Positions 1-64,000 of a DNA stretch of 64,000 nt are shown one piece after another. The position numbers and the translations under genes were made by a program. Below the pieces are notes generated by a model. The model was given only the letters and a program-made list of their open reading frames with translations, ran no database searches and was not told where the DNA came from. The stretch covers positions 23,312,001-23,376,000 of the forward strand of contig OX597837.1 of assembly GCA_951406725.2 (NCBI GenBank), in the 5' to 3' direction. The DNA comes from Octopus vulgaris (Eukaryota). Positions within the stretch are counted from its first letter, which is position 1, and every line of letters begins with the position of its first letter.

Positions 1-186
1 ATCGTCGTCATCATCATAATCATCATTATTATCAATATCATCATCACATCATCTTCGTCATTGTCATTGCCGTTGTCAGCATCCTTATCATCATAATTTT
101 TCTCATCATCATCATCATCATCGTCATCATCGTGGTCATCGTCATTGTTGTTATCGTCGTCGTCATCATCATCATCATCATCATCA
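1..186. repeat. Degenerate (ATC)n microsatellite
   Basis: ATC/GTC/ATT triplet runs. Confidence 0.9.
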
Positions 187-544
187 TTTTTCGCGAACAT
201 ATTGAAGCCTCCAGAACATCCTATGGGGAACTAGTCTGAAACTCTGAGATAATTGGAAACTGAACCCTAATTAAACCCTATCCCTCCACTGAATTTTTCA
301 CCATCTCCTATTGCTCATATTATATTGACTGCACTTCTGTAAAGATAATGTATGGCCCTCACAAGCCATTCATCTACCCCCTAGCTTCCTTAGCTAGCAC
401 CAGAACACAGAATGAGGGCCACTGTCAAGTTGACAAATGCCAGATAAGGGGACTTGACTCAAGGCTATGTACTTCTCTTGCAGATGCTTCACTAGGCATG
501 TGGAATCAGTGGTATGTTAGTGAGGCTATATAGGTGCAGGCAAA

Positions 545-745
545 GGTGGTGAGCTGGCAGAATTGTTAGCACACCGGGCAAAATGCTTAGCAGCTATGTT
601 CTGAGTTCAAATTCCGCCGAAGTCAACTTTGTCTTTCATCCTTCTGGGGTTAATAAATTAAGTACCAGTTGCGTACTGAGGTTGATCTAATCGACTGGCC
701 CCCTTCCTAAAAATTTCGGGCCTTGTGCCTAGAGTAGAAAAGAAT
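545..745 (+). mobile_element. SINE family B (tRNA-like head, Meta-domain-like core)
   Basis: GGTGGTGAGCTGGCAGAA...GAGTTCAAATTCC (B-box-like)...TTTCATCCTT..GGGGT..ATAAATTAAGTACCAG; about 11 copies in the window. Confidence 0.85.
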
Positions 746-749
746 ATAT

Positions 750-1197
750 AGGTGAAGGCATTAGTAGTATGGTAAGAAGTTTGCTTCCCATCCACCTGCT
801 TCCAGGTTCAGTCTCACTCTGTGGTACCTTGGGAGTGTTTTCTATTATGGCCTCAGGCTGACCAAAGCCTTATGAGGGGATTTGGTTCATGGAAACTGTA
901 AAGAAGCCCATCATATATGTATGTGAGGCATGCATGTGCGCAAGTGTGTGTGCATGCATGTGAATATGCATGTGTGTGTTTGAGTGTATGTCTGTGTTTG
1001 TATCCCACTACTGCTTGACAATCGGTGTTGGTGTGTTTACATCCCCATAACTTAGTAGTTTGGCAAAAGAGGCCAATAGAATAAGCACCAGATTTGAAAA
1101 CGTAAGTGCAGTGGTCAATTCATATAATTAAAATTCTCCAAAGCAGTTCCCCACGCTGGGGCACTGCCTTAGAGAAGTAAGGATAAAAAAAGAATAC
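750..1197 (+). mobile_element. SINE family A (tRNA-derived CORE-type, octopus OR-like), diverged
   Basis: Aligns to the family A consensus seen at 4225-4634. Confidence 0.8.
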
Positions 1198-1209
1198 ATA
1201 TATATACAC

Positions 1210-1600
1210 AGGGGTAGGTGTGGCACTGTGGTAAGAAGGTTGCTTCCAAACCATGTGATCACAGGTTCAGTCCCACTGACCAAAGCCTTGTGCATGGATT
1301 TGGTACACAGAGACTGAAAGAAGACTATTATATTTGTGTGTGTGTGTTTGTGTTTCTGTGTGTGTGTTTCTCTCTGTCCCCCACCACCATTTGACAACCA
1401 GTGTCGGTGTGTTTACTTCTCTGTAACTCAGTTGTTCAACAAAAGAGGCCAGTAAATTAAGTACTGGATTTTATAAAAATAAGTACTGGATTTTATAAAA
1501 ATAAGTACAGGGTCAACTCATTTGACTAAAATTCTTCAAGGCAGAGCCCCAGCAAGGTTGCAGTCCAATGACTGAAACAAATAGAAAAATAAAAAGAATA
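1210..1600 (+). mobile_element. SINE family A, diverged
   Basis: Head, internal (TG)n and CAGTCCAATGACTGAAACAA tail. Confidence 0.85.
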
Positions 1601-1636
1601 CATATAATTACATATCTGTTGTGCAAATTATTATAT

Positions 1637-2061
1637 TTACTCTTTCACTCTTTAACTTGTTTCAGTCATTTGACTGTGGCCATGCTGGAGCACCGCCTTT
1701 AGTCAAGCAAATCGACCCCAGGACTTATTCTTTGTAAGCCTAGTACTTATTCTATCAGTCTCTTTTGCTGAACCACTAAGTTACGGGTATGTAAATACAC
1801 CAACATCAGTTGTCAAGCGATGTTGGGTGTGGTGGGCAAACACAGACACACAAATATAAACACACACATATATATATATATGCATATATACGACAGGCTT
1901 CTTTCAGTTTCCGTCTACCAAATCCACTCACAAGGCTTTGGTTAGCCTGAGGCTATATTAGAAGACACTTGCCCATGGGGCCACACAGTGGGACTGAACC
2001 CAGAACCATGTGGTTGGTAAGCAAAAGCAAGCTACTTACCACACAGCCACTCCTACGCCTG
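1637..2061 (-). mobile_element. SINE family A, full length
   Basis: Reverse complement of the family A consensus. Confidence 0.9.
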
Positions 2062-2062
2062 T

Positions 2063-2365
2063 TTCTTAAAATGTTTTAGCTTCAAAGTTACTGTCATGCT
2101 GAGGCACCACCGTTGACTGAATTATACCTTTATTTGAAACCTCCTCGGACACGTGGCATTTGGTCAATGAGGGATTTTGATGCTGCTGGCCTCATCTTTG
2201 TTTCCTGCCATGAGGAAGGCTCATCTGGAAACCTTGACTGGAAGAGATCCAGTTTTGTCTTAACAACACTTACATCCACACCATGCAGGTCTCTCAGGCA
2301 TTTTGGAAGAATATTGAAGAGCTGTGGGCCCTTGAAGCCCAAGCTGTTGCAGCAGCTGGGCCTGT
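2063..2365 (-). mobile_element. CR1-like LINE 3' fragment (ORF2 C-terminus + 3' UTR)
   Basis: ORF 2130-2342: KGPQLFNILPKCLRDL...KTKLDLF..FPDEP, typical of CR1-group C-termini. Confidence 0.75.
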
Positions 2366-2409
2366 ATTATTAATAATATTAATATATTACATTATAATAC
2401 TAAGATATT

Positions 2410-2760
2410 GAGTTGGCAAAATTGTTAGCATGCTGGGCAAAATGCTTAGCCGTATTTCGTCTGTCGTTACGTTCCGAGTTCAAGTTCCGCCGAGGTCGAC
2501 TTTGCCTTTCATCCTTTTGGGGTCGATAAATTAAGTACCAGTTACGCACTGGGGTCGATGTAATCGACTTAATACCTATGTCTGTCCTTGTTTGTCCCCT
2601 CTGTGTTTAGCCCCTTGTGGGTAATAAAGAAATAGGTATTTTGTTTGTCCTTATGTTCTAAATTCAAATACTGTTGAGGTCAACTCTGCTTTTCGTCCTT
2701 TCAGGGTCAATAAAATAAGTACCAGTTGAACACTGGGATCAGTATAATTGACAGTCCCCT
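2410..2760 (+). mobile_element. SINE family B with partial tandem second unit
   Basis: Family B core occurs twice. Confidence 0.85.
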
Positions 2761-2842
2761 GATTTGCCAGCCCTTCTCAAATTCTCTAACCCATACCATC
2801 ATGAAAAAATGATGATGATAATGATGATGATGACAATGATCA

Positions 2843-2889
<47 letters not shown>

Positions 2890-2946
2890 AAATTAAAGAA
2901 GGAAACTTAGTTTTAATATACTTTTTAGCATAATTTATATTGTGGT

Positions 2947-2979
2947 TGTCAACTGGTTTCACTTTCGCTAATCATGACA
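2947..2979 (-). ncRNA. Minimal type I hammerhead ribozyme, A3:U8 core variant
   Basis: TGTC-ATGATTA-GC GAAA GT-GAAA-CCAG-TT-GACA. Confidence 0.6.
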
Positions 2980-3037
2980 TTAAAATTATTTTAATCATGT
3001 ATTTTCTTAAGAAAATACGTAATTAAAATAATTCTAA

Positions 3038-3070
3038 TGTTATGATTAACGAAAGTGAAACTGGTCAACA
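3038..3070 (+). ncRNA. Minimal type I hammerhead ribozyme, A3:U8 core variant
   Basis: TGTT-ATGATTA-AC GAAA GT-GAAA-CTGG-TC|AACA; predicted cleavage after 3066. Confidence 0.65.
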
Positions 3071-3188
3071 AACACAATATAAAATATGTTAAAAAATATA
3101 TTAAAACTATGTAAAATGTGTGCATTTTCCTTCTTTAATTTCTTATATGTATTACAACTCACCCCATGGGGATATATACATGTGTGTG

Positions 3189-3243
<55 letters not shown>

Positions 3244-3789
3244 GTATTTATATGTATATGTATATACATATATGTTAGATATATTGATGTAATGCTTGCA
3301 TTGATCAATTAAATGGAGCCGCTTGAAATGGATATAATGCACTAATACCTGGACATCCTTGTTACTTATTTGCTTTTTATACATATACATATATATGTAT
3401 CATTTAATATACACAATATTTAAATACAAGTTACTAATAGTTTGCTGCTGTGGAAAAATAATAATTTAGCAGATTTATATGTCAAGCCTTGTGTTTGAAT
3501 ACACAACACTGGTCTAATTTGAAAAACAGAATGCTTGCCTATGAGAAAACAAGAGGAAAAAAAGAGAAGGTGGATGTAAAAGGTGGTACAAGAAAACAAA
3601 AGGTGAATAAAAACATAAAAAGAAAGAAAGGAAAGAAAACCAAGTGTTGTGTCCCCTTTGTCCACCAAAAGTGGGGATAAGATAATCCAATGAGGAGAAG
3701 ACCAAAGGGTTTTATTCTCCACTTTGGCAAAAGGAACTTATCCATGTCCTTGTATTTACTAAAAATGCTGGATCTGGAATTAAGCAGTG

Positions 3790-4003
3790 TTGGTTTCAAA
3801 TTTTGGCACAAGGCCAGCAGTTTTGTGGGCAGGGTTAGTCAATTACATCAATCCCAGTACTCAACTGGTACTTATTTCATCAACCTCGAAAGGTTGAGAG
3901 GCAAAGTCGACCTCGGTGGAATTTGAACTCAGAATGTACAGATGAACAAAATGCCATCAAACATTTTGTCCAGTGTGTTAACAATTCAATCAGCTTGCCA
4001 CCT
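3790..4003 (-). mobile_element. SINE family B
   Basis: Reverse complement of the family B core. Confidence 0.8.
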
Positions 4004-4224
4004 TACGACACATAGCATAATGCTTGTAGCAACTGACTTTACTGAAAGCATCAGCCACAACATAAATCTTCCATCAATCACATTGACTTAAAATCAAAGA
4101 CACAAGGCAATGCAGCTGGTTTTGGAAATGCATATGACATTGCTAAGTCCCTCTTCCTTACAGTAAGTGAATTGATATAAATAAAAATAAAAAAAACGAT
4201 CGATATAAATAAAAATAAAAAAAA

Positions 4225-4634
4225 GGCGCAGGAGTGGCTGTGTGGTAGGTAGCTTGCTAACCAACCACATGGTTCCGGGTTCAGTCCCACAGCGTGGCAT
4301 CTTGGGCAAGTGTCTTCTACTATAGCCCCAGGCCGACCAATGCCTTGTGAGTGGATTTGGTAGACGGAAACTGGAAGAAGCCTGTCGTATATATATATAT
4401 ATATGTGTGTGTTTGTGTGTCTGTGTTTGTTCCCCTAGCATTGCTTGACAACCGATGCTGGTGTGTTTACGGTTCCCGTCACTTAGCGGTTCAGCAAAAA
4501 GAAACCGATAGAATAAGTACTGGGCTTACAAAAAAGAATAAGTCCCGGGGTTGAGTCGCTCGACTAAAGGCGGTGCTCCAGCATGGCCGCAGTCAAATGA
4601 CTGAAACAAGTAAAAGAGTAAAAGAGAGAGAGAG
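4225..4634 (+). mobile_element. SINE family A, young full-length copy
   Basis: tRNA-like head (TGGCTGTGTGG; GGTTCAGTCCC), CORE-like CATCTTGGGCAAGTGTCTT, internal (TA)/(TG) microsatellite, AGTAAAAG tail. Confidence 0.95.
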
Positions 4635-4805
4635 ATCAAATATAATATATACTAATCTATTTGATGTCTCCCAACAAATGGCAACCATGGAAGCTTACTT
4701 AATCTAACTGCAACCAGTTTTGAATGTTATTTCTTTATCTCAGGCTTTATCACTGTTATCAAGTCTCCTTTATAAATACTTTTTATCATATTTTTTCTCT
4801 CCATG

Positions 4806-4915
4806 TATGTGTGTGTGTGTATGTGTATGCGTGTGCATCTTTGTATGTAAGTATGTACATACACACACATATATATATATACATACATTCATACATATAT
4901 ATATATACATATATG

Positions 4916-4952
<37 letters not shown>

Positions 4953-5199
4953 GTTTATATATATATGTATATATATGTATATATATGTATATATATGTAT
5001 ATATATATATGTATATATATGTATATATATATGTGTATATATATAAATATATATGTGCATATATATATACATACATACATATACATGTGTATAAATTCAT
5101 TGGGGTATAAAAACCTGGTATATACTATATTAATCACGTCCACAGATACTGAAGTAGTAAAATGATTTGCTCACTTCATTTTTGATCTTTGTCATTCTG

Positions 5200-5287
<88 letters not shown>
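4806..5287. repeat. (TA)/(TG) compound microsatellite and (CTAT)n
   Basis: Visible dinucleotide and tetranucleotide arrays. Confidence 0.9.
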
Positions 5288-5288
<1 letters not shown>

Positions 5289-5334
5289 GCGTGTATATAT
5301 ACATATATATATGTGTGTGTGTGTATGTGTTTGT

Positions 5335-5646
5335 GCAGGTGCAATGGCCCAGTAGGAAGGGCAGTGGACTCGCGGTTGTAGGATCACGGTTTCAATTCCC
5401 AGACCGGGCGTTGTGAGTGTTTATTGAGCGAAAACACCTAAAGCTCCACGAGGCTCCTGCAGGAGGTGGTGGTGACCCCTGCTGTACTCTTTTGCCACAA
5501 CTTTCTCTCACTCTTTCTTCTGTTGGCCTGCTCGCTTAGCCAGAGGGGTGGCGTCATTTGCAGGCTAAAACAACGCGAAGCGCATTGTGACCAGCGATGT
5601 GTAGCAACATCTGATAGCCTGGTTGGTCATGGTGATCACAGTGATA
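5335..5646 (+). mobile_element. SINE family E (tRNA head) with RTE-like tail
   Basis: Head shared with the 55537-55917 copy; tail resembles the RTE 3' end at 42150-42223. Confidence 0.8.
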
Positions 5647-5691
5647 TATATATATATATACACATGTGCACACATACATACATACATACAT

Positions 5692-6017
5692 GTTGAGACC
5701 CCTTTTGGTCATGACTGACCATGGGATTGCACCTAGAAAGTTACCCTCCAAGGCACAAGTCTGGGCAAGGTTGTTTATGGAAGGCCAGCAGTTGCCCATG
5801 CATACCGGCCTCCCCTCTCAATGCTACCAGTGTTATCCAAAGGAAAGGCAAAGGCCAATACAGCTTGGCACCTGTGACGTCGCAGCTCATTTCTACTGGA
5901 GCAATGTGAAATAAAGTGTCTTGCTGAAGAACACAACACGCAGCCCGGTCCAGGATTCGAACTCACAACCTCACGATCATAAGCTCAAGACTCTAACCAC
6001 TGAGCCATGTGCCTTCA
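5692..6017 (-). mobile_element. SINE family D (tRNA head, CORE-like box, RTE-UTR-like body)
   Basis: TGGCTCAGTGG A-box, GAGTTCGAATCC B-box; second copy at 45768-46104. Confidence 0.85.
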
Positions 6018-6148
6018 CATGCACACACACACACACAGAGGTCTGGGCTGAGCAATCACAGAGCCCAGAACTATAGTGAAGTCACTTGCCCAAAGTACCA
6101 TGCAATGGGATGAACCCAAGGCCACATGTATGTATGTATGTATGTGTT

Positions 6149-6297
6149 TATGTCTCTTCTATTTTTTAATTATTATAAATCTTCCACTGAGGACGGAACC
6201 GGTTTCCAACAAACATACAAGGCTCCATCTTTGAGATGTAGTTAACACAGACAAATTCACATTTGGAACTTGAGAAAAGTCTTGTATATTTTTACTG
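6149..6297 (-). mobile_element. R4/Dong-like LINE extreme 3' end in (TATG)n
   Basis: Translates to VKIYKTFLKFQM*, like the C-terminus of the 24861 element; TATG repeats on both sides. Confidence 0.55.
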
Positions 6298-6305
6298 TAT
6301 GTATG

Positions 6306-6339
<34 letters not shown>

Positions 6340-6425
6340 TGTATGTATGTATGTATGTATGTATGTATGTATGTATGTATGTATGTATGCATGTATGCAT
6401 GCATGCATGCATGTATGTATGTATG

Positions 6426-6682
6426 TTTTGCTTTATGTGTTTTCATGCATACATTTGCATATCTAGACATGCTCATATATGCTTAAATGATAAATTTCTG
6501 GAAAGTTTTACAGATTTTTACAGTTCCAATGATGGATTGGCCCTGTGGTCTTCAACCCAGCTTTCTCCTTTCTGTTTTTGAGAAGCCTAATTTCTCAAGA
6601 TTGGTATTTAGGCAGTGTGTTACATATCCCAGCACCCCAATAATTACAGATATAAACATGAACTTGTAATCTAAATAGAATA
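6426..6682 (-). mobile_element. R4/Dong-like RLE LINE 3' fragment in (TATG)n
   Basis: DYKFMFISVIIGVLGYVTHCLNTNLEKLGFSK; same family as 24861-25338. Confidence 0.8.
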
Positions 6683-6768
6683 TGTGTGTATGTATGAATG
6701 CATGTATGTATGTATGTATGTATGTATGTATGTATGTATGTATGTATGTATGTATGTACATGTGTATG

Positions 6769-6814
<46 letters not shown>

Positions 6815-7236
6815 TATATGTATGTATGTATGTATGTATGTAAGTATGTTGTTATTTAGTTTTATTTCAAGATCTCATACCAATTGAGAAAGAGCTGGTT
6901 TCTAACCTAGATCCAAGGCTCCTTCATTGGAATTTCAACAACATCAACAGGCTATTTTTTGTGTGTATCCTTGCATGTATATATATATATATATATATGT
7001 GTGTGTAGATTTGTATGGTTGTTTTATGTGTGTATTTTCATGCATAGAGCTGGATATGTATATGCAGATACACAAACACACACACACATACACAAACAGA
7101 AAGATAGATAGATAAATAGATAGATAGATAGATAGATAGGTACATACATACATAGATACATACATACATACATACATACATACATACATACATACATACA
7201 TACATACATACATACATACATACATACATACATACA

Positions 7237-7268
<32 letters not shown>

Positions 7269-8274
7269 CATATATACAGACATACATATATACATACATA
7301 CATATTTTTTATTTAAGAAAAAACTTTCCTGCTCTTCCAAGTTTTTTTTTTTTTTAAAAAAGGGGTACATTTTTTTCATATTAACACATTTCCTTTCCTG
7401 GAAACACCTTTTTATTCTCAAATTTCATTATCTTTCATATGATATTGTGAAAAAAATAGAAAAGTAAAAAACTAAACATACAAAAATTCTAAAAAAAAAA
7501 CCACACTAATAATCAAATGAGAAAATAAAATTTAAAATTAACAAAAGAAACCCCACAAAAAATACGGTTAATAATATAATTTTTTTTTTGTTTGATGGCT
7601 GAGAATTTCTCTTTTTTTATCATATCGATGGCTTATATAGCTTACAAAAACTCTAGATATAATTTTAACTAAAGGACTAGCATGTTCTATACACTACCAA
7701 TCTATTCAATATCAATGACATTATGGAGACTGACATTCAGCTTTTATGGAATTTCTTGTAAGAACAATTCTAAGTAAACTCTAGTTTGAACCAAAAAAGA
7801 TGTATGTCTTTTTGTTTTTTGTTTTTTTGTTTTGGGATTGTTTTTTTTTCTTCTTTTTGTTTTGTTTACTTCTTATTCTTATGAAGCTGACACTCAGTAA
7901 CAATCATATTATCTTGGTTTCCATAGATATTCCTGGTTCTCTTTTTAGAAATTCGTACCTCAATAGTTCTTTTTTGTTTGTTTGTTTGTTTTTGTTTTAG
8001 TTATTTTTTTTTTTTGCAGTAAATGTGTGTTGTTGTGGGTTGGTGAAACAGTTTGGGAGGCTGGTCGAGGTTTTTTTGTACATATATATATATGTGTGTG
8101 CATTTGTGTGTGTGTGTGTGTGTGTGTGAGTGTGTGTGTGTGTGAGTATATATATTATACATATAAACATATATATATCTACATACATAATGTACTAAAG
8201 TATATGTACATATGTATATATAGATATGTTTATATATATATAAATATATATGCATGCATGTGTGTATATATTTG

Positions 8275-8312
<38 letters not shown>

Positions 8313-8365
8313 TATATTTGTATATGTATATATAAATATGTATGTATATCTGTGTGTGTGTGTAA

Positions 8366-8408
<43 letters not shown>

Positions 8409-8627
8409 TATATATATTTACATATATATAGATGCACTCACATATACACAAATATGCTCACACGTGTGTGTGTATGCATGTATATATATATATCTGCATA
8501 TGGTTTTTTTGTTATTCTCTCTACAAGACAAATATTTCTAGCAGCCAAATATTCTTCGATAGAGTCAAATATTGACTCCTGTCCCCCACACACTCTCTCA
8601 CTGCCTCTCTTTCTCATATATAAATTC

Positions 8628-8691
<64 letters not shown>

Positions 8692-8851
8692 GGAGAAATG
8701 TGTGTGTGATTATATATGTATATGTGTGCATATATGCATATATATATATTTGCATATGTATGTGTGTGCATATGTGTGTGTATATATTCATTATATACTT
8801 GCATGTGTGTGTATATGCATATATATATATATATGTATGTATATATATATG

Positions 8852-8906
<55 letters not shown>

Positions 8907-9351
8907 GTATGTATAGTTCTCCAACAATCTTTAGCTCTACAAAGATTTAAACAGATTAAGCTTTCTCATAAATCTCATAGAATTCTCTGTTGTGCACACC
9001 CGCACAGACACACACATACACACACACACATACACACACACATACACACACACATATACACACATATATACACCTATATTCAGAGAGAGAGATAAAGATA
9101 GAGGTATAAACATAAATAGAGATACACATATGCGCACGCATATATATATACACATACATATATGTATATATGAATATGTATGTGTGTGTGTGTTTCTGTG
9201 TATATGTATTTAGACATGCCCATACACACACACACCACACACACACATTCTCTCTCTCTTGTATAAACAGTTTCTTTTTCACACAAGTACACGCATGCTG
9301 AATGCACCTACTCACATGCAAATATGCATGAATTATTTTGCACACACACAC

Positions 9352-9392
<41 letters not shown>

Positions 9393-9780
9393 CACACACA
9401 CACACACTCACACAAAGACAGCTATAGACATAAACACCTCACCTAACATATGCAACTGTTGTTTTACACTCTTCTGTATTTCTACAATGCTGACGATATG
9501 AACACCAGCACCACCACCCTAACAACTACTACTAAGAACAGCAACAGCAACAACAACAACAACAACAACAAGCAAAACATCTGAAACACAGACTGTGACA
9601 ATATCAATATTTAAATAATAGCAACAGAAAGTTCTGTTGAGGAATCTGCTGAATGATGAGTTTTCTCCAAGAAGTCAGTGAGTTTGTCAACACAACGTTT
9701 AGTCGTGTGAAGGTGTTGAAATAAATTCTTCATTCTTAGTTCTACTCCAATATTACATAATTTCAAAATTTACCCATATG

Positions 9781-10260
9781 CTCTTTTACTCTTTTACTTG
9801 TTTCAGTCATTTGACTGCGGCCATGCTGGGGCACCGCCTTTAGTCACAGAAATCAACCCCAGGACTTATTCTTTGTAAGCCTAGTACTTATTCTATTGGT
9901 CTCTTTTGCCGAACCACTAAGTTTTGGGGACACAAACACACTAGAGTTGTCAAGTGGTGGTGGGGGGGAAAAACACAAAGATACATACATACATACATGC
10001 ATGCATACATGCATACATACATACATACATACATACATACATACATACATACATACATACATACATACATGCATACATACATACATATATATACACGATG
10101 AGCTTCTTTTGGTTTCTGTCTACCAAATCCACTCACAAGGCTTTGGTTGGCCCAAGGCTATTGTAGAAGACACTCACCAAAGGTAACATGCAGTGGGACT
10201 GAACCATGAACCATATGGTTGGGAAGCATGCTTCTTACCACACAGCCACACCTGCACCTG
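9781..10260 (-). mobile_element. SINE family A with expanded (CATA)n
   Basis: Family A consensus, reverse strand. Confidence 0.9.
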
Positions 10261-10331
10261 TATATTTGGTTTCAAATGTTAATTGTTGATGAGGCACTAC
10301 TTCTCTATTTTAATTGAATACATTATATTTA

Positions 10332-10408
10332 TATCATTATATAATGTAAGAAATTATCATTATATAATGTAAGAAATTATCATTATATAATGTAAGAAAT
10401 TATCATTA
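10332..10408. repeat. 23-bp tandem repeat, about 3.3 units
   Basis: TATCATTATATAATGTAAGAAAT repeated. Confidence 0.9.
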
Positions 10409-10410
10409 CA

Positions 10411-10444
<34 letters not shown>

Positions 10445-10663
10445 GACACCTCGAATATCATCAGGCACTCACAGCCCTCTGCCAGTTGGGCAATGGGATC
10501 ACTGGATGTTCCGCTTTAGAAATTTATAAAATATTACGAAAAATAAAGTAGATTGACAAGCTTATTTTTTAAACCTGTGGAAGACATACTGGATGTCAAA
10601 ATATGGTTCGCTTGATAACAATGGCACTCTTCTTTTTTTTGCTATTATTATTATTATTATTAA

Positions 10664-11683
10664 TGCCTTTCCTCCCATTGGACACAAAGACCTGTTGAGG
10701 CAAGCGAAGTCGATATAGAACCTCATCCGACGACAGGCACCCATGCCAACCCCCTTTGCTTGCGAAGACATGTTGGGGCAAGCGAAATCGAAATCGAAGT
10801 CAAAATCGAATTGAACCAGCCAGGATCCCTGGTCTGGTGGTACGTAAAAAGCACTATCCGACTCGTGGCCGATGCCAGCGCTGCCTCGACTGGCTTCCGT
10901 GCCGGTGGCACGTAAAATACACCAATCCGACCGTGGCCGTTGCCAGCCTCGCCTGGCACCTGTGCAGGTGGCACGTAAAAAGCACTATCCGACTCGTGGC
11001 CGATGCCAGCGCCGCCTCCACTGGCTTCTGTGCCGGTGGCACGTAAAATACACCAATCTGACCGTACGACAGGCACCCATGCCAACCCCCTTGCTTGCGA
11101 AGACATGTTGGGGCAAGCGAGATCGAATCGAACCAGCCAGGTTCCCTGGTCTGGTGGTACGTAAAAGCACTATCCGTCTCGTGGCCGATGCCAGCGCCGC
11201 CTCCACTGGCTTCCGTGCCGGTGGCACGTAAAATACACCAATCTGACCGTACGACAGGCACCCATGCCAACCCCCTTGCTTGCGAAGACATGTTGGGGCA
11301 ATCGAAATCGAATTGAACCAGCCTGGATCCCTGGTCTGGTGGTACGTAAAAAGCACTATCCGACTCATGGCGTAAAAAGCACTATCCGACTCATGGCCGA
11401 TGCCAGCTCCGCCTCGTCTGGCTTCCATGCCGGTGGCACATAAAATACACCAATCCGACGGTGGCCGTTGCCAGCCTCGCCTGGCACCTGGTCAGGTGGC
11501 ACGTAAAAAGCACCCACTACACTCACGGAGTGGTTGGCGTTAGGAAGGGCATCCAGCTGTAGAAACACTGCCAGATAAGACTGGAGCCTGGTGCAGCCTT
11601 CTGGCTTCCCAGATCCCCGGTCGAACCGTCCAACCCATGCTAGCATGGAGAACGGACGTTAAACGATGATGATGATGATGATG
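10664..11683 (+). mobile_element. SINE-like family C with expanded modular array, (ATG)n tail
   Basis: About 10 GGTGGCACGTAAAA modules, then TGGTTGGCGTTAGGAAGGGCATCCAGCTGTA (RTE 5'UTR-like) and CCATGCTAGCATGG...(ATG)n. Confidence 0.85.
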
Positions 11684-11718
11684 ATTATCATTAATATTAT
11701 TATTAATATTATTATTAA

Positions 11719-11757
<39 letters not shown>

Positions 11758-11767
11758 CATCATCATC

Positions 11768-11802
<35 letters not shown>

Positions 11803-11934
11803 TATTATTGAGTGATTGGGTAGCACAGACTATAAAAGTGAAGTTGGGGTACAAATATATGAAGCCCAATATACACAACATGACTACTTGTCTGATAAGG
11901 GTACGCTAGGCACATGCATCACAACCATAAAGTT

Positions 11935-12150
11935 GAACGAAATAGCATTAAGCATTTTTCCTAGTGTGCTAACAATTCTGGTTTTAAATTTTGCCACAAG
12001 AGCAGCAATTTTAGTGGAAGGGATGAGTCAGTTACATCGACCCCAGTATTTTACTGGCACTTAATATAATTGACCCCAAAAGGATGAATGGTAAAGTCGA
12101 CCTTGGCAGTATCTGAACACAGAATGTAGCAACGGTTGAAATACACTAAA
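11935..12150 (-). mobile_element. SINE family B, diverged
   Basis: GACCCCAAAAGGATGAATGGTAAAGTCGACC. Confidence 0.7.
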
Positions 12151-12162
12151 TAATTTTTAAAA

Positions 12163-12193
<31 letters not shown>

Positions 12194-12446
12194 AATAAGG
12201 GGTAAAATTGCAAGAGTGTAAATAATTAATAATAATAAAAAAAAATTAGACGAAATGTTGAATCATAAAACCTGTTGTTTTAGATCATCTAGCATTTTAA
12301 ATAAGGCTGGAATCATATTGACTCCATGGTACCAGTTAAGGATTAAGGATGATGAATGAACCACGTTTCCTGGGATGAATTATTCAAACTCCCAAAATTT
12401 CTCTTACATGGCTCTGATGCTCCCCTGAGTCTGCATTTCTGGTTTT

Positions 12447-12508
<62 letters not shown>

Positions 12509-12510
12509 GT

Positions 12511-12760
12511 GGAGGTGCATGGCTTAGTGGTTAGGGTGTCAGCATCATGATCGTAAGATTGTGGTTTCGATTCCTGGACTGGGTAACACGTTGTGTTCTT
12601 GAGCAAAACACATCATTTCACATTGCTGCAGTCCACCCAGCAGGCAAAAATGAGTAATGCTACGATGGACTGGCATCCCATCCAGCTGGGGAACACATAT
12701 GCCATTGAAACCGGGAAACTGGGCCCATGAGCCTAGCTAGGCTTTAAAAGGGCGCATTTA
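12511..12760 (+). mobile_element. tRNA-derived SINE related to family D
   Basis: TGGCTTAGTGG A-box, GTTTCGATTCC B-box, TGTGTTCTTGAGCAA box; sits in (ATT)n. Confidence 0.8.
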
Positions 12761-13649
12761 TTTATTATCATTATTTTATCATTATTATTATTATTATTAT
12801 AGACATGCTTTGTCTTCCATTAATGGAAATGGATTTTTTCATGTTTACCGAATGAAAGTTCCTTTTGCAGATTATGCTCAAGCAGGCAACCTTATGAAAG
12901 TACAAAGAGTATCCAGTTCCCTTGGGGTAGACAAAAAGTTTTGTCTTTTAAACATTTATCTAATTTTAAGGAATATTTGTTTATTCACAAATTCTTAAAG
13001 ATGAATTCTTCTTCATCTGTAGCCACGGTAAGAGGAGGTAATATCAAAAGAAAAGAAGCAGCACAGATCACAGTACCAAATATTTTTTAAAGAAATTGTT
13101 GAAAATTGTGAAAACAAAAACAGGCCTGTAAAAAATGACAAACACACATACTTTCATAATGTTCTCTAAAACACACACACACACACACATATATATGTAA
13201 AATTATGGCATTTAAACAAACAGATGCAATTACAAAGACAAACACAAACATTAGAAAAATATACAGAACATATACAAACACACTTGTAATGTAAACACAG
13301 ATGCTGATGATAGCCAAAACCAAAAAAAAAAAGAAAGGAAAAGTATTTTCACAATGCAAACAACAAAACAAAAACACCTTTACGATGTCTTGAGCCAAGA
13401 AGTTTTGAATATGAAATGTTTTCCTGGAAAATAAAAATTGCAAGAAAGCTATGATACAAAAAATTCAGCTTCTCTGCCTGATGATTTCATAGAAGAAAAG
13501 GCAAAGAAAAGAGCAACATAACCCTGGTTCTTAGAAAGTGGAAAGACTTTCAATCTGTTCGCAAGAGTGAAATTTCATAAATCTCTTGTCAATGAATTGG
13601 AGAAATGTTGGTTTTATGACAGGCAGGGTATCCAGTATTGTGTATGTGA

Positions 13650-13852
13650 TTAACCATCTAGCATTTAAAATGTCTAAATCTGGCCCAAATATTCTACATG
13701 TTTTATGTCCAAACTGGTCAGATCTGGCCTTTTGCACCTGTCCTACAATACCATTCTAAATCTTAAAGTTACAAGATAATGCATGAATAATTCAACACAG
13801 TGTGAATAAATAAGCATTATATTTAATGAACTAATCTGAGTGCCAAAGAGCT
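13650..13852 (+). mobile_element. piggyBac-like MITE, diverged
   Basis: Similar to 34733-34952; starts TTAACC. Confidence 0.6.
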
Positions 13853-14432
13853 AAGCAACAGGCTCAATCATGTTGAACAGCTGTTGTCACATGTAGGACA
13901 AGTTCAGCTATTAGCTGAGTCAATCATAAGGACTGTCTTGTGACGCTCACCTTTAACAAGTTAGGGCAGGTGACATACTCTGTCTGGTGGCTAAGGCAAA
14001 AATGTAAATTAGAATAATGAATATAAATAGCAACAGCAAAAATAACATAACCCCATTTCTTCAAGCACCACCAGCCAAATCTGTAGGGATAACAAAAACA
14101 ATATCTCTAGGCTCTACTGTGTTTAGATAGATGAGCAAAAACTTCATTTTCTAAGTGTACCAGCGTGTAGTACATTATTATCATATGATGGAGAAGAAAT
14201 AATTACTGATGAAAAATACAAGGAAAACGAGAGACAAAATCACTCATAGATAAATCTTAGCATTATGCAATGAAAACATGTGAGGAGGAGGAATTTCTTT
14301 GAAGCAATAATCAAATCTTTCCTCTTGGAAATAAAGAAGAAATGGCAGAGAACAAAGATGAACTAAGACTCACTATACTTTGAAAATCAAACAGAGTTAA
14401 TACACAAAATTAAGAAGACTGTCATATATATG

Positions 14433-14790
<358 letters not shown>

Positions 14791-14798
14791 TATATATA

Positions 14799-15102
14799 TT
14801 ACGGAGATGTACTTGCAGAGCAAGTGACTTCATCTGAGATTGTGTGCTAGAACGAAAATAATTGCAACGTAGAGGGTGTTTATAAGCCATTTAAGAAACA
14901 CACAAAATCTGTTAGACTTACTTCAACATTTAAATTTAATTTGTCAAAATATTTTCGGCACTTTGAGACTGCGACCTGTTCACTGATAAAACTCTGTGCT
15001 GCTCAGAAAATATTTTGACAAATTAAATTTAAATGTTGAAGTGAGTCTAACAGATTTTGTATGTTTCTTAAATGGCTTATAAACACCTTCCACACTGCAA
15101 TT

Positions 15103-15106
<4 letters not shown>
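14799..15106. mobile_element. Fold-back element with G3:C8 hammerhead (copy 1)
   Basis: Inverted arms; minus-strand HHR at 14940-14990 with decayed stem II; (TA)n flanks; same family as 34422 and 62497. Confidence 0.8.
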
Positions 15107-15145
<39 letters not shown>

Positions 15146-15147
<2 letters not shown>

Positions 15148-16213
15148 AGGTTGAGTAAAAAGTAAACAATGTTTTGAACCATGAAGAATTTATACTGGAT
15201 TTTTGCAGTTTTGAATTTTTTTATTTTAATATTTTTTTAACCTGTGTGATAATACAAACATATACTTGCCCAAATGCATCAATAAATTAATATTGATATT
15301 TTTCTCACTGTTGTTACAATCATTTGAAATGGAACTGTCAAAGCGCAATGTTCGAGCAATTTTACATTTCAACTTCAAAAAAGGACGTAAAGCAGCTGAA
15401 ACTACATGCAATATCAACGAAACATTTGGTGAGGAAATGACCAGTGGTCAGCTTGAAAATGGTTTCTACAATTTCGAAGTGGAGACCTGAGTGTTAAAGA
15501 CTGTGAGCATAGTGGATGCCCATTGGTCATTGATGATGGTAAATTAAAGACCATCATTGAGAAAGATCCTTGCAAAATCATTTGAGACCTGGCAAAAGAG
15601 CTTCAAGTTAGCCAGAAAACTGCACGCAACCGGAAATCCAAAAAAGCTTTACAGATGGGTACCACATGATTTGAAGGAAAATCAGAAAATGCAGATATGA
15701 AATTTGCCTTTCACTTCCACTATAACCTCTTAAAACCCAGAAAAACCATTACTGCAGAAACATATTGTCATGAAAATGCCAAAACAAAAAACTGCTACTC
15801 TTCCATCCCAGACTAGTCAAGAAAAGAGGGCAAATCATTCTTCGTGACAATGCTCAACCACACATTTCACTAATGACACTCCAGAAGTTGAGGGAACTTG
15901 GCTACGGAGTTCTTCCCAAACCCAACTCATTCCCCAGACCTTACTGCAACCGACTACCACTTTTTCAAGCACCTTGATGCTTTCCTGAAAGAGAGGAGTT
16001 TAAAAATCAAGCCAATACTGAAAGTGCATTCAAAGAGTTCATCAGCTTCAGAATTCCAGGTTTTTATGTTACCAGAATAAACAAACTTGTAACTTGTTAG
16101 CAAAAATGTATTGATTCTAATGGTATTTACTTTGATGAATAAAATTTCCACATTGTTGAAATATATTGTGATTTCATGTTACAAAAACGTTGTTTACTTT
16201 TTACTTAGCCTGA
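15146..16213 (+). mobile_element. Mariner transposon, internally deleted, pseudogenized (Hsmar1/cecropia-like)
   Basis: TIRs TCAGGTTGAGTAAAAAGTAAACAA / TTGTTTACTTTTTACTTAGCCTGA with TA TSD; peptides FKKGRKAAET, WVPHDL, DNAQPH, SPDLTATDYHFFKHLD from ATG 15329, with frameshifts. Confidence 0.95.
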
Positions 16214-16573
16214 TATATACCAGAAGCTTAGTCAGGTTCTAAAGCTAAGGAAGAGCAAACACATGACAAAAAGGCCCTCTGACACATGCGAAACAATTTT
16301 TAACCCATTTTTCTTATAATACGTGAAATATTTCATTACATTTCATTACATAATTGAATTTTACATTCATTAATTTCATGTTTCAGTAATAAAGTCATTT
16401 TGTATGAAGCTTATGACTACTGATTCTGGTAAGTAAAGAGTTAAAAAAATTGTCGTAAAGGTGCCAATTTTGAGAAATGTGCCTATGGGGAGTGGTCACT
16501 CTCCTTGCCCCCCCTGTTATCTGTACCGCTGATATATATGTATATGTATATACATACATATACATACTTATGC

Positions 16574-16673
<100 letters not shown>

Positions 16674-16689
16674 ACATACATATATATAT

Positions 16690-16734
<45 letters not shown>

Positions 16735-16737
<3 letters not shown>

Positions 16738-16934
16738 GCCATGATAGATCGTTAGCCACTACACACGTTTTTTTCTCTCCTTTTTTTTCTCTCCTTGTTT
16801 TTTCTGTGTCCCTTTCTGTAGAAGAGCGTAGGCTCAAAACGTAAAAGACTTTTTCTATTCCTGAGCATTATACTAATACATTTGTTTGTTTTGTACACCA
16901 CCTGTCTTCGTCTTTTGCCTTTTTCATAAACTCT

Positions 16935-16938
<4 letters not shown>
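16735..16938 (+). mobile_element. (TA)n-flanked short element with variant hammerhead-like fold
   Basis: Same family as 26392-26581 and 50291-50413; motif at 16812-16847. Confidence 0.75.
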
Positions 16939-16988
<50 letters not shown>

Positions 16989-17487
16989 AATTAATAGTTA
17001 TCGCCATACTAATATAGCATTCTTAAAAATAAGAATAAAGCTGTCACTGATTAGCTCCATGAAGCCATCGCCTCAAGCTAGCTACTTGACACACAAACTG
17101 CTTCCGTTATTAAACCTTCGAACAGGGAGGTCAGCCGCTTCAACCTGTTAGTCCGACAGCTACAGACATAGAATCTTCGAACGGTGACGGTCAGTAGCGA
17201 CACCTGCAGGTCTGACTACGCTGCATTGAGAAGGGGCAATAACCCTGAAACATGTCTGTAGCTGTCGGACTAGCAGGTTGAAGTGGCTGACCTCCCCTGT
17301 TCGAAGGTTTAATAACGGACGCAGTTTGTGTGTCAAGTAGCTAGCTTGAGGCGATGGCTTCATGGAGCTACTCAGTGACAGGTTTATTCTTATTTTTAAG
17401 AATGCCATATTAGTATGGCGATAACTATTAATTTCCAGAAACGCTGTCGTAATCTCTTTTAAAGAGACTTAGTAATTTTAATATTTC

Positions 17488-17490
<3 letters not shown>
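16989..17490. mobile_element. (TA)n-flanked fold-back element, ~180-bp arms
   Basis: Arms 16989-17169 and 17252-17433; HHR at the spacer/right-arm junction. Confidence 0.85.
17220..17262 (+). ncRNA. Minimal type I hammerhead ribozyme, U3:A8 core variant
   Basis: GCTGCA-TTGAGAA-GGGG CAATAA CCCT-GAAA-CATG-TC|TGTAGC; 6-bp stem I, palindromic helix III ACATGT. Confidence 0.75.
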
Positions 17491-17554
<64 letters not shown>

Positions 17555-17564
17555 TATATATATA

Positions 17565-17722
17565 TATTTGAAGGTTGTTTGTTATGGCTGGTCATTGGTT
17601 TCACACTTATAAGGCACTTAGCTGTATAAGTACAAAACCAATGGTCACTCTCTGACTGACCATAACAAACAACCTTCTAAATATTACTACTGTAATGTTT
17701 TAGAGCGTGCTTCTTTTCAGGA
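17565..17722. mobile_element. Short fold-back with 3' half of a hammerhead
   Basis: GAAGGTTGTTTGTTATGG / CCATAACAAACAACCTTC arms; consensus of arms gives GAAACCAATGGTC. Confidence 0.55.
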
Positions 17723-18165
17723 TATAAGAACTACTGAGTGATATATGCATATATATGTGTGTGTGTGTGTGTGCCTAGTGTGTGCATCCTTTAAATTCTG
17801 ATATGGTCTTCCATACATCATAAAATGTCTCTTTCCCTTTCCTTCACAGTATATTAATTTCCTTTTATTTTATATTCCACATTAAACACTTATAATACAG
17901 TGGTTTAGTTTGGGTAGTGAAACCGTAGCTTAGTGAACATTATATTATTGCGTTGTATTGTTGATACATATATATGTGTGTGTACATATGTATGCAGACA
18001 TGTGATATATATACAGTAATATACTGTGGGTATTCAAATCTGTTGTGCTAAACATTAAATGAATGAATAGTAGATAACAGTCATATTTAATATGAGATCA
18101 GAAATAGAAGTAATACATGTATAGATATGTAGTGTATTGTTGTAAATATACACCAGTCTGTTGAA

Positions 18166-18216
<51 letters not shown>

Positions 18217-18231
18217 GATAGATATATAAAT

Positions 18232-18299
<68 letters not shown>

Positions 18300-18310
18300 G
18301 TATAGGTATG

Positions 18311-18346
<36 letters not shown>

Positions 18347-19631
18347 CATACATACATACATACATATATTTGGATTGTGTGTATTTTGGAGTATTACTTG
18401 TTAATGGCTTATTATACAATGTAAAATGAATATAAGCAGCTAGCATACACCAGTTTTATATCAAAGTCACATGTATTGACAGTAAATACTTGCTAGATAC
18501 TTCTCCTATCAAAATAATTCTCAAATATTTCCAAATAGTTTAGAAATGTTCAGAATTTGAAAGTGGAGGCGAAAACAAAACCAAAATAAAGCAAAAACTG
18601 AAAACAAAAACCATAAAAATATGAAACCGCCAAACAAAGCCCGTCCTTCCTCTCTAGAAATTAGACATATTTTTTTGTAACTGTCAATATAGTATTGCAC
18701 GAAATAAAATCTAGTTAATTTGATATACAACAGACATTTATTTACCGTTTTCATTTTTTGTTTCTTGAATTCAAACTTGGACTTATCTTTCTTTTCTCTG
18801 GTTTGCTTCTTTACCTTCTGTTTCTGTTTTGTCAAACAAAATGTCTGCTTGTTAAATAGTATTCAATAACCTTCCTCCTTTAAATAGCAAACAACAAAAG
18901 ATACAGCAATAATAACTCCTGCAACAACAATAAAAACTAATGGAAAAACTCAGCTTTTCCTCTGCTGTTTGTTTCATTGAATTTGTTTCTCTCTATTTTT
19001 GTGTGTAATAAATTAGACATTGTTCGAAGATACGACTGAAAGTCTTCTGGCTCAGAGCAAAACAGAGGAATGGGCTATGTCAATCACACTGTTATGTTCA
19101 TCAAAGACAACAAAATTTGAGAAGAGAAGAAAGTTTCGATATTTTTCTACCTCCCACATGGGCTCCCTCTGCACAAACATTTCCTCCTTGAGTTTCAGAA
19201 TTAATGGCATACAAGAAGTGACTTTATAGCATTTTTGATTGGTACATTAAATTATTTTCTTATATTTTTATTGCAGACATCCCTTGCACTGCCAAGTGCA
19301 GTTCAGTGCAACTTAAGTAGTGCAATCTTTTGTTATGACCTCCCATTTCTATTGTATTCAAACTAACAATGTACCACCTTCTACTGCTATTTTCTCTGTA
19401 GTTGTAACTTCTTGGGTTTTGGTTAAATATGTTTTAAATCTTTCCCATCATACTTAGTATACTATGTACGTACTAATTGCTAACATAGTAGGACATGTTA
19501 TTGACTAAATGCTTTTAATATACTTGGTAGTATATTATGATTGAATAATGAAATGCGGTGTATCTACCAACAATTAATATATATGTATGTTAAACGATGA
19601 TGATGATGTGTCAGTTATCAAGAATGTATTT

Positions 19632-20808
19632 AATATATAAAATTGGTATATCCAGTTGTATTACACCACTAAATACTTTAGTGGTTACTTGAGCAATGTG
19701 TTTGTGGACGGCTTATGGGTAGAATGTGATACTGATGAAAATACAAGGATTCCTGAAATATATATATACATACACCCATTACCTATTCTTTCTACTGGCT
19801 CTAATTTCTATAGAAAATCTGAAGAGATAACTTAGTATAGTTGGAATGGCCTTCATTTTCAGTCCCCATGTTTTTGGCTATATCTAATATTTACTTCAAG
19901 ATCTGGATATATATTTTGACAAATTCTCTATTTCTTTTGGAAATACATTGTTGGACATTATGATCAATGCTTTGATTCAGAGGTTACTTCCTTTACTGGT
20001 TAACCTTGAAAACAACAACTGGTCAATTTTCATAGATTTCCTTGCCTGTATGGAACAACACACCCCAGACTATGATCTCTTTACCATTCTCTGAAATAGT
20101 TCCTGTTGGAATTCCATAATGCCAGCATAGTTTCCTGTATGTGATAGCACCCCCACCAACTCTGTCATACTTGGAGAAGAATTTTCTCTTGGCTAAACAG
20201 GACAGCCAGAAGCAATATGGTTGATTATAAACTTGTTACATACTCTTTTACTTGTTTCAGTCATGTGACTGTGGCCATGCTGGAGCACCGCCTTTAGTCG
20301 AGCAAATCGACCCCAGGACTTATTCTTTGTAAGCCTAGTACTTATTCTATCGGTCTCTTTTGCCGAACTGCTAAGTTATGGGGATGTAAACACACCAGCA
20401 TCGGTTGTCAAGCGATGTTGGGGGAACAAACGCAGACACACAAACATATACACACACATATATACACACATATATGATGGGCTTCTTTCAGTTTCCGTCT
20501 ACCAAATCCACTCACAAGGCTTTGGTTGGCCCGAAGCTATAGTAGAAGACACTTGCCCAAAGTGCCACACAGTGAGACTGAACCCGGAACCATGTGACTG
20601 GTAAGCAAGCTACTTACCACACAGCCACTCCTACGTCTATGCTCAAATATGTAAAATTGGTATATCCAGTTGTATTACACCACTAAATACTTTAGTCGTT
20701 ATTTGAGCAACGTGTTTGTGGATGGCTTATGGGTAGGATGTGATGCTGATGAAAATGCAAGGATTCCTGAAATATATATATACATACACCCATTACCTAT
20801 TCTTTCTA
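19632..20808 (+). repeat. 163-bp direct duplication (19632-19794 and 20646-20808)
   Basis: Two near-identical copies about 1 kb apart. Confidence 0.9.
20242..20640 (-). mobile_element. SINE family A
   Basis: Full-length reverse copy. Confidence 0.9.
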
Positions 20809-20811
20809 TCT

Positions 20812-21545
20812 TCAGTCACTGCATTTTGCCATGGAGAAAAATCTTTACTGTAGATAAAACAGTATAAACACACCAAGCTAGTTCAAAGCACCTTTTACCT
20901 AGATTAATGGATGACTGCATTTCGAAGTGCTTACCTTATTTTCAGCATCAAACATTGGAAATAGAGGTGACTGAATTGACTACAAGACCAGGATTCTCTT
21001 ATTAGATTTCACTATAGGGAGAATTTTTCTCCATGAAAAAATGTAGTGAATGACTATCTTATGGGTTTGTATATGTCTCAGGCATATTCAAACCACTGCT
21101 TTCACTTCCAATCGATATTTTACGATGGTCAGGCAGTTGGTTAACACCATCAATATATTTTGATTGGAATCTAGCCAAAGCGTGGCTGTAGTACTCTAGC
21201 TGGTCATCTGAACACAGCATATGCAGATCAACTCTCCAGAGACACTGGATGCCTCCCTGAAGACCTCCTTCAACTAAGGCAGGACTGAGATGGATGGCAT
21301 GTGTGGGTCAAAAATCTCTGAATAAGCTTGACCAGATTATAGTGATGATGATGACGATGACCGTTGTAGTCAGTTCAGAGTTGCCTCTATTTCCAGTGTT
21401 TGATACCGATGATGAGATAACTACTCCAAAATGCATGCTTCCATCGATCTAGGTAGAGGTCACACTGAATTGACCTGGTGTATTTGCATCTTTTTAGTCT
21501 ACAGCAAGAATTTTTCTCCGTAACAAAATGCAGAGAATGACCTCC
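20812..21545. repeat. Old inverted repeat pair (20812-20990 / 21362-21545)
   Basis: Diverged reverse-complement similarity; related sequence at 21010-21095 and 63320-63410. Confidence 0.55.
21130..21360 (+). mobile_element. RTE-like LINE 3' remnant
   Basis: AYADQLSRDTGCLPEDL...DGW; (GAT)n tail. Confidence 0.6.
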
Positions 21546-21759
21546 TTATGTTTGACTCTGTCTCAGACATATTCGGATTGGTAACAAGTTTATATTTATA
21601 TAAATTACTGTTTTGTGCTTCTGTCACAATATAGTCAATTATTTCTCCTCAATCGCTTCATACTCTGTGGTCATTTAATGTATACTGTATCTCCACAATC
21701 AAGAACCCTTCAGTCTCAATTTTTATTCCTGTACTTCATAAGCAGAGCTTTGTCTTTAA

Positions 21760-22372
21760 GGTGGTGAGCTGGCAGAAATTGTAGCATGCCGGGCGAAATG
21801 CTTAGCGGTATCTTGTCTGCCGTTACGTTCTGAGTTCAAATTCCGCAGAGGTCGACTTTGTCTTTCATCCTTTTGGGGTTGATAAAATAAGTACCAGTTA
21901 CGCACTGGAGTCGATGTAATCGACTTAATCCATTTGTCTGTCCTTGTTTGTCCCCTCTGTGTTTAGCCCTTTGTGGGTAGTAAAGAAATAGGTATTTCAT
22001 CTGCCATTATGTTCTGAGTTCAAATTCCGTCGAGGTCGACTTTGCCTTTCATCCTTTCGGGGTCGATAAATTAAGTACCATTTATGCACTGGGGTCGATA
22101 TAATCGACTTAATCCCATTATCCTTGTTTGTCCTCTCTATGTTCAGCCCCTTGTGGGCAATAAAGAAATAAGAAATGGTAGTACGCCAGGTGAAATGCTT
22201 AGTGGTATTTCATCTGTCTTTACATTCTGAGTTCAAATTCTGCTGAAGTCGAGTTTGCTTTTCATCCTTTCGGGGGGCAATAAATTAAGTGCCAGTTGCA
22301 TACTGGGGTCGATCTAATCAACTGGCCCCCTCCCCCAAAATTTCGGGCCTTGTGCCTAGAGTAGAAAAGAAT
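21760..22372 (+). mobile_element. SINE family B, three-unit composite
   Basis: CTGAGTTCAAATTC...TTTCATCCTT..GGGG core three times. Confidence 0.9.
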
Positions 22373-23024
22373 GTTTCTTTGTCTTTTTCCACCCTTTACA
22401 GTTCTTTTTCCAGCTATAGGCCATTCTCTTGCCATTGTTTTTACTAAACATTTCTTCCATGCAATTTTTATTGCTTCTCCTTCTTCCTCATAACTGTCCA
22501 TCACACCATCTTCTCTTTTCTAATTACTGGCTTCCTTGAAGGCAGAAGACAGTTGTTTCTTTCCTTCCTGTTTTTGAAACTATCTGTGTGTTTTTCATTG
22601 TTATTTATTAGATATTTTTCTTGTCCTACAGTAAATATTTTATAATAGATTTCTTGTTGCCTAACACCACCACTTTTTGTAATTCATTTCATAGTAAATA
22701 TAATCATTCTGTGTACAATTATGGTGTATTTATTCTCAATGTCACATTTATTTTTCTGGATTTTCTAAATGTTCTTTCTACTTCATCAAGGGTCCACTTA
22801 AGAATATTCTAGCAATATTTTATGACTGGAACAGCTGGAGCATTAATGCTTAGCTTTTGTCTTTTACTTGTTTCAGTCATTAGACTGTGGCCATGCTGAG
22901 GCACTACTTTGAAGGCTTTCACTCAAACAAAGGGGCCACAGCCTTGAAGGGTTTTCAGTCAAACAAATTTTTAAGCCTGGTACTTATTCTATAAGTCACT
23001 TTTACTAAACTGTTAAATTACTGA

Positions 23025-23507
23025 TTGAAATCAAATTCGATGACTGGCATCCATGCTAGTGGAGCGCTAAGAGTACCATACGAGTGAGATTGTTGCCAGA
23101 GCAAGAAGCTGACTTCCATGCTGATGGCACGTAAAAACACCATTCGAGCATGATCGTTACTTGTGTCACCTTACTAGTACTTGTGCTGGTGGCACGGGTT
23201 AAAATCATTCGAGTGAGGTCATTACCAGTGTCACTGGACTGGCTCCTGTGCAGGTGGCACATAAAAAACACCATTTAAGTGTGGTCGTTGCCAGTACCAC
23301 CTAACTGGCCCTCGTGCCGGTGGCACATAAAAGCACCCACAACACTCTCGGAGTGGTTGGTGTTAGGAAGGGCATCCAGCTGTAGAAACTCTGCCAGATC
23401 AGATTGGAGTCTGGTGCAGCTATCTGGTTCGCCAGACCTCAGTCAAATCATCCAACCTATTCTAGCATGGAAAGTGGACGTTAAACGATGATGATGATGA
23501 TGATGAT
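23025..23507 (+). mobile_element. Family C copy nested in a minus-strand family A SINE (22860-23785)
   Basis: GGCAC modules, AGGAAGGGCATCCAGCTGTAG, (ATG)n tail. Confidence 0.85.
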
Positions 23508-24860
23508 ATAAACAGGCCAACACCAGTTGTCAAGTATTGATAGGGGACAAACACAAAGTCAAAGACATGCAAACATACACACACACATATACACGTGCGC
23601 ACACACTCACATATGTATATAAAGGGCTTCTTTCAGTTACCATCTATTAAATCCACTCAAGAGGCTATGATTGGCCCAGGGCTATAGCAGAAAGCACTGG
23701 CCCAAATTGCCATGCAATAGGACTGAATCTGAAACCATGTGGTTGACGTGTAAGCTTCTTAACACACAGCGATGCTTGAACCTATTACTACCTATTACCT
23801 ATTACAATATTTATACATCTTGCATTTTTATAAATTTCAAGATCTTTGTGTTTTGCCAGTTTTTCCATTTCCATCTGGGTAACATTTTACTCAAAACAGA
23901 TTGTAATTTATGTAAAAGTTCAGAGGTTTTCATTTCAATTCTTGATAATCATATCTGGACAGAAGAGTGTTGTAATTCACTTGAAGCATTGTAGTACAGA
24001 AATAGAATAATAAATGAAAAGAGAAATGGGGGAAGCTTTAAACAATGCCGAGATCAAAGTTGTAAACCCTTTATATATTTTGGCACAAAGGCCCATCTGC
24101 AGAAGAGTACAGTCAAAGAAATATGTGTCAACGTGGATCCTGCCTTTTGGATAGCCTGATGGGCAGTGGCCCCGTTTTCATCTCATATTTTTCAATTTTC
24201 CTTTCTGCATTGTTAGAAGATTTCTCCATTTCCTTTTTCACGTACCATTCTACTTTCACTTCTGCACCATTTATCATGGTCTCCTATGACAGTCTTGTCA
24301 TGGGTTATTGGGACTGGGCTGTATGCTTAACAAACATCATCATCCTCATTGCCATCATCATCCTCATTGTTTTAATGTACACATTTCTTGGCTTGTTTGA
24401 ATCAGGTAGAATTCATTGAGGCAGATTTTCTATGGCCAGATACCCTTTCTGTAATCAACTATCACATGTTTTTAAACAAGGTTGCACTCCCCAGGACCAG
24501 ACAATGTTTGGGAGAAAAGTTAAAAATGAATGACACTGCTTACATCAGTGGTTCCCAACCTGGGATCTGCAGAGCATGGTGGTTCACAAAGGTAGTACTG
24601 GGGTCTGTGAACTAAATTCAAAATTTCCTATATATACATATACATAAGGATATTAAAAGAGGTCAATAGGAAAACTCCTTTAAATAAAAGGGGTTGGAAA
24701 CCACAGTTGGGAACCACTGTGAAAAGGGGGATGCTTGTTTACAGCTATAATGCAATGTCAAGGTGAGAAGGCACAAACCCATACTTGCACACACCCATAT
24801 ACATACATACATACATACATACATACATACATACATACATACATACATACATACATACAT

Positions 24861-25335
24861 AATGGTAGAAACTATAGCCATTCATAATGAAAAGGAATAC
24901 TGATGGAATGTATCAGTGAAGACCTCAATAAAATGTAAGCACAGCAGACCTGATATAATGATTTGGGAAAGAGAAGAGAAACAGTTGTGGAAATTAGCTG
25001 CCCAGCAGATGTTAACATAAAGCTGAAGATAAGTTAAAAAGAGAACACCTATGCTGAACTATTGAGAAATCTGCAGTTACTCTATCCAGATTACAAGTTC
25101 CGATTTATACCTGTAATTATTGGGGCTCTGGGATATGTAACACACTGCCTAAATACCAATCTTGAGAAATTAGGATACTCAAAACCAGAAAGGAGAAAGC
25201 TAATTCGAAGACTACAGATTCAATTCATCACTGGAGCTGTAAAAATCTGTAAAACTTCACAGAAGTTTATCATTTAAACATATATGAGTATGTCTAGATA
25301 TGTAACTATATGCATGAGAATACATACAAATCTGC

Positions 25336-25338
<3 letters not shown>
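24861..25338 (+). mobile_element. R4/Dong-clade LINE 3' fragment (restriction-like endonuclease) in (CATA)n
   Basis: KHSRPDIMIW...VEISCPAD...YAELLRNLQLLYPDYKFRFIPVIIGALG (RLE motif, with stops); CATA repeats on both sides. Confidence 0.85.
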
Positions 25339-25413
<75 letters not shown>

Positions 25414-25721
25414 ATAACAAGAACTTTTGGATGGAAATTCATAAAGCCTTTAATGCACTAGACCATCCCATAGAATTACAGTGATAGATGTGAACAATAA
25501 GTGGAAGCCGGAATAAATAGCATAGGAGCTTTTATGAGTGCACTCAAAAGCTTTTCACATAAACAAACTTAAAGGATATAGATATATATAGATAGTCAGA
25601 GCGATGATGTCTTGTCCTCATAAGTGATTATTATATCCAAATTTCACTGGTTTAATCACCAACACTGTTGAGGAAAGACTCTTCGATATGTATGGGTTCA
25701 TTATAAGTATAAATATTATTA

Positions 25722-25962
25722 AAAAGAGGAATGGAAAGTTGGTAAGAATGTAAAATTAATTTATTAATGTGCTTCCAAAATAAAGACAAAATAAAGTCAA
25801 ATAAAGCCTACATACGTTTCGATTCAGTACCATAAATAATTGCATAATTCAAAAATCGAAACGTATGTAGGCTTTCATTGAATTTATTTTGTCTTTATTT
25901 TGTAAGTATGTCAATAAATTAATCTTACATCCTTACCAACTCTTCACTCCTCTTCTATAATC
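25722..25962. mobile_element. Fold-back element with hammerhead 3' halves
   Basis: About 100-bp inverted arms, each reading ATCGAAACGTATGTAGG outward. Confidence 0.65.
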
Positions 25963-26271
25963 ATATGTATATATGCATGTATGTACGTACATATGTATGT
26001 ATATATGTATTATGTATGTATGTATGTATGTATGTATGTATGTATGTATGTATGTATGTATGTATATATGTTTTTATATTTTATCTAGTTTCAGCTCATG
26101 AGCTGTGGCCATGCTGGGGCATCCCCACTTTAACATGGGTATTCTCTAAGAGATGATGATACTGCAATTTTAACTCCAGGAAGACATCTACAGTTGGTTT
26201 ATTCAGTGCACTTTCCACACTCAATGTTTATTGAAAAGTGAGAGTAAACTCCTGCCATCATAACTTGAGAA

Positions 26272-26315
26272 CACCAGACATGTGATTTTGATCCTCTTTA
26301 ATCTCTTCAGTGGCG
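26272..26315 (-). ncRNA. Decayed canonical hammerhead (C3:G8)
   Basis: CGCCA-CTGAAGA-GAT..ATC-AAAA(expected GAAA)-TCACATG-TC|TGGTG. Confidence 0.55.
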
Positions 26316-26344
26316 GGCACTCATTTTCCCTGCATGGCAGTAGT

Positions 26345-26391
<47 letters not shown>

Positions 26392-26394
<3 letters not shown>

Positions 26395-26581
26395 AGAGTT
26401 TACGAAAAAAACAACAAAAGACGAAGACAGGTGGTGTACAAAACAAACAGATGTATTAGTATAACACTTAGGAATAGAAAAAGGCTTTTACGTTTCGAGC
26501 CTACGCTCTTCTACAGAAAGGGACACAGAAAACAAGGAGAGAAAAAAATGTGTGTAGTGGCTAACGATCTATCATGGTGTC
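26392..26581 (-). mobile_element. (TA)n-flanked short element with variant hammerhead-like fold (26485-26520)
   Basis: CTTT-CTGTAGA-A-GAGC GTAG GCTC-GAAA-CG-TA|AAAG. Confidence 0.75.
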
Positions 26582-26607
26582 ATATATATGTATATATATA
26601 TATATAT

Positions 26608-26841
26608 CAATAATAATATAGGGTGAAATTAATTAATTTGGAATAATCATTAATTTCACCAAGTAGATTTCGGCATGTAAAAGCCCCATTCAAGGAAGGT
26701 TTAAGTAATACTAAGTAATTAAGGGTTTAGCAACGATTTGCCTACTTAAAAGTAGAAAGAATAGCCATAACTCTTTGACTGCTATTTCTAAATTCGGTGT
26801 GTGGTGAGGCAAATCGTTGCTAAACCCTTAATTACTTAGTA
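26608..26841. mobile_element. (TA)n-flanked element with perfect 35-bp inverted repeat
   Basis: 26709-26743 / 26807-26841. Confidence 0.7.
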
Positions 26842-26849
26842 TATATATA

Positions 26850-27125
26850 CCGCCTCGACTGGCTTCCGTGCCGGTGGCACATAAAATACACCAATCCGAC
26901 CGTGGCCGTTGCCAGCCTTGCCTGGCACCTGTACAGGTGGCACGTAAAAAGCACCCACTACACTCACGGAGTGGTTGGCGTTAGGAAGGGCATCCAGCTG
27001 TAGAAACATTGCCAGATAAGACTGGAGCCTGGTGCAGCCTTCTGGCTTCCCAGATCCCCGGTCGAACTGTCCAACCCATGCTAGCATGGAGAACGGATGT
27101 TAAACGATGATGATGATGATGATGA
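26850..27125 (+). mobile_element. Family C 3' part
   Basis: Nearly identical to 11410-11683. Confidence 0.9.
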
Positions 27126-27475
27126 TATATATATATATGATGATCATCCCCATCAATTTTTACATAGAAGAGTTTGAAGGAGAGGATTTAAGAGGGAAGA
27201 AAGTGAGACAAAGAAAAACTAACTTTAAGAATAAAAGAAGAAAAGAAGCTACATCTATTTGCGATGAATATCCCTCTCTCTCTCTTTCGGAGAGGCACAA
27301 GTACCTACACGCACATATACACACACGGCAGTAACTTCCGCCTGCCGAATATCAATCACAAAGCTTCGGTAGGCTCGGGGGCTATAGCGGAAGACACCTA
27401 CCCAAAGTGCCACGCAGTGGGACTGAACCCGAAACCATGTAGCTAGGAAGCAAGCTCCCTAACCACACAGCCATA

Positions 27476-27965
27476 TGTAATTTGAATCCAGGGATGGATT
27501 TTGCTAAGAAGTCAGCATGGGAACAATGATGATCTGGATATTGTCTGGAATTAGACAAATGTGTCTGTTGATTGTGGGATATAATTCGTTTACTGTTCTC
27601 TTTCTTCAACACAAATTGTTTTGATGCATCATGACATTTTATACCATGTAGATCAATCTAAGCAACGATTTTCCCATAGATATCAAATTTAGCTTTAGAG
27701 AGTTTCATGATTGTTTCAACTTATCTTTAGACTCAAGGATGGATCTTCCTTTTCTGTGGTGTCCCTCTACTTGTTGGCCATACAAAAGAATTTTCAGAAT
27801 GCTGTCATCTTTCATTTAAACATGTCCTACCTATTTGCATTGAATTCTTAGCAGCATGCTTTTGATACGGGAGAGATCACATTTTACTAAGATTCTGACA
27901 TTTAATATCTTATCTTGCCATTTTGTGTTGCAGATATTGTTCAGACAGCATATGTGAAAGGTTTC
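27476..27965 (-). mobile_element. RTE-like LINE 3' remnant
   Basis: CLNNICNTKWQDKILN...VGHV...ILLYGQ...RKGR, with stops. Confidence 0.7.
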
Positions 27966-28002
27966 AAGTTTCTTTATATATATATAGTCTTTGCATATAT
28001 AA

Positions 28003-28362
28003 TAGGTGCAGGAGTGGCTGTATGGTGAGTAGCTTGCTAACCAACCCCATGGTTCTGGGTTCAGTCCCACTGCGTGGCATCTTGGGCAAGTATTTTCTTC
28101 TATAGCTTTGGGCCAACCTAAACTTTGTGATAGATGGAAACTGAATGAAGCCAGTCGTATGTGTGTGTGTGTCTGTGTTTGTCCCCCCAACATCACTTGA
28201 AAATTGATGCTGGTGTGGATATGTCCCCATAACTTTGCAGTTTGGCAAAAGAGACCAATAGGATAAGTACTCGGCTTACAAAGAATAACTCCTGTGGTAG
28301 ATTTGTTTGACTAAAGGTGGTGCTCCAGCTTGTCCGCAATGACTGAAACAAAATAAAAGAAT
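28003..28362 (+). mobile_element. SINE family A
   Basis: Consensus match. Confidence 0.85.
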
Positions 28363-28617
28363 AGTCTGTGTACATACACTATTGTACTTTGTATTTGTGC
28401 AAATTTGTGTTCTTATGTAAACATTTACATGTATTTTTGTACTTATATTTGTCCTTACCTAGTACTTATTCTATCAGTCTCTCTTGCCGAACCGCTAAGT
28501 GACAGGGACGTAAACACACTAGCATCAGTTGCCAAACGATGTTGGGGAGACAAACACAGACACACAAACATACACAAACACACAAACACACACACACACA
28601 TACATATATATATATAT

Positions 28618-29422
28618 GAGCATTACTCATAATCTAGCCACCATCATCTCCTCTTTTAATAACAAGAAACTGGATCACTTCTATAAGGATAGAAAATTGA
28701 ATTTAGACCAGGAAAACTTGCCCCTCTTCATTAATAATAGGAATAGAAATTTTCTTGGAACAAATGGGAGCAACCTCCTTACTGATAATAAGTGCACCAT
28801 ACCTGTCAGAGATAATATAAATGTAATAGATCATACCACTACTACCAATACTAGTACTAGTGATAGGAATATAGCCGATAATGTGGAATTAACTCATTCG
28901 TTGATTTTGGGTTTGGATGATGATAACAATTGTAACACTTATAATGTGAATAGTAGTATAGGGGTGGTGCCCAATCTTAGATTTCCTCATTCTGTTAATC
29001 TTTGTAATTGCAGAAATAAAAATAAATGTGTATTTGGTAATCAATGCCTCAGGAAGGAGGTAGTTTACCAATGCACTGTAGATACACAATTGAGTAGTAG
29101 AGTGTATATCGGGGCAACTATGAATAGCATAAAACAAAGATGGAATTATCATAGATATACTTTTAGGAATAAAAATAGAATGTACTCTACAGGGCTAAGT
29201 GCATATATTTGGGAACTTAAAAGTAAGAACTTAGATTTTAGATTAAACTGGAAAATACTAACTTCAGCACCTGTGTATAATGGAAAAAATAAAAAATGCT
29301 CTCTATGTATTAATGAAATTTTCTTCATTATTAAAGCGGGTCGGCAAATTATTAACAACATTAATGAGAAAAACTTCTTTTGTATTCATAGACTACCGTT
29401 CACCTTTTCTAGATTCAAATAG
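28618..29422 (+). CDS. Naiad PLE C-terminal linker + GIY-YIG endonuclease (partial, no RT)
   Basis: CNCRNKNKCVFGNQC (CxCx5Cx5C), VVY...VYIG, QRWNYH, CSLC, CIH; uninterrupted frame. The first ~30 aa of the track ORF are SINE read-through. Confidence 0.85.
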
Positions 29423-31144
29423 AACTTAGCACTTCCACTATTATCAATTTTTTAATTCCCTTCTTTAACTAAATATACCTGTGGTCTTCTATAATTCTAT
29501 AATTCTAAAGTATACAATTTATAAATTTCATAATTTTATAATTTTTATAGCTACATTTGTATAATAACTAATTGGATGTGTCTAGTATTATTGGTTTCTT
29601 GGTTTTTGTATGTGGGTTTTTGTTTGTTTTTTTTAAGAGAAATGCAATATGACATAAAATAACATATTCATTTTGGTATTTGCCTTGTAATGTGTGATTT
29701 TTGAAGTTTTCCAATATTGCATAGTATATTGCAAAGTATATATGTATATCTTGGTTAGATACCTAGCTCTGGATAATGTAATGATATTGTATAATATGTA
29801 ATATATGAGAGCCTTTTGTGAGTTTGGTGGGTTTAGGTTGAGATTATGGTTTTTTGTATGTGCTGATTTGGAAGGTTTTTATTATATATTTGGTCTTTTT
29901 GTACTCACCTTAATTTGTATCTTATGCTATTCACTGATAAACCTTTTTCATTTTTTTCATTTTCTCATTTACATGCATTTTGCTTTATAATTGTTACCAG
30001 CTTCATATATTTAGTTTATATCTATAGTCCTCTGGATCTGTACTTTAAACTATCCTTCCATACATATTTACTTTCAACAATATAAAATATATATATTCAC
30101 TTTATTTATTTTTATTTATTTCCCATTTTTATTGTAATATTATCAATATTTGCATCTAGTCTTCTATTTATTTATTTATTTGCTTATTTAAGTGTGGATG
30201 TTTACATACATATCAAGTCATTTAATTTGTTACCTATTTATTCTTTACTTATTTACTTATACTGGTGTAGTTTTATACATACATATCTATCATTTATTTT
30301 TATTTAATTTTAATAATATATGAATACATATATACTAGTTTGTACTTATAATTATGTGTATAACCGTATTTATTCCTTTTTATTTATTTTATCTCTTTTC
30401 ATATTAAGTCTTTATAATATAAAATTTATTTGAAATTTCTGTGATGTTCTCATAAGCGTTTACATTAATACTTCCCCCTCTATTTTTTATTGCCTAAACT
30501 GGTATATTTTGGCACTATATTTATTAAGTTAATAAGTGACTTATTTATAATATCTAAATGAATATATTTTATATTTATATTTTATAATTTAGCGTACTTT
30601 AAATCATAACAAACTTACGATAAACCTAACAACCGTATGTTTACTCTGCAACAAACCGGTGTTATAAATTTTAAGTTACCCATGAAATAATTATCTGAAT
30701 TAGTAACATACTGATATTTAAAAATACATTTATATCTTAATTAAATATTTTATAGAATGCATGGATGGTTCTTTTTTTGTTATTGAGGCTCAGTTATAAT
30801 TTTGAAGGACTTAGTGTTAGCATGGTTGCTTCCCTATTTGTTTATCTAAGTGTTAGTTGTTGCTTATGATTATGTATATGTACAAGTGTATGTATATACA
30901 TATAACTATGTGTGTATGTGCGATTGATCTGTAGATGCGTGTGTGAATATTAGCGTTCCTTGACTAACCAACCGTATAATTTTCTTTTGTGATTTAAATT
31001 TCAAACCAATAGCCAATCGAATTAATCTAAATTTTCTTTACCTAGTGGTCAGCATTTCTTAACTCATAGTTATTTCGATCTTGGAAGGATGGACTTGGTG
31101 ATAACTTAACTGTATCTATTTTTATTATTTTTTATTATTATTAC

Positions 31145-31178
<34 letters not shown>

Positions 31179-31520
31179 AGTAATTTTTATTAACTTTTAT
31201 AGCTTTAGAATTTTATGAACTGTACCACTGATTTAATTATTATTATTTTTCATCTCCATATGTGTTAGCCCTTTTTTTTATATATAAAAAAAACTATTAG
31301 CTAAATATGTATGATATCGGTACTTATTAATATTATATATACACTGTTATATATTTTGTTTTATTTTGTTCTGGTTACCTTCCTTTTTGTACAAATGTGT
31401 ATTATATTATACAAGTGTAGCATTATGATGTATAAGTTTTTATATTTTACTTTTTTATATTTTTATATTTATATGTATATGATTATATAATATTTTTCAC
31501 TATTATAACAAATTTAATTT

Positions 31521-31637
31521 AATTCTCTGAAGAGGCCGTGGGGCATCTTTGTTAATGCCTCATTTATACCTGCCTTTATGGCTTATAGGTTAAATGAGGT
31601 ATGACTGTCCTCACTGCCGAAACAGCTGTCAGTTTTG
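31521..31637 (+). ncRNA. Type I hammerhead ribozyme, canonical core, ~85-nt stem II
   Basis: CTGAAGA (31527-33), GGC...GCC long hairpin, GAAA, palindromic ACAGCTGT, GTC cleavage after 31630; stem I weak. Confidence 0.8.
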
Positions 31638-31834
31638 ATTTATTTGCATATTGTATTTGTAATTTTTTACTTATATCTCTTTATCTTTTTACTTTTACTA
31701 TTACTGTATATCTCATTTCATTTTATATATTGCCTTTACTCCTATGTAATGGTGTATTAAAGTATGGATTGAGTATCATCGGATAGTTGATGTTTTATTG
31801 ATTTAAGTATGTTTCTCCATTCTCTAATTTTGTA

Positions 31835-31868
<34 letters not shown>

Positions 31869-33139
31869 GATGGGCTTCTTTCAGTTTCCGTCTACCTAAT
31901 GTACTCACAAGCCTTTGGTTGGCCCAAGACTATAATAGAAGACACTTGCCCAAGGTGCCATGCAGTGGGACTGAACCCAGAACCATGTGGTTGGTAAGCA
32001 AGCTACTTACCACACAGCCACTCATTTGCCTATGTATAATCTTATCTATAATTTTCATAGCTGTCTGCTTGAAAGTTTACATCATGTATCCATGTCAATT
32101 CTATATTCTTTCCTCCCATTAATACAAGCCTTATTTAATACACCTTTTCAATATTTCCAGCAGTCACCTTTAGTTGCAATTTTGACCATTAAACCATTGT
32201 GTGTGTGTGCATGCAAGTGTGTGTGTGTGTGTGTACAAACGTATGCATATTCTTGAGTGAAGTTTTGTATGCATGTTTATGTTGTGTGAGTGTATGTGTT
32301 ATTGTATGTGTATGCACACCTGTGAGTTTGTGTTTTACTTAGACTTATATATAACTATATATACATACAGACACACATGTCTGTGGATGCATACATGTGT
32401 ATCTGTATGTGTGTGTTTATAATATGTGCGTGTATGTTATGTGAATATATGAATGTATATATGTACATTTATGTCTTTATATGTATATATGTATGTGAAA
32501 GTGTGCGTATAAGTACATGTGATTTTTCTTTCTTTTCTTCTTTCCTTCTTGCCATACATTGTAAATCACCTCTTTCTCAAACTTAGTTGTCAGTGAGATA
32601 TAGGTGAAACAGGATGTTTTTGTCAGACGAACAGTTATGGATTTGAGAGTTTTTATTCACTCTCAGAATTATCTTTTGAACACTTTATTCTAAGTAGCCA
32701 GGAAAAGCTTTTTTTGAAGTTGTCACTCCCTGGAATATATATATATATAGAACAAATACTGAAGGATTATCAGTCTGGGCAAAATACTTCATAAGATCTC
32801 TGTTGGCACACCAGGCTAACACTATTACTTAGATTAAGTGAAGAACTTCAGGTAATCCTGTGTTAGAGTCCAAGATTGTGGTTCATTATAATTCTATATT
32901 ATAAATCCATGGATTTAAACACAATATAACAAGAAATGGCTCTGATGATGAAAGCAGCATTAATTTTTTTTAGGTCGTTCAATTTTCCCCAATTGATCAA
33001 TAGACCAATTGAGTCAACTTATTAGTAATATACCTATAATGACTACTTGAAACAGCTGTAAGCCATGTTTGATCCAATAAAGGGAAAATATGTAATGACC
33101 ATTATTTTAAATTTATTTCTTATATATGAATATATACAT

Positions 33140-33290
33140 ACAGTGTACCCCCGCTTATTCGCAGAACTAATAATTGTTTGTGGAAACCACCGCACATTTG
33201 CAGAATTGTAAATATTGCCCATGGTTTTATATGGCTTTTTCATAGCAATATACATTTTTTCACACTTTTTAAGGCTAAATTATTAATAAC
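33140..33290 (+). mobile_element. Tigger/pogo-like terminus
   Basis: TA|CAGTGTACCCCCGCTTATTCGC resembles a Tigger TIR. Confidence 0.45.
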
Positions 33291-33299
33291 AATATACTG

Positions 33300-33709
33300 G
33301 GATCTTTTCAGTTTGAACGGCAGTTTTTTCTAGCAGTGTCATATGAAATTGTCACCCATAATTATGACCCTAGTATCGATCTATTGCATTTCAATCTGTT
33401 TTAGGGTTAGGGTTAGTAAGGGTTAGGGATTGGGGGAAGGGTATCTTTTTTTCTTCACAAATGTAAATAAACCCAATCTGTTTCTTAAACGAGGGACATA
33501 TTCATATGGCACAGAATGTTTTTTTATCTCAATAGACGTCATTGATTGGTTGAAATTGCAGAAATTGAAGAAAAAAAACCAACAAACATCTTACAAACTA
33601 TAGAATTTTCTCAATAAAGCCAAGAGAAAAAGATGTTTTATAAACACATTCTACCAGTATACGAAGTTTAAAAGTGTTTAGTTACGTGGAAATTATTTTA
33701 AAAAGATCC
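33300..33709. mobile_element. Non-autonomous DNA transposon with 8-bp TSD and internal TTAGGG repeats
   Basis: TIR GGATCTTTT/AAAAGATCC; TSD ATATACTG at 33292-99 and 33710-17. Confidence 0.85.
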
Positions 33710-34057
33710 ATATACTGTATTTGCCAGCTTACTGGATACCCCTTTGCAGTTGAAGCTCCCTCTGATTAGAATAGCTGTGCATCACGTCACTTGATTGTTT
33801 TAGATACAAGTACACTGTATCTTGGGTCTCTTATTCCTGCTTTCAATCAAGGCTTGCTAATTAGTATAGCACCATCTATACACACATACTCTCTCACTGT
33901 ATTTGTCTCTCAACAACAACAAACTCTCATTGTAGTGAGAGTATATACATACATACATATATATATTTATATATATATATATATAATGGCGGTGCCCCAG
34001 CATGGCCACAGCTTGTGAGCTGAAATTAGATGAAATGAAATGAAAATATATATATAT

Positions 34058-34366
34058 TTCGTTTTTGGATTTGGTTTTCAAGATTCTTTATGTGAGTTCG
34101 TGTGTTGAAGCATATTCTGTTGTGTCTGGGGAGAGTAATTTTTTTTTGTACCTTGTAATTTAACACACTCACCTGTAAAATTTCTACTTATTCCTTATTT
34201 TCATTTTCCTAAAATTTTCGTTGCATCTTGCAACCTTGCATCTTGCAACCTTGCAACACAACAAAACTTTTAGGAAAATAAAAATAAGGAATAAGTGGAA
34301 ATTTTACAGGTGAGTGTGTTAAATTATAAAGGCACAAAAAGAAACTGACTGTGTACAGACACAACA

Positions 34367-34370
<4 letters not shown>
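34058..34370. mobile_element. (TA)n-flanked fold-back with hammerhead 3' portion
   Basis: About 105-bp arms; minus strand GTTGC AAGAT GCAAC-GAAA-AT-TT|TAGG; core lost at the fold. Confidence 0.7.
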
Positions 34371-34424
<54 letters not shown>

Positions 34425-34559
34425 AGGTGTACTTGCATAGTGAGTGACTTGATCTGAGATCATGTGCTGGAATGAAAACAATTGCAGCATGGAAGGTGTT
34501 TATAAGCCATTTAAGAAACAGACAAAAACCGTTAGATTTACTTCAACATTTAAATTTAA

Positions 34560-34610
34560 TTTGTCAAAATATTTTCGTCGCTTTGAGACTGCAACCTGTT
34601 CACTGACAAA
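34560..34610 (-). ncRNA. Type I hammerhead, G3:C8 core variant
   Basis: TTTGTCA-GTGAACA-G-GTTGC..GCGAC-GAAA-ATAT-TT|TGACAAA. Confidence 0.7.
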
Positions 34611-34632
34611 ACAAAGAGATGCAGCATGAAGT

Positions 34633-34683
34633 TTTGTCAGTGAACAGGTCGCGGTCTCAAAGCGACGAAAATATTTTGACAAA
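34633..34683 (+). ncRNA. Type I hammerhead, G3:C8 core variant
   Basis: TTTGTCA-GTGAACA-G-GTCGC GGTCTCAAA GCGAC-GAAA-ATAT-TT|TGACAAA; 7-bp stem I, palindromic AATATT. Confidence 0.75.
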
Positions 34684-34732
34684 TTGAATTTGAATGTTGA
34701 AGTAAATCTAACGGTTTTTGTGTGTTTCTTAA

Positions 34733-34952
34733 CCCTTTAGTGTTCAGATTACTCTGTTAAATGTAATACTTTTTCACTCAAATTGTTTTGAATTAATCAT
34801 GCATTATCTTATAGCTTTGAGGTTTCAATGATGTAATTGTTTATTTTTAGAATGACATTGTAGGGTAAGTGTGAGAGGCTAGATATTGCCAGTTTGAATA
34901 TAAAACATGTAGAATATTTGGGCCGGATATGGCCGGTTTAAATACTAAAGGG
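34733..34952 (-). mobile_element. piggyBac-like MITE
   Basis: TTAA|CCCTTTAG...CTAAAGGG|TTAA; removing it restores the host arm. Confidence 0.9.
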
Positions 34953-35692
34953 TTAAATGGCTTATAAACACGTTCCACGCTGCAATTGTTTATATATATA
35001 TGTATATATCATCATCATCGCTTAACGTCTGTTTTCCATGCTAGCACGGGTTGATATATACAGTGTATCGCAAAAGTATCACTTGGGCTAGTGATGACAA
35101 ATCAAAGATTTAAATATTAATTTTGAGTCTAGGACATTTACCCTCCACCCTCCACCATGGACAATAGCAATTACTCCTGAGGACAACAGATGCTGATTTA
35201 CAACTTCTTAATTTATTGGAGGGGGGATAATTAACCAAGGCAAGGTAATTGTCCTAGGGGGTAGTTGTCCTCAGAGGGAATTGTCCTCATACAGTTAATT
35301 TTATACAAGTGCATTTTTTAAAAATCATCGCTACATCTGATCACACACATTGTTTATTTCAACAGGATAATTTTTAAGGTCATGAGCCAATATAGTTAAC
35401 TCAATCGGTCTATTGATCAATTAAGGAAAATTGAACGACCTAAAAAGATTAATGCTTCTTTCATCATCAGAGCCATTTCTTGTTATATTGTGTTTAAATC
35501 CATGGATTTACAATATAGAATTGTAATGAACCATAACGTTGGACTCTTCCACAGGATTACTTGAAGTTCTTCACTTAATCTAAGTAATATTGTTAGCCTG
35601 GTGTGCCAACAGAGAGCTTATGAAGTATTTTGCCCCGATATATAATCCCTTACTATTTGTTTTATATATGTGTGTATATATATATATATATG

Positions 35693-35736
<44 letters not shown>

Positions 35737-36000
35737 CACATATATATAAAACAAATAAATATATATATATATATATATTCCAGGGAGTGACAAAAAGAAG
35801 CTTTTCCTGGCTACTTAGAATAAAGCATTCAGAGATATTTCTGAGAGGGAATAAAACTCTCAAATCCTTAACTGTTCGTCTGACAAAAACATCCTGTTTC
35901 ACTTATAGCTCATCGACAACGAAGAAACAAGTTTGAGCAAGAGGTAATTTACAATTATATGGCAAGAAGGATAGAAGAAAAGAAAGAAAAATCATATGTA

Positions 36001-36039
<39 letters not shown>

Positions 36040-36249
36040 TCACATACATATATGCATATATATATATAAAGACATAAATGTACATATACACATTCATATG
36101 TATATTCACATGGCATACACACACATAGAAACATACACATACAGACACACATGTATGCAATCCCTTTTAATCCCTTTTACTTATTACATGTATATGTGTT
36201 TATATATATGCACATAAACACATATAAATGAATACATAGATACATAGAT

Positions 36250-36318
<69 letters not shown>

Positions 36319-36641
36319 GAAGGTGTTCCTAAATTAACTTTACAACTTCCACAATTCATTGTATTGCATCATCTAGGTGTGTTGTACATAACCGATGGAG
36401 CCCACGTGGAAGTGATGTGATGTTTCTAATAAAACTTTATTTCCTTGCCTATGTTATCCAATAAACTCTGCAAAGTTATCCATATTTTTAATTTCAGCTC
36501 AATCTCCCATTGGTGATATGCACATATTAGAAGAAAGGAAGGTTTTGTAGGTTTTTTGGGGGAGAAAAACTGTGTCCAGTAGCTATCTCGAGTATTTTGT
36601 TGAGTGCTGTGTTTTTTACAGTGTGTTACTAAAGCCCCAAG

Positions 36642-36840
36642 ATGCTGCCCAAACGTCCGACACCTTCTAAGGCTTCTGGCAGGGAACTAAAGTGCCAGGA
36701 AAAGATTATGACACTCCATGAGAAGGTACAATTGTTGGATATGTTCCAAGAAGGTAAAAAGTTATGCTGCAGTTGGTCACTATTATGTTGTCAACGAAAG
36801 TACCATATGCTACATAAAGAAGAACAAGGTGGCGGTCAGT
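36642..36840 (+). pseudogene. Tigger/pogo transposase N-terminal HTH (fragment)
   Basis: MTLHEKVQLLDM..GK/SYAAVGHYYVVNESTICYIKKN across a frameshift. Confidence 0.85.
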
Positions 36841-36844
36841 GAGT

Positions 36845-37746
36845 ATTTTTATATAGGTTCATCTACTATAATTTGGAGACCTAGATTTCTTAATCACTTA
36901 CATTCATTTAAGTATAGAAGGAAATGTAATTCTACGAATCTTAGTAAATGAATTTGGAATTTAAAAGATTGGAACATTAAGTATGATTAAGTCCTACCAT
37001 CATAAAACACTGGTAATTTTAAATGTGATCTTTGCTTTGAAGAAATGTATTATATAATTACTGCTCAAATTAATATTATTAAATTATAAAGGTAATTTTA
37101 CATTGAAATGTTCTCACAAATAAAGAAAAGCATCTAAATATGTCAATTTTAAATAACCCATTAATTATAATTGATTTTCATATGTTATACGTATAATTTT
37201 TCAATAGAACTAATAGAACTAATAGTCAATAGAACTAATAGTCATGACAGAATTTCTATGTTTCTAATTGTCATAATGTAGTTAAATACTAAGCAGGTTT
37301 TTTTCTTAGAATATTATATTTCTTCTTAATGGTCTCTTTGTATGCATTTATCTACTAGAGATATTTCTTTTAGTTCGCTTTGAATTTAATCAATTTTGGA
37401 TTGTCTTGATAACATTGTGTTAACATATATTTTGGGATAAATTAATTTGAATGTTATTTTCTGTATCCAAATACTTTGAGACAGCAGAAACATTCATCAG
37501 TTTTCTATGGTGTATTCACTCATTAATGATGTGACTTTCTCAATTCTTATTTTTGGTGACTTATATATTCCAAATTTCTTGAAATTCTTCTAAATGATAT
37601 TTGGATTAATTTGTCATACATGAGAAATTACCTTGGATGTGTATCTGGCTTACATTCACTGGTCATTGGATATAGTTAACCAAATTTATTTAACACTGAA
37701 TCCTGTATTGGCATCTGACTGGATTTTTTAATCCGTTTTACTTATT

Positions 37747-37790
<44 letters not shown>

Positions 37791-38023
37791 AAATAACCCA
37801 TTAATTATAATTGATTTTCATATAATGTAATATGTATAATTTTTCTAAAAATGTTTAGCATATTCAATAGAACTAATAGAACTAATAGTCAATAGAACTA
37901 ATAGTCATGACATAGAATTTCTATGTTTCTAATTGTCATAATGTAGTTAAATACTAAGCAAGTTTTTTCTTAGAATATTATGCCTTCTTAATGGTCTCTT
38001 TGTATGCATTTATCTACTAGACT
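36845..38023 (+). mobile_element. Second, decayed Naiad PLE fragment
   Basis: FYIGSS...RFLNHLHSFK...STNLSK*IWNLK...KCDLCFEEMYYII; 37147-37361 duplicated at 37787-38023. Confidence 0.75.
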
Positions 38024-38076
38024 ACTTCATGTGCAACTCCATTGTCTCCCGAGACAGAAAGGATGCCAATACAATG

Positions 38077-38122
<46 letters not shown>

Positions 38123-38127
38123 TATAT

Positions 38128-38520
38128 AGGTGTGGGCATGGCTGTGTGGAAAGAAAGGCGGCGAGCTGAAAGAAACATTAGCACACTGGGCAAAATGCTT
38201 AGCAGTATTTCGTCTGCCGTTACGTTCTGAGTTCAAATTCCGCCAAGGTCGACTTTGCCTTTCATCCTTTTGGGGTTGATAAATTAAGTACTAGTTACAC
38301 ACTGGGGTCAATGTAATCGACTTAATCCGTTTGTCTGTCCTTGTTTGTCCCCTCTGTGTTTGGCCCCTTGTGGGCAATAAAGACATAAGAAGCTTGCTTC
38401 CCAACTACATTGTTCTGGGCTCAGTCCCACCTTGGGTAGGTGTCTTCTGTTATAGCCTCCAGCTGACCAAAGCCTTCTGAGTGGATTTGATAAATGGAAA
38501 CTGAAAGAAGCCCATCATAT
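38128..38520 (+). mobile_element. Family B SINE (38157-38387) nested in a family A head
   Basis: Family A sequence resumes at AAGCTTGCTTCCCAAC. Confidence 0.85.
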
Positions 38521-38530
38521 ATATATATAT

Positions 38531-38775
38531 ACCTGAGTAAGCACATAGATGTGAAACAAGAGTGTAAAAAATAGTACTCAAATACCAGAAGTAAAATAGT
38601 ATGGTTTATTATTAAAGCTGCCAAAACATCACAAAAAAACTGCTACTCATAGTTTCATGTTCCCATTATTGGGCTGTTGATTACAACTGCCCAACGAACA
38701 GGAACATGAAACTTTGATTAGCAGGTTATTGTGATTTTTTTAAGATGATTTTGTTGCTTTAATAATTAAGTTTAT
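38531..38775. mobile_element. Fold-back with decayed hammerhead-like motifs
   Basis: CTGC-CCAACGA-ACA GGAA CAT-GAAA-CTTTGAT-TA|GCAG and its inverted partner. Confidence 0.5.
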
Positions 38776-38799
38776 TTATATAGTATATATTTTTTTTTT

Positions 38800-39100
38800 T
38801 TACTCGTTTCAGTCATTTGACTGCGGCCATGCTGGAGCACCGCCTTTAGTCGAGCAAATCGATCCCGGGACTTATTCTTTGTAAGCCCAGTACTTATTCT
38901 ATCGGTCTCTTTTGCCGAAACACACCAGCATCGGTTGTCAAACAATGCTAGGAGGACAAACACAGATACGCCAAGACACACATACATATATATATATACA
39001 TATATACGACAGGCTTCTTTCAGTTTCCGTTTACCAAATCCACTCACAAGGCATTGGTCGGCCCGGGGCTATAGCAGAAGACACTTGCCCAAGATGCCAC
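38800..39100 (-). mobile_element. SINE family A, young subfamily, head truncated
   Basis: Consensus match. Confidence 0.9.
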
Positions 39101-39319
39101 GATATTTAAATATCATTTTTTAAGGAATAAAAATTCCGGCATAACAGAGGTTCAAATTATTCTCAATGAAGAAATATATATTAATTTAGAGATAGTATAC
39201 CCCTAATTCTCACCAAATAAAAATAATTTTTATTTTTATTTTAAATACCTACTGTTTTATTCCTTGGCAACACGTGTTTCATGAGGTACTATCTCTAAAT
39301 TAAAAAAAATATATATATA

Positions 39320-39363
<44 letters not shown>

Positions 39364-40235
39364 GTATATTTTTATGTGTGTGTGCCTTTGTGTCTGGGTT
39401 TGTCTCTCACCACTGCTTCACAACTGGTGTTGGTGTGTTTATGACCCTATAACTTAGCGGTTCAGCAAAAAGGAAATAATAGGTTAAATATTAAGCTTAA
39501 GACAAAAAAAAAGTCCTGGAGTCGATTTGTTCAAGGTGGTGCCTAAGCATGGCCACAGTCAAATGACTGAAACAAGTATAAGATAAAAGATATATACCTT
39601 CCTTTGTCACGTGATTGGTATTAGGAAGGACATCCAGCCATAGAAGGCATTTTACTTACTGCCACCTCAGAATATCTTGCTACTCTATTCCTTAGAATGT
39701 CTGGCTGCTTCATTTATTTAGGCATCATGTCTATCACGATGAATATTATACAAACACATGAAATTTTGTACACATAGATGTCTTTGTGGGTTTATGAGCA
39801 GAATCTTTTTATTATTGTGTTTATATATTGATGTCTATACACATCTATGAGCATATCTGTGTGTACAAGTTCATATTTATGGCATATGTCCATCTGTGTA
39901 CACCTTTACATGGACATATGTGTACATATATATATGTGTGATACTTGTATATGTGGATATTTTTGCATATCCTTGCGTCTATAAGAGTAAACATTTAATT
40001 CCTTGGGTGTGGATGCATATGTGCTCTCTGGTTTGTATAAATACATGTGCATGCCACAAAATATATGTGTGTGTATATATGTGTGTATATTATATATATA
40101 TAATGATTATGCATGTGGACATATATATTTAGGTATGTCTATACAACCATATATATATATATATATATATATATATCATCATCATTATCATCATCATTTA
40201 ATATCTGGTGTCCATGCTGCTGGCATGGATTGGAC

Positions 40236-40286
<51 letters not shown>

Positions 40287-40589
40287 TACATACACATGTA
40301 TACATATACATATATGTATATATGTATATGTATACATATACATATATATAGATATATAGATATATAGATACATATACATATATATAGATAGATATACATC
40401 AGAGGCAACTCCAGGTCATCAGATTTTGTCACTCGAGCTCGTCACAACAGATTTCGCATATGGTACATCCTGCTCAAAGAGTTTGACGCTTTTCTTCATT
40501 TCTAAGTTAAGGGTAAAAATAAAGCAACCCTGCAAACCACAACTGATCTTTGCACGCCGAAGTACAGAATAACAGCCTGAATGCTAGAT

Positions 40590-41120
40590 GTAATTAGTGT
40601 CACTCTGTCCTTCTGTGCCTTAAATCCAGGGACTCTGGCTTCATCCTTCATGATGTACATTCTGGAAGGCATCTTCTTTCAGAACAAACCAGTGTCGTCC
40701 TTACTGTAATCCTGTTCCGGCTTGTATCCTTTGTCCTCGATGAATTGCCTGAATGTCTCGAGGTATTTCTCAGCAGCTTCTTTGTTGGCTGATACTGTCT
40801 CTCCATACAGTGATACATACTTTATTTCAAACCGTTTCCGGAAATAGTCAAACCACTCCTTGCTGGCTTGAAAATCTTCAGGCTCCAGTGCTGTCAATGG
40901 TCTTAGTTGTGGTTCTTCAGTGCCTTCTGCACTGTCTCCTCTGTCGAACTGCTGGTATAATTTCAATGCTTTCTCATGAATGATGTTACTGTTCAAGGGA
41001 ATGTTTTCCTTCTTGCAGTCATTGATCCACAATGCCAAGGCAGATTCCATCCTGACAAACTGCTTATTTCTCACTATCATTATCTTTTTGGCACTTTTAC
41101 AGAAACTTACTGCTATGGTG
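40590..41120 (-). pseudogene. Tigger/pogo transposase middle (CENP-B HTH to start of DDE)
   Basis: TIAVSFCKSAKK...MESALALWI...FQASKEWF..F.KR...DDTGLF*KKMPSRMYIMKDEARVPGFKAQKDRVTL. Confidence 0.9.
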
Positions 41121-41198
41121 TGTGTGTGTGTGTAAACTTAACTGGTTTCATATTTGTTAATCTTCAAAAGTATGTTATGTGGAATTCTGTCACAAACT

Positions 41199-41513
41199 GT
41201 CTTCTTCTTCTTCTTCTTCTTCTTCTTCTTCTTCTTCTTCTTCTTCTTCTTCTTCTTCTTCTTCTTCTTCTTCTTCTTCTTCTTCTTCTTCTCCTCCTCC
41301 TCCTCCTCCACCTTCTTCTTCTTCTTCTTCTTCTTCTTCTTCTTCTTCTTCTCCTCCTCCTCCTCCACCTTCTTCTTCTTCTTCTTCTTCTTCTTCTTCT
41401 TCTTCTTCTTCTTCTTCTCCTCCTCCTCCTCCTCCTCCTCCTCCTCCTCCTCCTCCTTCTTCTTCTTCTTCTTCTTCTTCTTCTTCTTCTTCTTCTTCTT
41501 CTTCTTCTTCTTC
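41199..41513. repeat. (CTT)n/(CCT)n polypyrimidine tract
   Basis: About 315 nt, nearly pure pyrimidine. Confidence 0.95.
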
Positions 41514-41879
41514 CAATCAGGACTCATGCTATTAGCCACAAAGAATAATCTCTAATTCGAGCCTACTCTAAGCTACTAAGAATGCGTGTGGCAACCTGAA
41601 GATCCACCCACCACACTTGATAGATTGGCGGTTGTACGGGCACGAAAGCTATGTTATAATCCTCATTCCGTAAACAGTGGCTTTTAATGGGTGGAGAGCT
41701 GAACCATCCTGGGGTACAGAGGATTCACAATGTAGACTAGGGTCTGAAAGTTTACCACACCATAGTGAGTTACACCATGGTTCCTCTGTCTTGTGGCAGA
41801 AGTAGGATGAAAGAGTGAGAGAAAGTTGTGGTGAAAGAGTACATGAACTTCATTTTCATGCGGTTCATCTTGAGACCTA

Positions 41880-42223
41880 CAGCTTGGAATCTCGTTGACA
41901 GAGCACATCAGCGAGGTCATCAGAAATAAGTCCGGCATGAGAGATGTCATTGCAGAATATGCACGCAGCAAGTTTAGATGTGCTGGACACATCACCTGGC
42001 TCACCGATAATCAGTGGACCCGCACAGCAGTCGAGTGGTACCCGCGTGAGCGGAAACGACCACTCGGAAGGCCTCCATGACAGTGGAGTTATGATTTCAG
42101 GAGGACGATTGGGATCACGTGGATCAGGAAAGCATGATCCAGAGAGGAGTGGACAGCATGCTGTGACCAGTGGTGTCAAATGGATGCCCGACGGACTGGT
42201 CAGTAAAGGTGATCAAGGTGATA
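41880..42223 (+). mobile_element. RTE LINE 3' fragment
   Basis: KFRCAGHI...WTRTAVEWYPRERKRPLGRPP. Confidence 0.85.
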
Positions 42224-42266
42224 TAACTATATAAATATACACATAAAGATAAATGTATCCATCATT

Positions 42267-42318
<52 letters not shown>

Positions 42319-42409
42319 ATGCACACACATACATAAATAGTTATATATATATAAAGATTGCCCTGTTTGGCGAACTCTTTACTAGCCACCGTGTGAGAGG
42401 AGCTCCAAG

Positions 42410-42737
42410 GAAGTGCTACAAAACTGCCTCGAGAAGTCTCTAACAGCATGTCATATTAACAACCATTGCTGGTCAGACCTGGCTGCGGACCATGATGTCT
42501 GGCGCCACACGATCTTCAACGCAGTCAGCAAGTATGAGGAACAAAGAAGAGACACACTTAAAGACAAGAGACGCAGGAGGAAGGCGCGAGCTGCCTCTGA
42601 CACCACACCGGATGTTACCTTCTTCTGTGGACACTGCTCACGGACCTGCCTTTCCCATATTGGACTTGTCAGTCATGAGCGTGCATGCACGCGGCGTGGA
42701 CAGCCTTCCTGATCTTCGTTCACGAAGCCAAGCCATA
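42410..42737 (+). mobile_element. RTE (BovB-like) LINE 3' fragment with C-terminal zinc finger
   Basis: WSDLAADHDVWR...CGHCSRTCLSHIGLVSHERAC. Confidence 0.85.
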
Positions 42738-42842
42738 ATTTCACATGTATACAAATATATATATGCATAATGTATATTATGTATAAGTATATAAATATAT
42801 AAATATATAAATATATCCATAAACATAAATGTATCCATCCAG

Positions 42843-42911
<69 letters not shown>

Positions 42912-43428
42912 CTCTCTCTTTCTTTCTCTCTCTCACACACGCTCACACATCCATATTTGCTCGTACATCTACAAACTGAATCCGATCATTTATTGTTCGT
43001 TACTTTCTTCTGTTGTTGTTGTTGCTGTTGTTGTTGTTGTTGTTGTTACTGCTGTTGTAGTTAATCTATGTTGACTATTTCACCCCTCCCTCTCTCTCCT
43101 TCCCTCTCTCTCTCCTCTGCTCTCCCTCCCTCTCTTCTTCCCTCCTTCCATATAAAAGCATAAAACCACACAACAAAACAAAAACTCTGCAAAGCTGTTT
43201 CGTAAAATACATAAAAATCCAAAGCTGCCTTTAATGTGACAGTTTCATTACATTTGATGATGTCTGACAACAGCGAGAATTCTTCATTTTTCAGGAGGCA
43301 GAGACGAAGCTGTGTCAGGAGAGAAGTCTTACAACGTATTGGAATAATATCATTTTATTTAGTCCATTAAAAATGCTGGTATCATCAGAACATGGTGGGG
43401 GCGGCGGAGAAGCTGGGATGTTGTTGGC

Positions 43429-43461
<33 letters not shown>

Positions 43462-43570
43462 TGGGAGGTGAGGAGAAATACAGGAGAGCAAAAAACAAGA
43501 TAAGGTCTGATTGTAAACATTACTAACCTACTTGCTCGATGCGCACGTCTAGGGCGTAATTGTATAATAT

Positions 43571-43660
43571 TGTCATCATCATCATCATCATCATCATCGC
43601 CATCATCATCATCGCCATCATCGGCATCATCATCATCGGCATCATCATCATCGTCGCCGG

Positions 43661-43694
<34 letters not shown>

Positions 43695-43695
43695 G

Positions 43696-43744
<49 letters not shown>

Positions 43745-43798
43745 AATCATCATCATCGGCACTATCATCATCATCATCAACATCAACATCATAATCAT

Positions 43799-43837
<39 letters not shown>

Positions 43838-43995
43838 TGTCGTCATCATCATCATCATCATCATCGGCATTATCATCATCATCATCATCATCATCATCAT
43901 AATCATCATCATCGGCATTATCATCATCATCATCAACATCAACATCATAATCATCATCATCATCATCACCATCATCATCATCATCCTCCACATCG

Positions 43996-44033
<38 letters not shown>

Positions 44034-44387
44034 GCCATCATCATTGCCATCATCATCATCATCATTGCTAGAATCATCATCATTGTTGTCATCCTTATTA
44101 TTATCGTCATCATCATTAACAATCATCGATCATTGTCATCATCTTTGTAATTTCATCTGGATCATCATCGACATTGTTGCCATGAACACCACCACCAACA
44201 ACAACAACATTAACATCATATGTCATTATCATCATCATCATCATCATCGTCGTCGTCGTCATCATCATCATCATCATCATCATCGTCATTATCATCATCA
44301 TCATCATCATCGTCATCATCATCATCATCATCATCGTCATCATCATCATCATCATCATCATCATCGTCATCATCATCGTCATCATCG

Positions 44388-44425
<38 letters not shown>

Positions 44426-44474
44426 GTCATCGTCATCAAAATCATCATCATCGTCATCATCATCGTCATCGTCG

Positions 44475-44527
<53 letters not shown>

Positions 44528-44540
44528 TTCATCATCATCG

Positions 44541-44575
<35 letters not shown>
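43571..44575. repeat. Long degenerate (ATC)n arrays
   Basis: Two ATC/GTC blocks; source of the poly-D/H/M/S ORFs. Confidence 0.95.
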
Positions 44576-45390
44576 TCTGTTTGATATCCATTTCTCTTCT
44601 TTTTTTTTATCTGACATGGATAGTACAGATGTTTGCATGCACAGTATCTCACCATTTGCTGCCACCCATCTTAATCGTCATGATTGTGAAGTCAACTGTA
44701 CTGAGATCACACTTCACTACTTTTATGTGTGGCCTTCTCCTGCCTAACTCTCTCTCCCCCTCTCTCACATCCCCCCTCTCTCTCTCTCCCCACTTCTCCC
44801 TCTCTCTCTCAGTTGCCTCTTCTTCTCAACAACTGATTTCTCTGATACCCACTTTATTTCTTTCAGATCATTAGGGCCCAGTACAAGAATGGTGGCATTG
44901 CACAACCAGTGGAGTGTTCTGGCCACAATTCTTTCCAAGTCCTACCCATCTTTCAAAATCAGTACTCGTGCCTTGCTATCATGCAATGGGGCACATTGTT
45001 CACAAGCATTATATATCTGTACACTCCAGTGTCTACCTTGGCATAGTTTCTAAGGTTGGATGCCCTTCCTAATGCCAACCATTTTACAGTGTATACCAGG
45101 GGTTTTTTCGTGCCACTGGCACTACTGAGGTCACATGTAGCTTACAAGTTAGCAAACCCAGGGAGGGAAGATGTTATCTCTGTATGCTAGATGAGAGTTA
45201 AGGTACGATGGAAGAGGTTGGAGTAGAGTAGGTTCTTGTTGTAGAGGAATTACATAGCTCCTATATTTATATATAACCGCTGTGTTATCTAATCCAGATT
45301 TACCTAGTACCCAGTGTGAACCTGATTGGTAAGATCAGCTGAAATGGATCTATAATGCTGTATAATTTGATTTATGTACCCACTCTATAA

Positions 45391-45595
45391 AGGCAGTGAG
45401 CTGGCAGAATTGTTAGCACACCAGACATTATGCCTAGTGGCATTTCGTCTGTCTTTATGTTCCACTGAGATCAACTTTGCCTTTCATCTTTTCAGAGTCG
45501 ATAAAATAAGTACCAGTTGAGTACTGGGGTTGATGCAATCAACTTATCACTCCCAATCCCACAAAACTGCTGACTCTGTACCAAAATTTGAAATC
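45391..45595 (+). mobile_element. SINE family B, diverged
   Basis: Head and core match. Confidence 0.8.
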
Positions 45596-45767
45596 AATGT
45601 ACCTACTCTATTGGCAAATATATGAGTATCTATTTTTTTCTGATACATACATGTGTGTGTGTGTGTGTGTGTGTGCATGAGTGTGTGTGTGTGTGTGTGT
45701 GTGTATTTATACAAACCTCTACCTATCAATCTCTGTACCTAACTATGTATGTATGCATAACATCTGA

Positions 45768-46104
45768 AACCCCCTTCGGTCACGACACTGACCATGGGAT
45801 TGGACCTAGAAAGTTATCCTCCCAGGCACAATCCGGGCAAGGTTGTTTTATGGAAGACCAGCAGTTGCCCATGCATGCCGGCTTCCCCTCTCCACGCCAC
45901 CAGTGTTATCCAAGGGAAAGGCAAAAGGGGCCGATACAGCTTGGCACCTGTGATGTCGAAACTCATTTCTACAGCTGAGTGAACTGGAGCAACGTGAAAT
46001 AAAGTGTCTTGCTCAAGAACACAACACGCAGCCTGGTCCGGGATTCGAGCTCACAATCTCACGATCATAAGCTCAACACTCTAACCACTGAGCCATGTGC
46101 CTTC
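45768..46104 (-). mobile_element. SINE family D
   Basis: Matches 5692-6017. Confidence 0.85.
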
Positions 46105-46564
46105 ACTATATGGTGTGTTTATATTTAAAAATACTTGCAGTAAAATCACTGACTAATCAAGTCTATAATAAGAAGAGATGCAATTAATTTATTGTTTGGT
46201 AAAGAATCTCTGGTACACTGGATTTAGGAAAAAAAAATTTTGTTTATTTCTTTTGGCAGCAGAGAATAAAGAAATAATTGTTAACAATTGCATTTGATGT
46301 CGTACCAAGGTTAGTTTCGCTTCGAGAATGGTGTTTGTTGATTGAATTTATTTCGCAGTTATTGGTATTTTTTGACTGGTTTCAGTCTAATACAAGACCA
46401 AAGTACATTATGTGAAAAGGTATTTTGATCAGACTTCCAACATATGTGTCAATCATTCCTCTGATTTAAAATACTGATGTATTTTAGCTGAGCATAAAAT
46501 ATCAATTTGTGGCAAAACAAGATTTCTCAGTTATTGAATTCATTCCCGTTTAGTGAATTGCATA

Positions 46565-48075
46565 TATTTACCACACCACTATTTCACTACCCATACTACA
46601 TCACTGTCCATTAGTGTTCACTACACCATTGTATAATAATGTTCATTACACTACTGTACTAAAATGTTCACTACCCACACTACACCACGATAATGTTCAC
46701 TACCCACACTACACCATGATAATGTTCACTGTTCACCACACTATATCGTTTACTAAAGGTGCAGGAGTGGCTGTGTGGTAAGTAGCTTGCTTACCAGTCA
46801 CATGGTTCCGGGTTCAGTCCCATGTGTGGCACCTTGGGCAAGTGTCTTCTACTATAGCCTCGGGCCAAGCAAAGCCTTGTGAGTGGATTTGGTAGAAGGA
46901 AACTGAAAGAAGTCCCTTGTATATATGTATATGTATATATATGTGTGTGTGTGTTTGTGTGTCTTGACAACTGATGCTGGTGTGTTTACATCCCTGTAAC
47001 TTAGTAGTTTCACAAAAGAGACTGATAGAATAAAGTACTATAGCCTCGGACTGACCAAAGCCTTGTGAGTGGATTTAGTAGACGGAAACTGAAAGAAGCC
47101 TGTCATATATATGTATATATATATATATGTGTGTGTGTGTTTGTGTGTCTTGACAACTGATGCTGGTGTGTTTACATCCCTGTAACTTAGTAGTTTCACA
47201 AAAGAGACTGATAGAATAAGTACTAGGCTTACAAAGAATAAGTCCTGGGGCCAATTTGCTCGACTAAAGGCGGTGCTCCAGCATGGCCACAGTCAAATGA
47301 CTGAAACAAGTAAAAGCGTAAAAGCATATACCATTGTACTAGAATATTTACTACCCACACTACACCATATAGTGTTCACTACCCTGACTGCACCACTGTA
47401 ATAAAGTGTTCACTACCTGCAATACACCATTATAATGTTCACTGCTCACAATTTCACTAGCCACCACTACATCATTGTACTTTTATGTTCAGTACACTGT
47501 TGCATAATAATGTTCAGTACACCACTGTACTAAAACGTTCATTATCCAAACTACATTATTATAATGTTTACTGTTCATTGTTTCACTAATCACATTGCAC
47601 CACTATACTACAATGTTCACTACACCATTGAATAGTAATGTTCACTACACTATTGTACTAAAATGTTTACTACCCATACTGCACTGCTGTAGTTTAATCT
47701 TCACGTCACCATTGTATAATAATGTTCACTACACCACTGTACTAAAACGTTCATTATACAAACTACATTATTATAATGTTTACTGTTCATTGTTTCACTA
47801 ATCACATTGGACCACTATACTACAATGTTCACTACACTACTGTACTAAAATGTTCACTACCCATACTGCACTGCTGTAGTTTAATGTTCACTACACCATT
47901 GTATAATAATGTTCACTACACTTTTGTACTAAAACGTTCTCCACTCACACTAACTTACACCACTAAACTATAATGTTCACTACCTTCATTACATATACCA
48001 CTATATTGTTCACTACACCATTGTTTGATAATGTTTACTACATCACTTTTTTACTGCCAACACTACATTACTATT
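46565..48075. repeat. Degenerate minisatellite (AATGTTCACTACAC core) interrupted by a SINE
   Basis: Units of about 24-28 nt on both sides of 46758-47325. Confidence 0.85.
46758..47325 (+). mobile_element. SINE family A with ~185-bp internal tandem duplication
   Basis: 46850-47037 repeated at 47037-47222. Confidence 0.9.
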
Positions 48076-49132
48076 TTAAAATATTCAGCAGACTATTTTT
48101 TCTGCAACCATTTTTGCTATTGCTTTAAACAGAAAATATTTATTTCACATTATATGGCAATATGTTGAAGCTTAGCATGAAAATTAGATGTATTCCCTTA
48201 ACTATATTCTAACGTGTATAAGTCGACAGAGAAAAGCTGCATTGAATGCTTGTAGTATCTCTCTCTCTCTCTCTCTGATTTTCTCTCTCTTTGTCTCTTT
48301 GTCCCTTTCACTCTCTTTCATCTACACTGTTTTTTCCTTACAAACAACAATTGCTTACTCAACTGCTTGAATATCGGCAGTCTATGTAAATACACAAGAG
48401 ATATAAGTAATCAATTATTATATGTCAACGTGAAATCAAGATCTACAAATAAAAGGTCAAGATAATTTTAGATATCTTGTCAAACTACCTGCTATTGGTG
48501 TTATTAGAGTTTGGTGTATTTCAACAAAAACTTATTAACATAGGTCAAACTGCGTATACGACTTTCTCTCTAACACTTAACAACCGATAGAATCTCTCAC
48601 GTACATTTTCATTATTCTTGAGAAGTTCACATGTTATATTCCTTTTGGGATGCTTTTACAGATTAACATAACTTCGAAATAATTTGATTATTTTGATAGA
48701 GGAGCAACCATTTTTAGGAACAATTCTTGGTGTTTTCAAAATAGCGATGTCGATGAGTGACAGTGTGTCTTTCAAATGGACATTTACTTTATCAGTTGTA
48801 TATATTGCATTAGATAATTTGATTTCTTGACCTATGCAGCTGACCTTACTTAACCTCCTGTATTTGGTCAGTGGTAAATGTGGATGGCCAGCCAAGATTA
48901 TTAAGGTATGTGAGAATACAAGCTGCAAGGTCACTCGTTCAACCATTCTCTTGTGCTTTACATTTTTACTTGTAGCCAGAACATGTAACTCTCAGTGGCT
49001 CTGTCTATGTACATGGTAAACAGGTACCACAAAGGGGAATGATTTATTGTTACAGTTGGAAATAGTGATTCGGAATTTATGACTGCTTCTTTGGTTTAAG
49101 TCACAAGCTGAAATCTTCCTGTACTTATTCTA

Positions 49133-49378
49133 TTGGCATATTTCGGTCATATTATGCGGAGAGAATCCCTGGAGAAGGACATCATGCTTGGAATGGTCAG
49201 TGGCAAGAGAGGAAAAGGCCGACCAAGAACCCGCTGGCTTGACACCATCAAGAGTGATACCGGAATGGACATGGCCAATCTGAAGGAAGCAGCCCAGGAT
49301 AGAACTGACTGGAGGACACTGATCCAACGAGTAACCGAGAGTCGACTTCAACTGAGCGGATAGAGAGAGAGAGAGATC
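49133..49378 (+). mobile_element. RTE/BovB-like LINE 3' end with (GA)n tail
   Basis: YFGHIMRRESLEKDIMLG..SGKRGKGRPRTRWLD. Confidence 0.9.
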
Positions 49379-49461
49379 TTTGATGGATCAGCATCTTATC
49401 CAAAGGAAGCTCTCTCTCTCATTTGATTCATGTTGTACAAGCTAAATTTTCTTTTTAATAT

Positions 49462-49875
49462 ACTCTTTACTCTTTTACTCTTTTACTTGTTTCAGTCATT
49501 TGACTGTGGCCATGCTAGAGCACCACCTTTAGCCGAGCAAATCGACCCCAGGACTTATTCTTTGTAAGCATAGTACTTATTCTATCGGACTCTTTTGCCA
49601 AACCGCTAAGTTACAGGGGACGTAAACACACCAGCATCGGTTGTCAAGTGATGTTGGGGGGACAAACACAAACACATAAACACACACACACATACATACA
49701 TATATATATATACATATATATGACAGGCTTCTTTCAGTTTCCGTCTACTAAATCCACTCACAAGGCTTTGGTCAGTCCGAGGCTATAGTAGAAGACACTT
49801 GCCCAAGGTGCCACACATTGGGACTGAACCTGGAATCATGTGGTTGGTAAGCAAGCTACTTACCACACAGCCACT
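49462..49875 (-). mobile_element. SINE family A
   Basis: Consensus match. Confidence 0.9.
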
Positions 49876-50290
49876 CATCTTGAAAAATATTACAAAGAAT
49901 GTAGTCTGTAAGGGGGACCTCATGAACTGCTTGCTACATGTTGGAACAGCTATATGTACATATATATATATATACTACACACCAACAGCTTCATATTTTA
50001 TATTAACCTCTCATACAACATACTCACTCCTGTAACCACATCATTAAATCAATCCCCACACAATACATTTCGACCAAACCATATCAGATCATATTTGGCC
50101 ACCCCATCTATGTTTTAACCCCTATACACATAATGACCACTGCTTGACAACCTATGCTGGTGTGTTTACGTCCCCATAACTTAGCAGTTTGGCAAAAGGG
50201 TCCGATAGAATAAGTACTAGGCTTACAGAAAATAAGTCCTGAGGTCGATTTGCTCAACTTAAGGTGGTGCTGCAGCATGGCCACAGCATG

Positions 50291-50413
50291 GCTGTGGAAG
50301 AGCATAGGCTTGAAATGTTAAAGACTTTTTCAATTCCCGAGCGTTATACTAATACATCTGTTTGTTGTCTACACCACCTGTCTTTGTCTTTTGTTTTTTC
50401 GTGAATTCTCCCT
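50291..50413 (+). mobile_element. Third, truncated copy of the CUGU(A/G)GA hammerhead-like element
   Basis: CTGTGGAAGAGCATAGGCTTGAAATGTTAAAGAC plus the shared 3' body. Confidence 0.65.
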
Positions 50414-50485
50414 ATATATAGCCATCCAAATTTCTGAGTACCTCATTTCTTCTAATATAAAATACCTGTACATCATCTCCAAACC

Positions 50486-50531
<46 letters not shown>

Positions 50532-50534
<3 letters not shown>

Positions 50535-50949
50535 GGTAGCGATTTTCTTCACTACTTCAAAGAGTGATGACCCTGCTTGACATGAGTCTCAGGCTCAGCT
50601 GGCTCTGGTTAACAGTACCCAGTATGGGCCCCTATCCAGGGTTACAGAAAGGAGACAACCTTCAAAGAAATCCGGAGTGGAGCCCTGTAGGCGGTTTAGT
50701 GTTCCACTCGACACTCTTACGGCAGCTCCTGCAACCAAGCTGATGCCAAACATAATGCTCTGCACTCCTTTGGACTACATCAGCAAGGTCAAGAGAGGAA
50801 TCCTGACGACTGGGCTTCCCAGGATTTTCTTACATCTAGCCCAAGCCTACGCAAGACTGGAGAGGAAATTGGAGAGGACATGAAATGTAAAAACCAGACT
50901 GGATTAGTTTATGTGCAACTCCATTGTCTTCTGAGACAAACGGATGCCA

Positions 50950-50960
<11 letters not shown>
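50532..50960 (+). mobile_element. Non-coding RTE-derived (bipartite-type) element
   Basis: AAATCCGGAGTGGAGCCC...GCTCCTGCAACCAAGCTGATGCCAAAC recalls RTE 5' UTRs; 3' end also at 38030-38070; (AAC)n tail. Confidence 0.5.
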
Positions 50961-51019
<59 letters not shown>

Positions 51020-51499
51020 GCAGGTTTCTTTCAGTTTCTGTCTATCAAATCCACTCACAAGGCTTTGGTAAGCCCAAAGCTATAGTAGAAGATACTTGCC
51101 TGAGGTGCAATGCAGTGGGACTGAACCTGAAACTATGTAATTGAGAAGCAAACTTCTTACCACATAACGTATCTCTCTATGAAATAAATTTTGGCAGTTC
51201 ATAAGCACTGCGCAAGTATCGAACAGACTGGTGTATAATAGTAAATGTCTTTAAAAGTAAACATCAGTCCAGCAAAAACACCATTAATGTCAAATGCCTG
51301 AAAAAACATACACATTGAATAAATATATGCTCAAGATCCATTGATATATTATAAATAATATTTAATAATATCCTATTGATGTGAGAACACAGTCGCAAAT
51401 AAACATGTGCCATGCTGAAACATATGTTGCAATGCGTCAATAAAGTATAAAAATTTCTATCCACAAGTCATTTTTGTTATTACTTTTTATCACTGTATG

Positions 51500-51501
<2 letters not shown>

Positions 51502-51532
<31 letters not shown>

Positions 51533-52128
51533 TGTGTACAGTGCTCAGGTGCACTACAACTCATCTAAAGTGTATATATAATCAGGTGTAGTTTCGGCGG
51601 ATTTCGGAAAGCATGAGGGCCTTAAAGGATGCAGTGTCATGGCAGTCAACAACTGACGCAGGCAGTTTATTCCATGCTTCAGCAACTCTGAGCGTGAAAA
51701 AATGTTTCCGAAAGTCATGGGAGCTGTGTTGTTTTCTGACTTTGTAGGCATGTCCAAGTGTGTTAGACACATGGAGATCAAAAAGGTGTTCAGTGTTGTT
51801 GTTGGTGAGGTGGTTGATAACTTTGTGGGTGTTAACCAAGTCCGTTGCCAGACACCGGAGCTTCAGTGAATCCATGCCCAGGGAAACAAGGCGCTTAGAA
51901 TATGGTAGGTGTCTGATGGAGGGTATGCGTTTGGTTGCACGTCTCTGGACAGATTCCAGGAGGTCAATGTTCTGAGCAAGATAGGGGTTCCAAACTGATG
52001 ATGCGAATTCCAAGTGTGGTCGTACCATAGCTGCATACAGTTTTAACTAGATGGCTGGAGAGCGGCTAACAAAAGTCTTGCTGAGTGATGCCAAGACACC
52101 CTCGACCTTCTTGACAATTTTAGAGATA
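51502..52128 (-). mobile_element. CR1 LINE 3' fragment with (ATT)n tail
   Basis: VRPHLEFASSVWNPY...LESVQRRATK...FFTLRVAEAWNKLP. Confidence 0.95.
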
Positions 52129-52137
52129 GTATATGGG

Positions 52138-52178
<41 letters not shown>

Positions 52179-52661
52179 ATGTATGTATGTATTTACACTC
52201 ATTTAAATAATGCTTAGATTAATATAAGTGGTAACATTGCAAACTACAACAGAAGCAAATATGAACCCATACACCAGCATGTAACTATTAGAATCCTACC
52301 AACAGTCCAATGGGAGGATCCAGCCTCTCAACAACTGTAATTTGTTGTGCTATCCTCACATTACCCACTAGTATCACAAGACACTATATGGGTATATATA
52401 TATATGTAATATATCCTCCTCCTCCTCCTCCTCATCATCATCCTTTAACGTTTTCCATCTTGGTATGGATTGGACAGCTTGACCAGAGCTGGTAAGCCGG
52501 AGAGATGCACCAGGTTCCAGTTTGATTTAGCTTGGTTTTTATGACTGGATGCCCTTCCTAACACCAACCATTTTGCAGAGTGTGCTAGGTGCTTTTTATG
52601 TGGCACTGGTACAGGGCTCCTGCAGGCGAATCCTCTTCAGCAGAGGGAGCAGTATTGCTGT

Positions 52662-52714
<53 letters not shown>

Positions 52715-52823
52715 AGATCTGACTGGGCCTGATGAAGCCTTCCAGCTTCACAGACCCCAGTTGAACCGTCCAACCCATGCTAGCATGGAAAGCGGACGCT
52801 AAATGATGATGATGATGATGATA

Positions 52824-53101
52824 TCTGCATATATATAAGGCAGGACGTGTGTGTGTGTGTATACGTGAATGTAGTTTATGCACATCCACAAATTAGCACG
52901 CATTTTGCTCAAATTTTAAGAGGACATTCATCATGATCCTAGCTGTATTTTCGTCAAGTTACTTTCCCCGAGGCACCCTCGAATAGCGGTAAATAATTTT
53001 GAGCCAAATTTTCTCTGGAGAACATTCTTTCTTTGTAGTTAGATCGTATGTGATCTTCTCCTAGCATATGGCTATCCACCTAGTGGAGTTTTTAGCCCTA
53101 G
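52824..53101 (+). mobile_element. Possible non-autonomous Helitron-like element
   Basis: A|TC..ATATATATAAGGCAG start, (TG)n, small hairpin CCACCTAGTGG before a terminal CTAG. Confidence 0.35.
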
Positions 53102-53299
53102 ATATACACATGTATTGAAATTTTTTCTGATTTTTCATATTTTTTATATGCTAGGCTACTGGTTTTAAATTGATATTAATTAAATTAATATTCAATTTAT
53201 CTCCCTCATTATTTAAATATATATATAGTTGAAAATATGTGGAAAAAATATAAAGTGGAATAGAAATGCATACACACACATATTGACAATATGTGCAAA

Positions 53300-53647
53300 T
53301 GTGTATGTAAGTATGTATGTATGTATGTATGTATGTATGTATGTATGTATGTATGCATTTATATATGTATGTGTGCATGTATATATATATGTATGCATTT
53401 ATATATGTATGTGTGCATGTATGTATGCATGTATGTATGTATGTATGTATGTATGTATGCTTTATATATGTACGTGTGCATGTATATATGTATGTATGCA
53501 TCTATATATGTATGTGTGCATGAATGTATATATATGTATGTATGTATATATGCATGTATGTATGCATGTATGTATGTATGCTTTATATATGTACGTGTGC
53601 ATGTATATATGTATGTATGCATCAATATATGTATGTGTGCATGAATG

Positions 53648-53681
<34 letters not shown>

Positions 53682-53745
53682 CATGTATGTATGTATGCTT
53701 TATATATGTACGTGTGCATGTATATATGTATGTATGCATCTATAT
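53300..53745. repeat. Higher-order ~118-bp repeat built from TATG/TA microsatellite
   Basis: GCTTTATATATGTACGTGTGCATG at ~53459, 53580 and 53697. Confidence 0.8.
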
Positions 53746-53850
53746 GAAACGAAGGCATTTCTCTTCCACTTTTTATATTTTTTTTCCACATATTTTCAAC
53801 TCATAATTTTGACATGTGGTGTATACTGAATCTTCAGTATCTTTACACCT

Positions 53851-53886
<36 letters not shown>

Positions 53887-53965
53887 CCCCCCAAAAATGA
53901 AAGCACAATAATGTACTGAGGATGTGGTACATGCAAAGTATTATATACATGTATATATATATATG

Positions 53966-54052
<87 letters not shown>

Positions 54053-54993
54053 GTTTGTCTATATACAAACAAACATGCATTACATAAATACATACATACA
54101 AACATAAATACATACATACGCACATACACACACGCACATACTTACACATGCACATACATACACATATACATACACACATATGTACATATATACATACATA
54201 CATACATACATATATACATACATTCACATACATGCATTCATACACATACATACAGACTTACATACACACATACCCACACATATATATATACATACATAAA
54301 TACATTCATACATGCACACATACGTACATACATACATACATACATACATACGTACATACACATTTGCACAGATTGTCAATATAACATTTTCATAATTAGC
54401 ATGGCTGTTCCATTTATTATTCTCCCTCCTTCTAAAATGACCAGAAATTTATTTCGCTGGCAATATTGTTTCTTCGTTTCTGTCCTGTATCTTCTTATTC
54501 TTCCCACTCACTCACCACCTTATTGTTAATTGAAAATTATTCAAGAAATTTTCTTCTCTTTCCTATTTAGCACTTCTTTCGTCCAGTCTCTCTTTTCCTC
54601 TCACTCCGTCTTTGTCTCCCTCCCTCAAGCTCCGTCCACCAGTGTCAAACGATATGAGTGTCTGCATTAATCACCATTTACAATTATAGATTCTTTCTTG
54701 CTCTCTACGAGATGAAGATGAAGTCTTGGTGTGTTATTTATCATCTTAATGGAATATTAGTTGTAAACACTGAAAGTGCGGGGAGGGAGAGAATTGAATA
54801 AAATTGCTCTGAATGCATTCATAAAAGTCTATTACGATAGGGAATCAGGCCATTTGTGGAAAATACAAACATTTGGCTATACACACCATGATTGGTTATA
54901 GCCAACATTAATGACAACAACAACAACAACAATAACAACAACAAGAACATCGTCAACAATATCTACAATATAACATCAAGAATAACATTAATA

Positions 54994-55410
54994 GGCGCAG
55001 GAGTGACTGTGTGGTAAGTAGCTTGCTAACCAACCACATGGTTCCGGGTTCAGTCCCACTGCGTGGCATCTTGGGCAAGTGTCTTCTACTATAGCCTCAG
55101 GCCGACCAAAGCCTTGTGAGTGGATTTGGTAGATGGAAACTGAAAGAAGCCCGTCGTATATATGTATATATATATATATATATATGTGTGCGTGTATGTT
55201 TGTGTGTCTGTGTTTGTCCCCCAACATCGCTTGACAACTGATGCTGGTGTGTTTACGTCCCTGTCACTTAGCGGTTTGGCAAAAGAGACCGATAGAATAA
55301 TTACTGGGCTTACAAAAGAATAAGACCCGGGGTCGAGTTGCTCGACTAAAGGCAGTGCTCCAGCATGGCCGCAGTCAAATGACTGAAACAAGAAAGGGAG
55401 TAAAAGAGTA
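54994..55410 (+). mobile_element. SINE family A, mosaic of subfamily markers
   Basis: Consensus match; inserted in a degenerate (AAC)n region. Confidence 0.9.
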
Positions 55411-55536
55411 AGAGAAACATCAACTCCAGCAACATCAACATCGACATCAAGAAGATTAATGTTGACGACAAACCTCAACATAACATCAGCTACGACAGCA
55501 ACCACGATGACCATGACATCAAGAATGTAAACATTA

Positions 55537-55917
55537 GGAAGCACTCCGTCGGTTACGACGACGAGGGTTCCAGTTGATCCGATCAACGGAACAGCCTACT
55601 CGTGAAATTAACGTGTAAGTGGCTGAGCACTCCACAGACACGTGTACCCTTAACGCAGTTCTCGGGGATATTCAGCATGACACAGAGAGTGACAAGGCCG
55701 GCCCTTTGAAATACAGGTACAACAGAAACAGGAAGAAAGAGTGAGAGAAAGTTGTGGTGAAAGAGTACAGCAGGGATCATCACCATCCCCTGCCGGAGCC
55801 TCGTGGGACCTTAGGTGTTTTCGCTCAATAAACACTCACAACGCCTAGTCTGGGAATCGAAACCGCGATCCTACGACCGCGAGTCCACTGCCCTAACTAC
55901 TGGGCCATTGCGCCTCC
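55537..55917 (-). mobile_element. SINE family E, alternative tail
   Basis: GGAGGCGCAATGGCCCAGTAG head, GTTTCGATTCCC B-box. Confidence 0.85.
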
Positions 55918-56414
55918 ACAATGTAAACATTAATGACCATAAGAACAACATCAACGTCGACAATAACATCAACAACAACAAAAGCATTATCAAGAACAGC
56001 ATCAATGTCAATAACCATAACAACAGCATCAACAACCTCATCAGTATCAACAGCCATAACATCAATATCAACAACATCAGCATCAACAACTGACTAAATG
56101 TTCCACTGTTCAGATCAATACTGAATAAGCAGAACTATAATGAAAGATGTTCCATTTCTGACCATCCAGTCTTGTTTGTTTTCATTCAACCATAGTGTGT
56201 CTTGGACTACATTATCCAATAGGTCCTTCATTTTTAGGAGTCTCTAGAGGAATGTGGAAGCATATGGCCTAGTGGTTAGCATGTTGCAATCATGATTGTC
56301 AGATCATGGGATCGATTCCTGGACTGAGCGGTGTACTGTGTTCTTGAATAAAAATCTCGCCATCTCTTATCTGTGTATATAAGACAATTACAATGAAGTG
56401 GAGATTTATATATT

Positions 56415-56730
56415 CTTACTCTCTTTTACTCTTTTACTTCTTTCAGTCATTTGACTGCGGCCATGATGGAGCACCGCCTTTAATCAAGCAACTCGACCCC
56501 GGGACTTATTCTTTGTAAGCCCAGTACTTATTCTATCGGTCTCTTTTGCCGAACCGCTAAGTGCCGGGGACATAAACACATCAGCATCCGTTGTCAAGCA
56601 ATGTTGGGGGGACAAACACAAACATACACGCACACATATACATATATATACATATATATGACAGGCTTCTTTCAGTTTCTGTCTACCAAATCCACTCACA
56701 AGGCTTTGGTTGGACTGAGGCTACAGTAGA
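56415..56730 (-). mobile_element. SINE family A, head truncated
   Basis: Consensus match. Confidence 0.9.
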
Positions 56731-57039
56731 ATTATTCCAAATTTATTCCTGTCGAATCTTATCCCCAATTTTTGGTGGTTATAGAACTTAGCTGTTCTTT
56801 CTAGCGCATAGAATCCCTATAAGTAGATTCTCTATGTATTTAAATATACACTATATCGTATGACTTATATATGTATATATAGAATAACTTCCAAGCTTTG
56901 AAAGAATAATTTTGTGGGCTGGTTTGTTTAAAAAAAAGAGAAGATAAAAGCAAGTAGATGATAAAAGATAAAATAATCATGACTCAAACATCTTTGATTA
57001 TAAGTCAGCCTAATCAAGGCCAGACTGGAGGCTGAACTA

Positions 57040-57452
57040 CTCTTTACTCTTTACTCTTTTACTTGTTTCAGTCATTTGACTGCGGCCATGCTGGAGCACC
57101 GCCTGTAGTCGAGCAAATCGACCCCGGGACTTATTCTTTGTAAGCCCAGTACTTATTCTATCGGTCACTTTTGCCGAACCGCTAAGTGACGGGGACGTAA
57201 ACACACCAGCATCGGTTGTCAAGCAATGCTAGAGGGACAAGCACATACACACAAACATACACACATACAGATATATATATACATATATACGACAGGCTTC
57301 TTTCAGTTTCCGTATACCAAATCCACTCACAAGGCATTGGTCGGCCCGGGGCTATAGCAGAAGACACTTGCCCAAGATGCCACGCAGTGGGACTGAACCC
57401 GGAACCATGTGGTTGGTTAGCAAGCTACTTACCACACAGCCACTCCTGCGCC
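57040..57452 (-). mobile_element. SINE family A, young
   Basis: Near-identical to 4225 and 57971. Confidence 0.95.
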
Positions 57453-57561
57453 TATTTTAAATGCCAAGCTACCTCTTTTAAATGCCAAGCTTTGATAGCT
57501 GTAATTTTAGGACAGTGTTCATATATTCACTCCATCTCGTAATAAACAGGAACTATCAGAA

Positions 57562-57790
57562 GGCGGTGAGCTGGCAGAAACGTTAGCACACCGGGCGAAA
57601 TGCTTAGCGGCATTTTATCTGCAACTACGTTCTGAGTTCAAATTCCGCCGAGGTCAACTGTGCCTTTCATCCTTTCGGGGTAGATAAATTAAGTACCAGT
57701 TATGCACTGGGGTCGATGTAATCGACTCAATCCCTTTGTCTGTCCTTGTTTGTCCCCTCTATGTTTAGCCCCTTGTGGGCAATAAAGAAA
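57562..57790 (+). mobile_element. SINE family B
   Basis: Consensus match. Confidence 0.9.
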
Positions 57791-57970
57791 AAAAGAAAGT
57801 GTTGTCTACTTAACAGTGTAGTTGGAAACTAAACTACACCTATTAGATGCCAATCCACTGACAAGGTTTTGGTTGGCCCAGGGCTATAGTAGAAGACACT
57901 TACCCAAGGTGCCAAGCTGTGGGGGTGAACCCAGAAACATGTAGTTAGGGAGCAAATTTCTTACCATTTA

Positions 57971-58137
57971 GGCACAGGAGTGGCTGTGTGGTAAGTAGCT
58001 TGCTAACCAACCACATGGTTCCGGGTTCAGTCCCACTGCGTGGCATCTTGGGCAAGTGTCTTCTACTATAGCCCCAGGCCGACCAATGCCTTGTGAGTGG
58101 AGTTGGTAGACGGAAACTGAAAGAAGCCTGTCGTATA

Positions 58138-58192
<55 letters not shown>

Positions 58193-58394
58193 TTGTCCCC
58201 CTAGCATTGCTTGACAACTGATGCTGGTGTGTTTACGTCCCCGTCACTTAGCGGTTCGGCAAAAGAGACCGATAGAATAAGTACTGGGCTTACAAAGAAT
58301 AAGTCCCGGGGTCGAGCAGCTCGACTAAAGGCGGTGCTCCAGCATGGCCGCAGTCAAATGACTGAAACAAGTAAAAGAGTAAAGAGTAAAGAGA
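57971..58394 (+). mobile_element. SINE family A, young
   Basis: Consensus match. Confidence 0.95.
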
Positions 58395-58609
58395 GCCTGT
58401 GACTACATGGACACTCAGTCAGTCCACTTGCCCTTAATCCAATGGCACATTGAGAAAATAATTACTGGAGAGAGAAAGGACCACAGCAACACTCAGCTGG
58501 CACAAACTTACAACTGATTAAAATGTCTATCTCAAGGATACAATGTATTGCTTGATGCAGGCCATGTACCTTTACTTGCTTACAGCACAGAGCTTAAATT
58601 TCACCATGA

Positions 58610-59010
58610 CGAAACAATGTCACACGAAGTTAACAAGTCTAATCCCCTTTGACAGACACATCTAATTAGGACGGTAAAATCAATCAGTAAATTATATTTA
58701 TCTGACTGGCGTGAGAAGACCAAATACTGATTGATTGATATGTTATCAATATAATCCATCGAAGAGAGAACTTTGGAAATGAAGTCACTGGACAATGAAA
58801 GAGAAGCTTCATGCAGAATGTTCCAGAATAGATTTGACGAGGTGTTGTCATAAACTTATTGATCAATCAACTGGTACGTCTCTGATTGCAGATATTGTAT
58901 TTAGATAATATGAGAATAAATAGCTTTGTCTGAATTCTTCGTTAACTTCAAATTGTAATAATTATGATCAGTAACGAAGCTTGAGGCAAATCGGATGGAT
59001 GGACTTTAAT
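58610..59010. promoter_or_regulatory. Candidate TALE/homeodomain-bound enhancer
   Basis: Three TGATTGAT/ATCAATCA sites, TGACAG, TGTCATAAA, two TAATCC and CTAATTAG in a repeat-free island. Confidence 0.4.
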
Positions 59011-59759
59011 GAGAAATGATTGCAATAAGAGACACTGTTCACACCTCAAAACACACAAGTAAACAATAAAAATGATTTTTTTTCCTTGTAAATTTGATTA
59101 AAACTGTAAACAAGGAGAAGTAGAGATGAAAGGAGGGGATGGAGAGAGAGAGAGAGAAAGAAAGAGATGGAGAAGGAGAGGGAAATAAAAGGACAGAAAG
59201 AGAGGGGGAGGGAGAGAGGTGGAGAAAATGAGGAATACAGCAATTGGTAGATTTTGTAAGTGTCTTCTATTTCTCGCCTGTAACTGGTTTCAGCCATTGG
59301 ACTGTGGCGCAGCCTTGAAGGGTTTACCTATTTTTAAAGCGTCATGCTTATTCTATTTATTTATTTATTATTTTTTTTTTGCTGAACTGCTAAGTTACAA
59401 GGATGTAAACAAATCAACACAGGTAGTCAAGTGACAGTGGGAGACAAACAGAAACAGAAACACACACACACACACACAGAAGCACAGACGCACTCACACA
59501 CGTGCACATGTACATGCATACATATACATACAAATATGCACATATGCACATACACACATGCATACATATGCAATACACACACATTCATGCATACTTACAT
59601 ATAAACATGCATATGTGTGCATGCACACACACACACACACACACACACACTTACATACATGCATACATATACATACACATATGCACACATATACACACAT
59701 AAATACATATATACATACATACATACATACATACATACATACATACATACATACATACA

Positions 59760-59791
<32 letters not shown>

Positions 59792-59983
59792 CACCCATGA
59801 CAGGTTTCTTTAAGTTTCCGTTGGTTAAATCCACTCACAAGGCTTTGGTTGGTCCAGGGTTATAGTAGAAGACACTTGCCTAAGGTGCCATGTAGTGGGA
59901 CTGAACTCAAGACCACATGGTTGGTAAGCAAGCTTCTTAACCACACACCCAAGCCAGCACCTATATGTATGTATTTTTATATT

Positions 59984-60359
59984 TTTTTACTTGTTTCAGT
60001 CATTTGACTGCGGCCATGCTGGAGCACCGCCTTTAGTCGAGCAAATCGACCCCGGGACTTATTCTTTGTAAGCCCAGTACTTATTCTATCGGCCTCTTTT
60101 TGCCAAACCGCTAAGTGACGGGGACGTAAACACACCAGCATCGGTTGTCAAGCAATGCTACGGGGACAAACACACACATACATATATATATACATATATA
60201 CGACAGGCTTCTTTCAGTTTCCGTCTACCAAATCCACTCACAAGGCATTGGTCAGCCCGAGGCTATAGCAGAAGACACTTGCCCAAGATGCCACGCAGTG
60301 GGACTGAACCCGGAACCATGTGGTTGGTTAGCAAGCTACTTACCACACAGCCACTCCTG
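59984..60359 (-). mobile_element. SINE family A, young
   Basis: Consensus match. Confidence 0.95.
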
Positions 60360-60578
60360 TATGTATTTTTATATTTTTTTAATTCATTTAATGGTTCCAT
60401 TTAACAGACTGTGTACATGCTGGAGCACTGACATGAAGGGATTAGCTACTAATACACCAGGATTTATTTTTAAGTCAGGCACTTACTTTATCAATCACGT
60501 TTTGCTGAATAGCTAAGCCATGGAGATGTTAAGAAACAAAGCCACTTGTCAAGTGGTGCGTGATAAGTACACACACAC

Positions 60579-60966
60579 ATCAGTTTGGTAAGAAAGTTCT
60601 TGGACACTTTTAACATATCACTTTACTAACAATTAAAAAAACAATAAAAAACAATAAAAAACAATCAAACCAAAAGATAATCCCCCTTGTTATTGATCAC
60701 CTTTTGCTATCATTCGGCCAAAGTTTTGAATCCTTTCATCTAGAAATCACGTGGCTTTGAATCAATAAAGTCATAAAGGAATGATTTCACATCTTCTTTG
60801 TTTCCGAACTCTATATCGCCAATCGCTCATTGCAAGGCAGAGAATAAGTGGTAGTCAGAAGGGGCAAGGTCAGGAAAATACGGTGGGTGCACCATAATCT
60901 CCCAGCCTGCCTCCTTCAGCTTCTCTGACATCTTCTTTGCACGATGTGCTGGTGTGCACGATGAGG
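60579..60966 (-). mobile_element. Mariner 3' fragment
   Basis: PAHRAKK...GWEIMVHPPYFPDLAPSDYHLFSAL. Confidence 0.85.
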
Positions 60967-61062
60967 AAAGGTCAATTTGTTAGAAAAAACAAAGGAAAAT
61001 CACTACATCAGGTAGACATAGACACAGAAACATATACACACACATACACATATATATATATA

Positions 61063-61287
61063 TTTCTTTACTGCCCACAAGGGGCTAAACATAGAATGGA
61101 CAAACAAGGACAGACAAAGGGATTAAGTCGATTACATCGACCCCAGTGCGAAACTGGTACTTTATTTATCGACCCCAAAAGGATGAAAGGCAAAGTCGAC
61201 CTCGGTGGAATTTGAACTCAGAACGTAACAACAGACGAAATACCGCTAAGCAGCCAGGAGTGCTAACGTTTCTGCCAGCTTGCCGCC
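61063..61287 (-). mobile_element. SINE family B, next to a family A 5' half (61297-61460)
   Basis: Consensus match. Confidence 0.9.
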
Positions 61288-61849
61288 TATATATATACGA
61301 CGGGCTTCTTTCAGTTTCCTTCTGCCAGATCCACTCACAAGGCTTTGGTCGGCCCGAGGCTATAGTAGAAGACACTTGCCCAAGGTGCCACGCAGTGGAA
61401 ATGAACCCGGAACCATGTGGTTGGTAAGCAAGCTACTTACCACACAGCTACTCCTGTGCCCTATATGGATATACACATGTATGTATATATACATGTGTGT
61501 GAATAACAAAAACTAAACACAGAGAATAAGTAAACTGCACAGAGCAAAGAAAACAGCAACATAGTCACCAATTTCCTTTTATCAGCTGAAGGTCATTACA
61601 ACAGGATTGCTTGCCTAACTGTGCTAGAATATCTACTACAAATGCAACTAGGAAATGGTGTATTGAAAACAGGATGAGAAAATGATTTGGAAAAGTGAAG
61701 CAGAAAGACAACAAATACTGGAGAATATATAAAAAATTATGTAAAAGTAGGTATAACAAATATTTAAGCTTATCATCTTTATAAAAGAGATATGGGAAAA
61801 TAAGACAAACAGACAGGTGACAAAAAGCATTAACTTTTTGGCATTTAAA

Positions 61850-62083
61850 CTGGCCAGCATGTAAAAAGCACCGTCCAATTGTGGTCGTTTGCCAGCTTCG
61901 TCTGGCACCTGTGCAGGTGGCACGTAAAAAGCACACGCACTACACTCACGGAGTGGTTGGCGTTTAGAAGGGCATCCAGCTGTAGAAACATTGCCAGATC
62001 AGACTGGGTCTGGCGCAGCCTTCTGGCTTCCCGGACCCCAGTTGAACCGTCCAACCCATGCTAGCATGGAAAGCGGACGTTAA

Positions 62084-62118
<35 letters not shown>
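61850..62118 (+). mobile_element. Family C 3' part
   Basis: GGTGGCACGTAAAAAGCAC...(ATG)n. Confidence 0.9.
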
Positions 62119-62496
62119 ATTCATCCCAAATATTCTACCTGTTTTATGTTCAAACTGACCAGTTTCAGCCTCTCATTCCTACCCTACAAAGCCATTTAAA
62201 AAGAGAACAACCACATTATGAAAATCTTCAAATTTTCAAATTTTGGTACAGAGCAAGCAATTTTGAGAGGAGGGGAAGTCATTTATTACAGTGACCCATG
62301 ACCCCACCAACACTTCACTGTTTATTTATTTTATCGGCATGGAAAAGATGAAAGGCAAAGCTGACCTTAACAGAATTTGAACACAGAATGTAATGATGGA
62401 GAAAATGCTTCGTAGCATTCTGTCTGGCATGGTAATAGTCCTGCCATCTCACAGCTTTCTTGAAATTATGAGATAACGCATGATTATTTCAAAACA

Positions 62497-62828
62497 TTAC
62501 GGAGATGTACTTACATAGCAAGTGACCAGATCTGAGATCGAGTACTGAAACGAAAACAATTGCAGTGTGGAAGATGTTTGTAAGTCATTTAAGAAACACA
62601 CAAAAACCGTTCGATTCACTTCAACATTTAAATTTAATTTGTCAAAATATTTTCATCACTTTAAGACCGCGATCTGTTCACTGACAAAAATCCGTGGTCA
62701 GTGAACAGGTCGCGGTCTTAAAGCGACGAAAATATTTTGACAAATTAAACTTAAATGTTGAAGTGAATCGAACGGTTTTTGTGTACTTCTTAAATGGCTT
62801 ACAAACACCTTCCACGCTGCAATTGTTT
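62497..62828. mobile_element. Fold-back with G3:C8 hammerheads on both strands (copy 3), nested in a piggyBac-like MITE (62120-62890)
   Basis: Minus HHR 62638-62688 (stem II ATCGC/GTGAT); plus HHR 62697-62741. Confidence 0.85.
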
Positions 62829-63450
62829 CAAAACAATATGAATAAATAAGTATTGCCTTTGACAGAGTAAACTGAATGCTAAGCGGTTAATCAACAATGG
62901 GTTAACTAATAGGGAAGCAAAGGGAGTGATTGCTCCATCTGAAGCACATTTTGAAAAATTGGTGCCTTTTCAACATTTTTTAAAACTCTTTAGATCACCT
63001 GTGAGATAAAATTTAAATTCCTCTTTTTCTCTTTTTGTTAATTGCATGGCCTTGGAAGAACTGGGTCATTAATTTATTTGACCAATCACCCATGTTTTAG
63101 AACTGTCAGCTCAATTATCTGTGATGTGTTGGTGGCTGCTAACATCTGAAGAACCAAAACAAACCCTGATATCATAACCTCTCAAAGCCAGACAATCCTA
63201 TCGAGTTTCATCTTTTTCACGTCACACCTATATCTGGAGTTGTAAACTTATTTCATGTCACTCCAATATCAATAGCTGTAAGTTTTGAACATAATAAAAT
63301 TCTTACTGAAATATGACATTACAGTGAGAAAATTTTCCATGACAAAATGCAGTAAATGGCTTGCCTACAGGTTTGAACGTTCCTCAAACATATTTGAACT
63401 GGTCATAAAGCTACAATCACATATATTGTAACTAATGAAATATTTTGTGT

Positions 63451-64000
63451 AGGCATAGGAGTGGCTGTGTGGTAAGTAGGTTGCTTACCAAACACATGGT
63501 TCCGGGTTCAGTCCCACTGCATGGCACCTTGGGCAAGTGTCTTCTACTATAACCTATTTCTTTACTACCCACAAGGGGCTAAACACAGAGAGGACAAACA
63601 AGGACAGACAAACGAGTTAACGTAGCGGCAGACGAAATACCGCTCAGCATTTCGCCCAGCGTGCTACCGATTCTGCCAGCTCGCCGTCTTCTACTATAAC
63701 CATGGGTCAACCAAAGCCTTGTGAGTGGATTTGGTAGATGGAAACTGAAAGAAGCCCGTCGTATATATGTATATATATATATATATTTATATGTATGTGT
63801 GTATATGTTTGTGTGTCTGTGTTTGTCCCCCCAACATCACTTGATCCCCGATGCTGGTGTGCTTACGTCCCCGTAACTTAGTGGTCCGGCAAAAGAGACT
63901 GATAGAATAAGTACTAGGCTTAGAAAGAATAAGTCCTGGGGTCGAGTTGCTTGACTAAAGGTGGTGCTCCAGCATGACTGCAGTCAAATGACTGAAACAA
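63451..64000 (+). mobile_element. SINE family A interrupted by an inverted family B fragment (63555-63690)
   Basis: GTCTTCTACTATAACC appears on both sides of the insert. Confidence 0.9.

What the first reader, a model, noticed from the sequence alone, without database searches (positions are those of the whole stretch)
34422..34991. G3:C8 family: fold-backs with a self-cleaving motif on both strands (3 copies)
Seen: copies at 14799, 34422 and 62497 share one end (GGAGATGTACTT...) but fold back at different points near the ribozyme. Copies 2 and 3 have a complete HHR on each strand, with a 7-bp stem I in three of the four, an extra G between A9 and stem II, and a UUU cleavage triplet. Stem II varies while staying paired (GTCGC/GCGAC, GTTGC/GCGAC, ATCGC/GTGAT), though CpG decay explains part of this. 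Inference: a transcript from either strand could form a long dsRNA hairpin or be cut, so the family could affect host introns in either orientation.
Basis: partly seen in the sequence, partly recalled or inferred. Interest (0 to 1): 0.72.

Follow-up and report, generated by a model that had tools for sequence, protein, structure and literature searches.

The report
Back-to-back Penelope leaders, swapped hammerhead
These are short, back-to-back scraps of the front end of a common jumping gene in an octopus-like genome; each carries a hammerhead RNA motif with two core letters swapped, but the back-to-back layout is likely a by-product of insertion and is predicted to block cutting rather than allow it on both strands.

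Summary
The three copies and their hammerhead motifs are real. They are the ~205-nt leader (hammerhead, 5' UTR, first ~30 codons) of a Penelope-like retrotransposon with an RT + GIY-YIG ORF: 29 of 30 loci found with the ORF end carry the unit downstream. Extra nucleotide at 9/10.1, tiny palindromic stem III, inverted 5' copies and opposite-strand hammerhead pairs are all described for these elements. 'Cut on either strand' is not supported: each transcript meets the antisense arm first, the hammerhead fold costs 51-68 kcal/mol, no arm of 255 starts at the cut site, and dispersed copies decay neutrally (3 of 39 intact on both strands). Two things go beyond the papers I found. (1) G3:C8 is fixed in this family, while a sister family has C3:G8 at the homologous place. 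(2) The 'fold-backs' look like two separate cDNAs: one long and one short arm from two fixed 3' ends, sometimes from different subfamilies. Arm starts pile up 60 nt before the cut site, with an untemplated G in 18 of 19, as if a capped transcript start were copied. Cleavage and RNA ends are untested.

The parts
34420..34611 (-). copy 2, long arm: leader from -45 to +146 relative to the cut site, with the tail
34560..34610 (-). minimal type I hammerhead motif, G3:C8; predicted cut between 34567 and 34566
34420..34510 (-). first ~30 codons of the parent ORF (ATG at 34510-34508)
   Evidence: homology to L149/L150
34612..34616 (+). 5-nt junction filler; the G at 34616 is the candidate cap-derived base
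34617..34732 (+). copy 2, short arm, first part (-60 to +55)
34633..34683 (+). minimal type I hammerhead motif, G3:C8; predicted cut 34676/34677
34733..34952 (.). nested 220-bp non-autonomous DNA element, TTAA duplication, 12-bp terminal inverted repeats (11 of 12 match); later insertion
34953..34991 (+). copy 2, short arm, second part (+52 to +90)
14799..15002 (-). copy 1, long arm (-56 to +146); hammerhead damaged in stems I and II
15006..15106 (+). copy 1, short arm (-10 to +90); lacks the 5' half of the hammerhead
62497..62696 (-). copy 3, long arm (-52 to +146) with hammerhead motif 62688-62638
62697..62828 (+). copy 3, short arm (-41 to +90); hammerhead with 4-bp stem I
62487..62496 (+). 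left copy of the 10-bp target-site duplication of copy 3 (right copy 62826-62835)

Best explanation
The three copies are head-to-head pairs of the ~205-nt leader of a Penelope-like retrotransposon, likely written by its reverse transcriptase as two separate cDNAs from the two ends of one target cut, and their G3:C8 hammerhead motif is inherited cargo that is predicted to be blocked by the antisense arm. Shown: the parent is a ~4.3-kb repeat unit with the hammerhead 56 nt before the ATG of an RT + GIY-YIG ORF; arms end at two fixed sites (about +88 and +146); most pairs have one arm of each kind; 10-14-nt duplications flank the whole pair. Inferred: the enzyme binds its RNA near the ORF start, cuts AT-rich DNA, starts at one site from each DNA end and copies towards the RNA 5' end. 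On a transcript from the element's own internal promoter it runs off after 150-205 nt at a capped start 60 nt before the cut site, adding the extra G; on a tandem read-through transcript it can copy the whole ORF. The two cDNA ends are then joined. The ribozyme, if active, works in the parent's tandem RNA as a dimer, not in these copies.
For: ORF linkage 29 of 30 (one is the query's own locus). 1025-codon frame with YVDD, CxxxCxxC linker and GIY-YIG, Pfam PF01541 E 1.8e-5; 92 homologues, two labelled reverse-transcriptase domain. Hammerhead then ATG at both ends of one unit, 4261 nt apart. 3' ends: 74 arms at +83..92 and 143 at +140..146 of 255 (+146 is also the end of the reference, flanks checked); contig depth falls about 100-fold at the second site in 4 of 4 runs. 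41 of 52 clean pairs are long+short. In 10 of 33 mappable long+short pairs, window copy 2 among them, the short arm reaches at least 8 nt further 5' than the long arm, so neither is a copy of the other; in L122, L126 and L051 the arms belong to different subfamilies. 52 of 55 arms chosen without regard to their 5' end start at or after -64; -60 is the commonest start (19 arms), 18 preceded by G, 15 of 16 outside palindromic joints against 13 of 77 elsewhere, p 6e-9; G is absent at -61 in 95 read-through arms. Folding penalty 51-68 kcal/mol against 1.9 for the leader alone. A sister family shows the same two ends at homologous codons.
Against: No RNA end was seen: all laid runs were contigs. 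Arms of a pair usually share subfamily marks (358 of 393 sites; 9% discordant against 27% shuffled), which snap-back synthesis also predicts; several joints are near-palindromic. The -60 site also reads as a 3' splice acceptor, so a spliced leader is possible. Samples are the best 40 hits per search, not random copies; two of the 19 arms (L159, L161) may be one event. The 5' wall could not be tested in the sister family (empty). Pfam gave no RT hit; RT motifs were read by eye.
Confidence: 0.8

Rival explanations
1. Same parent element, but the inverted arm is made by snap-back: one cDNA folds on itself and primes its own copy.
For: Arms mostly share subfamily marks and some rare variants (12 shared against 1.0 shuffled); joints with short palindromes (L122, L126, L109, L100). 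Snap-back is described for R2 insertions (PMC11371274, passages).
Against: Cannot give pairs where the short arm reaches further 5' and the long arm has the tail (10 of 33), nor arms of two subfamilies (L122, L126, L051), nor a fixed end of the second arm at +88. It may still make a minority of copies.
Confidence: 0.12
2. One reading: a functional bidirectional element that cuts or edits host transcripts in either orientation.
For: Copies 2 and 3 keep a full core on both strands; long hairpin predicted; one copy elsewhere lies about 400 nt from a calponin-homology exon; leader-matching contigs are abundant in runs guessed to be RNA.
Against: Folding penalty; needs a dimer partner; only 3 of 39 insertions intact on both strands, 26 on neither; neutral decay; copy 2 is interrupted by another element; no host gene seen in the window.
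Confidence: 0.04
3. The short unit is an independent non-LTR retrozyme that spreads through a ribozyme-cut circular RNA.
For: A 5-unit head-to-tail array on C27 (L002/L005/L014) and short tandem copies (L008, L159).
Against: Units are not circularly permuted and do not start at the cut site (0 of 255 at 0, one each at +1 and +2); array units are joined through (TA)n; the unit is colinear with the parent's leader and carries the same subfamily marks.
Confidence: 0.04

Closest known systems
Minimal type I hammerheads of metazoan Penelope-like elements (Cervera and de la Pena 2014, PMC4209133; parts 1-2 of 4 read)
   Same: In the pLTR; extra nucleotide between 9 and 10.1; G10.1-C11.1; palindromic mini stem III; mostly solitary copies; pairs on opposite strands 100-700 bp apart; low activity, as dimers.
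   Different: G3:C8 here; that paper and Perreault 2011 (PMC3088659, passages) report U3-A8 as the natural swap. UUU triplet. Pairs abut directly.
PAc, Poseidon of Anolis (Frangieh et al. 2024, PMC11167929; parts 1-2 of 4 read)
   Same: Hammerhead at the ORF start; two RT start sites inside the first codons that define the tail; both target strands cut and extended; uncleaved RNA is the template; AT-rich targets.
   Different: PAc has C3:G8 (the G3:C8 double mutant only partly rescues cleavage); ORF starts in stem II there, 56 nt past the cut here; tail about 58 nt here; CX3CxxC linker marks Neptune/Nematis, not Poseidon. The parts read do not describe capped-leader copies.
EN+ PLE insertions with an inverted 5'-truncated copy and tail (Craig et al. 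2021, PMC8557442, passages; D. virilis Penelope, PMC2377424, passages)
   Same: Inverted 5' copy next to the element, tail at one end, (TA)n preference, internal promoter in the pLTR.
   Different: Here most insertions are only the leader; the long+short rule and two-subfamily pairs are counted.
Animal non-LTR retrozymes (bioRxiv 10.64898/2026.07.22.740005; part 1 of 5 and passages)
   Same: Non-coding, type I hammerhead, derived from PLE pLTRs.
   Different: Retrozymes are head-to-tail tandems; these are head-to-head pairs or monomers bounded by the RNA start and the RT start sites.

Membership tests
EN+ Penelope-like element (parent) | single ORF with RT and C-terminal GIY-YIG bearing CCHH | tested here: met
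   RT and CCHH motifs read by eye
EN+ Penelope-like element (parent) | pLTR in tandem or inverted orientation, with tail | tested here: met
   tandem L178, L179; inverted 1.5-1.8 kb arms L094, L095; two ends
EN+ Penelope-like element (parent) | target-site duplication around the insertion | tested here: met
   19 of 71 listed pairs have a 10-14-nt non-microsatellite duplication; most others lie in (TA)n or are spurious pairings in complex loci
Neptune/Nematis clades | CX2-5CxxC linker between RT and EN | tested here: met
   criterion from PMC8557442
Neptune clade proper | placement in an RT tree with reference elements | not tested
   no named references at hand
Minimal type I hammerhead of PLEs | core UGA..A / GAAA / UH with stems I and II | tested here: met
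   160 of 195 arms have the identical core
Minimal type I hammerhead of PLEs | canonical C3:G8 | tested here: not met
   G3:C8 in 185 of 195 arms, C3:G8 in 0; the pair is kept but swapped
Minimal type I hammerhead of PLEs | palindromic short stem III allowing a dimer | tested here: met
   6-nt palindrome; swapped dimer -25.4 against -24.8 kcal/mol for two monomers, so only marginal
Minimal type I hammerhead of PLEs | self-cleavage | not testable with these tools
   needs an assay
Non-LTR retrozyme | head-to-tail tandem units each with a hammerhead | tested here: not met
   window copies are head-to-head; one array elsewhere
Non-LTR retrozyme | circular RNA | not testable with these tools
   contigs only

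The most novel reading that the evidence does not exclude
The inverted pLTR and tail of Penelope-like elements come from two enzymes priming on both ends of one cut, on two RNA molecules, from two fixed sites; the thousands of short copies are cDNAs of the capped 5' leader and so record the element's transcription start; and this family runs an active ribozyme on a natural G3:C8 core that standard hammerhead searches miss.
Probability: 0.45. Interest if true: 0.6.

Novelty: new variant of a known kind. Interest (0 to 1): 0.4.

Why it matters
How Penelope-like elements make inverted ends and tails, and what their hammerheads do, are open questions. These short copies give countable footprints (long+short rule, two-subfamily pairs, extra G, no ends at the cut site) that favour two-ended priming on uncleaved RNA and can be tested in the existing in vitro system. 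A natural G3:C8 core in a high-copy family would widen the hammerhead consensus and means descriptor counts miss whole families. The window copies themselves are old, decaying insertions with no sign of a host role.

Tried and rejected
Rfam: no hammerhead among the 150 of 228 window matches shown or 20 local matches; miRNA hits are hairpin artefacts. Expression: no RNA holder listed on record; four runs guessed as RNA were contigs only, so ends, strand, editing and small RNAs could not be read. Genome searches with the tail alone and with the sister family's leader returned no candidates, which shows nothing. Selection at subfamily level: variable positions 1 of 35 in core and stems against 10 of 64 elsewhere, p 0.09, six of them in loop II and not independent: suggestive only. 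A third family (L250, one decayed copy) shows C3..G8 and a similar stem II but no clear stem I; its row was mis-cut and ignored. An apparent open frame across the whole unit was dropped once the real ORF start was found. Natural G3:C8 in print: not found in searches (only engineered mutants: PMC3884650, PMC11167929); octopus PLE hammerheads not found in one search; cap G in PLEs not found in one search. Lunse et al. (PMC5785218) and Przybilski and Hammann (PMC1986816) were not held, and no supplements were opened; the large alignments in those and in PMC4209133 may already contain G3:C8.

Full report
Observation. The three copies lie at 14799-15106, 34420-34991 and 62497-62828. A two-strand descriptor scan found three family motifs with 7-bp stem I, 5-bp stem II, G3:C8, an extra G and UUU, and one unrelated hit in 64 kb. 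The fourth motif (copy 3, +) has a 4-bp stem I, and copy 1 is damaged. Copy 2 contains a 220-bp TTAA-flanked element at 34733-34952. Positions below are relative to the predicted cut site (0 = first base after it).

Parent element. The genome is 2.8 Gb; the unit had 2073 first-look candidates, 40 scored. Walking upstream led through a microsatellite-rich UTR to a GIY-YIG ORF end. Of 30 loci fetched with that ORF end, 29 carry the unit on the same strand, most about 1 kb past the stop. L095 holds a 1025-codon frame with YVDD, a CX3CxxC linker and GIY-YIG. The best named homologue is labelled Octopus, so the host is likely an octopus. In L149 and L150 the unit runs on into the ORF: the ATG is at +56, so the unit is hammerhead, UTR and about 30 codons. 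L179 has hammerhead plus ATG twice, 4261 nt apart. This is the pLTR-ORF-pLTR layout of EN+ Penelope-like elements, Neptune/Nematis type (PMC8557442, passages).

What is already known. Cervera and de la Pena (PMC4209133) describe minimal hammerheads in pLTRs with a nucleotide between 9 and 10.1, a palindromic stem III, dimer dependence, low activity, and dual motifs on opposite strands. Craig et al. describe the inverted 5' copy and tail. Frangieh et al. (PMC11167929) show two internal RT starts, extension of both target strands, uncleaved RNA as template, and partial rescue by the C3G/G8C double mutant.

Ends. Among 255 distinct arms from all searches, 74 end at +83..92 and 143 at +140..146. 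In the set picked with +8..+88 only (41 places, 39 insertions, 55 arms), 52 arms start at or after -64 and none at 0; over all 255, none starts at 0 and two at +1 or +2. The commonest start is -60 (19 arms), 18 preceded by G; outside palindromic joints 15 of 16 against 13 of 77 at other starts (p 6e-9). None of 95 arms that read through -61 has G there. An extra G marks capped full-length L1 insertions (PMC11702581, passage), and the site resembles an initiator (consensus recalled); D. virilis Penelope has an internal initiator promoter (PMC2377424). I infer a capped start. The same bases also resemble a splice acceptor (by eye), but no shared exon sequence precedes the G.

Pairs. 26 of the 39 insertions have an adjacent inverted arm (counted). 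Of 52 clean head-to-head pairs, 41 are one long and one short arm, and 10-14-nt duplications flank the whole pair where the target is not (TA)n (10 bp at copy 3). In 10 of 33 long+short pairs (9 more dropped because both arms ran past the reference), copy 2 included, the short arm reaches further 5' than the long one, and three pairs mix subfamilies. These need two cDNA syntheses. Against this, arms usually match in subfamily (358 of 393 sites), as one source or snap-back would also give.

Would the copies cut? On both strands the antisense arm is transcribed first. The hammerhead fold costs 62-68 kcal/mol in whole copies 2 and 3 and 51-63 in nascent copy 2 RNA, against 1.9 for the leader alone and 2.3-6.8 for single window arms. 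Of 39 insertions 3 keep an intact motif on both strands, 10 on one, 26 on neither. Rare changes hit core and stems as often as the rest of the leader (p 0.46), and stem II breaks (56) about match pair-keeping changes (61, of which 57 are C-to-T). Window arms are 2-8% off the majority against a median of 1.5% in the sampled arms. UUU and an extra G are weak choices by recalled mutant data, not checked here.

Is G3:C8 real covariation? It is present in 185 of 195 arms, with no C3:G8, kept in older subfamilies at 82-87% protein identity, and no core variant reaches 5% in contigs of 4 runs labelled as four organisms. A sister family (55% identical over 713 residues) has a hammerhead motif 101 nt before its ATG with C3:G8 in 31 of 31 parsed arms (41 found), compensatory differences in stems I and II, and the same two 3' ends at homologous codons. 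So both partners changed together at a homologous site. That sister motif has C at position 9, so it is not canonical either. Loop II varies between subfamilies while core and stems do not, but only at p 0.09. I found G3:C8 in print only as an engineered mutant; two key papers were not held.

Host context. No host domain in 130 of 252 frames, only transposase scraps. One copy elsewhere lies antisense near a calponin-homology exon, so intronic copies likely exist, and a read-through hairpin could be edited or diced; nothing here tests that.

Earlier notes of this scan on other windows report the same swapped core and two fixed start points; they are not independent evidence. Verdict: a real feature, a variant of a known kind. 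The parent assignment is near certain; two-cDNA joining and the capped leader are inferred; activity is untested.

Noticed in passing
window 34733-34952; relatives at 13650-13860, 62117-62232, 62467-62496, 62827-62896: A TTAA-flanked miniature element (piggyBac-like by recall) is nested in copy 2, while copy 3 sits inside a copy of the same family: mutual nesting, so the two were active over the same period.
   Followed up: partly
L186:2560-2790, L259: Sister Penelope-like family with an intact 1200-codon ORF in tandem layout; its hammerhead has C3:G8 but C instead of A at position 9 in all 31 parsed arms, and N17 varies between C and U.
   Followed up: partly
L002/L005/L014 (C27): Five leaders head-to-tail, joined through (TA)n: the one layout seen in which two sense hammerheads could dimerise.
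   Followed up: no
L150 leader, L018 leader: The predicted fold pairs the first bases of the leader with the +146 end, so the second RT start lies at the end of a helix that closes the whole unit.
   Followed up: no
L159, L161, L165, L156: Chimeric insertions in which a piece of the ORF 5' end is followed directly by a new leader, several starting with the extra G.
   Followed up: no
L003:2107-2349: Calponin-homology exon (plastin-like by recall) about 400 nt from an antisense copy of the unit.
   Followed up: partly
window 40682-41137, 15230-15487: Tc5-type and Mos1-type transposase DNA-binding remnants.
   Followed up: no
window 34166-34316: A long inverted repeat of another repeat family just left of copy 2.
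   Followed up: no
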